Shown here piece by piece: positions 1-64,000 of a stretch of 64,000 bases of DNA. A program made the translations under genes and the position numbers. Location: assembly GCA_965221955.1 (NCBI GenBank), contig CBDCTA010000022.1, positions 32,001 through 96,000 on the forward strand. Reading direction: 5' to 3'. Every line of letters begins with the position of its first letter. Position 1 is the first letter of the stretch. The notes under the pieces are model-generated. The model saw only the letters and a list, made by a program, of their open reading frames with translations, made no database searches and was not told where the DNA came from. Source of the stretch: Gammaproteobacteria bacterium (lineage in GTDB: Bacteria; Pseudomonadota; Gammaproteobacteria; UBA4575).

Positions 1-2
1 AT

Positions 3-1001
3 GCAGACAAAAGTAACGCACTTTTAATTTGCCATGCGCTTTCAGGAGACCAACATGTAGCTGGCTACAATAGCATGGAAGATCGTAAGCCAGGCTGGTG
101 GGATAATTGCATTGGCCCTGGCAAGCCTTTCGATACTAATCGTTTTTTTATTGTCTGCCCAAATAATCTGGGCGGTTGCAAAGGCAGCAGTGGCCCTAAC
201 ACGATCAATCCAAAAACAGGTAAGCCTTATGGCCCAGACTTTCCATTAGTCACTGTACATGATTGGGTGGTTAGCCAAGGACGCCTCGCTGACTCACTAG
301 GTATACAACAATGGGCCGCAGTAATTGGTGGCAGTCTTGGTGGCATGCAAGTCATGCAGTGGGCTATTGATTACCCTGAAAGATTACGTCATGCCTTAGT
401 AATTGCTGCTACACCAAAGCTAACCGCACAAAATATTGCCTTTAACGAAGTCGCTCGTCAGGCAATTTTTTCTGATCCGGATTTTCATGAGGGTCGTTTT
501 TATGAGCACGATACCATTCCTCGCCAAGGCTTAATGCTTGCACGTATGCTTGGGCACATTACTTATTTATCTGATGATGCAATGCGAGAAAAATTTGGTC
601 GTGATTTGCGCGAAGGTAAACTGAACTTCGGTTTTGATGTTGAATTTCAAGTCGAGAGTTACTTACGTTATCAAGGTAAATCTTTTGTTAATCGTTTTGA
701 TGCCAATACTTATTTACTCATGACAAAAGTGCTTGATTATTTTGATCCTGCATTACAATTTGATCACGATTTATCACAAGCATTTATAAATACAGATGCA
801 AATTTTTTAGTCATTTCCTTTACAGGTGACTGGAGGTTTACACCTGCACGTTCGCGTGAAATTGTGCGCGCACTCATTGCTGCAAACAAAAAGGTAAGCT
901 ATGCAGAAATTGGAGCAGAACTAGGACACGATGCTTTTCTTACCTCTATCCCCGAATACCATAGCGTGTTACGTGCTTATATGGACAAAATTAATATCTA
1001 A
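3..1001 (+). CDS. metX: Homoserine O-acetyltransferase (5' truncated by window edge)
   Basis: Frame is open from base 3 ([18 protein letters not shown]). Contains GGSLGGMQ nucleophile and GHDAFL motifs. Adjacent to metW. Confidence 0.95.
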
Positions 1002-1012
1002 AAGATACAAGC

Positions 1013-1639
1013 ATGAAAACATCTTCAACAGAACATTTAAGGCCCGATTTAGAACTGATATGTGAATGGATTAAACCCAACACACGTATTCTAGATTTAG
1101 GTTGTGGTGACGGTGCGTTGCTAAACCACTTACACAAAACACGCAATGTTTCTGGTTATGGACTAGAAATTGATCCAACAAACATCGTGCAATGTGTTTC
1201 AAAAGATGTGGATGTAATTCAAACCAACTTAGACGAAGGTATCACAGAATTTTTTGATGAGAATTCTTTTGACTATGTAGTAATGACACAAACCTTGCAA
1301 GCGATTCAACATCCAGAAAAACTATTAAGTGAAATGATGCGAATTGGTAAAGAAGGTATTGTCACTTTCCCAAACATGGCGTACTGGAAAAATCGCTTGC
1401 AATTAGCGTTGGGAGGACACATGCCCGTCACACGAACTTTGCCAAGTTCATGGTATGACACACCGAACATTCATTTATGTTCGTTACTGGATTTTGAGCA
1501 GCTATGCCAGGAAAATAGTATAAATATTATACAAAGAGCGATGGTTGATCATGCCCATCGCTATAGCGTGCGTTCCAAATTATTTCCCAATTTGCTTGGC
1601 GAAATTGCACTCTATCGTTTTAGTAAAAATTCAGCCTAA
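1013..1639 (+). CDS. metW: Methionine biosynthesis protein MetW (SAM-dependent methyltransferase fold)
   Basis: LDLGCGDG SAM motif and WYDTPNIH motif; directly downstream of metX. Confidence 0.93.
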   Translation: MKTSSTEHLRPDLELICEWIKPNTRILDLGCGDGALLNHLHKTRNVSGYGLEIDPTNIVQCVSKDVDVIQTNLDEGITEFFDENSFDYVVMTQTLQAIQHPEKLLSEMMRIGKEGIVTFPNMAYWKNRLQLALGGHMPVTRTLPSSWYDTPNIHLCSLLDFEQLCQENSINIIQRAMVDHAHRYSVRSKLFPNLLGEIALYRFSKNSA

Positions 1640-1823
1640 ACTCATTTTGGAACAAGTCTAATCGTAGATTTAGTTAGATAAGTTTCGTTTAGCATTCAAA
1701 ATAGTGGAAAAAGTGCTATGTTCCTCGCATTTTTTCCAACATTACTATTGTAATTTTTTTCATAGTGTTTGATCATACTGCCGCACTTAATTACTGTTCA
1801 TTATCGATTTAGAGGAATTATGC

Positions 1824-2153
1824 ATGGCCGCTACAAAAAGCTCATCTGTTAAGAAACCACCTACAAAATCAGAAATCTTGAATCGCATCGCTGACGATAC
1901 TGATCTTTCTCGCAAAGAGGTTGCATCGGTTCTTGAGTCTCTAGAAGGATTGATCGCTAAAGAATTGAAACCACGTGGCGCTGGTTACTTTAATCTTCCT
2001 GGTCTACTAAAGATTAAAGTTGTCAAAAAACCTGCCCGCAAAGCACGTAAAGGCATCAACCCATTCACTGGCGAAGAAATGATGTTTAAAGCAAAGCCTG
2101 CAAGTAAAGGGGTTAAAGTTCTACCGCTTAAAGGTTTAAAAAGCATGGTATAA
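1824..2153 (+). CDS. HU/IHF-family DNA-binding protein
   Basis: ARKGINPFTGEE beta-arm motif; basic 109-aa protein. Confidence 0.88.
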   Translation: MAATKSSSVKKPPTKSEILNRIADDTDLSRKEVASVLESLEGLIAKELKPRGAGYFNLPGLLKIKVVKKPARKARKGINPFTGEEMMFKAKPASKGVKVLPLKGLKSMV

Positions 2154-2156
2154 CAC

Positions 2157-2193
2157 AAAAGGGTGCGCTCATTTATTTAGCGCACCCTTTTTT
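2157..2193. terminator. Bidirectional intrinsic terminator
   Basis: AAAA-GGGTGCGCT-loop-AGCGCACCC-TTTTTT between convergent genes. Confidence 0.85.
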
Positions 2194-2207
2194 AGTTTAG
2201 TAACCTA

Positions 2208-2660
2208 CTAAACATCGGTTACATTTAGTTTGGTTTGAATAAAAACACTGTGTGGAATATAAAGTAAATCTGCAATTTTACGAATTTGATATTCCTCATA
2301 CTTATCTAGCTTGTCATCCGCGTAAGCAACACGCCACAAATCTTCCAGCAATACCTTTTTTTCTTCCGCAGAACAGCTGTCGTTAATTATTTTAATGAAT
2401 GGATGTATCGATACATGAGTATCTTGCTCGGTTCGTGCTAAATTAATTAAATTATTTGCTGCCTCATCAGAAAAGTTGAATCTTTCTGACAAGGATTTAG
2501 CAATTGAAGTTAATTCTTCACCTTGTATATCAAAATCCGCACGACTTACTTCTAGTAATAATGCCGTAGAAGCCAGATGCAATATTTGTTGCTCATCTAT
2601 TTCTTCTTCGTTTCCTTTACTAATTTTTTCTTGTACAAACTCACTAATCGCTTTGAACAT
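2208..2660 (-). CDS. TerB-family protein
   Basis: ALLLEVSRAD ... LWRVAYADDKLDKYEEYQIRKIADLL pattern. Confidence 0.85.
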   Translation of the reverse strand: MFKAISEFVQEKISKGNEEEIDEQQILHLASTALLLEVSRADFDIQGEELTSIAKSLSERFNFSDEAANNLINLARTEQDTHVSIHPFIKIINDSCSAEEKKVLLEDLWRVAYADDKLDKYEEYQIRKIADLLYIPHSVFIQTKLNVTDV

Positions 2661-2697
2661 TTTTGATTTTGTAATATAGGTTTTTTAGGAGTTAATT

Positions 2698-3009
2698 TTA
2701 ATTATTCGCGCGGTAATTTTGATAAGCGCCATTTTCAAAGCAATCAAAAAAATCTTCAGTAAGTGGATGAGTGATGGGTTCAGCACTAGTATCTGTTTCT
2801 AAATGTCGTTCTGCAACATAAGTTGTCATGAGCTGCCCATCAACTAATACGTGATACCATGGCTTATCCTTTGGCGGTTTAGACTTAGCCACTTTTTCAT
2901 ACCATTCTTCTGTGCCCGTATATTCAGCATCTACATCATAGATGACACCACGGTAATTAAATTTTTTATGCACGATCAGCTGACCAATTGAGAATTGTGC
3001 TTGATGCAT
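2698..3009 (-). CDS. hspQ: Heat shock protein HspQ (YccV-like)
   Basis: FSIGQLIVHKKFNYRGVIYDVD, KPWYHVLV and TYVAE motifs. Confidence 0.88.
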   Translation of the reverse strand: MHQAQFSIGQLIVHKKFNYRGVIYDVDAEYTGTEEWYEKVAKSKPPKDKPWYHVLVDGQLMTTYVAERHLETDTSAEPITHPLTEDFFDCFENGAYQNYRANN

Positions 3010-3181
3010 ATGACTGACTCCTGAAGTAGCAAATAATGATTAAAACTAAGGTGATTTTACGCTATCTATATTACTTCGGGGCAAAAGATACATGGTATAA
3101 ACAAAATAATCTGCTAGGCTATAGTCATTATAATTTTTACAGTTATATTGAGAAAACTCTCTTTTTATATATTGGCAATCA

Positions 3182-3481
3182 ATGACCACCCGAAGCAAAG
3201 AGCAGCGAATATTAGTCGTCATGCGAAAACTATTGGCTCAAATCGTAAAAGATACAACGCCAGGGCCCGGCATGCGTCATCCCTTAAGTGAACAAACCAT
3301 CAAGGATATTCGTGACTGCTTTGGTTTAATTTCAGCAAGAGAACGAGAACTTGCCGAACAGGCAGGCATCGAGAATAAAGACCGTCCACGCTACATTGAT
3401 GAACCCAAAACTTCTACCGTAGTCGAATTTAAAAAACCGCATAAACATTCTTCTGATAACAAATTAACTGATGACGATTGA
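3182..3481 (+). CDS. Conserved hypothetical small protein
   Basis: Plausible 99-aa ORF, co-oriented with the next two genes. Confidence 0.7.
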   Translation: MTTRSKEQRILVVMRKLLAQIVKDTTPGPGMRHPLSEQTIKDIRDCFGLISARERELAEQAGIENKDRPRYIDEPKTSTVVEFKKPHKHSSDNKLTDDD

Positions 3482-3514
3482 CCGCGTTAATTCAACGCCT
3501 AGTCATAATAACAA

Positions 3515-3919
3515 ATGTCGTCACTTTCCACACAGCAGCAAATTAATGTTACGCGCCATACTATGCGCATATTAGACGAGTGGGGAGTTTCTGGTAAAGA
3601 TATCATCCAACTTCTAGCCTTACCCAAAAATATACGTTTGCGTCATTTAGATCGATTCCGCGATGGTCAAACCTTTCCGGAATCAAACGAACTGATGGAA
3701 CGTGTAACTCATATTGCAGGCATTGCTGATGCATTACGTACAAGTTTTCCTCGCAATGCTCACATGGGAATCGTGTGGATGCAGACGCCACACCGTCGTT
3801 TTAAAAATCAAACACCTTTGAGCGTATTATCAGAACAGGGATTAAATGGCCTTCGTATGGTACGTTCAGAATTGGATTGCGCATTCTCTTGGGACGAATC
3901 GACTAACCACTATAAATAA
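3515..3919 (+). CDS. Antitoxin Xre/MbcA/ParS-like C-terminal domain (DUF2384-like) protein
   Basis: C-terminal WMQTPHRRFKNQTPL...GL..VRSELD pattern. Confidence 0.65.
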   Translation: MSSLSTQQQINVTRHTMRILDEWGVSGKDIIQLLALPKNIRLRHLDRFRDGQTFPESNELMERVTHIAGIADALRTSFPRNAHMGIVWMQTPHRRFKNQTPLSVLSEQGLNGLRMVRSELDCAFSWDESTNHYK

Positions 3920-4006
3920 TTTAATCCTGTCATTTGCAATGTTTGTTTCATATATAAACATGCACGTTTATAATATGAATACTTGTCAACTATTCAGCCT
4001 ATATAA

Positions 4007-4423
4007 ATGGAACTGCTAGCCGATATCAAAGTTAAGCTTGAACCTGGAGTAGAAATCACTGCAGAAAATAAATGTGGATTTTGTACTAATTCATATTGTT
4101 GCAGCTATGTTACCGAGGAGCTTGAAACTCCAAAAACAAAAACTGACTTCGAGCATATGTTATGGCAAGTCTCACATAAAAATGTTTCCGTTTATAAAGA
4201 TGATGAAGGTTGGTGGGTCTCATTTGCTGCTAAGTGTGATCACTTACAACCCGATGGAGGCTGCGGCATCTATGAAGTACGCCCACAAATCTGCCGTGAT
4301 CATACTAACGATTATTGTGAGTTTGATTCACCTGCAGAAGATGATTTCGATCTCTACTTCCCTGACTATGCAACCTTACTGAAGTATTGCAAAAAACGCT
4401 TCAAGCGCTGGAAGCGAGGATAA
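4007..4423 (+). CDS. YkgJ-family cysteine-cluster protein
   Basis: CxxC-x3-CC ... C-x7-C-x-IYEVRPQICR cysteine pattern. Confidence 0.85.
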   Translation: MELLADIKVKLEPGVEITAENKCGFCTNSYCCSYVTEELETPKTKTDFEHMLWQVSHKNVSVYKDDEGWWVSFAAKCDHLQPDGGCGIYEVRPQICRDHTNDYCEFDSPAEDDFDLYFPDYATLLKYCKKRFKRWKRG

Positions 4424-4432
4424 GCCTGTTAT

Positions 4433-5092
4433 TTAGGGCATAATTTCTTCAAAATTTGCTATAGCAGGGTAATGCAAAGTGTCTTGAGTAGGCTTTGAAC
4501 TATCCGGCTGTTTTATAGTGACTAAATGCTTCACTCCATATTCTTCTGCCGCTGCCAGCACTGCAAGGTTGTCATCTATAAAAAGTGTTGACCTGGGATC
4601 AAAAGGTTCAGCCTGCATGAGTTTATGCCAAAATTCTGCTTCTTCTTTAGCATGCCCATAATCGTGTGAAGAGATGATTTTTTCAAAATGACTTTCAAGG
4701 TTCAGATGATCCATTTTCACAGCAATACTTTTACGGTGTGCATTAGTCACTAAGGCAATATTTTTACCAAGATGATTGAGTTTACCCAAGAACTTTTCAA
4801 CGTTTGGGAAGATCTGAATATGTTTAGAGACCTCACGTTTTAATGCAGCAATATCTAATTCTAATTCATCACTCCAATAATCAATACAATACCAATCTAA
4901 TGAACCTGACTTACTCTTATAACGTGCAAGTAATTCTTGCTTGGCATCCTTGAATTGAATCGCGTGCTTTTCGCTAAATCGCAATGGCACATGCTCATGC
5001 CAGAAATAATTATCAAAATACAAATCCAACAACGTGCCATCCATATCTAAAAAGACAGTGGTAATCGTTTTCCAGTCCATCAGTGTTTGCAT
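4433..5092 (-). CDS. yrfG: GMP/IMP nucleotidase (HAD superfamily)
   Basis: FLDMDGTLLDLYFDNYFW, LVTNAH and LFIDDN motifs. Confidence 0.9.
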   Translation of the reverse strand: MQTLMDWKTITTVFLDMDGTLLDLYFDNYFWHEHVPLRFSEKHAIQFKDAKQELLARYKSKSGSLDWYCIDYWSDELELDIAALKREVSKHIQIFPNVEKFLGKLNHLGKNIALVTNAHRKSIAVKMDHLNLESHFEKIISSHDYGHAKEEAEFWHKLMQAEPFDPRSTLFIDDNLAVLAAAEEYGVKHLVTIKQPDSSKPTQDTLHYPAIANFEEIMP

Positions 5093-5122
5093 TAAATAGT
5101 AGATCCTTGATAATTACTCAAC

Positions 5123-5944
5123 ATGGAAATGAATGATATACGGCTAAAGAAGCTGGTCAATCCTGTTTGCGAAATAGCAAAACAAGCAGGTGCTGAAATC
5201 AAGAAAATTTATTCAGAAGGATTTGAGATTCAGGAAAAAAATGACCACTCACCTCTTACGACGGCTGATATTGCCTCACATGAAATTATTACTAGTGAGT
5301 TAAAAATGCTCACTCCAGATATTCCACTTTTGTCTGAAGAATCTACTTCAATTTCTTTTAACGAACGATCAAGTTGGAAAAACTATTGGCTAATTGATCC
5401 TCTTGATGGCACACGCGAATTTATTAAACGCAATGGCGAATTCACTGTTAACATCGCATTAATAATGGAACACAGTTCAAACCTAGGAGTAGTATACGCC
5501 CCAGTACAAGATGTTACGTATTTCGCTTCTCGAAATTATGGGGCATACAAACAAACTGAGAATCAAACGCCCGAAAAAATAACAGCTCGAACTTCTACCC
5601 CTGATAATAAACCTACTATATGTGGCAGTCGTTCACATGCCGGAAAATCGCTACAAGCTCTACAAGACAAAATTGGTGATTTTGAATTAATTAGTATGGG
5701 CAGCTCAATAAAAATGTGCTTGGTAGCAGAAGGGGTTGCAGATATTTATCCGCGCTTTGGGCCCACATCAGAATGGGACACTGCTGCTGCACATTGCATT
5801 GTCAACGAATCAGGAGGGAAAATTGTAGACACTGAACTGAAAACACTACGCTACAACACCAAAGATTCGCTGCTAAACCCCTCGTTTCTTGCAATTGGTG
5901 ATATGAATCAACAGTGGCGAGACTTTCTTAGCAGTAATCTATAG
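5123..5944 (+). CDS. cysQ: 3'(2'),5'-bisphosphate nucleotidase
   Basis: LSEE, WLIDPLDGTREF and EWDTAAAH motifs. Confidence 0.95.
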   Translation: MEMNDIRLKKLVNPVCEIAKQAGAEIKKIYSEGFEIQEKNDHSPLTTADIASHEIITSELKMLTPDIPLLSEESTSISFNERSSWKNYWLIDPLDGTREFIKRNGEFTVNIALIMEHSSNLGVVYAPVQDVTYFASRNYGAYKQTENQTPEKITARTSTPDNKPTICGSRSHAGKSLQALQDKIGDFELISMGSSIKMCLVAEGVADIYPRFGPTSEWDTAAAHCIVNESGGKIVDTELKTLRYNTKDSLLNPSFLAIGDMNQQWRDFLSSNL

Positions 5945-5956
5945 CAGTTAAACTGA

Positions 5957-6373
5957 TTAAAAAGCGGGTAGTTCTCCATCGAGAAACCAAGTTTCCGCTT
6001 CTTCCAAGTACCACCAGTTTTGGGTGTCACGTATGCTTTTTACTGCATTAGTTGTTTCAAAATAGTATGAAATCTCTGCATGCACAACAGCCGTTTTTAA
6101 ATCCTCGCCCATTGCCACTTTCTTGATTTCATAATCCGTCACACGCACGTCTTTATATTCCTCAAGATCAACCTCAACAGTAGATTCATCTTGATGGCGA
6201 ATCATATTTACCGCACCTTCATACTCCCGCCAACGTAACAAGCGGCCATAAAGTCGAGAGCGTTCATCAAAAGTGTTGAGAGTTTTATTTTTCTGTGTTG
6301 AAGCACAGCCTTGTATAGATAAAGCTGAACATAGTAAAAAGCCGACAATAATAAAAACTACTTTAGCTTTCAT
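5957..6373 (-). CDS. Hypothetical lipoprotein
   Basis: Hydrophobic N-terminus followed by lipobox-like IQGC. Confidence 0.65.
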   Translation of the reverse strand: MKAKVVFIIVGFLLCSALSIQGCASTQKNKTLNTFDERSRLYGRLLRWREYEGAVNMIRHQDESTVEVDLEEYKDVRVTDYEIKKVAMGEDLKTAVVHAEISYYFETTNAVKSIRDTQNWWYLEEAETWFLDGELPAF

Positions 6374-6382
6374 AATAATTAG

Positions 6383-7405
6383 TTAAACACTCCAGTTTTG
6401 TAAAACGATTTTACCAATCGTATGTCGCCCTTCAATTTCAGCATGTGCAGCTTTTAAATTTGCAGCATTAATTGGTTCTAGTACTTTATTTGTTGTCGTT
6501 TTAATCGTGCCGGCATCTACAAGTTCAGCTACACGATTTAATATATTATGTTGTTCAATCATATCATCAGTTTCATACATAGAACGTGTGAACATGAACT
6601 CCCATGAGAATGTAGCACTCTTACTCTTCAATGCACCTAAATCTACATCACCCGCAGTTTCTACGATGGAACAAATTTTACCTTGTGGCTTAATCACGGT
6701 AGCGATCGATTGCCAATGCTCATCCGTATCATTGAAACATAAAACATAATCGTATCCTTCTATACTTAGTTCCTGAACCTGCTCGGGAATATCAAGATAA
6801 TGATTGATGATATGATCCACACCTAAATCTTTACACCATTTTTTCGACTCGGGACGTGAAGCGGTAACTGTGATAGAAAGTTTTGTCAGTTGTTTGGCAA
6901 ATTGAGTAGCTACAGAGCCCACCCCTCCTGCACCACCTATAATGAGTAATTCCTTGCCTGCATCTTCATTACCTTGGCTAATTTCCAAACGATCAAACAT
7001 TGACTCCCATGCCGTAATACTGGTCAGCGGCATGGCAGCAGCTTGCGCAAAATCTAAGGACTTCGGTTTATTACCTACAATGCGCTCATCCACAATATGA
7101 AATTCGCTATTGCATCCAGGCTGTATAAAACTACCCGCATAAAAAACCTCATCACCTGCTTTAAACAGAGTGACATCAGGCCCAACTGCTTCAACCACCC
7201 CCGCAGCATCCCAGCCCAAAATTCTTGGACTTTCCTCAACCTTATCCTGTGGTGCCCGCATTTTTGTATCGACCGGATTCACCGCAACGGCGCGCACAGC
7301 AACCAATAACTCTTGCCCTTGTGGGCTGGGTTGGTCGATCTCAACATCAACCAAAGAATCCGGTGCATCAATAGGAAGGTATTTATATAAGCCAACTGCT
7401 TTCAA
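6383..7405 (-). CDS. Zinc-type alcohol dehydrogenase-like / NADPH:quinone reductase family protein
   Basis: AVNPVDTK, LGWDAAG, IIGGAGGVGS and WEFMFTRS motifs. Confidence 0.92.
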   Translation of the reverse strand: MKAVGLYKYLPIDAPDSLVDVEIDQPSPQGQELLVAVRAVAVNPVDTKMRAPQDKVEESPRILGWDAAGVVEAVGPDVTLFKAGDEVFYAGSFIQPGCNSEFHIVDERIVGNKPKSLDFAQAAAMPLTSITAWESMFDRLEISQGNEDAGKELLIIGGAGGVGSVATQFAKQLTKLSITVTASRPESKKWCKDLGVDHIINHYLDIPEQVQELSIEGYDYVLCFNDTDEHWQSIATVIKPQGKICSIVETAGDVDLGALKSKSATFSWEFMFTRSMYETDDMIEQHNILNRVAELVDAGTIKTTTNKVLEPINAANLKAAHAEIEGRHTIGKIVLQNWSV

Positions 7406-7519
7406 GATTGGTCTCCAGGTTATTTATGTAAGTGTGTTTACGGCAGATCCGTATTATTCCATATAAATCGCGTCTATCGTGCTGACAGAATACTTTTTAA
7501 CCATTAAATTAATATTATA

Positions 7520-7579
7520 GTGAGCGCAGGGATGCGCGAATATAAGGTCCATCAGGGATGATGCAACAGAGTAAAGTTA
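7520..7579 (+). repeat. 60-bp double-hairpin repeat, copy R1
   Basis: GTGAGCGCAGGGATGCGCGAATATAAGGTCCATCAGGGATGATGCAACAGAGTAAAGTTA aligns without gaps to 8690-8749 (-), 9419-9478 (-) and 13729-13788 (+). Confidence 0.9.
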
Positions 7580-7628
7580 AATATACTCAAAAAATGAACA
7601 ATTTTAAAAGTCCTAACCTGGTCTCAAA

Positions 7629-7658
7629 AATGACCGCTTTTGGCCAATAGCGGTCATT
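7629..7658. repeat. 30-bp dyad site S1 (putative recombination site)
   Basis: AATGACCGCTTT-TGGCCA-ATAGCGGTCATT; contains the TGA stop of 7654..8064. Confidence 0.85.
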
Positions 7659-8064
7659 CTTCATTCTCAACAATCTCTTCCGAGACACCCATTGTCCTAA
7701 TAAATAAAAGAAATATTACGATTGCTGCAAAACTTCGTGAAAATATTTGACCAAAACTAATAAACTCTGAAATAAATATGAGCAGCACCAATATGCAACT
7801 GGCTATAGACCAAATTGGCGCATAGTTAAGAATTTTCCATTTAGACCTATCTTCATTTATATCACTAAAATAGTGTATACATAATATCAACGCCAAGGAC
7901 ATGACTGTGATAATCACTAGACTAAAAACAGTTCTGTTACTTGATACAATAATGTAAATCCAAAGAGGGATAGAATAACTTATGCTTTTATAAAAATTTG
8001 TATCTACAAGTTCAGATATTTTTTGGCCTTTTTTGGTAAATAAAAACAAATCTTTAAAGTTCAT
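7654..8064 (-). CDS. Hypothetical membrane protein (cassette-like gene 1)
   Basis: 136 aa, about four hydrophobic segments, AT-rich, bounded by S1 and S2. Confidence 0.65.
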   Translation of the reverse strand: MNFKDLFLFTKKGQKISELVDTNFYKSISYSIPLWIYIIVSSNRTVFSLVIITVMSLALILCIHYFSDINEDRSKWKILNYAPIWSIASCILVLLIFISEFISFGQIFSRSFAAIVIFLLFIRTMGVSEEIVENEE

Positions 8065-8088
8065 TTTTCCATAGCGCCTGTAAAATAT

Positions 8089-8118
8089 TATGTCCGCTTT
8101 GGGTTGTTAGCAGACATT
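8089..8118. repeat. 30-bp dyad site S2
   Basis: TATGTCCGCTTT-GGGTTG-TTAGCAGACATT. Confidence 0.85.
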
Positions 8119-8171
8119 TTGAACGTTTGTTTTGAAGTTTCCAACCTGACTTCCCCTAAATTGATCTTAAT

Positions 8172-8201
8172 TTTGTCCGCTTTCGGCCAATAGCGGACAT
8201 T
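8172..8201. repeat. 30-bp dyad site S3
   Basis: TTTGTCCGCTTT-CGGCCA-ATAGCGGACATT; last base overlaps the TAA stop of 8201..8593. Confidence 0.85.
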
Positions 8202-8593
8202 TAATTACTTAATAAATCATCCATTTTATTCCAAGCTTCATTCTTAGAATAATTCTCCCTATCACATTTTTCAGCAGTGTTTTCATCAACCTCTAAATTA
8301 TCAATTAATTTATTTGTAAGACAAACTGGATCAATAACCTCTTTCCCTTTTTCTCTTTGATCTAAAACAAATTTAGATTCAACTGTAATGCAATGGTTAA
8401 TCGCCAGCATAAATGTTTCCTCACAGCTATTTTTAGACACTTCCCAACAAGCAAGCAGGTCATTATTTCCACATAATAATTCACTTATGTGAGTTTCATA
8501 AAATATTTGTGATTCACTTTTTTTGTCATCTGAACAAGAAGCTAGTAGAACTGCTGCAAAGATATAAATTAATATAATGAGATAGTTGGACAT
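8201..8593 (-). CDS. Hypothetical Cys-rich lipoprotein (cassette-like gene 2)
   Basis: LLASC lipobox plus six further Cys; AT-rich; bounded by S3 and S4. Confidence 0.7.
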   Translation of the reverse strand: MSNYLIILIYIFAAVLLASCSDDKKSESQIFYETHISELLCGNNDLLACWEVSKNSCEETFMLAINHCITVESKFVLDQREKGKEVIDPVCLTNKLIDNLEVDENTAEKCDRENYSKNEAWNKMDDLLSN

Positions 8594-8610
8594 AAATGTA
8601 TTACGGTGTG

Positions 8611-8640
8611 AATGTCCGCTTTGGGTCGTTAGCGGTCATT
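8611..8640. repeat. 30-bp dyad site S4
   Basis: AATGTCCGCTTT-GGGTCG-TTAGCGGTCATT. Confidence 0.88.
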
Positions 8641-8689
8641 TTAATGATCTGATTTGTATTACCCAACCTGCTCATTATTCAAGTCTATC

Positions 8690-8749
8690 TAACTTTAATC
8701 TGTTGCATCGTCCTTGATGAAACTCATATTCGCGCATCCATACGCTTAC
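8690..8749 (-). repeat. 60-bp double-hairpin repeat, copy R2
   Basis: Reverse complement matches R1 at 51/60 positions by hand count. Confidence 0.9.
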
Positions 8750-8750
8750 A

Positions 8751-8772
8751 CTTTGAGTTGTAAGCAGTCATG
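8751..8772. repeat. Partial dyad site S5 (left arm replaced by the R2 end)
   Basis: CTTT-GAGTTG-TAAGCAGTCATG retains the spacer and right arm. Confidence 0.6.
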
Positions 8773-8824
8773 CGAAGCTTATAACAGAGAACTAATGTAG
8801 ATACGTAATGTTATTATTTAGCTC

Positions 8825-9211
8825 TTATAATTGCTCTATCACTTTCTTTAGTTTTTCTTGCACTTGATTCGCAATATCCCCTAATTTAGCATTCTCAATC
8901 GCGCGCATAGAGGCAATTGGGTCTACAGCTGAAACTTCTATCTCGCCATCATTCGTTTCTTGAACAACTACGTTGCATGGCAACATAGTTCCTATTTTAT
9001 TTTCTGCTTGCAGTGCTTGATATGCAAACGGTGGGTTGCATGCACCTAAGATACGATAGTTTTTATAGTCAACGTCCAACTTCTTTTTCAAAGTTGCTTT
9101 TACATCAATGTCTGTTAACACACCAAATCCTTCTTTTTTCAACTCCTCCGTAACCTTTTCTACAGCTTCGTCGAATGGAATTTTCATTTTGGTACTAAAG
9201 TAATAGTTCAT
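8825..9211 (-). CDS. DUF302 family protein (cassette-like gene 3)
   Basis: GFGVLTDIDV, YRILGACNP and LPCNVVV motifs. Confidence 0.92.
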   Translation of the reverse strand: MNYYFSTKMKIPFDEAVEKVTEELKKEGFGVLTDIDVKATLKKKLDVDYKNYRILGACNPPFAYQALQAENKIGTMLPCNVVVQETNDGEIEVSAVDPIASMRAIENAKLGDIANQVQEKLKKVIEQL

Positions 9212-9242
9212 ATTATTCCTCTATTAAAGTAATTGTTTATGA

Positions 9243-9369
9243 AATGTCTGCTTTGGGCCGACAGGAATTTACTCCTCGGCATTTGTTCCATGCATTGCCC
9301 TACCTCCTACATCCATGTAGTCGTGCAATTTCTGCACTTCCACCCTCCATGGTAGTCGTAGCAGTCATT
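9243..9369. repeat. Dyad site S6 interrupted by a 97-bp nested insertion
   Basis: Deleting 9262-9358 restores AATGTCTGCTTT-GGGCCG-ATAGCAGTCATT. Confidence 0.75.
9276..9323 (+). mobile_element. 48-bp MITE/REP-like mini-element nested in a related element
   Basis: Same length as, and similar to, the reverse complement of 50539-50586; both are flanked by TCC and TG. Confidence 0.65.
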
Positions 9370-9418
9370 TTAAAGATCTGATATGAAGCTCCCAACCTGC
9401 ACATTTTTTAATTATAAC

Positions 9419-9478
9419 TAACTTTAGTCAGTTGCATCGTCTCTGATGGTCCTCATATTCGTACATCCATACGCTCAC
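9419..9478 (-). repeat. 60-bp double-hairpin repeat, copy R3
   Basis: Direct repeat of R2; supplies the TGA stop of 9475..10515. Confidence 0.88.
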
Positions 9479-10515
9479 AACTTATCTAATTCAATCTCCG
9501 CAACAGGTATTCCATGATCAGACATAGTGCGATCGGCTTCTCTCGCTGTTAACGACCAATCAAACAAATGATCATTAAATATATGTTGGTAGGTTACTTT
9601 TCCAATACGTTTGGAGTTGCGATGATAAAACTCTTGCGATACTAGAATATGGTCCAACACATCACGATTTCCTCGATGTATATGTGTATAACCAAAGTCT
9701 TTTAAATCTTGACGTGTTTGAATGGTATTCGTGCTATACAACAGCACATCCCAATACATCCGTTTTATTTTAGTTGGCCAACGAAAATGAGGCGCTTGGC
9801 CAGCAATTATTTGAGTACTTGTGCTTTCGACAATGTCATTCAAGTCTCCAAGGACAATGAGTGGTTGTTGGTTATCTTTTATATCTTCAACAACTTTAGC
9901 ACGTAATGCTGTCGCTTCTAAGCTACGAATGAGTTGTGCACGTAAAGAGCCCAGTGCACGGTGTATGGGGTTTTCTCGATCTTCACTTTCTTTATAAATC
10001 GGACGTTTTGATTTTAAATGTGCGACATAAACGACAATCTTGATATCTTCCTCAGGAATTAACACTTCTGCACGTAGCGGAGGACGTTCAAATTTTTCGA
10101 TAGGCACATCGATCAGTTGCTCTGTTCCATCCGGAGCTTTGCTAGGTATTTGAAAATCTGCAGTAGATGGAAATTTTTCGATGGATTCATGACGCAAAAT
10201 TTGAAAGCGTGTGGCCAAACCTACTTTTGGACGTAATGCTTTACCATCTTCTTCATTATTTTCACGCTCTGCACCTGGGGATAAAACTTGAGTGTGTTCC
10301 GGAAAATTTTTCGCTTTTCTTATTGCAGCCTCAAGACTTTCACTACTAAACACTTCTTGAAAACCGACAATATCAGGCTGCGCTTGATCCAGCATATGTG
10401 CAGTCCATTTAAGTTTTCGCTCATACTCCTGTTCTGTAAAGGGAGGTAACTCGTAGTAGCCAACCTGCGGCCGCACTAAATTAAGGAGATTAAAAGAAGA
10501 AACTCGAAATTCCAT
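9475..10515 (-). CDS. Endonuclease/exonuclease/phosphatase (EEP) family protein
   Basis: SFNLLNL, VGFQEV, HLKSK, GDLND, LDHILVS and SDHG motifs. Confidence 0.9.
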   Translation of the reverse strand: MEFRVSSFNLLNLVRPQVGYYELPPFTEQEYERKLKWTAHMLDQAQPDIVGFQEVFSSESLEAAIRKAKNFPEHTQVLSPGAERENNEEDGKALRPKVGLATRFQILRHESIEKFPSTADFQIPSKAPDGTEQLIDVPIEKFERPPLRAEVLIPEEDIKIVVYVAHLKSKRPIYKESEDRENPIHRALGSLRAQLIRSLEATALRAKVVEDIKDNQQPLIVLGDLNDIVESTSTQIIAGQAPHFRWPTKIKRMYWDVLLYSTNTIQTRQDLKDFGYTHIHRGNRDVLDHILVSQEFYHRNSKRIGKVTYQHIFNDHLFDWSLTAREADRTMSDHGIPVAEIELDKL

Positions 10516-10521
10516 TTTCGA

Positions 10522-12879
10522 TCATAAATGATTTGCTAAGTACATCCATGTGCTTAACACAGAATCTGGATTCAGTGAAAGACTATCTATGTTTTGCTCC
10601 ACTAACCAATTAGCAAAATCTGGATAATCCGAAGGTGCTTGCCCACAAATTCCAATGTATTTATTTACTTGTTTACAAGATTGGATTGCGCGACTGATTA
10701 AAAACTTTACTGCATCGTTTCTTTCATCAAATTTACTCGCAAGAATTTCTGAATCTCGATCCAAACCAAGCGTCATTTGCGTTAAATCATTTGAGCCTAT
10801 CGAAAATCCATCAAAATATTCTAAAAATTGTTCTGCTAATAATGCGTTTGATGGAATTTCACACATCATAATAACCTTGAGATCATTTGCGCCACGCACC
10901 AAACTATTACTGGCTAAAATTTCCGTTACTTGTTTTGCCTCTTCTAAGGTTCGTACAAACGGAATCATGACTTGAACGTTAGTAAAACCCATTTCATCAC
11001 GCACTATACGCACTGCTTGGCATTCCATTTCAAAACACGGCGCAAACATTTCAGATATATAACGTGATGCACCACGAAAACCGATCATTGGATTTTCTTC
11101 TGTTGGCTCAAACAAATTACCGCCAATTAAATTCGCATATTCATTGGATTTAAAATCAGACAAACGCACGATGACAGGTTTTCCTTCAAATGCTGCAGCT
11201 AAAGTTGCAATACCTTCTGTTATTTTGCTTACATAAAAATCGGTTGGGCTATCATAAGCAGCAACTCTTGATGCAATAATGGTTTGCGTCTCATTTGGCA
11301 GAGAATCAAATTCCAACAAAGCACGTGGATGAATCCCTACCATATTGTTAATAATAAACTCTAATCGCGCTAAACCAACGCCTGTGTTAGGGATTTGCGC
11401 AAACGAAAATGCGCGCTCAGGGTTACCAACATTTAACATGATCTTGCATGGAATTTCGGGCATTTTCTCTAAGCGTATTTGATCCACATCAAACTTGAGC
11501 AAACCTGCATACACATTACCCGTGTCACCCTCTGCACAAGAAACGGTAATGTCTTGCTCCGTTTTAATGCTTGACGTAGCATCACTACATCCCACCACTG
11601 CTGGCACACCTAGTTCACGTGCGATGATTGCTGCATGACAAGTACGTCCTCCTCTATTAGTAACTATTGCGGCTGCACGCTTCATCACGGGTTCCCAATC
11701 AGGATCCGTCATATCCGTAACCAACACTTCACCTTCTTGAAGCTGTTCAATTTCCTTTAAAGACTGAATCACACGTGCTTTACCTTTGCCAATACGGGTT
11801 CCAATACTACGACCTGTAGTGAGCACTGTTGATTTTTCGCGTAATGAATATTTTTCAATTACTTTTTTAGATTGACTCTGCACTGTTTCTGGGCGAGCTT
11901 GGACAATATAAAGTTTTCCATCTTCACCATCTTTTGCCCATTCGATATCCATTGGACATTGATAATGGTCTTCGATAGTTACTGCCATTTTGGCAAGTAT
12001 TTCTATTTCTTCATTGCTAATGCTAAATTTTATTTGCTCTGCATCATTAACATTCAGCGTTTCTACACCACTTTGATTTTGCTTAAAAATCATTTTTTCT
12101 AGCTTGCTACCACAGGTGCGACTTATTACAGCTAATTGCCCACGCTGTAATGCCGTTTTAGAAACATAAAACTCGTCTGGATTAACTTGTCCTTGCACAA
12201 TAGTTTCACCTAAACCATAACTAGAAGTAATGAACACTACATCACGAAAACCCGATTCGGTATCTAAGGTAAACATGACTCCGCTTGCCGCAAGATCACT
12301 ACGGATCATTTGCTGAATTCCAGCTGAAAGTGAAACATCCGCATGTTCAAAACCTTTATGCACACGATAAGCAATGGCTCTATCGTTATATAAAGATGCA
12401 AACACTTTTTTAACTGCAATCAATACTTCTTCAATCCCGCAAACATTTAAATAAGTCTCTTGTTGCCCAGCAAAGGAAGCATCAGGTAAATCTTCTGCTG
12501 TAGCTGATGAACGCACTGCGACTGCCACATTCAGATGAACTTGTTGTTCTAACGCTTCGTAAGCTTGTCGAATATGTTGATCGAGTTGCTGAGGTAGTTC
12601 AGCATTCAGCACTGAATCTCGAATTTCTTTCCCGCATTTAGTTAGAGCGCTTATATCATCAACATTAAGTGAATTAAGACGTTGATCGATTTCATCTTTG
12701 AGATTATTTTCAGCAAGGAACAACTGAAACGCTTCTGAAGTCGTTGCAAAACCGCCTGGAACCATTACTCCAACCGAGCTAAGATTCTGTATCATCTCAC
12801 CAAGTGAGGCGTTTTTACCCCCTACTTTTTCTAGATCATTTGAATTAAGTTCAGCTAAATTTATAACGTAAGCATTCAT
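10522..12879 (-). CDS. ppsA: Phosphoenolpyruvate synthase
   Basis: [34 protein letters not shown] and [10 protein letters not shown] motifs. Confidence 0.97.
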
Positions 12880-12898
12880 AGATAGTAATTTTTATATT

Positions 12899-13732
12899 GT
12901 GAAAACCAAAAATATTCAAAATGTGTTTTTTATTTCAGATAGCACAGGGATTACCATTGAATCACTAGGGCATTCTTTATTCACACAGTTTCCTAAGTTT
13001 ACATTTGAAAAAGAAGTTTTCCCATTTGTCACCGATAAAGAAGATGCTGAAAAAGTGATCTCACGCATAAAAAAAGTAGCATCGAATTCTCAAAGCAAAC
13101 CTATCGTATTTACTAGTTTAGCTGACGAAAAACTGAAAAGTTTATTCATATCTAATGGCATAACCGTATTCGATATTTTTTCAACATTTATCCCCGACAT
13201 CGAGTCACACTTAGGCACCCATGCATCTCATGCTATAGGCGAAACACATGGCGTGGGTAGTACATCCGGTTATCTACAACGTATTGATGCACTAAATTTT
13301 GCATTAAGCCACGACGATGGTATGAAGATTAATGATATCGAACATGCTGATATTATTTTAACGGGTGTATCTCGCAGTGGGAAAACCCCTACTTGCCTAT
13401 ACCTCGCTATGCACTACAACTTAAAAGCAGCCAACTACCCTCTTACCGACTCAGATTTTGATAATCCTTTTTTACCTGAAATATTAAGCAAGGTACAGGA
13501 ACGAGTATTTGGTTTAACCATATCCCCACAACAATTAAATAAAATTAGAGAAGAGCGAAAACCTGATAGTCAATATGCATCCTACGAACAGTGTGTTTTT
13601 GAAATAGAAAAAGCAGAAACGATGTTTAATAATTCAGGATTAGATTTTATTAACACCTCAGCTGTTTCTATTGAGGAAATTGCAACTACAATAATCCAAC
13701 ATATGGACTTAAAACCACAAGGAAAATGGTGA
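12899..13732 (+). CDS. ppsR: PEP synthase regulatory kinase/pyrophosphorylase (DUF299)
   Basis: FFISDSTGIT and GVSRSGKTPT motifs; divergent from ppsA. Confidence 0.93.
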   Translation: MKTKNIQNVFFISDSTGITIESLGHSLFTQFPKFTFEKEVFPFVTDKEDAEKVISRIKKVASNSQSKPIVFTSLADEKLKSLFISNGITVFDIFSTFIPDIESHLGTHASHAIGETHGVGSTSGYLQRIDALNFALSHDDGMKINDIEHADIILTGVSRSGKTPTCLYLAMHYNLKAANYPLTDSDFDNPFLPEILSKVQERVFGLTISPQQLNKIREERKPDSQYASYEQCVFEIEKAETMFNNSGLDFINTSAVSIEEIATTIIQHMDLKPQGKW

Positions 13733-13788
13733 GCATAGGGACATGCGAATATGAGTTACAACAGGGATGTTGTATCAGGTTAGAGTTA
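13729..13788 (+). repeat. 60-bp double-hairpin repeat, copy R4
   Basis: Aligns without gaps to R1; supplies the TGA stop of ppsR. Confidence 0.8.
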
Positions 13789-13800
13789 GGGAATTTTAAA

Positions 13801-13833
13801 AACGTCCGCCGCTTTCTGTGAATAGCAGTCTTT
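13801..13833. repeat. Degenerate dyad site S7
   Basis: AACGT(CCG)CCGCTTT-CTGTGA-ATAGCAGTCTTT, followed by the shared linker motif. Confidence 0.6.
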
Positions 13834-13902
13834 ATTGAATATTCTTAAATTTGAAATCCCCAACTTGAACTTAGTCAAACCACCAAACTTTAATCTGTTA
13901 CT

Positions 13903-14211
13903 TCATCCATGCTGCACTTCATATTCAGGCATCTCAACGATTTGGCCTTTCCTATGCAAAAAAATTGCACATGCGACGCGAAGAAAAGAAGTAAAGTTTT
14001 GCACATCTTTATGTGTATCTAAGATTTCATCATAAAGTACGTTAATAAATTGCGGCACAGTTTGATTTTCTTCTTCAGCCATTTGATCAAGTATTTCCCA
14101 AAACTCATTTTCTAGCCGAATACTTGTAACGCAACCTTGAATGCGAATAGACCTGCATTCACTGTCGTAACGATCTGGTTGTGTTCCTGTATAAATATTA
14201 CACATAGGCAA
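13903..14211 (-). CDS. Ribbon-helix-helix (RHH_4-type) domain protein
   Basis: RSIRIQGCVTSIRLENEFWEIL ... NFTSFLRVAC pattern. Confidence 0.85.
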   Translation of the reverse strand: MPMCNIYTGTQPDRYDSECRSIRIQGCVTSIRLENEFWEILDQMAEEENQTVPQFINVLYDEILDTHKDVQNFTSFLRVACAIFLHRKGQIVEMPEYEVQHG

Positions 14212-14300
14212 AGAACCTTATAAAAATAATGGTTTAATTGTGGTTCTATGAACTCTTTACTGTCTTACTTATTTATAGTGCAACTGTTCTATATGCACAA

Positions 14301-14318
14301 GTAGTATTCCCTTACTAC
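14301..14318. promoter_or_regulatory. Candidate operator GTAGTA-N6-TACTAC
   Basis: Perfect 6-bp inverted repeat in the divergent intergenic region. Confidence 0.5.
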
Positions 14319-14368
14319 CTGAAGATTTATTAGGTTTTTATACTTATTCACTAAGCAAAAGGAAAGAC

Positions 14369-14764
14369 ATGGCAAAAGTAATTCATTCAATGATACGTGT
14401 ACTCGATGTAGATCGTTCTAAAGCATTCTATGAAAAAGCGTTTGGCCTAAAAGAAAAGCGCTATCTAGATTTCGATGATTTTGCCTTAGTGTATTTGGGC
14501 AATGATGAGAATGATTTTGAAATCGAACTAACTCTAAACAAAGGCCAAAAAGATGCTTATACACATGGCAATGGCTATGGGCACATTGCGGTATGTGTTG
14601 ATGATTTAGATTCGGAACACGCGCGAATTAAATCACTTGGATATGAACCGCAAGATGTTGTGGAATTCAGTCCAGGTGGTGAGTTATTAGCAAAGTTTTT
14701 CTTTATTAAAGATCCAGATGGATATGAGATCGAAGTATTACAACGGCACGGAGCCTATACGTAA
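14369..14764 (+). CDS. VOC/glyoxalase family protein
   Basis: HSMIRV, EIELT, YGHIAV and DPDGYEIE motifs. Confidence 0.9.
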   Translation: MAKVIHSMIRVLDVDRSKAFYEKAFGLKEKRYLDFDDFALVYLGNDENDFEIELTLNKGQKDAYTHGNGYGHIAVCVDDLDSEHARIKSLGYEPQDVVEFSPGGELLAKFFFIKDPDGYEIEVLQRHGAYT

Positions 14765-14831
14765 ATAATTAAAACTATCCGCCTCTTAAAAAAATAAAAA
14801 ATCACTAGAGGCTTACCGGAGGAGGTAACCC

Positions 14832-15401
14832 ATGTTAGACCTTGATCTAACCCGTCGCGATTTCTTAAAAACCAGCGGCACAGTGCTAATGGGAACATTA
14901 GCTACTAGCACAGGCATTCTTGGTATGTTGGCACCTAGCCAAACTTGGGCATTGGAATTGACTAAGCTTGATAAAGCAACGGGTCAAACATTGTTACAAG
15001 CCACTCGCCACATATTTCCACACGCAACATTGGATGATGCAGTGTATGCACTGGTTGTGAAAGACCTTGATGCTGCAGCGGCAGGGGATGATGCGGTTGC
15101 AAAACTTCTAACTGATGGCGCTGCTGAACTCAATGCAGGCGCAGGTGGCGATTGGCTCGCTGCAGACAGTGATAAACAATTTTCGGCAATTGAAAAAATG
15201 GCAGGAAATGATTTCTTTGAAAAAATTCGTGGAACAGCTGTGGTTTCTCTTTATAACAATGATATGGCCTGGGCACATTTTGGTTACGAAGGCGAAGCAT
15301 GGTCAGAAGGCGGTTACCTTACACGTGGCTTTAATGATTTAAATTGGCTACCCGATCCACCTGCAGATGCGAGCCCTGCAGCATTCGCAACAGAATCCTA
15401 A
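14832..15401 (+). CDS. Tat-signal protein, gluconate dehydrogenase subunit-3-like partner
   Basis: TRRDFLK twin-arginine motif; lies upstream of the GMC gene. Confidence 0.75.
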   Translation: MLDLDLTRRDFLKTSGTVLMGTLATSTGILGMLAPSQTWALELTKLDKATGQTLLQATRHIFPHATLDDAVYALVVKDLDAAAAGDDAVAKLLTDGAAELNAGAGGDWLAADSDKQFSAIEKMAGNDFFEKIRGTAVVSLYNNDMAWAHFGYEGEAWSEGGYLTRGFNDLNWLPDPPADASPAAFATES

Positions 15402-15411
15402 GGAGAACACC

Positions 15412-16980
15412 ATGGCAAAATATAAGTTAAATGATGATGGTGTGGTTGTAGTCATTGGTTCAGGCGCTGGGGGCGGCACACTTGCAAATGAACTCTGTCA
15501 AAAAGGAATCGAAGTGGTTCTACTTGAAGCGGGTGGACACGAATCGAACGATAGTTTCGTAAACGATGAGTGGTCTTCGTTTGGACAAATCTCATGGTTA
15601 GATTCACGTAGCTCATCAGGTACTTGGCGAGTAGGCAAAGACTTTAATGGACTACCTGCTTGGATTTGTAAAACCGTTGGAGGTTCGACTACGCACTGGG
15701 CTGGAGCAAGTTTACGTTTTCAAGAACATGAGTTCCGCATTAAATCCGAATATGGAGACATTGATGGGGCCAACATGTTGGATTGGCCAATTACGTTAAA
15801 AGATCTAGAACCGTATTACGATAAAGCCGAAGATAAAATGGGCGTCACTCGTACTAACGGCATTCCTGGCTTACCTGGCAACAATAATTTTAAGGTGATG
15901 TATGCCGGTGCGAAAAAGTTGGGTTACAAACATTGTCATACCGGGCGCATGGCGATTAACAGTAAACCACGTGATGGACGTGCTTCTTGTTTACAACTTG
16001 GCTTCTGTTTCCAAGGTTGTAAAACGGGTGCGAAATGGTCAACTTTAGTATCTGAAATTCCAAAAGCCGAAGCTACTGGCAAACTAGATCTACGCCCTAA
16101 GTCTCATGTTCTTAAAATTGAACAAGACAAATCTGGAAAAGTCACCGGTGTGGTATATGCCGATGCAGATGGCAATCATCATATGCAAAAAGCACGTGCT
16201 GTTTGTGTTGCCGGCAATTCAATTGAAACACCGCGTCTACTTTTAAATTCAGAAAATAGTCACAGTCCTGATGGACTCGCAAACTCTTCTGGACAGGTAG
16301 GTAAAAACTATATGCGTCATATGACAGGATCTGTTTATGCCGCATTCGAAAAACCTGTGCATATGTGGCGCGGTACTACGATGGCAGGAATTATTACCGA
16401 TGAATCTATTAATGATCCGAAACGTGGTTTCGTCGGTGGTTATGAGATGGAAACGCTTGCGTTAGGTTTACCGTTCATGGCGGCATTTTTAGACCCAGGT
16501 GCTTGGGGGGCAGACTTCACGCGTAAGATGGATACTTATAGTCATATGGCAGGTATGTGGTTAGTAGGTGAAGACATGCCACAAGAGTCTAACGCAGTGA
16601 CTTTACATGCAGAAAACAAAGATCAATATGGCATGCCTACTCCTAATGTGCACTTTGATGATCATCCAAATGACATTGCAATGCGTGAGCATGCCTACAA
16701 GCAAGGCTCAGCGGTTTATGAGGCGGCTGGTGCAAAAGAAAATTATTTAGTACCGCCGTATCCTTCTACACATAACCTAGGTACTTGTCGTATGAGTGCA
16801 GAAGCAAAAGATGGTGTGTGCAATGCACACGGTCAAACGCACGACATCTCTAATTTATTTATTTCAGATGGCAGCCAATTCACCACCGGTGCAGCAGAAA
16901 ATCCAACATTAACAATTGTAACGTTGGCGATTCGACAAGCGGATTACATCGCAAAACAAATGAGCGAAAAAGCGATTTAA
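15412..16980 (+). CDS. GMC-family FAD oxidoreductase
   Basis: VIGSGAGGG, CLQLGFCFQGC and HNLGTCRM motifs; AGGAG RBS before ATG 15412. Confidence 0.92.
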   Translation: MAKYKLNDDGVVVVIGSGAGGGTLANELCQKGIEVVLLEAGGHESNDSFVNDEWSSFGQISWLDSRSSSGTWRVGKDFNGLPAWICKTVGGSTTHWAGASLRFQEHEFRIKSEYGDIDGANMLDWPITLKDLEPYYDKAEDKMGVTRTNGIPGLPGNNNFKVMYAGAKKLGYKHCHTGRMAINSKPRDGRASCLQLGFCFQGCKTGAKWSTLVSEIPKAEATGKLDLRPKSHVLKIEQDKSGKVTGVVYADADGNHHMQKARAVCVAGNSIETPRLLLNSENSHSPDGLANSSGQVGKNYMRHMTGSVYAAFEKPVHMWRGTTMAGIITDESINDPKRGFVGGYEMETLALGLPFMAAFLDPGAWGADFTRKMDTYSHMAGMWLVGEDMPQESNAVTLHAENKDQYGMPTPNVHFDDHPNDIAMREHAYKQGSAVYEAAGAKENYLVPPYPSTHNLGTCRMSAEAKDGVCNAHGQTHDISNLFISDGSQFTTGAAENPTLTIVTLAIRQADYIAKQMSEKAI

Positions 16981-17000
16981 TACTTTTGCATATCCAAACT

Positions 17001-17029
17001 AAAAAGCCTCCTTAACCGGAGGCTTTTTT
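17001..17029 (+). terminator. Intrinsic terminator
   Basis: AAAAAGCCTCC-TTAACC-GGAGGCTTTTTT. Confidence 0.88.
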
Positions 17030-17564
17030 ATATCTGCTTTAATAAATATTGCTGATATTAACTATAAATAAAATATAGCAACGAAAGTACCGAGCAATTT
17101 TCACATTAAAAAGTGGGTTATAAAATGCACCGTCAAAAACTTTACTTAACAAATAAATAATGCTGCTATTACAGGAAAAACTACCTACTTAAACAAGAAG
17201 ATGAAGTAACTTATGCAAGCATTTATTTATCACACTTATCATTAAAAAATGTTTTTTGCCTCATAAATAAAATCGTAGTCGTTTATGAAGAACATTTAAA
17301 ACTATTATCAAAGGGCATCTACTTATCATGCATAATAAATCTGTGTTATCAGTCTATGCCTTTCTTAAATTAAATTTATTCAAGAAACTGCATAACTGAT
17401 AAGTTTTTTAAACTCAAGATATAAATATATTAGCGGTTTAAACACACTAAAAAACTCGATAGATTAGAAGTGCAGATTAAGCTGCATCATTGATTACAAA
17501 AAATAACAATAAAAACTTGTTAAGCATGATCGCTTAATCGCCATAAAATTAAGATAAGGGGTTA

Positions 17565-18107
17565 ATGATGAAAACTAATTACTATCTTTCTCCTACTTTA
17601 AATAGTACTCAAGAGATCTCTGATGATTTGCATGCAGTTGGTGTGAATGATTGGTTCATACACGTAATCAGCAAAGATGAAGCAGGACTTCACAAAGAGC
17701 ATGTACATTCAAGCAACTATCTCGAAACCTTAGACTTAGTTCGTAATGGTGGTATTGGTGGTTTAATTGGTTTCATTGTTGGTGTATTTGCAGCGGGTGC
17801 ATTGATGTTTTTCAAACCTTTTGGGCCCAACATGCCTGAATATGTATACCTCATCGTAATCGCCGTTTTCACACTGTTTGGGACTTGGGAAGGCGGCTTA
17901 ACAGGTGTTGCTTGCGAAAATAAAAAGCTGGCTAAATTTCACGATGATTTAGAAGATGGGAAATATTTAATCTTAATCTATACGTGGAAGAGTCAAGAGG
18001 AAGCAGTCAAAAAAGTAATGAAAGAAAAACATCCTGAAGCTCAATTAGTCGCAACAGATATTCAATACTTTAATCCTTTCTGTCCATTAAAAAGGTTAGA
18101 AAACTAG
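17565..18107 (+). CDS. Hypothetical membrane protein with glycine-rich hydrophobic segments
   Basis: GGIGGLIGFIVG and FGTWEGGLTG segments; first gene of the oxidase cluster. Confidence 0.7.
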   Translation: MMKTNYYLSPTLNSTQEISDDLHAVGVNDWFIHVISKDEAGLHKEHVHSSNYLETLDLVRNGGIGGLIGFIVGVFAAGALMFFKPFGPNMPEYVYLIVIAVFTLFGTWEGGLTGVACENKKLAKFHDDLEDGKYLILIYTWKSQEEAVKKVMKEKHPEAQLVATDIQYFNPFCPLKRLEN

Positions 18108-18147
18108 ATCAACACTCATTAACTCACACTAATAAAAAGAAAAACCA

Positions 18148-19047
18148 GTGAGCGCAACCTTAACAGCAACAAGAAATGTACTAAGTGACTTTATCGAGAT
18201 CTGCAAACCCCGGATTGCATTACTAGTTCTCGTCACTACATTTGCAGGCATGTGGCTTGCAAGTGGTGCTAATTTAGCAATCGACTTAGTCATTTTAACT
18301 TTACTAGGTACAGGCCTAGCCTCTGCAGCAAGTGGTGCATTTAATAATTATATAGATCGCGAAGTAGATAAGCTCATGGCGCGCACACGTACACGCGCCC
18401 TACCTTGTTCGCGCTTACATCCTCAACAAGCTTTGTGGCTCGGCGTGATGCTGAGCTTATGGTCGTTTGCAATCCTTTTTTATTTAGTCAACCCATTAAC
18501 AGCACTTTTAGTTCAAACAACCACATTTTTCTATGTCGTGATTTACACCATGTGGTTAAAACGCAGCTCACCACTTTGCACTGAGATAGGAGGAGTTGCG
18601 GGAGCCATGCCTCCTGTTATTGGCTGGGCTGCAGTAACCAATGAGATTGCTTGGCCTGCTCTAGTAATGTTTTTAATTATGTTTATCTGGCAGCCTCCAC
18701 ATTTTTGGGCTTTAGCATTATTACGAAAAGATGAATATCGAAAAGCAAAGCTACCCATGCTGCCTGTAGTTGCAGGAGATCGCGCAACTAAAGTTCGCAT
18801 GTTGTTTTATACCGTTGCGCTTATTCCTGCGAGTTTAGCGATGTACTACTTAGAACTTGTAGGCTTAGTGTATTTAATCTTAGCTCTTGCATTAGGGATT
18901 GCATACTTATTACTGACAATAGATTTTGCGCGCAAACCTATTACACATCAAAGCACAAGAAAGTTATTTGGGTTTTCAATTTTGTATTTACTAGGTTTAT
19001 TTACACTAATTTTTATTGACTGCCGATGCGACAGTATTGCCGCATGA
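18148..19047 (+). CDS. cyoE: Protoheme IX farnesyltransferase (heme O synthase), copy 1
   Basis: KPRI, NNYIDREVDKLMARTRTR and WQPPHFWAL motifs. Confidence 0.93.
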   Translation: MSATLTATRNVLSDFIEICKPRIALLVLVTTFAGMWLASGANLAIDLVILTLLGTGLASAASGAFNNYIDREVDKLMARTRTRALPCSRLHPQQALWLGVMLSLWSFAILFYLVNPLTALLVQTTTFFYVVIYTMWLKRSSPLCTEIGGVAGAMPPVIGWAAVTNEIAWPALVMFLIMFIWQPPHFWALALLRKDEYRKAKLPMLPVVAGDRATKVRMLFYTVALIPASLAMYYLELVGLVYLILALALGIAYLLLTIDFARKPITHQSTRKLFGFSILYLLGLFTLIFIDCRCDSIAA

Positions 19048-19076
19048 ACACACCTTATATTTAGGGAGCATAGAGC

Positions 19077-20429
19077 ATGGTAATTGCCATAGTTATTATT
19101 CTTTTAGTGATTGGTTCCGTTATTTTCCATTTTGCCAGCCCGTGGTATTTCACCGATCTAGCCTCAAATTGGGGCAGCATGGATACTACAGTAACCATCA
19201 CTTTTATTGTATGTGGTGTGGTTTTTGTTTTGGCTAATTTATTTATGGCCTATTGCATCATTAAGTTCCGTAATAAAAGCAAAGATCAACGTGCTGCCTA
19301 TGAGCCTGAAAATAAAAAACTTGAAGTGTGGTTAACGGCAATCACTTCAATTGGGGTTGTCGCCATGCTTGCACCTGGCTTAGTCGTTTGGGCCAAGTTC
19401 GTTTCGCCACCCGTAGATGCCAATATTGTTGAAGCCGTCGGTCAACAGTGGCAATGGAGCTTTCGTTTACCAGGTGAAGACAATCGCTTAGGCACTGTCG
19501 ATACAACAAAAATAACTATTGACAATCCATTTGGCATTAATGAGGAAGACCCTTATGGACAAGATGATGTACTGATTCCGGGTAACGAATTACATCTTCC
19601 TATTGGTCAAGCGGTTAAATTTAATCTTCGCTCGAAAGATGTATTACACAATTTCACAGTACCCCAATTCCGCACAAAAATGGATCTTGTGCCAGGAATG
19701 ATAACTTGGCAATGGCTTACACCAACTAAATTAGGCAGCTATGAAATCCTTTGTGAAGAGCTATGCGGAATTGCTCATCATAGTATGCGTGGCAAAGTCG
19801 TTGTTGAGGAAGAAGAAGATTATCAAAAATGGTTGGCGGCACAAAAAACCTATGCTGAATTTAAAGCCGAAAAGAAAGGTGACCCTCATGCTGGGAAAGC
19901 CCTTTATCAAGTATGCGCTTCTTGTCATGGACTTGAAGGCGAAGGGAATCCCGCACTGAATTCACCCAAAATTAGCGGACAAGAAAGTTGGTACGTTGAA
20001 CGTCAACTCGGCTATTTTAAACATGGCATTCGAGGTTCAAATCCTGAAGATACATTTGGTGCACAAATGGCACCCATGGCGGCAACCTTGGTAGATGAAG
20101 CTGCAATAAAAAATATTGCTGCTTATATTGAATCACTACCTGATACGCCCGCACCACACACTATTAAAGGTGATATCGAAAACGGCAAAGATCTTTATAT
20201 AACCTGTGGCAAGTGTCACGGTAAACAAGCTCAAGGTAGATGGGCTGTAAATGCTCCTCGTATGGCAGGCATGAGTGATTGGTATTTACTCACTCAATTA
20301 AAGAACTTTAGACATGGTTTACGTGGCGCACATCCTGGAGATATAACCGGAAGACAAATGGAAACTATGGTACTCAGTTTAAATGAAGAAAAAATGAAAG
20401 ACATCATTGCTTACATTAATTCTTTATAA
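19077..20429 (+). CDS. coxB: Cytochrome c oxidase subunit II fused to two cytochrome c domains
   Basis: CuA ligands DVLH ... CEELCGIAHHSM; heme motifs CASCH and CGKCH. Confidence 0.92.
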   Translation: MVIAIVIILLVIGSVIFHFASPWYFTDLASNWGSMDTTVTITFIVCGVVFVLANLFMAYCIIKFRNKSKDQRAAYEPENKKLEVWLTAITSIGVVAMLAPGLVVWAKFVSPPVDANIVEAVGQQWQWSFRLPGEDNRLGTVDTTKITIDNPFGINEEDPYGQDDVLIPGNELHLPIGQAVKFNLRSKDVLHNFTVPQFRTKMDLVPGMITWQWLTPTKLGSYEILCEELCGIAHHSMRGKVVVEEEEDYQKWLAAQKTYAEFKAEKKGDPHAGKALYQVCASCHGLEGEGNPALNSPKISGQESWYVERQLGYFKHGIRGSNPEDTFGAQMAPMAATLVDEAAIKNIAAYIESLPDTPAPHTIKGDIENGKDLYITCGKCHGKQAQGRWAVNAPRMAGMSDWYLLTQLKNFRHGLRGAHPGDITGRQMETMVLSLNEEKMKDIIAYINSL

Positions 20430-20472
20430 ATTTTTTATTTAACAGTAATCGTTCAAGAAATGAGGTAAACAT

Positions 20473-22221
20473 ATGGCACACGTAGCACTCGCTGACAAAG
20501 GCCAAGATCTTGCACATCCTAAAACCTGGATAGGCGCTTATGTCTGGAGCCAGGACCATAAAGTAATTGGTATTCAATACATCATCGTTGCAACCTTAGT
20601 TGGGCTAGTGGCCCTAGCATTATCTGCGATGATGCGTTTGCAACTGGGCTTCCCCGGTGTATTTGATTTTATTCAACCGAATGAATACTACGCTGCTGTC
20701 ACCATGCACGGCATGATCATGGTGGTATTCATGCTCACCGCTTTTTTCCTAGGCGGATTTGGAAACTTATTAATTCCACTGATGTGTGGCGCTAGAGACA
20801 TGGCATTTCCATATATGAACATGCTCAGTTTCTGGGTATATCTCGCATCAGTTCTTGTACTTTGTGCGAGTTTCTTTGTACCTGGGGGAGCCACTGGAGC
20901 AGGCTGGACGCTTTACCCACCTCAAGCCATAACTGAAGGTTCTGCCGGATACGGCATGGGCATTAATTTGATGCTCATTGCATTAGCCCTATTTATTGTG
21001 GCCTTCACCATGGGTGGTTTAAATTATATTACCACTGCTTTCCAAGCACGCACACGTGGTATGACGTTAATGCGCATGCCGTTATCGGTTTGGGGAATCA
21101 TCATGGCAACTATTTTAGGTTTGCTTGCCTTCCCTGCACTCTTAGTTGCAGCGATCATGATGCTCATCGACGCCAACTTAGGCACAAGCTTTTTCATGCC
21201 TGCAATTTCATCGTTGGGGGAAACCAGTAGTACAACTGGTGGCACACCTATTTTATTCCAACATCTGTTTTGGTTTTTTGGTCATCCTGAGGTGTATATC
21301 GTTGCATTACCCATGTTTGGAATCGCTTCGGATTTAATTAGTACTCATGCACGTAAAAATATTTTTGGTTATCGAATGATGGTTTGGGCCTTAATTGCAA
21401 TTGGTGGTTTAAGCTTTATTGTTTGGGCACACCATATGTATGTAAGTGGTATGAATCCTTACTTTGGATTTTTCTTTGCCACAACTACATTAATCATTGC
21501 AGTGCCTACCGCCATCAAAGTCTACAACTGGGTACTGACTCTATGGCAAGGAAACATTCACTTAAATGTTCCCATGCTATTTGCAATTGGATTTATTTTT
21601 ACCTTTATACATGGTGGCATTACAGGATTATTTTTAGGTAATGTTGCGGTAGACGTGCCTCTTTCTGATACATACTTTGTAATCGGGCACTTTCACATGG
21701 TCATGGGTGTTTCACCCTTCTTAATTGTTTTCGGTGGTATCTATCACTGGTACCCAAAATTCACTGGTCGCATGCTGAATGACACCATGGGTAAAATTCA
21801 TTTTTGGGTCACCTTCCTAGGTACTTATGCAATTTATTTACCTATGCACTATATCGGCATTCTTGGCGTGCCAAGACGTTACTTTGCGTATGGCACAACA
21901 GAGACCTTCCCTGATTCTGTCCAAGTTATCAATGCCAGTATCACGATTGCAGCCCTTACGGTAGGTGTTGTGCAGCTATTATTTATCGTTAATCTGATTT
22001 GGAGCTTATTCTACGGCAAGAAAGCCAGTAGCAATCCATGGCGAGCCACTACATTAGAATGGCAAACACCTGACACACCTCCCAAACATGGTAACTGGGG
22101 CCCCGAGCTGCCTGTGGTGTACCGTTGGGCTTATTCTTATAGTGTTCCTGGCGCAAGAGAAGACTTCATTCCACAGACTGAAGAGCCAGGTGAAAACTCT
22201 AAACACGAAGCGGAAACTTAA
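20473..22221 (+). CDS. coxA: Cytochrome c oxidase subunit I (A1-type)
   Basis: TMHG, WFFGHPEVY, WAHHM and HFHMV motifs. Confidence 0.96.
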   Translation: MAHVALADKGQDLAHPKTWIGAYVWSQDHKVIGIQYIIVATLVGLVALALSAMMRLQLGFPGVFDFIQPNEYYAAVTMHGMIMVVFMLTAFFLGGFGNLLIPLMCGARDMAFPYMNMLSFWVYLASVLVLCASFFVPGGATGAGWTLYPPQAITEGSAGYGMGINLMLIALALFIVAFTMGGLNYITTAFQARTRGMTLMRMPLSVWGIIMATILGLLAFPALLVAAIMMLIDANLGTSFFMPAISSLGETSSTTGGTPILFQHLFWFFGHPEVYIVALPMFGIASDLISTHARKNIFGYRMMVWALIAIGGLSFIVWAHHMYVSGMNPYFGFFFATTTLIIAVPTAIKVYNWVLTLWQGNIHLNVPMLFAIGFIFTFIHGGITGLFLGNVAVDVPLSDTYFVIGHFHMVMGVSPFLIVFGGIYHWYPKFTGRMLNDTMGKIHFWVTFLGTYAIYLPMHYIGILGVPRRYFAYGTTETFPDSVQVINASITIAALTVGVVQLLFIVNLIWSLFYGKKASSNPWRATTLEWQTPDTPPKHGNWGPELPVVYRWAYSYSVPGAREDFIPQTEEPGENSKHEAET

Positions 22222-22223
22222 AC

Positions 22224-22889
22224 ATGGCAACCACCCTTATCGTTTTAGCCATCATCATGGGTGCGGTGGTATTTTGGTTACTAAAACAAACCTTTAATGT
22301 TCAACCCTGGGCAGAAGAAGGTCTAATCGGTCAAGATCATGCAGGTGGACCATTATCGAGCACGCCTGCAAAAATTGGTTTAATTACCTTTCTTGCAGTT
22401 GCGAGTTCCTTATTTTCACTCTTTGTTAGTGCCTATTTCCAACGCATGGACTTTGGAGACTGGAAAGTTGCACCTGAACCTATGGTGTTATGGCTAAGTA
22501 CTGGTTTATTAATTTTTGCGAGTATTTTTTACCAACGCGCTAGAAATGCTGTCATTAGAGATCAATCAAGCATTGTTAAATCTAATTTATTGATTGCTGG
22601 AGTGTTTACCTTTGCATTTATTGCAGGACAATTATGGGCATGGCAAGTCTTCCACAGTGATGGGTATGTACTTTCAGGCAATCCCGCAAATTCTTTTTTC
22701 TACGTGCTCACTGCTGCACATGCGCTACACATTCTTGGGGGGCTATGGGTATGGAGCAAAACCTTATTCAAATTACAAAACAATATTGAAGTTCGTAAAG
22801 TTCGTGTAGCGGTAGAACTATGTGCAATTTATTGGCACTTTTTATTATTAGTATGGCTAGCGCTATTTGCACTATTGCTATCAACTTAA
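22224..22889 (+). CDS. Cytochrome c oxidase subunit III-like protein
   Basis: FFYVLTAAHALH and YWHFLLLVW motifs. Confidence 0.88.
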   Translation: MATTLIVLAIIMGAVVFWLLKQTFNVQPWAEEGLIGQDHAGGPLSSTPAKIGLITFLAVASSLFSLFVSAYFQRMDFGDWKVAPEPMVLWLSTGLLIFASIFYQRARNAVIRDQSSIVKSNLLIAGVFTFAFIAGQLWAWQVFHSDGYVLSGNPANSFFYVLTAAHALHILGGLWVWSKTLFKLQNNIEVRKVRVAVELCAIYWHFLLLVWLALFALLLST

Positions 22890-22914
22890 GCTAATCAAAA
22901 CAGGAATTAACCTC

Positions 22915-23590
22915 ATGTCACAAAGCACAGGGCAAATTACTAAAGACGCAGTCAAAGATCTGGTAACAGATTGGCAAGAAGATAAAGAAGTATTCAAAGT
23001 CCACTGGGGTAAAGCCATGATGTGGATTTTCCTACTAAGTGATACCTTTATTTTCACTTCCTTCTTAACGGGTTACATGAAAGTACGCGCAAGTGCGACA
23101 TTGCCATGGCCAAATTCCTCTGAAATTTTTGCCTTAAGTTTTGGTGGCGAACCAATTCCACTCATTTTAATCGCGATTATGACGTTCGTCTTAATTACCA
23201 GCAGTGGCACTATGGCCTTAGCAGTAAATTATGGTTATCGACGCGATCGATCGAAAACAGCACTATTACTATTTATCACTGCAGGGTTTGGATTACTTTT
23301 CGTTGGCATGCAAGCTTTTGAATGGACCAAGCTAATTGTTGATGAAGGAATTCGACCTTGGGGTAATCCATTTGGTGCACCACAGTTTGGAGCATGTTTC
23401 TTCATGATTACGGGTTTTCATGGAGCCCATGTTTCGGGAGGTGTTATCTACTTAACTTACGTCGCAATTGGAGTGCTCAATGGCCGCTATGAGAAGAAAG
23501 GGCTATGACATTGTCGAAATATGTGGCCTGTATTGGCACTTCGTGGATTTAGTTTGGGTATTTATTTTTGCATTCTTTTATCTTTGGTGA
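22915..23590 (+). pseudogene. Second heme-copper oxidase subunit III, frameshifted near 23500 (real lesion or sequencing error)
   Basis: Frame stops at 23508 (EKKGL*). The +1 frame continues YDIVEICGLYWHFVDLVWVFIFAFFYLW* to 23590, the conserved subunit III C-terminus. Confidence 0.85.
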
Positions 23591-23599
23591 GGTATAACC

Positions 23600-23965
23600 A
23601 TGTCAGCTTCAGAATCAGGACATCAAGAGCATCCACTTAGTATTTATCTTTGGATTTGGATATTGTTGTTTGTTCTCAGCACATTCTCCTATATGGTCGA
23701 TTATTTTCAATTTCAAGGCGCCTTGCGTTGGAACCTCATCATCATCTTTATGATGTTAAAGGCAGGCTTCATAGTAGCCATCTTCATGCATATGACTTGG
23801 GAACGACTCGCATTAATTTCTGCCATCTTAGTTCCGCCACTCTGTTTACTGGTGCTCATCATATTGATGTCAATTGAAGGACAGTATACCTATTCACAAA
23901 GAGCAACATTTTTTGGGATTGAGGAAGCACCTGTTGTTGAACACCATGGTAGTAAAAAGCATTAA
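23600..23965 (+). CDS. Cytochrome c oxidase subunit IV family protein
   Basis: KAGFIVAIFMHMTWE motif and operon position. Confidence 0.85.
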   Translation: MSASESGHQEHPLSIYLWIWILLFVLSTFSYMVDYFQFQGALRWNLIIIFMMLKAGFIVAIFMHMTWERLALISAILVPPLCLLVLIILMSIEGQYTYSQRATFFGIEEAPVVEHHGSKKH

Positions 23966-24085
23966 ATATATAATTTCTTCTACAACCCCATATATTTACC
24001 GTGTATCCTATTAAGATTAAAATATCTTGATTAATACACCATAATTCGCTTTCTTTATAAACTTCTCTTTTGCTGCACGCTTTAC

Positions 24086-24649
24086 TTGTTTCTATGTGCA
24101 GAATCATTTTCACACGGTGGTGTATTCATCGAAGAAGATGTGTGCGTGATACAAATCGACTTTTTTCAAGCTCACTTTACTATTTACCAACCGCAAATCA
24201 GCCAACACGAAGAACTATGTGAAGACATTCCAACAATTGGCGAAACTATTTTTGTCATGGAGTATCTACATGATGGTTTGCGTCAAATGCCTGTAGATTT
24301 TCGAATCATCAAAGATACTCAAAAACTTGGACGCTTCGCAAAATTGGAAGATATAAAAAAAATAAAGGATATCCATTCACAAACAGTGTATTACCAAGCA
24401 CCTCAGGAAGGTCCGGATGGCATATATATGGCTAGATACGAATTTGATGAGGAGGGATACTACATTGGTATTGTCTCAGCCCTACAACCAGAAGATGGTA
24501 TGACTTATACAGCGGTATTTCCCTTTAAAGTTGGGGGTAGTGCTTGGGGTTATATACCCGTAATAATCGCTTTAGCCATCTTTTTACAACTTAATTATTG
24601 GCTGATGAATGGAGGCTTTGCACGCTTACGCAAAATGTTTAGGTCATGA
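24086..24649 (+). CDS. PmoD/AmoD-like periplasmic copper-protein homologue (start uncertain)
   Basis: HGG...DxC...HFTxYQP...ExCEDIP...FPFxVG plus a C-terminal TM helix; recognised by eye. Confidence 0.6.
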   Translation: MFLCAESFSHGGVFIEEDVCVIQIDFFQAHFTIYQPQISQHEELCEDIPTIGETIFVMEYLHDGLRQMPVDFRIIKDTQKLGRFAKLEDIKKIKDIHSQTVYYQAPQEGPDGIYMARYEFDEEGYYIGIVSALQPEDGMTYTAVFPFKVGGSAWGYIPVIIALAIFLQLNYWLMNGGFARLRKMFRS

Positions 24650-25056
24650 AATTTTTATACAGCATCATTTTTTTAGTTATATATTTTATAGGCTCAATAG
24701 CTATAGGCTCAGCAGGAACCAACATCGGAGCAATAAAAAAGTCTGACAATCAGCATTTTACAGTAAGCTATCTAAGTAAAGCTGCACCTATCAAAATTAA
24801 TAAAATACATGCATGGATCATTTGTATTAAAGATAAAAATGGTAACAGTATTGATAATGCTAAGATTACAGTAGATGGAGGCATGCCTGAACATAATCAT
24901 GGTCTTCCCACACAACCTCAAATCACAAAAAATCTAGGTGACGGAAGTTATCTACTCGAAGGTATGAAATTCCATATGTTGGGATATTGGACGATAACTT
25001 TATCTATTTCCTACGGCGATGTAAGTGATGAAGTAACTTTCGAATTAAATTTTTAA
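24646..25056 (+). CDS. YtkA/FixH-like periplasmic protein
   Basis: GGMPEHNHG ... FHMLGYW motifs; signal peptide. Confidence 0.75.
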   Translation: MKFLYSIIFLVIYFIGSIAIGSAGTNIGAIKKSDNQHFTVSYLSKAAPIKINKIHAWIICIKDKNGNSIDNAKITVDGGMPEHNHGLPTQPQITKNLGDGSYLLEGMKFHMLGYWTITLSISYGDVSDEVTFELNF

Positions 25057-25065
25057 ACTCTATTC

Positions 25066-26379
25066 ATGAGTTTTTTAAATCCACGCAATTTTCAATACAT
25101 CATTATTGCTTTAAGCATTATATTCGCTGGATACTGGTTGTTATCGAATCAATCTACAAAGCTCGATTGGTCTCCTGAAGAGATCAAAATTTTAACTTCT
25201 TTATCGCTTGATCATCTAGAAACATTACCTAAAAGCCAAAGTAATGCAGTAGCTGATAATCCAGACGCTGCAAAATTTGGTTGGCAATTATTCTTTGATG
25301 AACGTCTCAGTCATAACGGAAAAATTTCCTGCACTACTTGTCATATACCTGAGCTGTATTTTACAGATGGTTTAAAAACTGCTGCAGGTGCGCAATCAGG
25401 ATTACGTAACACGAACACAGTGGTAGGTGTAGCTTACAGTCCTTGGCAATTTTGGGATGGTCGTAAAGACAGTGTTTGGTCACAAGCATTAGCACCGCTG
25501 GAAAATAAGTTAGAACATGCAGGCACTCGTACACAGTTTGCTCATATCATTTCCAAAGATGAAAATTATAAAAAGCAATATGAAAACATATTTGGTCCTA
25601 TACCGGATTTTACAGATACCGATCGTTTCCCAAACGCAGCAGGACCAGTAGAAGACAACCAAGCATATAATCAAGCTTGGAAAGCTATGACAGATGCAGA
25701 TAGAGATTTAGTTACTCAACTTTTTGTCAATCTAGCAAAAGCGCTTGAAGCCTACCAACGATTGCTCATACCTAGTCCTAGTAGGTTTGATGAATATGTA
25801 CAAGGTGTTATCGAAAATGACGCTGAAAAACTGAATGCTTTAAACAAAGATGAAGCACTGGGCCTTAAATTATTTATTGGAAAAGCACAATGCATTAATT
25901 GTCACAATGGGCCACTTTTTACAAATAACGAATTTCATAATACTGGCATACTCTCACCTATACGGCAGCTTCCAAGTATAGGAAGAGCAGAAGGCGTACG
26001 TAAATCTTTACAGGATCCGTTTAATTGTTTAGGTGAATACAGTGATGCAGAGAAAGAACAATGTAGTGATTTACGTTTTGCCAAATTAGGGGATGAACTC
26101 ATTGGCGCGCATAAAGTACCTACACTCAGAAATACCGTTGAAACCGCACCTTATATGCATGCAGGTCAACACGATACACTTGAACAAGTAATTGAACATT
26201 ATAATAGTGCGCCATTGGCCATGATTGGACACAATGAAATCAAACCTCTTGAATTAAGTAATAGAGAAAAAAAGCAACTCAAGTCATTTTTATTTAGCCT
26301 CTCTAGTCCACTTGCCACGGACCCTAAATGGCTAAAAAACCCACATAAAAATGAGCAAGCCCAGGCAAGCTATTTCTAA
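25066..26379 (+). CDS. Di-heme cytochrome c peroxidase/MauG family protein
   Basis: CTTCH and CINCH heme motifs; QFWDGR and KVPTLRN...APYMHAG motifs. Confidence 0.9.
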   Translation: MSFLNPRNFQYIIIALSIIFAGYWLLSNQSTKLDWSPEEIKILTSLSLDHLETLPKSQSNAVADNPDAAKFGWQLFFDERLSHNGKISCTTCHIPELYFTDGLKTAAGAQSGLRNTNTVVGVAYSPWQFWDGRKDSVWSQALAPLENKLEHAGTRTQFAHIISKDENYKKQYENIFGPIPDFTDTDRFPNAAGPVEDNQAYNQAWKAMTDADRDLVTQLFVNLAKALEAYQRLLIPSPSRFDEYVQGVIENDAEKLNALNKDEALGLKLFIGKAQCINCHNGPLFTNNEFHNTGILSPIRQLPSIGRAEGVRKSLQDPFNCLGEYSDAEKEQCSDLRFAKLGDELIGAHKVPTLRNTVETAPYMHAGQHDTLEQVIEHYNSAPLAMIGHNEIKPLELSNREKKQLKSFLFSLSSPLATDPKWLKNPHKNEQAQASYF

Positions 26380-26506
26380 AGCAATAGTGATGCACGCAAA
26401 GCAATCTATCCTGTTAAGGATATAACTAATTCACCAGATTAATTAATATTAAACCCGCTATAATTGCCTCTATAACAACAGCATCTCTTCTTTTGGAGCT
26501 CTTACA

Positions 26507-27403
26507 TTGAACGCCACCATTACTGCAGTTCGTACTCAAGCAAGTGATTTATTTGAACTGTGTAAACCACGAATTGCTTTATTAGTCTTGCTTACTACCT
26601 TTACAGGTATGTGGTTAGCCGCGGGTGGTTATGTGTCAATTGATTTAGTCATTTATACATTGATCGGCACTGGCCTTGCTTCAGCCGCAAGTGGTGCACT
26701 GAATAACTATGTAGACCGTGAAGTGGACAAGCTCATGGCCCGCACGCGAACACGTGCCTTACCTTCATCAAGACTCTACCCACAGCAAGCATTATGGCTA
26801 GGCGGTTTGTTAAGCATCTTATCTTTTGCAATTTTATTTTATTTAGTCAATCCGTTAACAGCTTACTTAGCACTTGGTACTACTTTTTTCTATGTCGTAA
26901 TTTACACCATCTGGCTGAAGCGTAGCTCACCACTGTGCACAGAAATTGGTGGCGTAGCAGGTGCACTACCCCCAGTAATTGGCTGGGCAGCAGTCACTAA
27001 TGAAATTAGTTGGCAAGCTCTTGTGATGTTTTTAATCATGTTTATATGGCAGCCACCGCATTTTTGGGCTTTAGCATTATTACGTGCAGACGAATACCGT
27101 CGTGCTAACTTGCCGATGTTACCTGTTGTAAGCGGAATGGAAGTAACTAAGTTTAGAATGTTGCTGTATACCATTGCACTCATTCCAATAAGCACAACCA
27201 TGTATTGGTTTAACTTAGCTGGTCCAGTTTATTTAGTTGCCGCATTAGTGCTCGGTGTGATTTATTTAGTCATCACGATTGATTTTGCACGCAAACCCAT
27301 TACTCATCAAAGCACTAAACGCTTATTTGGTTACTCAATCATTTATTTATGCGGCCTGTTTGTATTTATATTTGCTGATTGTCAATGTGGCTCAACTCTG
27401 TGA
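26507..27403 (+). CDS. cyoE: Protoheme IX farnesyltransferase, copy 2
   Basis: Close paralogue of 18148..19047 with long identical peptide stretches. Confidence 0.93.
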   Translation: MNATITAVRTQASDLFELCKPRIALLVLLTTFTGMWLAAGGYVSIDLVIYTLIGTGLASAASGALNNYVDREVDKLMARTRTRALPSSRLYPQQALWLGGLLSILSFAILFYLVNPLTAYLALGTTFFYVVIYTIWLKRSSPLCTEIGGVAGALPPVIGWAAVTNEISWQALVMFLIMFIWQPPHFWALALLRADEYRRANLPMLPVVSGMEVTKFRMLLYTIALIPISTTMYWFNLAGPVYLVAALVLGVIYLVITIDFARKPITHQSTKRLFGYSIIYLCGLFVFIFADCQCGSTL

Positions 27404-27553
27404 TCTATTAACTTACTCTCTCGAATAAGTGAGCCTGATTCTTAGGTTCACATACCGCACAAGCACTTAATCTAGGCGCCTTTTAAACAATTATAGTTTT
27501 TTTCTAAATGGCCGATATCCGTATTGGTATCTCTTGTTTAAGCCATCACTATT

Positions 27554-27928
27554 ATGAAAACATATATATGTTTAATCAGCTTAATTCTCCTAAGCACTCA
27601 AAATGCATATTCTGCAATAACCACGATTACTTGTAATTACGACATCTTCGCTTCGGTGCAAAAAGTTGATCGAACTACTGAGATTATGCAGTTAACTTTT
27701 ACCGTTAACATGGAAACCAGCGAAGCTCAAATTATTCGTAAAAAGGGGACAACAGCTGTAGACCTATACCCTACAGGTGGTGGCTTTACATTTATTGAAA
27801 TTAATGAGCGTGGCAACGTACTGACTACTACCGTAGATATCCATGGGAAATCTGCACACAGTCGAAATACGATATTAGATAGCGAGCTTGTCCCAAGTCA
27901 GTTCTATGGAACCTGTGACTACAACTAA
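27554..27928 (+). CDS. Hypothetical secreted protein
   Basis: Signal peptide; ends SQFYGTC. Confidence 0.65.
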   Translation: MKTYICLISLILLSTQNAYSAITTITCNYDIFASVQKVDRTTEIMQLTFTVNMETSEAQIIRKKGTTAVDLYPTGGGFTFIEINERGNVLTTTVDIHGKSAHSRNTILDSELVPSQFYGTCDYN

Positions 27929-27947
27929 TACATTTAATTATTAATGA

Positions 27948-28700
27948 TCAGCCTTGATCATATAGTTCACAAGGGCTGCGCAATTCCTCCGGTACATCTG
28001 GCGGGCAAATACCGCAAGCTTCATTTCCTGGTACGGCAAAATCTATTTTTCTAGGATAAGGCAAATCAAGGTTATTCATAATTTTAACGAACTCATCTTT
28101 TGGCATTTCATTGCCTAACCTAGGATTACGGGCTTTTTCCTGTGCAATGCTACTCACATGACGACCTTCATAGTCATGCCCCGGATAGACTAATGTCTCA
28201 CCTGCCAAACTAAATAATTTTTTATGAATACTGTCGAATAGCATTCCAGCATCACCGGATTGAAAATCGGTTCTTCCACATGCATCAATCAACAACGCAT
28301 CACCCGTAAACACCATTTGCTGTACATCATTCGCAATTAAATATGCATAGTGATGATCAGTATGCCCGGGAGTAAATAAAGGATGAATTTCTATAGAACC
28401 CACACGAAATATTTTTCCTTCCTCAATATACATATCAGCACAGGGCAACTCTGCTTGTTTAGGATAAACAATTTTACTTTCAGCAAGTTTCTTAAGTTTA
28501 GTAGCACTAGTGAGATGATCTGCGTGAATATGCGTATCAATCGTATACGTGAGTTTTAATCCCAGCTCTTGAATAGCCTCAAGATCTCGGTCAACGGTTT
28601 CCAGTACTGGGTCAATTAATGCCACTTCACCTTGCTTAGGACATGCAATTAAATACGTAAAAGTAGATGAGCTCGGTTCAAAAAGCTGGCGAAAAATCAT
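27948..28700 (-). CDS. Persulfide dioxygenase (ETHE1-like MBL-fold protein)
   Basis: MIFRQLF, THIHADH, TPGHT, GDALLI..CGRTDFQ and PGHDY motifs. Confidence 0.9.
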   Translation of the reverse strand: MIFRQLFEPSSSTFTYLIACPKQGEVALIDPVLETVDRDLEAIQELGLKLTYTIDTHIHADHLTSATKLKKLAESKIVYPKQAELPCADMYIEEGKIFRVGSIEIHPLFTPGHTDHHYAYLIANDVQQMVFTGDALLIDACGRTDFQSGDAGMLFDSIHKKLFSLAGETLVYPGHDYEGRHVSSIAQEKARNPRLGNEMPKDEFVKIMNNLDLPYPRKIDFAVPGNEACGICPPDVPEELRSPCELYDQG

Positions 28701-28731
28701 TAGTTCTATTTTTACCTTTTCTTATACAACA

Positions 28732-29019
28732 CTAATTATGTGCAATGGGTTTTTCCGTAAATAAGTAGTCTTTTAATTCTTTATCTAAACTAGGATCTTT
28801 TCGACGAATCCATTCTAATACCATAGCAGCATGTTCTTTTTCTTCATCTCGGTTATGCGCAAGAATGGCTTTTAATTCTGAATCTTTGCAAGCATCTACA
28901 CGCTGATTATACCAATCTACTGCTTCTAACTCCTCCATAAGAGAAGTAATGGCGCGGTGCATATCACGCGTTTCATCTGTTAATTCATCAATTGGTTCAT
29001 GATAACCTTCATTTGCCAT
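28732..29019 (-). CDS. Encapsulin-associated-type ferritin-like protein (EncFtn family)
   Basis: HRAITSLMEELEAVDWYNQR and HNRDEEKEHAAM motifs. Confidence 0.9.
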   Translation of the reverse strand: MANEGYHEPIDELTDETRDMHRAITSLMEELEAVDWYNQRVDACKDSELKAILAHNRDEEKEHAAMVLEWIRRKDPSLDKELKDYLFTEKPIAHN

Positions 29020-29096
29020 GCTTAACTCCTTATTATCTAATTACTATAGATATAGTTTACTAAACTGAATAATATTTTCTTGATAATAAGCCCTCC

Positions 29097-30473
29097 ATGC
29101 AGTACGAAGTTATAGATGCCCACGTATACCCTGATGGCCAACTAGATGTTCTATCTAGAATTGAAGTCAGCAGACTACTAGATACCAGTCAGGGAGGGTT
29201 ATTTACCCTGTTTCGAAATTCCTCATTGGCCGTGCTTAATTGTGGCAACCCACTCGATGATGGACGAGAACTTTTACAACGCTATGAATCTTTTGATATT
29301 TCACTCATTCAAGAAGAAAAAGGCATCAGTCTAAAATTAAAAAATGCGCCAGCTAGCGCCTTTGTAGATGGCTCTATTATTAAAGGAATAGGTGAACATT
29401 TATTCGCTGTTTTACGCGATGTGATTTATGCCAATGACGAAATCAATGCAAATCCAAAACTGGATTTAAACACCTCAGAAGGCATCACGGATGCAGTGTT
29501 TCATATCCTGCGCAATGCCGATGTACTACAACCCAATACTGAACCTAGAATGGTAGTTTGCTGGGGCGGGCACTCCATAGGTAGAAAAGAATACGACTAT
29601 TCTAAAGAAGTTGGCTACCAACTAGGTTTGCGTGGACTTAACATTTGTACCGGTTGCGGACCTGGTGCCATGAAAGGCCCCATGAAAGGCGCAACCATTG
29701 GGCATGCCAAACAACGTATCAAAGCTTCTCAGTATCTTGGATTGACTGAACCTGGAATTATTGCAGCGGAACCACCAAATCCTATTGTGAATGATTTAGT
29801 TATCATGCCAGATATTGAAAAGCGTCTTGAAGCTTTTATACGGCTTGGTCATGCAATGATTGTTTTTCCTGGTGGAGTTGGTACCGCTGAAGAAATTTTT
29901 TATACCTTGGGAGTATTATTACACCACAGCAATGAAAAGCTTCCTTTCCCACTGATATTTACGGGACCTGAAAGTTCAAAAGATTACTTTACTGAAATCG
30001 ATAACTTTATTTGCAATGCTCTAGGCCCTGCTGCACAAAATTTTTACAAAATTATCATTAATGATCCAAATGCAGTTGCAGTTGAAATACAAAACGGTAT
30101 TCGCTCAGTAAGTAAATACCGTGAAGATAAAAATGATGCCTATTACTTCAATTGGACATTAAATGTCGATCCAATATTTCAAACGCCTTTCAAACCTACA
30201 CACGAAAATATGTTGGGATTAAACTTTCATCCAGATCAAGAAAAGTATCAACTTGCGAGTAATATCCGTAGTGCATTATCAGGTATTGTTGCAGGTAATG
30301 TTAAAGAAGAAGGCATTAAGGAAGTTGAAAAGCAAGGGCCTCTAAAAATTCGAGGTCAACGCGATATCATGCAACCTCTCTCTCACTTACTACAGTCATT
30401 TGAAAAAATGCATCGCATGAAAATTTCTAGCAGTGATTATCTACCCTGCTATGAAATTGAATATTCAGATTAA
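29097..30473 (+). CDS. ppnN: Nucleotide 5'-monophosphate nucleosidase (LOG family, YgdH)
   Basis: VCWGGHSI, CTGCGPGAMKGPMKGA and PGGVGTAEE motifs. Confidence 0.93.
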   Translation: MQYEVIDAHVYPDGQLDVLSRIEVSRLLDTSQGGLFTLFRNSSLAVLNCGNPLDDGRELLQRYESFDISLIQEEKGISLKLKNAPASAFVDGSIIKGIGEHLFAVLRDVIYANDEINANPKLDLNTSEGITDAVFHILRNADVLQPNTEPRMVVCWGGHSIGRKEYDYSKEVGYQLGLRGLNICTGCGPGAMKGPMKGATIGHAKQRIKASQYLGLTEPGIIAAEPPNPIVNDLVIMPDIEKRLEAFIRLGHAMIVFPGGVGTAEEIFYTLGVLLHHSNEKLPFPLIFTGPESSKDYFTEIDNFICNALGPAAQNFYKIIINDPNAVAVEIQNGIRSVSKYREDKNDAYYFNWTLNVDPIFQTPFKPTHENMLGLNFHPDQEKYQLASNIRSALSGIVAGNVKEEGIKEVEKQGPLKIRGQRDIMQPLSHLLQSFEKMHRMKISSSDYLPCYEIEYSD

Positions 30474-30522
30474 TTAATAGTCGAGTAATTGAGATCTTAA
30501 ATCATTCACACAAGCTTCATCA

Positions 30523-30753
30523 CTATTTCCAAAAATCCCAAACCTCATAATAGGTGTGGTCATTTTTAAAAATTGTACGAATCCCTGCTTGCCGATTATG
30601 ATTTTTACAACGCTCTACAGCATGATTATATGCGGATGACCCATCAGAGTCTTTACGGGCACGAAAATGCGTGACCAAATGCCAACCCTTACGGTTTAAA
30701 ATATCTGTATCTTCACCATCTAATGTTTCAATTTCCATAGAATTCTCAGACAC
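30523..30753 (-). CDS. Hypothetical protein
   Basis: 76-aa ORF with GTG start; no family recognised. Confidence 0.5.
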   Translation of the reverse strand: MSENSMEIETLDGEDTDILNRKGWHLVTHFRARKDSDGSSAYNHAVERCKNHNRQAGIRTIFKNDHTYYEVWDFWK

Positions 30754-31005
30754 TTATATACCAACCTTTTTTGATTTTTTTATAGTAACTAGAATTAAAT
30801 TCATACAGACGTGTCGCCTTATGTAGACTTGCACTATACATAAGGCCGCAAAAAACCTTAGAGGTTTACCGATATTTTGCAATATTGGGGGCCTTAATGG
30901 TTGCGCTTGACAAATATATTAAACACCCATTATTTCGAACACGTATTCAACTATAAATTAAGCAAAAAATTTTCTATATAAATTTAATCTGTTGTTAATA
31001 ATAGT

Positions 31006-31602
31006 TTGATGAAATCAACACTCAAAAATAATTTATTACCGAAAGATGGCGAAGTTTTTTTATTTAAAAACGTTTATTCTGTTTCTGAAAGTGATCGCTT
31101 ACTAGGTTCTTTATATAAATCGGTTGAATGGAAACAAGAAAAAATCAAATTGTTTGGCAAGTGGCATAGACAACCGAGACTAAGCGCTTGGTATGGAGAA
31201 AGGGGAAAACAATATACGTATTCAGGAATTACACTTAAAGCAAAACCATGGAACACAACACTACTAAATATTAAAAGTAAAATTCAAACTAAGACAGATG
31301 CAGAATTTAATAGCGGCCTATTAAATTACTATCGAAACGGACAAGATAGTATGGGCTGGCATCGCGACAATGAAAAGGAACTCGGCCCAAAACCAGTGAT
31401 TGGCTCCATAAGCCTCGGTGCTACAAGAACTTTTTGCATGCAGCATATAAAAGATAAACAGCTAAAGATTAATGTAGAGTTATCTACTGGCAGCTATTTA
31501 ATAATGCAAGGTGACACCCAACATTTTTGGAGACATTGCGTACCCAAACAACATAAATGTTCTAAACCTCGATTGAACATTACTTTTCGAAATGTAATCT
31601 AA
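31006..31602 (+). CDS. AlkB-family 2OG-Fe(II) dioxygenase (ALKBH2/3-like)
   Basis: PRLSAWYG, YTYSG, GWHRDNE, HCVPK and RLNITFR motifs. Confidence 0.9.
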   Translation: MMKSTLKNNLLPKDGEVFLFKNVYSVSESDRLLGSLYKSVEWKQEKIKLFGKWHRQPRLSAWYGERGKQYTYSGITLKAKPWNTTLLNIKSKIQTKTDAEFNSGLLNYYRNGQDSMGWHRDNEKELGPKPVIGSISLGATRTFCMQHIKDKQLKINVELSTGSYLIMQGDTQHFWRHCVPKQHKCSKPRLNITFRNVI

Positions 31603-31604
31603 TC

Positions 31605-31630
31605 GATATTACACATCCTTGTGTAATATC
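31605..31630. repeat. Perfect hairpin with CA-TCCT-TG loop between convergent genes
   Basis: GATATTACACA-TCCT-TGTGTAATATC. Confidence 0.7.
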
Positions 31631-31641
31631 TAAATAATCAC

Positions 31642-32190
31642 TTAGATTTTTCCGTCTAATCCCATCTGATAATACTTATGTGTAATCTCTTCTTGGTTTT
31701 CTAGTAACCAATCTATATTAGGTTCGTTATTCATCGCTTTATGAACCGCGCTGGCCATTGCCTTACGGTGAATATCAAACAGAACTTTATGATCTAAATC
31801 ATCTGCTTTAGAAACCATAGGATTTAACCAAACTGAAACGATAATACCAATATCATTAACCTTATCTTTTGGAATATCACCCGCACGCACAGCGTCTAAT
31901 ACACCATTAGCGATCGCACCTTGTACCGTACCCATTAAAATATTGGTATAGCGTTCATCTTTAACCGTTACTTTGCTAACCATTAACGTAGCAGGACGCA
32001 CTTGAATATCTGTATTCATAATGGCAAGAACACGTGAATGACCTTTTACTTGATCACCCAGCAAAGTTGCAAACGCAGTGCCAACTGGACCATCCAGCTC
32101 ACCGATCACCACTTCTGGTTCTGCTGCCGTTCCTGGAGGTCCACCTGCAACGAGTGATTCGCCTACCCTCATAACTATTCTCTCTGACAT
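31642..32190 (-). CDS. fae: Formaldehyde-activating enzyme family protein (divergent Fae)
   Basis: VGESLV, GPVGTAFA, KVTVK, QGAIANGVLDAV..G.IPK and EPNIDWLL patterns. Confidence 0.85.
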   Translation of the reverse strand: MSERIVMRVGESLVAGGPPGTAAEPEVVIGELDGPVGTAFATLLGDQVKGHSRVLAIMNTDIQVRPATLMVSKVTVKDERYTNILMGTVQGAIANGVLDAVRAGDIPKDKVNDIGIIVSVWLNPMVSKADDLDHKVLFDIHRKAMASAVHKAMNNEPNIDWLLENQEEITHKYYQMGLDGKI

Positions 32191-32461
32191 GAATTTAACT
32201 CCTTAATTAAATCTTATGGATGCTGTTTTCTTATAGGTATAAAGGCGCGAGATTATACAGTAAAGAATTTAGAAAAATTTAAAAATTACCTATGGGTAAA
32301 TAACTTTCCTTGAAGTATATTCATCGCCAAAAAATAGCCGTTTATTTCTAAAACCACTCAGTAAATGATTACTCAAAAAACAATTTTTCCATAGCTATAG
32401 GGAAATTAATATTTATACAACTCTGCCGATAAGTTATTAATTCAGTCTATCAATTAACAAC

Positions 32462-33937
32462 ATGTCAATGAATATGAATAAAGCAATTACAGTTGCACTT
32501 AGCTTTCTATTTATTCTAATCCCAGTAAGCGCATATGCAGCGGATGATTCACACAGCATTCAAAACTTTACCTCTCATTGGGCTGCAATTTTAGCCTTGG
32601 TCATTTTTGGAGCTTCTTATTCACTGGTGATTTTAGAAGAACAGCTACACTTAAGGAAATCTAAACCCGTTTTAGTGTCTGCAGGAGTCATATGGCTGAT
32701 CGTAGCCTTAGTTTATATAGCACATGACGACAAACACACCGCTGAAATACTCGTTCGACATAATATTTTAGAGTTTGCCGAGCTTTTCCTATTTTTATTA
32801 GCGGCCATGACTTTCATCAATACCATGTATGAACGTGGCATATTTGACTGGTTACGTGCTTGGATGTTGAAAAAAGGATTCAGCTTACGGGGAGTATTTT
32901 GGGCAACAGGTATTGTTTCTTTTTTCCTTTCACCTATCGCAGATAATCTCACCACAGCTTTACTTATGGCAACCGTGGCCATGGCTGTTGGAGGCACTAA
33001 CATCAAATTCATTAGTATTGCTTGCGTAAACATAGTTGTAGCTGCAAATGCTGGGGGTGCATTCAGCCCGTTTGGAGATATCACTACATTAATGGTTTGG
33101 CAAAAAGGGATTGTTGAGTTTCAAGAGTTCTTTGTTTTATTCATCCCATCAGTGGTGAATTGGATAATCCCTGCAGTAATTTTAAGTTTTTTCATATCAA
33201 ACTTAAAACCAGAAGGTGTTCATAAAAAAGTTGTAGTTCGGCAAGGTGCATGGATTGTAGTGATATTATTCTTACTAACAATTGTCATGGCCGTTAGCGC
33301 CCACAATTTCTTACATCTTCCTCCTGTTCTCGGCATGATGACAGGTTTAGGAATACTCAAGTTTTTCGGATACTACTTAAAAATGACAGACAAAGATTCA
33401 TTTGAAGGTGAAGGTATTGATGAGCTTGAAGACGAGGCATTAGATATCGAAGATGATGCAACGCCAGAAAATCATGGGCATAAAAGAAATAATGAAAAAT
33501 TTGATATTTTCAAATCGATTGAACGCGCCGAATGGGACACCCTCATGTTTTTCTACGGCGTGATTCTAAGTGTGGGAGGGCTAGGAGCATTAGGTTATAT
33601 GGCGCTTGGGTCTGAACTAATGTATGACGGTTTGGGCGCTACAAATGCAAATATCCTGGTTGGCTTTCTCTCGGCATTATTCGACAACATTCCAGTGATG
33701 TTCGCTGTGCTCGCCATGGAACCTGCGATGAGTCATGGGCAATGGTTGCTGGTGACTCTTACAGCAGGAGTAGGTGGATCTATGCTATCTATAGGATCTG
33801 CAGCAGGAGTGGCAGTAATGGGTCAAGCGCGTGGCATTTATACTTTCTTCTCACATTTGAAATGGTCTTGGGCCATTGCACTTGGCTATGCGGCAAGTAT
33901 ATGGGTTCATTTCTTAGTAAATAAAAGTTTGTTTTAA
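32462..33937 (+). CDS. nhaD: Na+/H+ antiporter NhaD
   Basis: LRKSKP, SPIADNLTTAL, ANAGGAFSPFGDITT and GGSMLSIGSAAG motifs. Confidence 0.92.
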   Translation: MSMNMNKAITVALSFLFILIPVSAYAADDSHSIQNFTSHWAAILALVIFGASYSLVILEEQLHLRKSKPVLVSAGVIWLIVALVYIAHDDKHTAEILVRHNILEFAELFLFLLAAMTFINTMYERGIFDWLRAWMLKKGFSLRGVFWATGIVSFFLSPIADNLTTALLMATVAMAVGGTNIKFISIACVNIVVAANAGGAFSPFGDITTLMVWQKGIVEFQEFFVLFIPSVVNWIIPAVILSFFISNLKPEGVHKKVVVRQGAWIVVILFLLTIVMAVSAHNFLHLPPVLGMMTGLGILKFFGYYLKMTDKDSFEGEGIDELEDEALDIEDDATPENHGHKRNNEKFDIFKSIERAEWDTLMFFYGVILSVGGLGALGYMALGSELMYDGLGATNANILVGFLSALFDNIPVMFAVLAMEPAMSHGQWLLVTLTAGVGGSMLSIGSAAGVAVMGQARGIYTFFSHLKWSWAIALGYAASIWVHFLVNKSLF

Positions 33938-34101
33938 GTAACAAGGGATTGTTAGAAATGGTAAATATCGTAGAGAAGCCTATTAAAAGCGAAAGCTAGA
34001 TAGTTATTACACTCGCCCATCTATTAATAGTCAAAATTTAGTAGACTAAGATTATTGATTGCTTTGCTTCCAGGCTTAACTGTAGACTAATTCAGATCTA
34101 G

Positions 34102-35922
34102 CTATGCAGCTGTTTTACGACTCGCACGTTTTCTTTCATGCTCTTTTAAAAATTTCTTACGTAAGCGAATATGGTTTGGAGTTACTTCCACCAATTCATC
34201 TTCATCAATAAATTCAAGTGCTTGTTCTAAACTGTGTTCTATAGGCGGTGTTAAATTAATATTCTCATCACTTCCTGCTGCTCGAATATTGGTAAGTTGT
34301 TTAGCTTTTGTAGGATTGACGACTAGGTCATTGTCTCGACTGTGTAATCCCACAATCATACCTTCATAAACTTCAGTAGCAGGGTGTATAAATAAACGCC
34401 CCCTTTCTTGCAAGGCAAATAAGGCATATCCCAATGATTTACCTGACACCATAGAAACTAAAACACCATTCACTCTATCTGCTACCGGACCAGCCTTCAC
34501 GGCACCATAATGATCGAATACATGCGTCATAATTCCAGAACCGGAAGTAATCGTCATAAATAATGAACGGAAACCAATTAATCCACGTGCAGGCACAATA
34601 AACTCCAAACGCACTCGACCCTTACCATCTGGTTGCATATTTTTTATTTCTGCACGCCTCTCACCTAACTCTTCTAGCATCGAACCTTGGTGTTCCACAT
34701 CACAATCAATCACTAGCTGTTCATAAGGTTCGTGTAGTTCACCATTCACTTCTTTTTGAATTACCTCAGGGCGAGAAACTCCTAATTCGTATCCTTCTCT
34801 ACGCATGCTTTCAATTAATACACTTAAATGCAGTTCACCACGCCCAGAAACAATGAACTTATCTGCTGTTTCACCTTGCTCCACACGCAGCGCAACGTTA
34901 TGGATGAGTTCTTTATCTAAACGCTCTTTGATTGTGCGGCTTGTAATATATTTACCATCTTGCCCTGCAAATGGAGAATCATTAACTTGAAACGTCATGC
35001 TTACCGTGGGTTCATCTACAGAAAGTGCAGGCAGTGCTTCAACGCAATCGGTTGCACACAAAGTATCGGAAATATTTAACCCATCAATTCCTGTGATACA
35101 AACAATATCACCCGCTTCAGCTACTTCAGTTTCTACACGTTCTAATCCATGGTGCGTCATCACCGATAACACTTTACCGTTTCGAGTATTGCCTTCACGA
35201 TCCACAATCATAACTTGCGTGTTACGACCAAGCACTCCACGTGTAATACGCCCAACACCAATCACACCAACGTAACTGCTGTAATCCAATGCGCTGATTT
35301 GCATTTGCAGTGGACCTTCAGCATTTACTTTTGGCGCATGGACTTGTTCAAGAATTAAATCCAGCAATGGCGTCATGTCCTTTTGCAAATTATGCGCATC
35401 CGTACCGGCAATGCCCTCAAGCGCTGATGCATAGATGACTGGAAAATCAAGTTGCTCATCCGTTGCGCCTAAACGATCAAATAAATCAAACACTTGATCG
35501 ACCACCCAGTCAGGACGTGATCCATCACGGTCTACTTTATTCACCACAACAATGGGATGTAAGCCTTGCTCAAAGGCCTTTTGAGTAACGAATCGAGTTT
35601 GCGGCATAGGCCCATCAACCGCATCCACTAATAACAAAACACTATCCACCATCGACAACACACGTTCTACTTCACCACCAAAATCAGCATGCCCCGGTGT
35701 ATCTACAATGTTAATACGATGGCCTTTCCAGTGTAGTGCAGTGTTTTTTGCCAAGATGGTAATGCCTCGCTCACGTTCTTGATCATTGGAATCCATAATT
35801 CGCTCTGTTCCAACCGTTTTGCGATCCAAGGTTCCAGACTGCTCTAGCAATTTATCTACTAGAGTCGTTTTTCCATGATCAACGTGCGCAATGATTGCAA
35901 TATTTCGAAGAGATTCAGACAA
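34102..35922 (-). CDS. typA: Translational GTPase TypA/BipA
   Basis: [32 protein letters not shown] and GRGELHL motifs; probable TTG start at 35922. Confidence 0.97.
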
Positions 35923-36089
35923 GATTGATGACTTCCAGAAAAAGACCTGCATCGAACAGGTCGTCTGCGAGGTGTGAAAAATGTTGTATTTGGCTAAGGC
36001 GCGCGATTATACCTTATGATAATCGAAAAAAAAACGCACTCAATAATGAATAGAAATGATGACTTTGAGGTACCGACACCCTAAAGCTT

Positions 36090-37490
36090 TTACACATGCA
36101 CCTTTATCCATTTATTTTGACGAAAAATAAGCAATGCAATAACGGCCATTAAGCTTTCTGCAAAAAAGATAGCCCAGAATACACCGTCTGGATGCTCAAG
36201 AAATTCCAACGAAAACCAATATGCAAATGGAATTTGAATCAACCAAAAACATATTATATTTATCCACGTTGGCGTATACGTGTCACCCGCACCATTAAAG
36301 GCTTGAATCATGGCTAATCCCAATCCATACAAGCCAAACCCATAACTTAAAATTCGTAAACATTTAGCCCCAATATCAACGACTTCTTTTTCATGAGTAA
36401 ATAACCCAATGATCAACTCTGGAAATACTATGAAAATAAAAGATATCAAAATCATTAAAGCGACATTGTATTTTGTAACTTGATAAACCGCTTGCTTTGC
36501 TCGTCCAATATTTTTTGCGCCCAAATTTTGACCCACTAATGTTGATACCGAATTACTCAAGCCCCATACGGGCATAATAATAAAATCAATCACGCGTATC
36601 GCTATGGTGTACCCCGCAAGAGCCGTACTGCCAAACTCTGCAATAATTTTCATTAAAAATATCCAACTTGATGTGGCAATGAAAAATTGCAAAATTCCAC
36701 CCAATGAGACTTTCACTAGTAGCGCTAACTCATCGAAAACGAGCGTTAGATCTTTAAACGCTAATTGAATTCTCGAAGAACCGTTATACAAACTATACGC
36801 AACATATACAATTCCGATACCCCGCCCAAATGTCGTGGCAATGGCGGCACCTTCCACACCCATTCTTGGAAATGGGCCTAATCCAAATATTAAGCACGGA
36901 TCTAAAAAAATATTGATAATGCTTGCAATCCAAATTGCTTTCATAGCAATAACTGGATTACCAGCACCTCTACATATTCCATTTAAAATAAAAAATAAAA
37001 GAATGGTTGCAGACCCGCCAAGCATAATAGCGGTATAACCATAATGTTCATTGATGATTGTTTTAGAAGCGCCCACGAATGACAAAATATCTTGTGCGAA
37101 AACGACGCCACAAATGCCAATCACAATAGAAAGCACAATACCTAGCAATATGGATTGTCCGGCTAATACTTTTGCGCGTTGTATTTCCTTTTCACCAATT
37201 CTTCTTGCAACTAATGCCGTTACAGAAATACTCAATCCAATCCCAATGGCATATAACAACGTAATCACTGCTTCAGTTATTCCAACCGTAGCAACCGCTT
37301 CAGTGCCCAGTTTTGCAACAAAGAAAATATCTGTAATCGCAAATAGCGCTTCTATAGAGGTTTCCAGCATCATCGGAATCGCAAGCAGCACTACCGCTTT
37401 ATTCAAAGGAATACGCGTATAATCGTAATCATCCCCTTGCAATGATGACTTAATAAGCCCCCACCAATTCATTTGATCAAGCGTGTTCAT
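36090..37490 (-). CDS. MATE family efflux transporter
   Basis: LAIPMMLE, NIFLDP.LIFG, GAAIAT and VGQNLGA motifs. Confidence 0.93.
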   Translation of the reverse strand: MNTLDQMNWWGLIKSSLQGDDYDYTRIPLNKAVVLLAIPMMLETSIEALFAITDIFFVAKLGTEAVATVGITEAVITLLYAIGIGLSISVTALVARRIGEKEIQRAKVLAGQSILLGIVLSIVIGICGVVFAQDILSFVGASKTIINEHYGYTAIMLGGSATILLFFILNGICRGAGNPVIAMKAIWIASIINIFLDPCLIFGLGPFPRMGVEGAAIATTFGRGIGIVYVAYSLYNGSSRIQLAFKDLTLVFDELALLVKVSLGGILQFFIATSSWIFLMKIIAEFGSTALAGYTIAIRVIDFIIMPVWGLSNSVSTLVGQNLGAKNIGRAKQAVYQVTKYNVALMILISFIFIVFPELIIGLFTHEKEVVDIGAKCLRILSYGFGLYGLGLAMIQAFNGAGDTYTPTWINIICFWLIQIPFAYWFSLEFLEHPDGVFWAIFFAESLMAVIALLIFRQNKWIKVHV

Positions 37491-38413
37491 GATACTTTAC
37501 AACTTTTACTTTTAAATTCATTACGCGCATATAAACTGGAATACGACTTCTTACTAGGTAGCTCAAAAAGGGCTAAACCAAACAAAATTAATCCACCACC
37601 TATTAAAATTGACATCGATAGCGGTTCATTATTTAAATAGGCACCTAATAATAAAGCGCACACTGGGGTGATTAACGCGATGAGCGAAACTTTCACGGCA
37701 TTTAATCTATTCAAAATGTAGTAATACATTGAAAATCCTACCGCCGTTGCAATGGCACCTAAATACAAAATGGAGAGCGTTGATTGAACGCTAAAACCAC
37801 CAACGCTCTCACCCGAAAATAAAAAAGTCACAACGATTAAAGGCACGGCCACAAGCAAGCCTCCCAAGGTAGCCTGTGTGCCTGTAATAGATGCATTAAT
37901 TTTCTTCAGCAATACAGCACTAGTGGCATGGGCAATTGTGCTCATTAACATCGCAAACACACCTAGTAACGAATGAACACCCATTGCGGCACTGGTATGA
38001 AAAACTACAAATAGTCCTATCGTTCCAACAACCATTCCAAATGTTTTGTTTTTGGTGAAATGGTTTTCATTTAAGAAATAAATTGAAGCCACCCCAGCGA
38101 AAATTGGAGAAAAACCAAATATCACAGATATCCAGCCCGAAGGAATGTATTGAGCACTCCAATAAACAAGCGACATCGAAAAATAGATTCCTAAACCAGC
38201 CGTTAAATAGGCAACACACGCATCCATATTGAGATTTAGCTTTTGCTTTGTAACGGCAAATAATACGCACAACACAAGCAAACCGAGGCTCATACGAGAC
38301 ATCAGCCCAAATAGCATTCCTGATTGGATGCTCCATTGGATTGCGAGCGGTGTTGTACTCCAAATCACAATGACTGAAAGATAAGATGTTTTAACCATAC
38401 GTTTACTTTTCAC
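37487..38413 (-). CDS. DMT/EamA family transporter (start may be ATG 38398)
   Basis: IWSTTPLAIQWS N-terminus, about ten TM helices, two-repeat layout. Confidence 0.9.
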   Translation of the reverse strand: MKSKRMVKTSYLSVIVIWSTTPLAIQWSIQSGMLFGLMSRMSLGLLVLCVLFAVTKQKLNLNMDACVAYLTAGLGIYFSMSLVYWSAQYIPSGWISVIFGFSPIFAGVASIYFLNENHFTKNKTFGMVVGTIGLFVVFHTSAAMGVHSLLGVFAMLMSTIAHATSAVLLKKINASITGTQATLGGLLVAVPLIVVTFLFSGESVGGFSVQSTLSILYLGAIATAVGFSMYYYILNRLNAVKVSLIALITPVCALLLGAYLNNEPLSMSILIGGGLILFGLALFELPSKKSYSSLYARNEFKSKSCKVS

Positions 38414-38418
38414 AAGAC

Positions 38419-38452
38419 AAAAAAAAGGCCGCTAGTATTACCTGCGGCCTTT
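38419..38452 (-). terminator. Leader (attenuator-type) terminator just upstream of the DMT gene
   Basis: Minus strand: AAAGGCCGC-AGGTAATACTA-GCGGCC-TTTTTTTT. Confidence 0.8.
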
Positions 38453-38475
38453 CGAAACTAATTCTTTGATTTAGC

Positions 38476-38559
38476 TCAACATAAACACACAGGCAAGGAA
38501 ATATCTGGGCGAACTACCAGATTCCAAGTCACTTTTAGTTTTGTAGTTGAAATAATCAT
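38476..38559 (-). CDS. Putative 27-aa leader peptide MIISTTKLKVTWNLVVRPDISLPVCLC
   Basis: ATG lies 7 nt after the -10 box; TGA lies 23 nt before the terminator stem. Confidence 0.5.
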   Translation of the reverse strand: MIISTTKLKVTWNLVVRPDISLPVCLC

Positions 38560-38566
38560 GGCGCGA

Positions 38567-38594
38567 ATTCTACATTTACATAATGCTAAGTCAA
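38567..38594 (-). promoter_or_regulatory. Sigma70-like promoter
   Basis: TTGACT-N16-TAGAAT. Confidence 0.65.
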
Positions 38595-38869
38595 TACGGG
38601 TTTCAAAGAATTTAAGTAGATTTAGACGAGTGGTTAATCATTTGTGACAATGGATATGTGCAATCAAGTTAATAGGTCACGACACGAGAATTTTCAGAGT
38701 CATTGGTGAATATCTTCACCTTATAAAACCAGTTACTTACGATGCTTCCTACACTTAAGTGTGACACTAATGCCAAATCGTTAATTTATTTAGCAAGACT
38801 TCAGCTTTAAAATTACTAAAAATCTTCCCCGCAATATCTTTTATATATAAGTAAGTGACTATTTATATT

Positions 38870-39748
38870 TTAGAATTTTTGTTTACTCAAATAATCAAAT
38901 AAAAAGTTGCTAAATGTCTTGATACGTACCACATGGCGTAAATCTGGATGATTAAGTATCCATAATTCAGCATGAAATTCAGGATCGGTTTTAAAAAGCC
39001 GCTGTAAATTATGATCTGTGTAATCTGAAGGTAGCAATGCAATTCCTAAACCTTGTGCGCATAATGCTGAGATGGTGCTCATATCACTTGCTGTACTTAC
39101 AAAATTTTCAGAATCATAAGTTTTTGAAAACCATTTATATGCATCGACTCGTTGTAAAAATTCATCAGCCCCAACTAATTTGTGATGAGCTAAATCTTTC
39201 ATTTTTTTTGGCCGACCATGCTTAGTGATGTACTGCTTACTTGCATAAACATGCCAGTCTAAATTACATACCTTACGCCCGATTAAATATTCAGGTGGTG
39301 AGGTAGTAGCACGTAAAGCCAAGTCTGCCTCCCTTCGAGATAAATCATGTTCTGCATCACTAACAATTACATCAATCTTGATTCCACAATGTTTTTCTCT
39401 GAACTTTGCTACACATGGCACTAAATACTTTATGGCGAGTGTTGCAGGTGTCGTGATACGAATTTCACCAGATAATTGATAATCTTTTCCCGCAACTGTG
39501 CGTTCAAAACTGTGTATTGAGCTTTCTGCCAAACGTGCATGCTCTATAACTGATGCTCCTGCCTCAGTCAGTGAATACCCATCAGGTAAACGGTCAAATA
39601 AACGAAGACCTAGCTTTTCTTCAAGCGTATTAATACGGCGAAATACCGTCGAATGATTTACAGAAAGCTTAGAAGCAGCGCCCGTAAGAGTCCCACTATC
39701 AGCTACCGCCAGAAAATATGGAATATCATTCCAATCAATCATTTGCAT
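38870..39748 (-). CDS. LysR-family transcriptional regulator
   Basis: N-terminal HTH (FLAVADSGTLTGAA..L.VNHSTVFRRI) plus substrate-binding domain. Confidence 0.95.
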   Translation of the reverse strand: MQMIDWNDIPYFLAVADSGTLTGAASKLSVNHSTVFRRINTLEEKLGLRLFDRLPDGYSLTEAGASVIEHARLAESSIHSFERTVAGKDYQLSGEIRITTPATLAIKYLVPCVAKFREKHCGIKIDVIVSDAEHDLSRREADLALRATTSPPEYLIGRKVCNLDWHVYASKQYITKHGRPKKMKDLAHHKLVGADEFLQRVDAYKWFSKTYDSENFVSTASDMSTISALCAQGLGIALLPSDYTDHNLQRLFKTDPEFHAELWILNHPDLRHVVRIKTFSNFLFDYLSKQKF

Positions 39749-39799
39749 TTATGCAAGTTAATTTTGCATATTTTGCTAATTTACTTGCGTATATGCAAG
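39743..39799. promoter_or_regulatory. Three phased TTGC...GCAA-type LysR boxes
   Basis: TTGC starts at 39743, 39764 and 39785 (21-bp period). Confidence 0.6.
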
Positions 39800-39843
39800 A
39801 ACTATTCTAGCACCAGTTCCACTACTCACAACGGAGAAACATT

Positions 39844-40344
39844 ATGAACCGATTGGAACATGCGAATTTAGTGGTTAAAGACATCAAAGCGACATTGGAA
39901 TTTCTCCAAACGGCATTTCCAGATTGGCGTGTACGAGGCCAAGGTGAAAATTCTTGGAATGGTAAAGCAAGACGCTGGTTGCACGTAGGAGATGACAACT
40001 ACTACATAACGTTGAACGATGGTGCCGAAGGTGAGATTCGAGACTTGACTGGACATACACCAGGACTTGCTCATTTAGGATTCGCGGTTGATGATGCAGA
40101 TGCAATCGTTGCACGCTTAGAAGCCAAAGGATTTTCAGTTCGAGTTAAAGACACAGAACATCCTTTTCGCAAAACATATTATTTTATTGATCCTGCTGGA
40201 TTCGAGTTTGAGTTTATGCAGTATTTAAGTGATAACGATGAAGAGCGAAATCAATATGTACCAGCCGGAACCACAAATGTAGATCCCAAATATGTAAAAC
40301 AATCTTCTAATACATCTGATGCTTATACGGAGGCCACGCTATGA
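39844..40344 (+). CDS. VOC/glyoxalase family protein
   Basis: LEHANLVV, GLAHLGFAV and YFIDPAGFEFEF motifs. Confidence 0.88.
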   Translation: MNRLEHANLVVKDIKATLEFLQTAFPDWRVRGQGENSWNGKARRWLHVGDDNYYITLNDGAEGEIRDLTGHTPGLAHLGFAVDDADAIVARLEAKGFSVRVKDTEHPFRKTYYFIDPAGFEFEFMQYLSDNDEERNQYVPAGTTNVDPKYVKQSSNTSDAYTEATL

Positions 40345-40742
40345 ATCAATACACAATGAATGAATATGGAGCGTTAATTCTGCGAGTCAGCTTGGGAGTG
40401 ATTATGCTTGCGCATAGTGCATATTTGAAATTAATTGTATTTAGTTTACCTGGCACTGCACAATTTTTTACCTCAATAGGATTGCCAGGGCCATTAGCAT
40501 ATTTGGTCTTCACTGTAGAAACGCTTGGAGGATTAGCTTTAATTTTAGGTTTCTATACACGGTATGTTGCTATCGCTTTAATCCCTATAGCACTAGGCGC
40601 TACATGGGCACACTTTGGATTTGGGTGGGTATTTTCCAATCAAGGCGGCGGTTGGGAGTACCCGATGTTTCTCGCTATAACATTATTAGTTCAAAGTCTA
40701 ATTGGCACGGGTGCGCATTCAATTCAAAGAGCTAAAAACTAA
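40341..40742 (+). CDS. DoxX family membrane protein
   Basis: LILRVSLG...AH and GGGWEYP motifs. Confidence 0.9.
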   Translation: MNQYTMNEYGALILRVSLGVIMLAHSAYLKLIVFSLPGTAQFFTSIGLPGPLAYLVFTVETLGGLALILGFYTRYVAIALIPIALGATWAHFGFGWVFSNQGGGWEYPMFLAITLLVQSLIGTGAHSIQRAKN

Positions 40743-40757
40743 TCGAGGTTTACAACG

Positions 40758-41495
40758 ATGAATACAAGCTCAAAAATATTATCTGCTAGAGAAACCATGG
40801 AAGGTAAAGACGCAAAGGTAAAACGATTATTTCCTATTCGATCTAGTCTTATGAATTATGATCCATTTGTTCTTTGGGATCATTTTGAGATTGCGCCTGG
40901 AATGGGTTTTCCTGAGCATCCGCATCGTGGCTTTGAGGCGATTACATATTTATTTAGCGGTGGAGTTGAACACAAAGATAACCTCAATAATCAATCAACA
41001 GTATATGCAGGTGGCGCACAGCGATTCACCGCAGGCAGAGGGATTGTTCATTCTGAAATGCCAATTGAAAATGTTACAAGTACAGGAATACAACTGTGGA
41101 TTAATTTGCCACAAAAATTAAAACAAATTAATCCATCCTATCAACAAGTAGATTCAGAGAATATGACTGAAAAAAATGATGAAGGTGTTCGTATAAAAAC
41201 TATTGTTGATGATGATAAAGGAATATCGTTACACACATCTGTGCAATTTTTAAATGTTATTTATGAAAAAGATACACAGCACACATTTGACATTTTACAC
41301 AATCATCGTGGGTTTGTTTATGTAGTTGATGGGGCTGTGATAGTTGATGGAATGGAAATTTATTCAAGCAATGCATATTTATTTGAAAAAATAGAAAAAT
41401 TAGAAGTAAAAGGTAATGAAAATACACATCTTATGTTGGTTAGCGGGGTACCTCATAACGAACCTATTTATCAACATGGCACATTTGTTGACTAA
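40758..41495 (+). CDS. Pirin family protein
   Basis: GFPEHPHRGFE, TAGRGIVHSE and QLWINLP motifs. Confidence 0.93.
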   Translation: MNTSSKILSARETMEGKDAKVKRLFPIRSSLMNYDPFVLWDHFEIAPGMGFPEHPHRGFEAITYLFSGGVEHKDNLNNQSTVYAGGAQRFTAGRGIVHSEMPIENVTSTGIQLWINLPQKLKQINPSYQQVDSENMTEKNDEGVRIKTIVDDDKGISLHTSVQFLNVIYEKDTQHTFDILHNHRGFVYVVDGAVIVDGMEIYSSNAYLFEKIEKLEVKGNENTHLMLVSGVPHNEPIYQHGTFVD

Positions 41496-41509
41496 CTTTG
41501 GAGCACACA

Positions 41510-42103
41510 ATGACTAAACAAGCCAATACAGACTACCCAATCCATGAGCTAATTGTTAATCGCTGGAGCCCATATCAATTTGCTGATCGTACTGTGTCAA
41601 AAGAAGATTTGCTTTCATTATTTGAGGCAGCACGTTGGGCTCCTTCTTCATATAACGAACAACCCTGGCGTTTTATTGTAGCCACTCAGAAACAGTCCAA
41701 AGAATTTGAAAAATTATTATCTTGCTTGGTACCTGCAAATCAAGAGTGGGCAAAGAATGCTAGTGCACTTGCACTTGGTGTGTCGCACTTAGTTTTTGAT
41801 CGAAATGGGAAAGAAAATAAAGCTGCCATTTATGATTTAGGAGCAGCAGTTTCTCATTTAACGTTTGAAGCAACCACAAGAGGAATATCTGTACATCAAA
41901 TGATTGGAATTGAACCCGCTAAAGCAAAAAAAGTGTACAACATACCTGAAAACTTTGAAGTGGTTACTGCATTCGCAATTGGATATTCAGATTTAAGTAA
42001 TCAAGGTTTGAAAGAATTAGCAGAACGTGATCAAACACCTCGACAAAGAAAAAAGGTATCCGAGTTTTTATATTCAAATGATTGGTCTTTACCTTTCACA
42101 TAA
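41510..42103 (+). CDS. Nitroreductase family protein
   Basis: RWSP and EAARWAPSSYNEQPWRF motifs; ATG at 41510 follows GGAG. Confidence 0.92.
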   Translation: MTKQANTDYPIHELIVNRWSPYQFADRTVSKEDLLSLFEAARWAPSSYNEQPWRFIVATQKQSKEFEKLLSCLVPANQEWAKNASALALGVSHLVFDRNGKENKAAIYDLGAAVSHLTFEATTRGISVHQMIGIEPAKAKKVYNIPENFEVVTAFAIGYSDLSNQGLKELAERDQTPRQRKKVSEFLYSNDWSLPFT

Positions 42104-42216
42104 AATCACACGTTGATTAAATGGTGGAAGAATGGGGGAAAATTTAAAACAGATTTTTATTTCATTAGTGGCGGTAATCTGCAATTAAATTTGCGAGTAA
42201 TACCCACTCGCATGTG

Positions 42217-42292
42217 TGGTGGCCAGGGGCAGAATCGAACTGCCGACACGAGGATTTTCAGTCCACTGCTCTACCAACTGAGCTACCTGGCC
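42217..42292 (-). tRNA. tRNA-Phe (GAA)
   Basis: Reverse complement GGCCAGGTAGCTCAGTTGGTAGAGCAGTGGACTGAAAATCCTCGTGTCGGCAGTTCGATTCTGCCCCTGGCCACCA: 76 nt, cloverleaf, CCA end. Confidence 0.97.
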
Positions 42293-42371
42293 AAGATCGA
42301 GGGTTTAATTGAAGCGGGCTATTAAACGGGGCTATATATAATGAGTCAATAGATTTTTCGATTATTAACGC

Positions 42372-42647
42372 TTATTTTGCGTCAGGATCTACAAATTCTT
42401 TAGGCACTTCTGAGCCTTCTCCAAAAAAGAATTTTTCCATTTCTTCTTCCAGAAACTTGCGTGCCTTAGGATCAACTGGTGTAAGGCGATATTCATTCAT
42501 CAACATGGTTTGATGTCCCACCCACATTTGCCAGCCTTCTTGAGAGACATTGTCATAAATTTTCTGCCCGAGCTCGCCGGGGTAAGGCATATATTCTAGA
42601 CCTTCAGCTTCTTTATTAAGCTTCACACATTGCACCATGCGCGTCAT
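42372..42647 (-). CDS. yggX: Fe(II) trafficking / oxidative damage protection protein
   Basis: [24 protein letters not shown] and [11 protein letters not shown] motifs. Confidence 0.95.
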
Positions 42648-43719
42648 GGGACGATTCCTTATTTTGTTGTAAGACTTGTTCCAGCACTTTTTTCACCGGT
42701 GCGGCTAAGCCTATTTTTTGATCAGTCAATTTATACCAAACCCCGAGATCGTCTTCCATCACACCATTGGGTTTTTGATCCACTTTAATCAATTTAGGGT
42801 GCATCAATAGGCGAAAATGAGAAAAAGTGTGGGAAAAACTTGGCAAGGTTTGAGCAATTTCAACGCTTGGATTTAATTGATGTAGCCGACGCTTTAGAGA
42901 AGACAGATCTTTAAATTCAGGAAAGCTGTATAAGCCACCCCAAATGCCCGTAGGTGGACGCTTTTCCAGCCAAATAGAATGATCTTTTTCATGCTGAAAG
43001 ATCGCCATAACCACCTCTCGTTGTGGAATTTTCTTTGCTGATTTGGGTGTAGGCAATTCGTGTTGACGCTTTTGAAGATACGCAACACAGTCTGATTGCA
43101 CAGGGCATACCTCACACATTGGGTTGCTACGCATACACAATGTTGCACCTAAATCCATCATGGCTTGTGTGTACTGCGCAATGACTTGTTTGGGTTGTTG
43201 TTGAGGCAGTAATGTCTCTGCCTGTTTCCAAAGTTGCTGTTCGACTTCACGCTTGCCTGGCCAACCTTCTAATCCAAAATAACGCGTTAGCACTCGTTTT
43301 ACGTTGCCATCTAAAATGGCATGCACTTGATCAAAACTTAACGCTAGTATGGCCCCAGCAGTAGAACGACCAATTCCTGGTAATGCAATGACCTCATCAA
43401 TGCTATTTGGAAACTGGCCACTATGTTGCTCAACAATCTGTTGCGCCGCTTTATGTATGTTACGCGCACGTGCGTAATACCCTAACCCCGTCCAGTGATG
43501 CAACACTTCATCAATATCCGCTTCTGCTAATTTTTTCACAGTGGGAAACCGTTGCATAAACTTTTCATAATAGGGAATAACCGTTTCTACCCGCGTTTGT
43601 TGCAGCATGATTTCAGACACCCAAATACGATAGGGGTCTTTAACAATTTGCCATGGTAAATTTTTACGACCATATTCAGCATACCAAGTTAAAACATGTT
43701 GACTAAAAGAGGGCTTCAT
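42616..43719 (-). CDS. mutY: A/G-specific adenine glycosylase
   Basis: [30 protein letters not shown] and the Cx6Cx2Cx5C cluster. Confidence 0.97.
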
Positions 43720-43722
43720 TTT

Positions 43723-44265
43723 TTATTGTTGGGCTTGATGCTGTAGTAGCGTAACGCTTTGTAACACGCGTTTTTTAAATTTTTTCTTCAACACATAGGA
43801 ACGGATTAAAGGGGGTATCCAAAATTTAGGCTGCATACGTGCTTCATAATCTACTCTTGTACTCTCAGAATGCGAGGTTAGCACCCAGCTTGCATAGCCT
43901 GATTTTAAATCACTTAACATAGGAACAATATATGCCTCTAACTTTGTATTCTCGTCTTGGCTAATATCTTCTACACGCGTAAGGTTTTTGCAAAAAAACA
44001 AAATACAATCTTTGATAACGGTTTTTACTCTTAGACTGTTTTCGACAGGAGAGCTAAGTTGCACGCTTTCGATAATCGCGGGGTTGAGGTCTGCAATATT
44101 CTCAAAATCTGTTAACACCGCCATGACACTTTCGGGTGACGCCTTAACGTCAAATGTAGCGTTCAAATAGTAGGTTTTATTTTCATAACGGACACTGACT
44201 TCCGTCGCGTTCGCATAGGTGCAAATATTCAGCCAAAGAAAAAGTCCCCAAACGAGGGCTTTCAT
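43723..44265 (-). CDS. SRPBCC/START-like secreted protein
   Basis: Signal peptide; VMAVLTDFEN and P.FWIPPLI patterns. Confidence 0.65.
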   Translation of the reverse strand: MKALVWGLFLWLNICTYANATEVSVRYENKTYYLNATFDVKASPESVMAVLTDFENIADLNPAIIESVQLSSPVENSLRVKTVIKDCILFFCKNLTRVEDISQDENTKLEAYIVPMLSDLKSGYASWVLTSHSESTRVDYEARMQPKFWIPPLIRSYVLKKKFKKRVLQSVTLLQHQAQQ

Positions 44266-46235
44266 TAGAATAGTTTTAGTTTGTCTTTAATGGACTTCCC
44301 TAAACCTTCTCCTAACTTTTCAGTGATTTCTTCGTCAATTTTTTCATCGATTTTTTCTTGTAGTTCTTCTTTCTTTTCGGCAATTTTTTCAGCTTGTGCA
44401 CACTTTAACGCAGCTGTGACATCTACACCGTAACTTAACTTTTCAAACGGTCCCTTTATGGAAACCGGCACTCCGCATTTATCAGGCTCTTCAGACAAGC
44501 CAATCTCAATATCGTAGTCGGTTTCGGATTTTGCAATGTCCACTTGTCCTTTCCCTTTTGCATGAATCAAAGGTGTGTTGAGTGTGAAATCTTTATTGTC
44601 TGATAACCCATTGGTAACATTAAATGTACCAAATAATTTATCAAATACTAATTCTTCTCCTGTGGGTTTAGGGTCGCGGCCTTTCAACAATGCAGCGGCT
44701 TTTTCTACATTGGCCGCCAATTTTGCATCACGCAAAGCGCCATTGGCTGCGTTTAACTTCACTTGTCCATCTAATGCGCGTTTGAGGTCGGCAACAGAAT
44801 TTCCTGTGGTATTCACATTTAATGAGAGATTACTCAGGCCACGAATATAAGCCTGCTCTTCCCCTAAGAAATCAATACTGAGCTTATCGATTGCGACATT
44901 TGCAATATCGGTTGCGAGTGCATATTTAGGCGTATCGCCACGCACATCCACACTGGCCTTGCCCTTCATCGAACCATCATAAAGATTCATGGACATAGGT
45001 GTAATTTGCAACAAGCCTCCCTTTGCCGTTACAGTAGCTTTCACATTAGTCATGGTCATACCAGAAACAATCAATTTCCCCACTGCAACATCTCCATTCA
45101 CCCGCATATCACGAAGCGTTTTCGTAGGTAATTCAATCGGCTCATTTTCATCTGCCGGGGTACTCTCGGCTTTCTCTTCTGCACTCGAGGTGGGTAATAA
45201 TTTATCCAGATCTAATAACTCTGAAGCTAATGAAAACTTAACATTGGGTTTACTAAACGATTGTACCGATGCATTACCAGTGAGCTGAGAATCCACCATC
45301 GACAACACCAGTGAAGAAAGACTTAAGGCTTCATTGGCAATATCTGCATCAATATTGGTTTGCATGTCTACCTCTAACTTGCCTTCTGGAAACGCATCGC
45401 CGGTGCCTGCAATCTTTATCTTTGTGTCTTGCATGGCATACTTTTGCGTTGCAAAGTTGCCACTTACATTTGAAGTTAGAGCTAAATCCATGGCGCCATT
45501 AGGAAAAGAATCGCCCGTTGAATGTAAATCTACATTTAGACCGTTTAACTTTAACGTTTGGGCTTTAGAATCAAACAATGCTTTTGATGCAATGACTAAA
45601 CTTGCATCCATTACAGGAGCAGCATTTTTTAAGTTTAAATCCATTTTTACATCGGTTTCTTTTCCATCTCCTAATTCGCCAGTGATTAAATTAAAAGGAG
45701 CAATTTGAACTTTGGTGCCTGCTTGCGCATCATGCCACGACAATTCAGCATCTGTAATTTCAATACCATTTACCACCACTTCTATATCAGGTGAAGTTGA
45801 ACTTTCTTCTTTCGGGGCTGCTTCTGTTTTTTCTTCAGGAATTAAGTCATCCCAATTGGAAACACCTTGTGCATTTTTTTGTAAATTAGCTTTTAAGCCA
45901 TGCAATTTAATTTTAGAAGCATGCACTTGCTTTTTTAACAGTGGTAACAATTCAACATGAACATCTACTTCTTCTACACTTACCATGGGTTGATCACCAA
46001 ACCCTGCAGCATTTCCGAAAGAGGTGCTGCCTAAACTAATCCCTAAGCGAGGCATCCAGCTATTTTTTATATCGCCTGTAATCACAAGGTCGCGGCCAGT
46101 TTTTTCTTTTGCAACCGCCATGATTTGTTCTTTGTAATTATTCAGATCTAAAGTAGATAAAAAGAATCCCGCAACTCCCACCACAATTAAGACCAATAAA
46201 ACGATTCCAATGATGAGATATTTAAGTGCTTTCAT
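44265..46235 (-). CDS. AsmA family protein
   Basis: N-terminal TM helix, DLNNYKEQI..TGRDL.I.G, beta-rich repeats; upstream of mutY. Confidence 0.88.
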   Translation of the reverse strand: MKALKYLIIGIVLLVLIVVGVAGFFLSTLDLNNYKEQIMAVAKEKTGRDLVITGDIKNSWMPRLGISLGSTSFGNAAGFGDQPMVSVEEVDVHVELLPLLKKQVHASKIKLHGLKANLQKNAQGVSNWDDLIPEEKTEAAPKEESSTSPDIEVVVNGIEITDAELSWHDAQAGTKVQIAPFNLITGELGDGKETDVKMDLNLKNAAPVMDASLVIASKALFDSKAQTLKLNGLNVDLHSTGDSFPNGAMDLALTSNVSGNFATQKYAMQDTKIKIAGTGDAFPEGKLEVDMQTNIDADIANEALSLSSLVLSMVDSQLTGNASVQSFSKPNVKFSLASELLDLDKLLPTSSAEEKAESTPADENEPIELPTKTLRDMRVNGDVAVGKLIVSGMTMTNVKATVTAKGGLLQITPMSMNLYDGSMKGKASVDVRGDTPKYALATDIANVAIDKLSIDFLGEEQAYIRGLSNLSLNVNTTGNSVADLKRALDGQVKLNAANGALRDAKLAANVEKAAALLKGRDPKPTGEELVFDKLFGTFNVTNGLSDNKDFTLNTPLIHAKGKGQVDIAKSETDYDIEIGLSEEPDKCGVPVSIKGPFEKLSYGVDVTAALKCAQAEKIAEKKEELQEKIDEKIDEEITEKLGEGLGKSIKDKLKLF

Positions 46236-46302
46236 GAAAACTCCTAGCCTTATTATTTTTTCGATGGCTTGTTTTTTTTAGACCTTACTTCAAACAGTAA
46301 GT

Positions 46303-46782
46303 TTAGCCCTCACGTGTCCAGGTGCCTGACTTTCCGCCTTGTTTACTCAACAGTGCGATATCTTGCAGCACCATGCCACGATCAGCCGCTTTACACATGT
46401 CATAAATTGTTAATAATGCAATTTGCACTGCAGTAATGGCTTCCATCTCCACGCCCGTTTGCCCGCGCGTTTCGACCGTGGCTTTGCAATACACTGCAGT
46501 CGGTGCTTCTTCAATACTAAATTCTACCTCTACAGCGGTCAGCACCAAGGGGTGGCATAACGGTACTAATTCTGAGGTTTTCTTTGCCCCCATGATGCCT
46601 GCAATGCGTGCAATTCCCAACACATCTCCTTTTTTATGACCGCCACTTTGAATCAATTGTAAGGTTTCCGTCTGCATACGAATACGCCCATCTGCCACAG
46701 CAATGCGGTGACTCATGGGCTTTTCGCCTACATTGACCATGTGGGCTTCCCCTTGCGGATTAAAGTGCGTCAACTTACTCAT
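46303..46782 (-). CDS. moaC: Cyclic pyranopterin monophosphate synthase
   Basis: LTHFN..GEAHMV, LVPLCHP, TGVEMEA and YDMCKA motifs. Confidence 0.96.
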
Positions 46783-46847
46783 AGTAAACAGATGGTACCA
46801 TTTCGTACTCAATTGTAGGCAATGAATTCAGCGTTTATATTAATGAC

Positions 46848-47081
46848 ATGACTGTACACATTAAATATTTTGCCAGCTTGCGCGAAACCCTTGGGCGCAA
46901 CAGTGATGAGCTATCCATTTCGAACACCGTCACTGTGGAAGAAATTTGGAATCAAGTAACCGAAAGTTCTCAACGTCCAGAAAACATATTGGTTGCAGTG
47001 AACCAAGAATATGCACAATTTGATCATCCGGTGAACGACGGAGATGAAGTAGCGTTTTTCCCTCCCGTAACAGGTGGATAG
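46848..47081 (+). CDS. moaD: Molybdopterin synthase sulfur carrier subunit
   Basis: YFASLRE ... GDEVAFFPPVTGG. Confidence 0.95.
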   Translation: MTVHIKYFASLRETLGRNSDELSISNTVTVEEIWNQVTESSQRPENILVAVNQEYAQFDHPVNDGDEVAFFPPVTGG

Positions 47082-47124
47082 CCTTATCCAATTAATCGTT
47101 TAAATTCGGTTACCACTTCAAAAC

Positions 47125-47451
47125 ATGAATTATATTAAAAATGATCATGTCATTTATGTTGGCAAAGGATTTAACTTTTTGGCATTTGTTTTTTCTTGGG
47201 GCTGGTTACTTGCAAAAGGACTTTGGTTGTATGGCTTTATTTTCATGATAATTCAAATTCCTCTGTACTTTTATGCCATTGCAAGTTCCGAATCACTTAC
47301 TTTGATTTCAGAAAATTCAATGAGCATTTCGCATGCTTTCTTGCTAGTACCGAATTTGGTTCTATTGGTGATTCATCTATACATTGGTTACAAAGGTAAC
47401 GTGTGGAGAGAAAACTTATTACAACGCAAAGGTTATAATCTAATCGATTAG
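47125..47451 (+). CDS. DUF2628-like membrane protein
   Basis: GFNFLAFVFSWGW...GN.W...L..KGY pattern. Confidence 0.65.
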   Translation: MNYIKNDHVIYVGKGFNFLAFVFSWGWLLAKGLWLYGFIFMIIQIPLYFYAIASSESLTLISENSMSISHAFLLVPNLVLLVIHLYIGYKGNVWRENLLQRKGYNLID

Positions 47452-47454
47452 AAA

Positions 47455-48819
47455 TTATTGAATCAACAAAAACAAACCGCGTGAATCGCGTTGAATATTT
47501 AACAATACTGCATCCCGATTTTTCTTTAGTGCTGCTTTCATATCGCGGATGGTTTTTACGCGTTGCTTGTTCACACTTAAGATAAGATCTCCCTTTCGCA
47601 AACCCGAAGTCGCAGCTCTACCTTCTACATCGACTACCTCAATTCCCGATATCGATCCGCGAGCGGTATCTTCACTCACTTCACTAAATACCGCACCCTC
47701 TAAGCGTTGATTGAGTTTCTTACCTTGCACGGTTTTCATAATTTTATCTTCAACCATGGCTTTAAGCGTACGCGCTTTGCCATTGCGCAAAACTTTAACG
47801 GTTACTTGTTCGCCGATACGTAATAATCCGATTTCATTACGTACTTGCGCAGAACTGGTCGCATCCTTTCCATTGACGGCAATAATCACATCGCCTACTT
47901 GCATATCTGCTTTTTCTGCCGGTGAATCGGCTTCTACGCGTGCTACCACAACGCCTTTATTACGTGAAATGCCAAAAGCTTGTGCAAGTTCTGGTGTTAA
48001 GTCTTGTGCGCTAAAGCCCAAGCGACCCCGTTTTACTTCACCATGCTCAATTAATTGTGCGGTAATTTGTTGCGCCATGTTAATTGGTATGGCAAATCCG
48101 ATACCGACATTGCCACCACTGGGCCCATAAATCGCAGTGTTAATGCCAATCAATTCACCACGCAAATTGACTAAGGCACCTCCTGAATTACCGGGGTTAA
48201 TTGAAGCATCGGTTTGAATAAAATCTTCATAGGACTCAATACCTAGTCCACTTCGGCCTAAGGCACTTACGATGCCTGATGTTACCGTTTGACCCAAACC
48301 AAACGGATTACCAATCGCCACAACAAAATCACCTTGTCGCAAGGTATCAGAATTACCAAATGAAATTTCACTCAGATTCGTCGCATCAATTTGAATCACA
48401 GCGATATCCGCGCCCGGGTCTTTACCTATTACTTTGGCATCAAAGCGTTGACCATCTTCCAATGTCACCACAATATCGTGTGCCTTATCGATTACATGTG
48501 AGTTTGTAATTACGTAGCCATTTGCAGCATCAATAATGACTCCTGACCCCAAACCCGTCGTACGACGCTCACGCTGTCGTTGTGGAATATCAAAAAAACG
48601 ACGAAAAAAAGGATCATCAAAGAACGGATCGCGTACTACAACTTTTCCAGTAGTCGAAATATTCACCACAGCAGGAGTCGTGCGTTCCAACATAGGCGCC
48701 AGAGAAGGCAGAGGCTCACCTTCTACACTATTTGGCAAACCTGCAAACACGTTTGTTGCACCAACACTGAACACAAGTAGAGTAACTAAAACCAAACGAT
48801 GTTGCATTTTTAATTTCAT
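47455..48819 (-). CDS. degQ: DegQ/DegP-family serine endoprotease with two PDZ domains
   Basis: GSGVII, TNSHV and IQTDASINPGNSGGAL motifs. Confidence 0.92.
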   Translation of the reverse strand: MKLKMQHRLVLVTLLVFSVGATNVFAGLPNSVEGEPLPSLAPMLERTTPAVVNISTTGKVVVRDPFFDDPFFRRFFDIPQRQRERRTTGLGSGVIIDAANGYVITNSHVIDKAHDIVVTLEDGQRFDAKVIGKDPGADIAVIQIDATNLSEISFGNSDTLRQGDFVVAIGNPFGLGQTVTSGIVSALGRSGLGIESYEDFIQTDASINPGNSGGALVNLRGELIGINTAIYGPSGGNVGIGFAIPINMAQQITAQLIEHGEVKRGRLGFSAQDLTPELAQAFGISRNKGVVVARVEADSPAEKADMQVGDVIIAVNGKDATSSAQVRNEIGLLRIGEQVTVKVLRNGKARTLKAMVEDKIMKTVQGKKLNQRLEGAVFSEVSEDTARGSISGIEVVDVEGRAATSGLRKGDLILSVNKQRVKTIRDMKAALKKNRDAVLLNIQRDSRGLFLLIQ

Positions 48820-48912
48820 AAAGAATTATAGAAAATGACTATGCTTTTTAAAGAAACTGAATTATACGATTAAAACGCTTGGCTTGAGTAATGCTAATTT
48901 AACTCAACCGAT

Positions 48913-49842
48913 TTACAGTTTTTGCCGGGGATTAAATTCAAAGCGTTTTTCCATCTCCTCGAAATAACGCTTATCTTCGTCATCTTTAATTGGGGGCATC
49001 ATGATTTGTAGTGTGACAATTTGATCACCCGCAGGTGTACCACTCAAACCACGTTTCTTTAAACGCAATTTTTTACCGGACTGTGAACCAGCAGGGATTT
49101 TCGTTTCCACGCGCCCACCTAAAGTAGGCACTTGAACACGTGCGCCCATCGCCGCTTCCCATGGACTAATAGGAAGATCTAACAAAACGTTTTTACCCTC
49201 CACTTTAAATAATCGGTTCGGCGAAATGGTCACTTCTAAATATAAGTCACCATTCGGTCCACCACCTGTTCCTGCGCCTCCTTGACCCGCGAGACGAATA
49301 CGTTTACCAGAAGTGATGCCTTTGGGAATTTTTACATCCAAGTTACGCCCACTGCCTAAACGAATATTTTTCTTGGCACCATTGAATGCATCTTCTAGGC
49401 TTACTGAAATACTTGCGTGCTGATCGGCACCTTTCGATTGAAATCCACGTTGCTGAAAACCCTGTGCACCACCATGTTGCGCAAAACCGCCACCAAACAT
49501 GGATTCAAAAAAATCACTAAAACCACTCGCACCAAAACCACCACTTGAAGCGGTTTGTCCTGCAAAACCTGCATTTGCAAAAATATCTTCCCAACCTGGA
49601 GGCGGATTAAAATCCTGTCCTGCTTTCCAGTTCGCACCTAATTGATCATAGGCTTGACGTTTTTCAGAGTCTTTTAACACTTCATACGCTTCGCCTACTT
49701 CTTTAAATTTTTCTTCAGCGTTGGATTCTTTACTTACGTCGGGATGATACTTACGCGCAAGACGACGATAAGCTGTTTTAATTTCAGCTTCTTTAGCATC
49801 CCTCTCAACGCCGAGTATTTTGTAATAATCTTTATATTCCAT
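48913..49842 (-). CDS. cbpA: DnaJ-class co-chaperone CbpA
   Basis: J-domain HPD, G/F-rich region, no zinc finger. Confidence 0.88.
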
Positions 49843-49902
49843 CTCAATAATGAATCTCTTACACTTAAGTTATATTGCTGTTCATCTCGATTAGTCAACA
49901 CT

Positions 49903-49928
49903 AAAGCGCCGCGAATAAACGCGGCGCT
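49903..49928 (-). terminator. Stem-loop after the Hsp20 gene
   Basis: AGCGCCGCG/CGCGGCGCT stem with a short U tract. Confidence 0.55.
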
Positions 49929-49980
49929 CATGACTATCCTTGTACAACTTCCTTATTTGTAAACTTCCATAACTGGCCGT

Positions 49981-50418
49981 TTACCCTTCTACTGATATCT
50001 TTTTGGGTAACGCCTTTTCCTTTTTAGGAATATGTAGCTTTAACACACCATGTTCAGTTTTTGCAGAGATATTTTCTGCGTCTGCAGTATCAGGTAGTGT
50101 AAAGCGGCGGTAAAAACTTCCATAACTACGCTCAGTGCGTGAATAACCTTCACCTTCATCTTTAGTTTCTGCCTTACGTTCACCTTTAATAGTAAGTACT
50201 CCGTCTTCAAATGAAATATCAATGTCTTTAGGCCCCACACCGGGAACATCTGCAGCGACCTCATAAGCGTCTTTGCCTTCTTTAATATCGACACTAGGCA
50301 CCCAGTCTGTAGCCGTATCCACATAAGCAGCGGCATTTGTATTAAAAATTCGATCTAACTCTCCGCGAAACTCACGAAAAGAATCCATTGGGTCTCTATA
50401 AACTCTTGTAAGCATCAT
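49981..50418 (-). CDS. Hsp20/alpha-crystallin small heat shock protein
   Basis: WVPSVDIKE, ERSYGSFYRRFTLP and GVL.L.IPK motifs. Confidence 0.95.
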   Translation of the reverse strand: MMLTRVYRDPMDSFREFRGELDRIFNTNAAAYVDTATDWVPSVDIKEGKDAYEVAADVPGVGPKDIDISFEDGVLTIKGERKAETKDEGEGYSRTERSYGSFYRRFTLPDTADAENISAKTEHGVLKLHIPKKEKALPKKISVEG

Positions 50419-50460
50419 TCGCCTCCATAGAAATAAACAATTAAATTCGATGTCTATTGA

Positions 50461-50486
50461 ATATGGGCTATTTTTGCTATTTCAAG
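50461..50486 (-). promoter_or_regulatory. RpoH (sigma32)-like promoter
   Basis: CTTGAAA-N12-CCCATAT upstream of hsp20-cbpA. Confidence 0.6.
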
Positions 50487-50538
50487 GGCTATTTTTAAGA
50501 AATTTATTTGCAGGGACGTAATGTATGCCGGTAACTCA

Positions 50539-50586
50539 CGACTGCATGGATGCAGGAGGTAGAGCGACGCAAGAAGCCAGAGTCGA
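50539..50586 (-). mobile_element. 48-bp mini-element inserted within a CCGGTAAC/GTTACCGG hairpin
   Basis: Homologous to 9276-9323; host stem arms at 50528-50535 and 50594-50601. Confidence 0.65.
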
Positions 50587-50611
50587 GGATACGGTTACCG
50601 GTACAGCTTTA

Positions 50612-51121
50612 TTAGGTGGCCTCAAATTGTGCTGCTGCACGGTTTTTTTGTACCGCATCTGGGGTGAAAATCTGACCATTCATGGCTAGATATACGCCAT
50701 GGGGCAAATGCTGAGCGGCCGCAATGGCATAACCAATATTGAAGATGGCATCGGTATTTCGAAACCGCGCCGGTTGCATCGCACCGGTAAGTACGATGGT
50801 TTTGTTCTTAATTTCTTCTAAACGTTGCGCCGTGTTGATCATAGTATCTGTGCCATGCGTGATAAGGATGTGCTCACAGGGTTCAGCCGCAACTTGCTTA
50901 AAAATTAATTCACGATCTTCATCTGTGATTTCTAAGCTGTCTTTTTTCAGTATTGAAGCCACTTCAAATGAAAATTTTGCCAGTGCTTCTTTTAATATAT
51001 TTTTTACAACAGGATCACCGATTTGATATTCGCTTAAGGCATCAAAATACACTTTGTCAATAGTACCCCCCGTACAAAATATTTTGACTTGATGTTTTTT
51101 TACATGATCTTCACTGGACAT
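50612..51121 (-). CDS. Short asparaginase-domain protein
   Basis: TGGTIDK, THGTDTM and TGAMQP motifs. Confidence 0.9.
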   Translation of the reverse strand: MSSEDHVKKHQVKIFCTGGTIDKVYFDALSEYQIGDPVVKNILKEALAKFSFEVASILKKDSLEITDEDRELIFKQVAAEPCEHILITHGTDTMINTAQRLEEIKNKTIVLTGAMQPARFRNTDAIFNIGYAIAAAQHLPHGVYLAMNGQIFTPDAVQKNRAAAQFEAT

Positions 51122-51161
51122 AATTTATTTCTACTCTCTATTAACTTCTAAGTCTTTCATA

Positions 51162-51282
51162 GAAGTTCTGATTTTTTTCTGATACGAGGCAAAAAATATC
51201 GAGAAGAGTGATGTGTATACGTTTATACATGAGCGACTTCGAGATTATTTTTTAACAATGTAGCAGGATAAATCAGAGCTTC
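51162..51282. repeat. ~120-bp long imperfect palindrome (MITE-like intergenic element)
   Basis: Termini GAAGTTCTGATTT / AAATCAGAGCTTC (12/13 complementary) with further internal pairing. Confidence 0.6.
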
Positions 51283-51284
51283 CT

Positions 51285-52151
51285 TTATTCAATGTTTTGT
51301 ACTTGCTCACGCATCTGTTCGATTAGAACTTTCAAATCTACTGCGGCTTGGGTCGTCTCGATATCAGCAGATTTAGAAGCCAATGTATTCGCTTCACGAT
51401 TAAATTCTTGCATTAAAAAATCTAAGCGCCTACCAATAGGATCTTTGCGTTGGAAAATACTTTGCATTTCACTCAGATGACTATCTAAACGATCCAGTTC
51501 TTCTGCTATATCTAGCTTTTGCGAAGTATATACAAGCTCTTGCTCAAAACGTTGTTGATCAAATTCTAAATTTAATTCATCGATACGTTGTTGTTGTTTT
51601 TGTTTAAGTGCCTCTAGCACTTGCGGGTAACGAACACGCACTTGTTTCACAATGCTATTAATTTCTTCACAGCGTTCTTCTAACATGTCTTTTAAACGTT
51701 CCCCTTCCGTACTGCGCATATCGACCAATTGCTCCGTAGCCTTTTGAAACAAGTCTAAACAAGTTGCATGAAAACTTTGCATATCTACTTCTGCGGTGCG
51801 CACAACACCTGGCCAAGAAAGAAGATCGACCGCTTCAGCAGGCGTAGCTTGAGGAAGTTTCTCGTTTACATGATGGATTTGTTTAAGAAGACTTTCTAAC
51901 AAAGGTTCGTTCAGCTCAAGTGCCGCAGTTTGGGCTTCTGCAAGTTGATAACGAAACACACAATCCACCTTGCCACGCGCCAAATGTTTTTGTAAATGTT
52001 GACGCAGCTGAGGCTCGAGCCGACGTACTTCTTCTGGAAGACGAAAATTGATCTCTAAATAGCGATGATTGACGGAGCGCAGCTCCCAGCTCACATTCCC
52101 TTGCTCACACACATCTTCAACTCTTGCAAATCCCGTCATACTGCAAAGCAT
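51285..52151 (-). CDS. yicC: YicC/YloC family endoribonuclease
   Basis: SMTGF, ELRSVNHRYLE and GRRLDFLMQEFNREANTL motifs. Confidence 0.95.
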   Translation of the reverse strand: MLCSMTGFARVEDVCEQGNVSWELRSVNHRYLEINFRLPEEVRRLEPQLRQHLQKHLARGKVDCVFRYQLAEAQTAALELNEPLLESLLKQIHHVNEKLPQATPAEAVDLLSWPGVVRTAEVDMQSFHATCLDLFQKATEQLVDMRSTEGERLKDMLEERCEEINSIVKQVRVRYPQVLEALKQKQQQRIDELNLEFDQQRFEQELVYTSQKLDIAEELDRLDSHLSEMQSIFQRKDPIGRRLDFLMQEFNREANTLASKSADIETTQAAVDLKVLIEQMREQVQNIE

Positions 52152-52286
52152 GGCATTAATCCTTATTTCTCTTTGATCCAATCAAATTCTATTTCTAAAC
52201 CATCCAACCCTACATTTTCTTGAGAAATGTAATGGAATTTTTTGCGTATAATGCGCGACTCTCAATCATTCCACCAGGTAGTTTTT

Positions 52287-53015
52287 ATGAGTTCTTTTAG
52301 TAGACCCAGTGGTCGTAATGCAGATCAACTGCGTGATGTCCGGTTTATCCGTAACTATACCAAGCATGCCGAAGGTTCAGTATTAGCTGAATTCGGCGAC
52401 ACTAAAGTATTGTGTACCGCTAGTGTAACGGATCAAGTACCAAAGTTTCTTAAGGGTAAAAACCAAGGCTGGGTTACCGCAGAATATGGAATGTTGCCTC
52501 GATCCACCAATAGCCGTATGTCTAGAGAGGCGGCACGTGGCAAACAAGGAGGCCGCACGCTAGAAATCCAGCGTTTAATTGGACGTTCGCTGCGTGCAGC
52601 CATGGACCTTAAACAACTGGGCGAATATTCCATTACAGTTGATTGCGATGTCATTCAGGCAGACGGTGGTACACGCACTACCTCTATTTCCGGTGGCTTT
52701 GTTGCACTCAGTGATGCGATCCAAAAAATGCTTGGCAATGGCGATCTTAAAACCAATCCGATTACACACAATGTTGCAGCCATTTCCGTAGGCATTTACC
52801 AAAACACTCCGGTATTGGATTTAGATTATGCTGAAGACTGTAGCGCAGAAACGGATATGAATATTGTCATGAATGACCAACAAGCTTTTATTGAAATTCA
52901 AGGTACTGCAGAGCAAGAAGCGTTCTCACAAGATGAGCTCTCAAGTTTATTAGCACTTGGGAACAAAGGTATTCAAGAAATTATTCAACAACAAAAAGCT
53001 TGTATGCAAACATAA
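52287..53015 (+). CDS. rph: Ribonuclease PH
   Basis: [16 protein letters not shown] and [13 protein letters not shown] motifs. Confidence 0.97.
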
Positions 53016-53017
53016 CG

Positions 53018-53626
53018 ATGCCAAGAAATAGCGTTTCATCTGAAAAAATTGTCTTAGCCAGCGGCAACTCTGGAAAACTAAGAGAGATCCAAGCAGTTTT
53101 AGATCAACAACGTTTTCAACTTGTTAAACAATCTGAATTCAATGTATCGGATGCTGCAGAAACGGGCACCACATTCGTTGAGAATGCCATCATCAAAGCC
53201 CGTCACGCTGCTGATCAAACTGGCTTACCTGCTTTAGCAGATGATTCTGGAATCGAAGTCGATGCTTTGCAAGGCGCACCTGGAGTGTATAGTGCACGTT
53301 ATGCTGGAACACATGGTGATGATGATGCTAACAACGCAAAATTATTAGAAGAATTAAAAGGTGTTCCAGACGAACAGCGCAGTGCACGTTTCCAGTGTGT
53401 CATCGTATATATGCGTCATGCACAAGACCCTATGCCACTAATTTGTGAAGGTACTTGGGAAGGTAAAATATTACATGAACTTAAAGGACCCAATGGCTTT
53501 GGCTACGATCCTTTATTCTATGTGCCTACACATAGATGTTCTTCTGCTGAGTTAGGCCCTGCGGAAAAAAATAAAATTAGCCACCGTGCGCATGCATTGA
53601 AAAAACTTATTAAGGCACTTAACTAA
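53018..53626 (+). CDS. rdgB: dITP/XTP pyrophosphatase
   Basis: [21 protein letters not shown] and KNKISHR motifs. Confidence 0.95.
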
Positions 53627-53642
53627 CCTTGGCTTGGTTTAA

Positions 53643-54821
53643 TTGCATCTAAATACAAAACATATACCGCTCTCTTTATACATCCATCTCCCATGGTGCA
53701 TTAAAAAGTGTCCTTACTGCGATTTTAACTCGCACGAAATTCAACAAACGGTTCCTGAAGAACAATATATCGATGCACTGATTGCTGATTTAACCTTTCA
53801 TGCAAACGATGTTCATGGTCGGGAATTAATAAGTATTTTTATCGGCGGTGGCACACCCAGTATATTTTCAGCAAGCAGTATTAAGCGCTTGCTTGGCACA
53901 ATTGATGAATTACTTATTCTGAGTAAACACATTGAAATCACTATTGAAGCCAATCCAGGCACCATGGACCAAGAAAATTTTTCTGGGTTTCGCGAAGCTG
54001 GTGTAAATCGCATTTCGATAGGTGTACAAAGTTTTTCTGATCAACAATTGCTAAAGCTTGGTCGCATTCATGATGCACAAGCTGCCATAGACAGTGTGCA
54101 CGCGGCGAAACAAGCGGGTTTTGAAAACATCAACCTAGACTTAATGTATGCTTTGCCACAACAAGATCTTAAAACTGCGTTAAACGATGTTGAGCAAGCT
54201 ATTGCGCTAAACCCAACTCATATTTCTTATTATCAACTTACCTTAGAGCCCAACACAGCGTTTTATCGTCAACCTCCTGTACTTCCGGACACTCAAACGA
54301 GTTGGAAAATTCAACAAGCGGGAATGCAACTACTTGCTGATCATAGTTACTCGCAATATGAAGTCTCCGCCTACGCAAAAGATGACTATACATGTAAACA
54401 CAACCAAAATTATTGGCGGTTTGGAGACTATCTCGGTATCGGTGCAGGTGCCCACCAGAAATTAAGTTTTAGTTCTACCAATTCGATCGTACGTTGTGAA
54501 AAACCTAAACACCCACAGCAATATATGCGCTCGATAAGAGACAAAAAACCTATAACCGAAACGTATTCTCTAAATAAACAAGATATTATTTTTGAATTTA
54601 TGCTGAATGCCTTGCGTTTAAAACATGGATTTAGCCAAGCACAATTCGAGGCACACACAGGGTTAGCTTTTCAAACTATTGATGAAAATCTACAAACGCA
54701 TATCGATGAAGGTTTGTTAGTAATGGAGAATAATACCGTTCACTGTAGTGAACGTGGCTACCGTTTCTTGGATGAGCTATTACAAAAGTGGCTTCCAGAC
54801 ACGCAACACCATGCTGCATAG
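53643..54821 (+). CDS. hemW: Radical SAM heme chaperone HemW
   Basis: YIHLPWCIKKCPYCDFNSH, GGGTPS and HNQNYW motifs. Confidence 0.93.
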   Translation: MHLNTKHIPLSLYIHLPWCIKKCPYCDFNSHEIQQTVPEEQYIDALIADLTFHANDVHGRELISIFIGGGTPSIFSASSIKRLLGTIDELLILSKHIEITIEANPGTMDQENFSGFREAGVNRISIGVQSFSDQQLLKLGRIHDAQAAIDSVHAAKQAGFENINLDLMYALPQQDLKTALNDVEQAIALNPTHISYYQLTLEPNTAFYRQPPVLPDTQTSWKIQQAGMQLLADHSYSQYEVSAYAKDDYTCKHNQNYWRFGDYLGIGAGAHQKLSFSSTNSIVRCEKPKHPQQYMRSIRDKKPITETYSLNKQDIIFEFMLNALRLKHGFSQAQFEAHTGLAFQTIDENLQTHIDEGLLVMENNTVHCSERGYRFLDELLQKWLPDTQHHAA

Positions 54822-54901
54822 ACATTGTCTGCCTGGGTGCTGTCATATTTAAAAAAGATTTTTATTGCAATCTAATTTTAGATTTTCGATAGGATTACAT
54901 T

Positions 54902-56770
54902 ATGCAAACAAAATCACTGCTATTGCTTGCTTTATCCATCATCGCAGCCCTGTTTATAGGTTATGGCTTAGGGCATCACTTTGCCACGAATATGACTAGC
55001 GATGTCTTCACACAAAACCTTGCTTCACCAACGGTAGCAGCAACCACAATGAGTATTGAAGCGGCACAATTACAGCGAGAAGAACACTATCAAAACATTA
55101 ACAGTATTTCAGAAATACTGTCCTTACCTTCTTTATTTGCTCAGAAAGAAGCACTACATGCGATAGCGGGACGCGCAAATAAATTGTTGCTATTAAAGTT
55201 ACTAAAAGAATCTGCAGGTGTAAGCAATACTCAACAACGCCACAACTTGATGCAAGTATTAGTATCGCGCCTTACTGAAATCGATCCGCAAAGCGCTGCA
55301 AAAATTGCAATAGAAGATTATAAAAACAGAAACTATTCATTATTGTCTGAGGTATATCAAAATTGGGCCAAGCTCGATACCGATGCTGCAATAAAAAGTG
55401 CGAATAACATTAAAGATCGATATCAACATGACACCGCAGCACAAGGAATTATTGCTGCGATTGATGTCGATAATATTTCACTCATACTAGAAGTTTCAGA
55501 ACGTTTAGGCTTAGAGCCCAATCAAGAACAATATCTAAGTGTTGCCTTAATCGAAAAAGCTGCACAAAACCCAGAAGCAGCAATGCAAGAAGCCATGCTT
55601 ATGCCCAAAGGCTATGAACGTGAAAACGCTATGATCGGTGCTATTGATGCTTGGGCGGCACAAGATCCAGAACAAGCTTTTGCATTTACACAAAAAATTA
55701 ACGACAGAATCGCGCGCCAACGTTTACAAGAGTCTGTGTTATACCGTTGGGCCGAAATCGATCCACAAGCCGCCTATGAAATCATGGCGACGCTACCGAA
55801 AAGTAACATCACAAACATTAGTTACACAGTTTTCACGAATTTAGCTAATCAAGATCCTAGAGAAGCGTTAGACATTATTGAAAATATTCCTTCTTCTCGA
55901 CATCGTAGTGATGCGTATAGCGCAACCATTACAACTTGGGCGGCTAAGGATGCACGAGCTGCAGCAAGTTATGTAGCACAATTGGATAATAAACAATTAC
56001 AACTACAATTATCTTCTACCATTGTGCAATATTTAAGTGAACAATCTCCTGAAGAAGCTTTGGTTTGGGCCAAAGAAATGGATCCAACGGGTCAACAATA
56101 CTTACAAGATACTGTAGTAGGACAAATCGCAGCGAAAGATCCGGAGCGTGCATTTCAAATTGCTCAAACCGCACAACAAACTACTCTACGAAAGCAGCTC
56201 AGTCTTACTGTGATCAACAACTTATCTTATTCAGACCCCGTACGTGCAGCTGAACTCATTGATCAATTGCCGATTGTTGATGTCGATAGTGAATTGATTA
56301 ATTCTGTGATGTACGGTTGGGCGAATAGTGACCCAGAAGCAGCTATGATTTGGGTTAATGGTAAAACAGGGCAACTACGTGATGACGGCTTAATCAGTCT
56401 CGGAAATCAGCTTGCGAGTACTGATCCAGACTTAGCTGCTAGTTATTTACCGCAATTGAATGGACCAGTACGCGAGAGTTGGGCACAAAATATTACTTAT
56501 TATTATTCTTCCTATGATGTATCCGAAGCGGCTAGTTGGATTGAAAACTTCCGTGGTGAAAAAGTGTATGGCGCACTACTTCGCTCCGTTGCCAGCACAG
56601 CGGCAAATACTGATGTCGACTATGCCTTGGAATTGGCTCAGAACATGCCTACGAAGCAAGAGCGTAATGACTTAATTCGCCAAATTGCGGATCAAATTGC
56701 TTATAACGACCCTCAGCGAGCACAGCAACTGTATGACCGTCTACCGGTTGAAGATCAGCCCGAAAGCTGA
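54902..56770 (+). CDS. Membrane-anchored alpha-helical repeat protein (WAxxDPxxA repeats)
   Basis: More than ten recurrences such as WAAQDPEQA, WAEIDPQAA and WANSDPEAA. Confidence 0.8.
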   Translation: MQTKSLLLLALSIIAALFIGYGLGHHFATNMTSDVFTQNLASPTVAATTMSIEAAQLQREEHYQNINSISEILSLPSLFAQKEALHAIAGRANKLLLLKLLKESAGVSNTQQRHNLMQVLVSRLTEIDPQSAAKIAIEDYKNRNYSLLSEVYQNWAKLDTDAAIKSANNIKDRYQHDTAAQGIIAAIDVDNISLILEVSERLGLEPNQEQYLSVALIEKAAQNPEAAMQEAMLMPKGYERENAMIGAIDAWAAQDPEQAFAFTQKINDRIARQRLQESVLYRWAEIDPQAAYEIMATLPKSNITNISYTVFTNLANQDPREALDIIENIPSSRHRSDAYSATITTWAAKDARAAASYVAQLDNKQLQLQLSSTIVQYLSEQSPEEALVWAKEMDPTGQQYLQDTVVGQIAAKDPERAFQIAQTAQQTTLRKQLSLTVINNLSYSDPVRAAELIDQLPIVDVDSELINSVMYGWANSDPEAAMIWVNGKTGQLRDDGLISLGNQLASTDPDLAASYLPQLNGPVRESWAQNITYYYSSYDVSEAASWIENFRGEKVYGALLRSVASTAANTDVDYALELAQNMPTKQERNDLIRQIADQIAYNDPQRAQQLYDRLPVEDQPES

Positions 56771-56778
56771 TCCTCCTG

Positions 56779-56976
56779 ATGAGTAATCACTTAAGCAGCT
56801 CACTGATCCAATGCCCTTATTGTGGTGAACAATTAGAGCTTCTGCTGGATGCCAGCACTGGCAGCCACCACTATGTAGAAGATTGTCAAGTCTGCTGCGC
56901 ACCCATCGAAGTTACTGTGCGTGTGAACGTTAACGGTGAGGTTATCGAGGTGCTTAGTAAACGAGATTGTGACTAG
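56779..56976 (+). CDS. CPXCG-motif cysteine-rich protein
   Basis: CPYCGE ... YVEDCQVCCAPI. Confidence 0.88.
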   Translation: MSNHLSSSLIQCPYCGEQLELLLDASTGSHHYVEDCQVCCAPIEVTVRVNVNGEVIEVLSKRDCD

Positions 56977-57021
56977 CAAAATACCTCACAGGGACCATAT
57001 ATTTTGTATTTCGTAGCAATG

Positions 57022-57255
57022 TTATACACAAGCGTAATTAAAATGACGCTATTCATGGCTTTGTTTGATCAATAAATCGTCAATTCGAGCATTATTAGCA
57101 TAAGTCTAATAAAAACAATCAGTTAAATTCTTGTATGTTTTTTAGGCGATTTAATAAAAGTGTAAAATTTCTCGAGTTTTGTCGATAGACTTTAAATATA
57201 TGCACAGTTTTATCCACAGATTTTGTGGATAAGTGATAAACCCCTATGTGGACAA
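57022..57255. promoter_or_regulatory. DnaA-box cluster
   Basis: TTATACACA 57022, TTATCCACA 57210, TGTGGATAA 57224, TGTGGACAA 57247. Confidence 0.7.
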
Positions 57256-57391
57256 TCACTTAAGCGTACATTATCAGGAATCTTATAAAGGAATGGCGCA
57301 AACTATAGCCCAAATAGCCAGGCTTGAGTTGGCTTGCCGGGTTGCGTATGATCCGCGGGCTCTAAGGAGAAACATCTAAAATTTAAGCATC

Positions 57392-57601
57392 ATGAAACCA
57401 GATATTCATCCAAATTACCAAGAAGTGAATGTGACCTGCAGCTGCGGCAACACTTTTACTACACGTTCTACCTACGGTAATGATGCAATGAGCATCGATG
57501 TCTGCTCCCAATGCCATCCATTTTTCACCGGTAAACAAAAGATTGTAGACACCGCAGGTCAGGTGGATAAATTCCGCAAACGCTACGGCAATAAAAGCTA
57601 G
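57392..57601 (+). CDS. rpmE: 50S ribosomal protein L31 (Zn-binding type)
   Basis: [14 protein letters not shown] and [10 protein letters not shown] motifs. Confidence 0.97.
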
Positions 57602-57824
57602 TTTCTAAAATTCTTTCAGGAAGTATGGGCCGAGATTAATTTCGGTTCTTAACTGAGCATTTCTTAACAACCACTTGTGTAGGGTTTTATCGCCAGATGT
57701 ATTTGGCATCTGAGCTGAACGGGGCTAGGATTATGCATAATCTTAAGAAAAACTGTGGAAACTTTACGCCACACATTCACGTCAAATACACAATAACATT
57801 TGCCAGAATATTGAGGACACTATA

Positions 57825-59288
57825 ATGGGCAAACAATTAAACCTTTTCGTACTCGGTTCACTGCTTGTCGCAAGCTTTATTTTTGGTGGCTGTGCCACCA
57901 ACCCAGTGACTGGCAAACAAGATTTCGTGTTGATGTCAGAATCCCAAGAAATTAATTTGGGTAAACAAGCACATCAACAGATAATGAAACAATACCGTCC
58001 TTATAACGACCCTGCATTGCAAAGCTATGTAGAAGGCTTAGTTGATGAACTTGGTAAGAAAAGTCATCGCTCCAACCTTGTCTATCATGTAACGGTTTTA
58101 GATAGCCCACAAATAAATGCCTTTGCACTTCCAGGCGGCTATCTCTATATCACCCGTGGCATCATGGCTTACATGAACTCAGAAGCTGAATTAGCTGGCG
58201 TGTTAGGACATGAGCTTGGTCACATCACAGCACGCCACGGCGTACGTCAACAAAGTGCAGGCACCGTGGCGGGAATATTAGGTGCCGGCGTTGGAATCCT
58301 TACCGGCAGTAGTCAAGTTGCACAGGCTGCAAACATCGGTAGCACAGCTTTGATCCGAGGTTATGGTCGTAATCATGAATTAGAAGCGGATCGTCTAGGC
58401 GCAGAATATTTAGCCAACGTCGGTTATGACCCACAAGAAATGCTTAAAGTTGTGGAAATTCTTAAAGATCAAGAAGACTTTGATAAACAACTCGCAAAAG
58501 AAGAAGGACGTGAACCACGTGCATACCACGGCACGTTTTCAACTCACCCAGCTAATGATAAGAGACTACAAGAAGTTATAGGCGCTGCGGATAAAATCAA
58601 AACCGCAGCTACACGAGAAGCAGGCCGTGAGAAGTTTTTAAAGTATATGGATGGCGCTACGCTAGGCAGTTCGGAAAAAGACGGCATATTGCGTAAAAAC
58701 AAGTTTTATCACAGCGATTTAAACTTATTTATTGAATTCCCAGTAGGTTGGAAAGTAGATAACTTACCGGACCGTTTAATTGCACAACCCAAAACCGGAG
58801 ATGCACAATTGCAAATTACCGTAGATGATTTGAATAAGAACCAAACTCCAAAAGAATATTTAGACGAACAATTCAAAGGACAGATTAGTAAAGGCCAGCC
58901 CGTTCAAACTGCAAACTTTAAAGGTTATACAGGGTTGACTACTCTTAACACTAAAGGTGGGAAAATCCCAAGTCGAGTAGCCGCCGTTTTCCAAGGCAAA
59001 CGCATTTATCAAGTGTTGATCGCAGGGAAAACTTCAGCTGCATTGAGTAAAAATGATGCTGCAGGCTTAAGTACTATTCGAAGTATGCGCCAATTAAAAA
59101 GCAGCGAGAGAAAATTAGCCAAACCAAAACACTTAAAACTAATCCGTGCTAAAAAAGGTGATACTTTTGCAGCGTTAGCTAAACGCTCAGACATTGCTAA
59201 TCATGCTGAAGAACAACTGCGTTTATTAAATGGTATGTATCCAGATGGAGAACCTAAAGCCGGACAACTGATTAAGATTGTTCAATAG
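57825..59288 (+). CDS. M48 family metalloprotease lipoprotein
   Basis: GGCATNPVTG lipobox; NAFALPGG, HELGH and ELEAD motifs; LysM-like C-terminus. Confidence 0.9.
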   Translation: MGKQLNLFVLGSLLVASFIFGGCATNPVTGKQDFVLMSESQEINLGKQAHQQIMKQYRPYNDPALQSYVEGLVDELGKKSHRSNLVYHVTVLDSPQINAFALPGGYLYITRGIMAYMNSEAELAGVLGHELGHITARHGVRQQSAGTVAGILGAGVGILTGSSQVAQAANIGSTALIRGYGRNHELEADRLGAEYLANVGYDPQEMLKVVEILKDQEDFDKQLAKEEGREPRAYHGTFSTHPANDKRLQEVIGAADKIKTAATREAGREKFLKYMDGATLGSSEKDGILRKNKFYHSDLNLFIEFPVGWKVDNLPDRLIAQPKTGDAQLQITVDDLNKNQTPKEYLDEQFKGQISKGQPVQTANFKGYTGLTTLNTKGGKIPSRVAAVFQGKRIYQVLIAGKTSAALSKNDAAGLSTIRSMRQLKSSERKLAKPKHLKLIRAKKGDTFAALAKRSDIANHAEEQLRLLNGMYPDGEPKAGQLIKIVQ

Positions 59289-59321
59289 TTTAGATTTTTT
59301 ATTGGCCAGTTGCATGACAGC

Positions 59322-59352
59322 AAAGCGACTCTCTAGTAGAGTCGCTTTTTTT
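59322..59352 (+). terminator. Intrinsic terminator
   Basis: AAAGCGACTCT-CTAGT-AGAGTCGCTTTTTTT. Confidence 0.88.
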
Positions 59353-59371
59353 ATGCTCATAAGATAAGTCC

Positions 59372-60262
59372 ATGACAGATAACGTCTATCTTGTAGATTC
59401 AAGTATTTATGTTTTCCGCGCCTGGTTTACGGTTCCTGATCATGTCGTGAATAAAAACAATGAACCCGTCAATGCCGTCTATGGTTTCGCCGACTTTGTA
59501 TTTCAGTTTTTACAACAAGCCAAACCAAATTACGTAAGCTTTGCCTTTGACGAAAGCTTACAAACTTCTTTTAGAAATGATCTCTATCCAGAATACAAAG
59601 CCAATCGTGAGCCTGCCCCAGAAGAACTAAAACGCCAGTTTGCTTATTGCCGTGAATTTATTGATGCCTTGGGCATTTGCCAGGTAGGAAGTCCACATTA
59701 TGAAGCCGATGATCTGATTGGCACTTTAGCAAAACGTATGCGCGACAAAGGTCATAAAATTACGATTCTTTCATCTGATAAAGACCTGGCCCAGCTCATC
59801 ACAGAAAACGATATATTTTGGAACTTTGCGAAAGGACAACGAAATTCTATTCCACAAATTAAAAAACAATTTGGTGTTTATCCTAAGCAAATCGCAGATC
59901 AATTGGCGATTGCCGGCGATACGGTCGATAACATCCCAGGTGTGCCTGGAATAGGCATGGCGACCGCAGCAAAATTGTTGAATAAGTTCTCCAGTTTAGA
60001 TGAGCTATTACAAAACATACCGAAAATTAGTGACATGAAAATTCGTGGCGCGAAGCGCATTCAAGGATTAATTGATGATCACCAAGAAGAGCTACTCCTA
60101 TATAGAAAGCTAACCAGCATAGAATGTGAAGCCAAATTGGCCGAACCTGTAAAACTCAAAAGGAAAACACCTGATTTCACAATGCTAAATGATTTATTTG
60201 AGCAATTAGATTTTGGTGAGTTTCGCAAAGAAAAATGGATGAAATTCTTAAAAGCTGCCTAA
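59372..60262 (+). CDS. Stand-alone 5'-3' exonuclease / flap endonuclease
   Basis: YPEYKANR, EADDLIG, SSDKDL and GD.VDNIPGVPGIG motifs. Confidence 0.92.
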   Translation: MTDNVYLVDSSIYVFRAWFTVPDHVVNKNNEPVNAVYGFADFVFQFLQQAKPNYVSFAFDESLQTSFRNDLYPEYKANREPAPEELKRQFAYCREFIDALGICQVGSPHYEADDLIGTLAKRMRDKGHKITILSSDKDLAQLITENDIFWNFAKGQRNSIPQIKKQFGVYPKQIADQLAIAGDTVDNIPGVPGIGMATAAKLLNKFSSLDELLQNIPKISDMKIRGAKRIQGLIDDHQEELLLYRKLTSIECEAKLAEPVKLKRKTPDFTMLNDLFEQLDFGEFRKEKWMKFLKAA

Positions 60263-60835
60263 ATGGCAAAACTCATCCTTTTCAACAAACCCTACGGTGT
60301 GCTCAGCCAGTTTACTGAGGACCCAAGTAATAAAAACAAGTCTCAACAAACTCTAAAAGACTATATCGATATTCCGAATGTCTATGCGGCTGGGCGCTTA
60401 GATAAGGATAGTGAAGGTCTATTGCTGCTGACGGATGATGGAAAATTACAACAGCGCATTGCTGACCCGAGATTTAAATGGGCTAAATACTATTGGGCTC
60501 AGGTGGAAGGAGAAGTCAGTGATGAAGCGCTACATACACTGCAAAAAGGGGTGCAACTGAAAGATGGGTTGACCCTTCCTGCTGAAGTAAGTCGTATCGA
60601 GGAACCGAGCAAGCTATGGGAGCGCGAACCTCCAATACGCTTTCGCAAAACAGTGCCTACCCAATGGTTGAATATTGTAATTAGAGAAGGTCGTAATCGC
60701 CAAGTGCGCCGCATGACTGCTGCAATTAACCATCCTACACTCAGGCTCGTTCGTCACCGTATTGGCCCAATTAAGTTAGGCACACTTAGACAAGGTCAAT
60801 TTAAAAGCATTAGTACCGATAATCTCAGTTCATAA
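60263..60835 (+). CDS. rluE: rRNA pseudouridine synthase (RluE-like)
   Basis: FNKPYGVLSQF, GRLDKDSEGLL and EGRNRQVRRM motifs. Confidence 0.85.
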   Translation: MAKLILFNKPYGVLSQFTEDPSNKNKSQQTLKDYIDIPNVYAAGRLDKDSEGLLLLTDDGKLQQRIADPRFKWAKYYWAQVEGEVSDEALHTLQKGVQLKDGLTLPAEVSRIEEPSKLWEREPPIRFRKTVPTQWLNIVIREGRNRQVRRMTAAINHPTLRLVRHRIGPIKLGTLRQGQFKSISTDNLSS

Positions 60836-60886
60836 AACATTTAAATCTGTTGTTAGTTTTATCCAATAAGGATTTACAAATTAAAT

Positions 60887-60960
60887 AAGAAACAAATTTA
60901 ACTTTATTCTTAAAGAAACATCTTTGCTCCTAAAGAAACACATTTATCCGTTAAGAAACA
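60887..60960 (+). repeat. Four AAGAAACA direct repeats upstream of adk
   Basis: Copies start at 60887, 60913, 60933 and 60953. Confidence 0.75.
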
Positions 60961-61028
60961 CCATTTAAACTAAATCAAATTGTTGTTTTCTTATTTTGCG
61001 ATCTTAATTACAATTCTCTTAGGATTAA

Positions 61029-61739
<711 letters not shown>

Positions 61740-61854
61740 AGCTAAAATTAATCTTCGTGCTTCAGTATTGAGTCAAGATCTGGGGCAACAAACTTTTTAC
61801 GCGCCTCTAGGAATGTAAAATAGTCTATACAAAATACGATACAAATAACTTGCC

Positions 61855-62214
61855 TCAATGTGGCTCAGGCCTGCTAATAAGAAACGCCATGATTGAAATA
61901 AACAACACTGTCATTCCAGTTATAAGCCAAACATTATCTATACGTTGATACATGATCACCCAACTCAATGTAAGCAGTAGAAACGCTACTACTTTACTTG
62001 TCCGTGAGATCGCCCCCTGTTGTTCCCAGTCAATCAAGAGTTTTCCAAGCTTAGGATGAGCATAGAGCCAATGATGTAAGCGATCAGAGCCTTTAGCAGA
62101 AAACCAGGCTGTTAATAGCAAAAATGGTACTGTAGGTAAGCCAGGCAGTATTATTCCAATGAGTGCAAGCGCTAAAAAGAAATAAGCTAGAATTAGGGCG
62201 GCTAGGCGTGTCAC
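61855..62214 (-). CDS. YbaN/DUF454 family membrane protein
   Basis: IGIILPGLPTVPFLLL motif. Confidence 0.9.
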   Translation of the reverse strand: MTRLAALILAYFFLALALIGIILPGLPTVPFLLLTAWFSAKGSDRLHHWLYAHPKLGKLLIDWEQQGAISRTSKVVAFLLLTLSWVIMYQRIDNVWLITGMTVLFISIMAFLISRPEPH

Positions 62215-62263
62215 ATTAATGATGTCGTTTCAATCAAATCAAAAATACAATCTTGTAATTAAC

Positions 62264-63364
62264 TCAAGATTGAGCACCTAGTTTTTTCGCACGTTCATTA
62301 ATAGCATCCTTGTCTGGGACTTGATAGTTACTTGAACACTCAGGCCAACCTTGAGCATGCTGTATGACTATATTCGTTAAGGCTTCGATGTGAACGGCCT
62401 CTGCATTTAAGGCTGGAATATAATTAAATGCTTCACCACCAGCATCTAAAAACACACCTTGGTTTTCAATACTGATTTCTTCTAGTGTCTCAATACAATC
62501 AGCTGAGAAGCCTGGACAAAAAACATCGATAGTTTTAATACCTTGTTTAGGCAACTCTTCCATGGTTTTAATCGTGTAGGGTTGTAACCATTCTGCTTTT
62601 CCAAAACGCGATTGAAAAGTCAATTGCCATTGTGATTCGCTTAAATTTAATTTTTCAGCAATGAGACGTGCTGTCTCATGACATTCACAATGATAAGGGT
62701 CGCCCAGATCTAAATTACGTTTAGGTAAACCGTGAAAAGAAAAGATTAATTTCTGACTTTGCGAGTGCTCATTCCAGTAATTTTGAATCTGCGTTACACA
62801 GGCATGAATATAATCTTTATTCGCACCATAGTTATTTACCATTCGAAGTTCAGGCATCCAACGCTGTTGCATAAACTCTTTTGCAATTGCATCGAACGTG
62901 GAAGCCGTGGTGCTGGCTGAATATTGAGGATACAAAGGCAACACTAAAACTCTTTTTGCATTGTGTTGTTTTAATTCTTCAAGCCCAGCCTGTATAGAAG
63001 GCTGCCCATAGCGCATGGCCAATACTACTTTTACAGGACCAGTAAATTTTTGCTCGAGTTTTTCTTGCAGTGCGTCACGCTGCTGTTGACTGATCACCAA
63101 TAGTGGTGAACCTTCATCTGTCCAGATTTTTTTATAATCTTCGGATTTAGCTCTTGGGCGCGTGTTCAAAATAATGCCATGTAAGATAAGCCACCATAGA
63201 GGTCGTGGAATCTCTACTACACGCGGATCCCAAAGAAACTCTGCAAGATATTTTCGAATCGCTTTTGGGGTAGGTGCTTCTGGCGTACCTAAGTTGGTAA
63301 TGAGTACGCCTAAACAAGTATCACTACCGTGAATATAGTCTTGTGTGCCCTTAAATTTTGGCAT
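62264..63364 (-). CDS. hemH: Ferrochelatase
   Basis: NLGTP, LYPQYS, FSFHGLP, FQSRFG and DCIETLEE motifs. Confidence 0.97.
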   Translation of the reverse strand: MPKFKGTQDYIHGSDTCLGVLITNLGTPEAPTPKAIRKYLAEFLWDPRVVEIPRPLWWLILHGIILNTRPRAKSEDYKKIWTDEGSPLLVISQQQRDALQEKLEQKFTGPVKVVLAMRYGQPSIQAGLEELKQHNAKRVLVLPLYPQYSASTTASTFDAIAKEFMQQRWMPELRMVNNYGANKDYIHACVTQIQNYWNEHSQSQKLIFSFHGLPKRNLDLGDPYHCECHETARLIAEKLNLSESQWQLTFQSRFGKAEWLQPYTIKTMEELPKQGIKTIDVFCPGFSADCIETLEEISIENQGVFLDAGGEAFNYIPALNAEAVHIEALTNIVIQHAQGWPECSSNYQVPDKDAINERAKKLGAQS

Positions 63365-63493
63365 GAATGTATTCTTTATTTACTCTTAATTTGTAATGCA
63401 GGGCAAAGCCTACTGAAAAAGGTGGCCTATAAGCAACTCACTATGGATCAGTGTATAAAACGAAGGTATGAAACCTTCCAAAGCATGTGCAAC

Positions 63494-64000
63494 CTATGCC
63501 TGCATGCTAAGACGCTTATGCAGAGGACTCGTTCTAGGAAAATGTGCAAGTAAAAATTTCATTTGGTCAGCAAGCACTCTGCGACCTTGTAGATAAATAT
63601 ATTCTGCATGAGTGGGGATAAAAGGAATCGCTAATAATTGCATATTCGCTTGTTCAGGAGTTTGTCCTGCTTTGTGGTTATTACAACGCTTGCATGCGGT
63701 AACAACGTTGTTCCATTCATCTTCTCCACCTTGGCTAATCGGACGAACATGATCACGAGATAAATCTCTACGATCGAATCGTTCACCACAATACAAACAT
63801 AAATTTGCATCGCGCTTAAATAGAGTACGATTGTTCAAAGGCGGAACATAACTCTCATGTAGGGATTTATTGTTGCCGTATGTAGCAATGATTGAGTGCA
63901 CTTCAATTTGACTGCGAATGCCGCTACGCGCATTGACTCCGCCATGAATCACATATAAATGTTCACCACAGGTATACGCCACTTGCTCGCCATGATACAG
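63494..64000 (-). CDS. HNH endonuclease (5' truncated by window edge)
   Basis: RD..LCLYCG...DHV.P.SQGG...W.NVVTACKRCNNHK pattern. Confidence 0.9.
   Translation of the reverse strand: MYHGEQVAYTCGEHLYVIHGGVNARSGIRSQIEVHSIIATYGNNKSLHESYVPPLNNRTLFKRDANLCLYCGERFDRRDLSRDHVRPISQGGEDEWNNVVTACKRCNNHKAGQTPEQANMQLLAIPFIPTHAEYIYLQGRRVLADQMKFLLAHFPRTSPLHKRLSMQA

Follow-up and report, generated by a model that had tools for sequence, protein, structure and literature searches.

Single genes bracketed by 30-bp dyad sites in a gammaproteobacterial genome: a candidate cassette family without an integron integrase

The dyad array and its genes

The stretch of DNA analysed here (the window) is 64,000 nucleotides long and corresponds to C22:32001-96000 of a gammaproteobacterial assembly. 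Between positions 7629 and 9369 it contains four full copies of a 30-bp dyad, one partial copy and one interrupted copy, which together bracket three small co-oriented genes. All six copies had been listed in the first-pass annotation, made from the sequence alone, and both a pattern search and a reading of the sequence bear them out. The pattern used there matches the plus strand at 7629, 8089, 8172 and 8611 with 0-2 mismatches. Counted on both strands, there are six matches in the window, whereas 100 dinucleotide-preserving shuffles gave none (mean 0.00, maximum 0).

All six copies are read on the plus strand. Dyad 1 (7629..7658), with 0 mismatches to the pattern, has a B-like centre, TTTTGGCCAATA, and overlaps the stop codon of the first gene. 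Dyad 2 (8089..8118), of type A, lies 24 nt upstream of the start of that gene, and dyad 3 (8172..8201), of type B, touches the stop codon of the second. Dyad 4 (8611..8640), again of type A, has 0 mismatches, is equal to the A consensus and lies 17 nt upstream of the start of the second gene. The partial dyad (8751..8771), CTTTGAGTTGTAAGCAGTCAT, was read from the sequence as positions 9-29 of an A-type site, lacking the left arm. The last copy (9243..9369) is a long form of the A dyad, the arms of which are split at the centre by a hairpin-forming insert of about 98 nt (9258-9355), with the left arm and TTTGGG at 9243-9257 and TCGTAGCAGTCATT at 9356-9369. This insert recurs in the genome, and six of the ten copies examined sit between dyad halves. 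No known RNA family was recognised by Rfam between 7300 and 9700, where the two matches at E up to 1 were both at chance level.

The three genes are on the minus strand and are bracketed one at a time, as first proposed. Cassette gene 1 (ORF1, 7654..8064) encodes a predicted membrane protein of 136 aa, and its stop codon lies inside the site at 7629-7658. Its product matched no Pfam family, and has three full-length homologues among 5.8 billion proteins, at 88, 68 and 49% identity. Cassette gene 2 (ORF2, 8201..8593) encodes a predicted lipoprotein of 130 aa, with an LLASC lipobox recognised by eye, and its stop codon touches the site at 8172-8201. It too matched no Pfam family. It has no homologue among the 55 other genomes of the family and no relative in the GTDB species genomes by a peptide-pattern search; among the 5.8 billion proteins a single homologue was found (54% identity, 128 aa). 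Cassette gene 3 (8825..9211) encodes a DUF302 protein of 128 aa (Pfam PF03625, E 2.5e-27). The close fit of the first two genes between their sites, with stop codons in or touching one site and starts 17-24 bp from the next, is thus as originally described.

The array is bounded on both sides by tails. On the ADH side it ends in an inverted tail of about 110 nt (7520..7628, minus strand), and on the other side in a right tail (9370..9479, plus strand) that runs up to the EEP stop codon. A full-length tail also lies inside the array (8641..8749, plus strand, coordinates read from the sequence); it has 45 matches in the genome, mostly at array edges. The inverted pair 7520-7659 and 8610-8749 is 74% complementary over 140 nt, and the direct pair 8630-8750 and 9359-9479 agrees at 81%. 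Positions 7520-7600 (C22:39520-39600) correspond to tail positions 29-109 reversed, with an 81% match. Between dyads 2 and 3 there is a conserved linker of 53 nt (8119..8171, minus strand, coordinates read from the sequence). Read on the gene strand, promoter-like motifs are found in the linker (TTGGAA at 8144..8139, a 17-nt spacer and CAAAAT at 8121..8116), in the full-length tail (TTGGGT at 8666..8661, 17 nt and TAAAAT at 8643..8638) and in the right tail, where TTGGGA-17-TAAAAT (minus-strand site 9395..9367) is directed at the DUF302 gene. A further unit of the same family, apparently empty, lies directly after a ppsR-like gene at 13733..13933, and consists of an inverted tail, one degenerate dyad and a tail, with tail matches at C22:45729-45789 (reverse) and 45849-45933 (forward).

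Dyad sites across the genome

The whole genome contains 179 dyad sites. As many as 162 are found in 31 clusters of one-gene modules, which span 71 kb and have a GC content of 36.1%, compared with 38.6% for the genome. Clustering around one-gene modules with a strict polarity means that the sites are placed non-randomly, which answers an objection raised at the outset, namely that they might fall at random with respect to gene boundaries. The source assembly consists of 29 contigs and is 96.6% complete with 4.3% contamination, so that a recombinase or IS may lie on an unassembled piece. Complete relatives contain 93 (G010), 55 (G014) and 160 (G019) sites, and in G019 the polarity of the sites agrees with the replichore at 79 of the 97 listed places, taking dnaA and dif as references.

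The dyads form two subtypes, A and B, which differ in their centre. Read on the site strand, a module has an inverted tail, a B dyad, a gene on the opposite strand, an A dyad and a tail. Two sites of the same polarity flank 89 modules, and in 79 of these the largest ORF is on the strand opposite to the sites. The module ORF typically fills about 90% of the gap, with its start 10-45 nt from A and its stop between -4 and +30 nt of B. The tails are shortened in arrays to a linker of 29, 43 or 53 nt, and adjacent genes are therefore separated by an A-linker-B unit of about 89-113 nt. There are 32 such units, mostly of 89, 101-103 or 112-113 nt, and most of them contain a conserved TTCCAACC.

The dyad arms are asymmetric: those on the cassette side (left in A, right in B) are canonical, and those on the tail side are degenerate. 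Each dyad is predicted to fold into a stem of 9-10 bp, and the A-linker-B doublets into one long hairpin or two (z about -4). Covariation of A position 24 with B position 7 within units, inspected by eye, showed no evident trend. Some single sites, but not others, agreed with a model of empty sites in which a B centre is joined to an A-type right arm. The 28-nt core of the dyad is conserved across bacterial classes. Promoter-like motifs go with one subtype: TTGnnn with TAnnnT, in a constant position, accompanies 20 of 84 A sites and none of 69 B sites, and a TTGG[AG][AT] hexamer lies beside 36 of the 84 A sites.

Turnover of cassettes between fixed flanks

Cassettes are gained, lost and replaced between fixed flanks. 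In one pair of strain-variant contigs, C14 and C23, the flanks are 99.0-99.5% identical and the cassettes occupy 4.06 kb in the one and 12.4 kb in the other. The two arrays have a single 1,492-bp module in common, and an extra 1-kb cassette lies between two B dyads. In a second pair, C10 and C29, flanks of 98.7-99.7% identity enclose different cassettes, of 1.4 kb and 4.0 kb. The differences in both pairs are confined to the sequence between dyads. Relatives differ at a locus between an RDD gene and a permease gene: the gap is 17-26 bp in G001 and G015, G010 has an array of five dyads there, and G014 and G011 have other content, with 1-2 dyads. Queries with C23 cassette ORFs of at least 80 aa gave no match at this locus in the relatives.

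At the window locus itself, the gap between the ADH and EEP genes is variable between species, but the inserts of the other species have no dyads. Variability at this place therefore needs no dyads, and the evidence for turnover is strongest elsewhere in this genome. The original expectation that gene content would vary while flanks stay fixed is thus supported at the two contig pairs and at the RDD/permease locus, but not by the dyad-free inserts that relatives have at the window locus. Assembled contigs of the sequencing runs also contain joints within the array (for example 7660>8610 and 8201>8611). Their short sides are 18-34 nt, so that other dyad copies can explain them, and they are neutral on excision. 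In these contig-level runs neither an excised circle nor a hybrid site was seen. In one run (X3), which has only 37.5 million letters and is too small for a call of absence, ORF1, ORF2 and most of the DUF302 gene had no coverage.

Wherever homology breakpoints can be mapped, they lie inside a dyad and outside the longer tails and linkers. For example, a paralogous cassette found in two arrays is 85.6% identical over 780 nt, the homology beginning at the B dyad and breaking off near position 22 of the A dyad. Four informative comparisons, with few informative bases each, place the breakpoints at positions that are not identical, from about 18 to 25 on the right and from 2 to 12 on the left.

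The same dyad family in enterobacteria and phages

The dyad family is also found in enterobacteria. A two-gene module of 2,241 bp is 99.87% identical from dyad to dyad between an E. coli prophage region and a Klebsiella plasmid. Of 5,426 complete E. coli genomes, 205 have the same module, which also occurs on plasmids of Klebsiella, E. coli, Citrobacter and Providencia. Its two proteins had no PADLOC match, and gave sub-threshold hints alone in Pfam (HEPN/RES-NTD and GNAT). Three E. coli lambdoid prophage variants have the dyad in common and differ in the cargo that follows it; this variable spot comes after the DUF977 gene. In phage Evi a different cargo lies between the two dyad ends, and the dyad is present on 13 high-GC viral contigs.

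The morons of lambdoid phages are single genes or pairs with their own promoter, inserted between conserved modules, and the variable spot after the DUF977 gene is of this kind. Unlike morons, the dyad cargo is bounded on both sides by a defined 30-bp dyad, and there are long chromosomal arrays outside prophages as well.

A probable family of mobile single-gene cassettes

On balance, we consider that the dyads probably define a family of mobile single-gene cassettes that lacks IntI, in which cassettes carrying a promoter-like motif recombine inside the dyad, in a manner analogous to integrons. The dyads would be both the boundaries and the recombination sites of the cassettes. A sigma-70-like promoter next to A, predicted from its match to the consensus, would be aimed at the downstream gene, so that each cassette would be self-expressed, and the B dyad would be placed after the stop codon. 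Strands would be exchanged at about positions 18-25, which lie in the dyad's right half, and this location fits a 12-6-12 core site. The exchange would be carried out by a trans-acting site-specific enzyme or a conserved host factor. Such a family would act like an integron array, but with no integron integrase, no attC and no single platform. Full-text literature searches by dyad sequence words and descriptive terms gave no description of these sites.

The first-pass annotation had already suggested an integron-analogous array driven in trans. The analogy is supported by the turnover of content, by sites that are neither attC nor dif and by the lack of IntI; for the driver, no cognate recombinase was found. 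Within the window, genome-wide profile searches with Phage_integrase, Resolvase, Y1_Tnp and Transposase_20 gave no match, in agreement with the earlier statement that it has no recombinase gene.

The pdif modules of Acinetobacter plasmids, which are Xer-dependent elements, consist of genes bracketed by arm-spacer-arm sites of about 28-30 bp, and their recombinase, acting in trans, is the housekeeping enzyme of the host. The dyad genes are similarly bracketed one module at a time by arm-spacer-arm sites, and XerC and XerD are the only tyrosine recombinases common to the four site-bearing genomes checked. However, no tyrosine recombinase cognate to the sites was found, and XerC and XerD are present in a fifth, siteless genome too. 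The dif-like site of this genome, ACTTCGCATAATATATATTATGTTAAAT at C4:59807, shares at most scattered bases with the dyad arms when compared by eye, which argues against canonical XerCD binding. It was correctly noted at the start that the sites match neither dif nor attC, there being no RYYYAAC/GTTRRRY pair. The dyads also differ from pdif sites in that, judged by their centres, they flank a gene in direct orientation, whereas pdif sites alternate, and in that their loci are chromosomal and numerous. Among the complete site-bearing relatives examined, no recombinases other than XerC and XerD were found in all.

Alternative explanations

The main rival to a cassette family, which we regard as unlikely but worth serious consideration, is that the dyads and tails are selfish palindromes of the REP/BIME/REPIN or MITE type located in accessory regions, and that RecA or Red/RecET recombines short homologies between these repeats and incoming DNA, with no dedicated enzyme. 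A near-identical repeat of 30 bp could support exchange of the RecA or phage Red/RecET type without a site-specific enzyme. Lambdoid-type phages commonly encode their own homologous recombinases, and it is in lambdoid prophages and phage Evi that the enterobacterial dyad is located. The dyads are short extragenic palindromes with two alternating subtypes, often at gene ends; their doublets with short linkers resemble REP doublets, also in folding as one long hairpin or two, and their polarity in G019 correlates with the replichore. The order inverted tail, dyad, tail resembles a MITE of about 200-250 bp with inverted ends, an empty copy of which follows a stop codon at 13733-13933; when the sequences were examined for MITE features, inverted tails were present and no target duplication was definable. 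In addition, the nested hairpin insert targets dyad centres. REPs are described as targets of insertion sequences in one published report (PMC1525189). Searches of this genome found no recombinase to carry out a site-specific exchange.

Several results count against this explanation. RAYT is absent from this genome and from the three complete site-rich relatives G010, G014 and G019; it occurs in four of 24 family genomes, one of them siteless, and as its distribution is not correlated with the dyads we rejected it as a driver. The families rve, DDE_Tnp_1, IS110, TnpB and Y1_Tnp (RAYT) have no match in this genome assembly, from which IS copies, as is often the case, may be missing, and no transposase with such ends was found here, which speaks against the possibility, raised at the outset, that the sites are ends of a known IS or transposon. 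Direct-orientation hairpins like those of IS200/IS605-type hairpin transposons are present, but TnpA (Y1) and TnpB are absent. The dyad arms, judged by eye from the consensus sequences, have no GTAG or CGTC head, the feature that defines the two REP superfamilies according to another report (PMC3733652). The sites are not spread over intergenic space but strongly clustered at accessory one-gene modules with strict polarity, the mapped breakpoints lie within the 30-bp dyad instead of the longer tails or linkers, and a core common to bacterial classes is unusual for lineage-specific REPs.

A related comparison is with the Correia elements and the dRS3-containing intergenic mosaic elements of Neisseria, where short palindromic repeats enclose the variable units of an array. 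These repeats serve as integration targets and promoter-like elements, and the units they bracket are mostly non-coding repeats. The dyads differ from these elements in sequence and in that each unit is a gene.

Integrons are among the closest analogues of the proposed cassette family, and the dyad arrays could be relics of classical integrons, with the A-linker-B unit being an unusual lineage-specific attC whose integrase was lost or is unassembled. We consider this very unlikely. The likeness is considerable: arrays of small, co-oriented, often orphan single genes, stop codons that overlap the site, rapid turnover of content between fixed flanks, and between genes a composite site of about 89-113 nt in which two simple sites, with inverted arms around a short spacer, have conserved outer and degenerate inner arms and middles of discrete length. 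The junction of centre and right arm in A, G|TTAGCG, agrees by eye at 5/7 with the GTTRRRY core as generally given, and breakpoints fall near it. Integron integrases do occur in the family, in G013 and G015. However, these are the only two of 24 family genomes with IntI over the cut-off, and they are unrelated to dyad counts: G013 has no dyads, and the true integron of G015 has none within 16 kb. The complete or near-complete genomes G001, G010, G014 and G019 have 49-160 sites and no IntI, and in the present genome the best TIGR02249 score is 83 bits, for XerD, against a cut-off of 265. An integron integrase was rejected as the driver on these grounds. Furthermore, the B site has no GTT or AAC core, the RYYYAAC/GTTRRRY pair of the usual consensus is missing, and the direction of the gene relative to the GTT-bearing site is opposite to the usual layout of integron cassettes. 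There is no single attI/Pc platform, but 31 clusters in one genome, and the arrays have inverted tails at their borders where an integron would have its integrase gene. The cassettes appear from their sequence to bring their own promoter, and each is bracketed by two short sequence-conserved dyads instead of one structure-conserved attC.

It is extremely unlikely that the dyads are att or cassette sites of a large serine recombinase. This enzyme is encoded by a five-gene element at C26:85304-90595 (large serine recombinase, PHROG 11806 protein, large terminase, small protein and ParB-methyltransferase) about 3 kb from a dyad. A 30-bp dyad suits the dimer site of a serine recombinase, and the enzyme is present in four of 41 genomes (G000, G010, G011 and G019), all of them site-bearing. 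On several of the 13 dyad-holding viral contigs there are ORFs similar, by eye, to those for the recombinase, the terminase and the ParB-methyltransferase, and one contig (L051) is flanked by two dyads. However, 16 of the 20 site-bearing genomes searched lack the enzyme, among them the complete G001 and G014. The element is not dyad-flanked in G010, G011 and G019, and its island, compared with the strain variant C11, ends at non-dyad sequence; dyads that end viral contigs may merely reflect assembly breaks at repeats. This recombinase was set aside as the driver.

Equally improbable is the view that the dyads are cis expression elements only (terminators, mRNA-stabilising hairpins or operators) with no role in gene movement: their 9-10-bp stems, the B dyads at stop codons and the terminator-like TTTTT after dyad 7629-7658 on the gene strand are consistent with it, but every mapped boundary of strain or species differences is a dyad and the presence of a module with the same dyad on many replicons would be left unexplained. 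Simple terminators, considered a possible refutation from the start, fit poorly: 7400-9600 contains 3 terminator-like matches against 1.1 expected, only the dyad at 7629-7658 has a gene-strand T run, and the linkers after B are A-rich on that strand.

Possible wider exchange and implications

The cassette family may be part of something broader, and we put this forward tentatively, as less probable than the family itself. The 30-bp dyad (arms ATGTCCGC ... GCGGACAT, with two centre types) might be a universal linker by which genes and small modules are exchanged among chromosomes, prophages and plasmids across Proteobacteria. The catalyst, acting in trans, might be a new class of recombinase or a conserved housekeeping enzyme, for instance XerCD working on a substrate other than dif. 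The window comes from an uncultured, Thiotrichales-labelled lineage, in which the system would have grown to some 30 loci, with about 100 self-expressed cassettes in each genome.

The textbook case of site-specific single-gene capture is the integron, and the pdif modules, bound to plasmids, are a second. A further system of this kind would imply that gene capture by cassettes arose repeatedly and does not depend on IntI. Its marks would be its own conserved site, many chromosomal landing places, cassettes that are probably self-expressed, and no dedicated integrase nearby. In this uncultured marine lineage the dyads mark about 100 strain-variable accessory genes per genome, and they provide a simple sequence handle on the flexible gene pool in metagenomes. 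Because the family is present in E. coli prophages, enterobacterial plasmids and a sequenced phage, the mechanism can be tested directly in E. coli.

Small tyrosine recombinases of about 200 aa, of which this genome has none, are encoded near dyads in an E. coli prophage (L113) and in a high-GC viral contig (L057), and the two are 28% identical to each other.

Sites and genes in the window

The comparative evidence supports the core of the first-pass annotation, namely that the window carries a cassette system analogous to integrons, in which single genes are bracketed by 30-bp palindromic sites (dyads). The proposed dyad pattern is present at 7629, 8089, 8172 and 8611 on the plus strand with 0-2 mismatches, and gave no match in 100 shuffles; the partial dyad at 8751-8771 and the split dyad at 9243-9369 are both seen in the sequence. 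As had been claimed, three minus-strand ORFs occupy the gaps between these dyads. The ORFs at 7654..8064 (136 aa) and 8201..8593 (130 aa) have stop codons in or touching a site, and start 24 and 17 nt respectively from the next one, and the third (8825..9211, 128 aa) encodes a DUF302 protein by Pfam. The Pfam search of the window genes assigned no family to the first two. ORF 7654..8064 has three full-length homologues, at 88, 68 and 49% identity, and ORF 8201..8593 has one, at 54%, with no homologue among 55 other genomes of the family. Because these rare full-length homologues exist, both ORFs are taken to be real genes. A full-text search of the literature, supplementary files excluded, found no description of the dyad sites.

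The window dyads form the inner termini of longer repeats. A tail of ~110 nt follows 8611-8640 and 9356-9369 as direct copies, and precedes 7629 in inverted orientation. An 'empty' unit, consisting of inverted tail, dyad and tail, is found at 13733-13933.

Module anatomy across the assembly

The assembly comprises 29 contigs (C1-C29; the window lies on C22) and 2.69 Mb at 38.6% GC. Near-identical duplicate stretches (94-99.8%) occur across the contig pairs C14/C23, C10/C29, C11/C26, C19/C3, C24/C6, C12/C13, C1/C25 and C18/C8. Because these duplicates lie on different contigs, the assembly mixes at least two strains, which is consistent with its contamination estimate of 4.3%. The mixture makes strain comparisons possible, and it also means that counts of sites and cassettes include some duplicates. 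With this proviso there are 179 sites with at most 7 mismatches to either of two consensus forms, A (AATGTCCGCTTTGGGTCGTTAGCGGTCATT) and B (TATGTCTGCTTTCGGCCAATAGCGGACATT). They fall into 31 clusters (162 sites; 71 kb covered, 36.1% GC) and 17 single sites.

Along the site strand, the elements follow one another as tail'-B-gene-A-linker-B-gene-A-...-tail, where tail' is the inverted copy. The linker is 29, 43 or 53 nt long in most A-linker-B units, contains a conserved TTCCAACC, and joins the initial stretch of the tail to that of the inverted tail. The gene-facing arms (A-left and B-right) are canonical and complementary to each other, and the tail-facing arms (A-right and B-left) are degenerate. 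The largest ORF usually occupies ~90% of the module gap, and runs opposite to the site polarity in 79 of the 89 modules with same-polarity sites.

The interruption of the split window dyad, at 9258-9355, is a 98-nt hairpin-forming element. Among 10 copies of such elements that were examined, six split an A-type dyad at its centre, two of the six being strain duplicates. These ~95-98-nt copies at A-dyad centres are at window 9258-9355, C22:168244, C17:40251, C14:8483, C23:10651 and C3:28549; partial copies also occur without dyads, for example at window 50537-50589 within another palindromic context. The element may be a nested insertion with the dyad loop as its target, or else a longer dyad form.

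Cassette turnover between fixed flanks

Several loci are present as strain variants in the assembly. The flanks of C14 and C23 are 99.0-99.5% identical and enclose 4.06 kb in C14 versus 12.4 kb in C23, with one 1,492-bp module as the only shared content. Relative to C23, C14 has an additional 1-kb cassette between two B dyads, whose left and right parts correspond to a single C23 dyad. Similarly, C10 and C29 have flanks 98.7-99.7% identical and differing cassettes (1.4 kb versus 4.0 kb) between the terminal dyads. A paralogous cassette is found in two arrays, at C26:69641-70430 and on C5, with 85.6% identity over 780 nt; the homology begins near position 3 of the B dyad and ends near position 22 of the A dyad.

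In related genomes (numbered G001 onwards) the C14/C23 locus was located between an RDD-like gene, adjoining xerD, and a permease-like gene. It is empty in G001 and G015 (gap 17-26 bp), holds 1.8 kb without dyads in G013 and a five-dyad array in G010, and has different content with 1-2 dyads in G014 and G011. The C23 cassette ORFs of at least 80 aa that served as queries had no match at this locus in the relatives.

The window's own locus, the gap between the zinc-ADH and EEP genes, also varies between species, and there the inserts of relatives lack dyads. The gap with dyads measures 2,069 bp in this genome; gaps without any measure 144 bp in G003, 926 bp in G002, 1,044 bp in G010, 3,584 bp in G022 and 5,218 bp in G044. 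Variation here occurs both where dyads are present and where they are absent. Contigs of an independent marine metagenome (run X3), compared with window 6900-10000, differ from the EEP gene and adjoining tail at 1 of 664 nt and from the ADH gene at 21 of 419 nt, which suggests a relative that is mosaic at this locus.

Proposed position of exchange within the dyad

The right-hand break in homology falls in the right half of the dyad in four comparisons: between positions 20 and 25 for C14/C23, near position 22 for C26/C5, after position 18 for E. coli versus Klebsiella, and in E. coli prophage variants, which have differing cargo past the dyad, with position 20 as the first variable base. Left-hand breaks lie at positions 2-12. 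Every estimate is based on few bases, and the pattern is consistent with, and no proof of, a 12-6-12 core site cut at the junction of spacer and arm. A tyrosine recombinase may act in trans on the dyads, as the first-pass annotation proposed; the main rival explanation is short-homology recombination between REP- or MITE-like repeats. One dyad, at C14:5856-5885 in one strain variant and C23:12284-12313 in the other, has the same left flank in both and its central 12 nt in opposite orientations, which suggests that in vivo the palindrome is processed as a hairpin or cruciform.

In the complete genome G019, which has 160 dyads, dyad polarity follows the replichore at 79 of 97 listed places by our own count, taking dnaA at 585 kb and a dif-like site at 1.912 Mb as landmarks; a discordant block lies at 1.63-1.80 Mb. 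This bias would fit either gene-orientation bias or a strand-specific mechanism.

Search for the enzyme

Dyads were found in 20 of the 41 genomes searched, the reversed control pattern in none; within the genus 13 of the 14 other genomes carry dyads, and within the family 18 of 24. As the first-pass annotation had supposed, the dyads are not dif-like: the dif-like site of this genome (C4:59807) has no resemblance to them. No other dif-like site was found in the assembly; this one is 4-6 kb away from a cluster of five dyads (C4:63651-65818), and that of G019 (1,911,913) is 15 kb from the nearest listed dyad; the nearness may be chance.

No integron integrase (IntI) is present in this genome, the best score being 83 bits against a cut-off of 265, for a match that is XerD. 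IntI occurs in 6 of the 41 genomes. Within the family its only carriers are G013 and G015, with 0 and 104 dyads respectively; in G015 no dyad lies within 16 kb of the integron array. IntI is also absent from the site-rich, complete or near-complete G001, G010, G014 and G019 (49, 93, 55 and 160 dyads), and was rejected as the driver. Family searches of this genome for Y1_Tnp, Transposase_20, rve, DDE_Tnp_1 and OrfB_IS605 gave no match; Y1_Tnp occurs in 4 of 24 family genomes, unrelated to dyads.

The tyrosine recombinases of this genome are XerD (two strain copies), XerC and one integrase with a 437-aa open frame, and those of the complete G010 are limited to XerD, XerC and a single integrase of 411 aa. 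In two unrelated contexts, an E. coli locus (L113:8234-8836) and a viral contig (L057:1685-2287), a small tyrosine recombinase of 200 aa is encoded 1-2 kb from dyads. The viral one is FimB/FimE-like (NCBIfam tyrosine-type DNA invertase, E 3e-44). Identity between the two is just 28%, and no such small enzyme is present in the window's genome.

A five-gene phage-like element outside the window, at C26:85304-90595 (L059:5305-10596), encodes a large serine recombinase (540 aa), a PHROG 11806 protein, a large terminase, a small conserved protein and a ParB-methyltransferase fusion. Each of the five genes has homologues in G010, G011 and G019, where the order is the same or rearranged, and high-GC viral contigs contain ORFs that look similar by eye. 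The serine recombinase was dismissed as the driver, being present in only 4 of 41 genomes, with neither it nor its island dyad-bounded.

Spread beyond the lineage

By title, the closest records are MAGs of uncultured Thiotrichales and Gammaproteobacteria. A less strict version of the arm pattern was matched in 22 of 401 Pseudomonadota genomes (reversed control, 2 of 401), usually at 1-5 copies, with up to 16 in one genus. The dyad is also found in 13 viral contigs of 54-61% GC, mostly near contig ends, which may reflect only assemblies breaking at repeats.

A two-gene module of 2,241 bp is 99.87% identical, dyad to dyad, between a prophage region on an E. coli plasmid and a Klebsiella plasmid. 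It occurs in 205 of 5,426 complete E. coli genomes, with at least one of its ends in 642, and plasmids of E. coli, Citrobacter and Providencia carry further dyad-to-dyad copies. The dyad of lambdoid prophages directly follows a DUF977 gene, with three variants that differ in cargo, one having more dyads; phage Evi has both dyad ends around another cargo, of 1.4 kb. Dyad-bounded cargo at this variable spot was seen in the extracted loci L111, L115 and L113 (E. coli), L112 (Klebsiella), L116 (Citrobacter) and L117 (Evi). The cargoes include two paired proteins of 320 and 333 aa, which show weak HEPN/RES-NTD and GNAT hints and which enterobacterial plasmids also carry dyad to dyad. Others are an AbiH-family protein accompanied by a partner, and a regulator alongside an acetyltransferase.

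Predicted cassette expression and observed content

Read along the gene strand, a TTGGAA-like hexamer is followed after 17 nt by one resembling TAAAAT, which overlaps the A dyad at its outer end. The combination of TTGnnn and TAnnnT is found at this fixed place in 20 of 84 A sites versus 0 of 69 B sites, and TTGG[AG][AT] in 36 of the 84. A generic scan flagged the copy reading into the DUF302 gene, at 9395..9367. Judging from these motifs, cassettes would be expressed from a promoter-like motif beside the A dyad.

Among the cassette genes, Pfam assignment covers the three window genes only. By eye, the ORF list shows products that are small membrane proteins and lipoproteins, with many orphan genes, as well as GNAT-like, OsmC-like, Hsp20-like, globin-like, PPK2-like and peptidase-like proteins.

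Outside the window, the start of C22 (1-1926) is a perfect tandem repeat with a period of 339 bp, its self-matches at offsets 339, 678 and 1017 being 100% identical.
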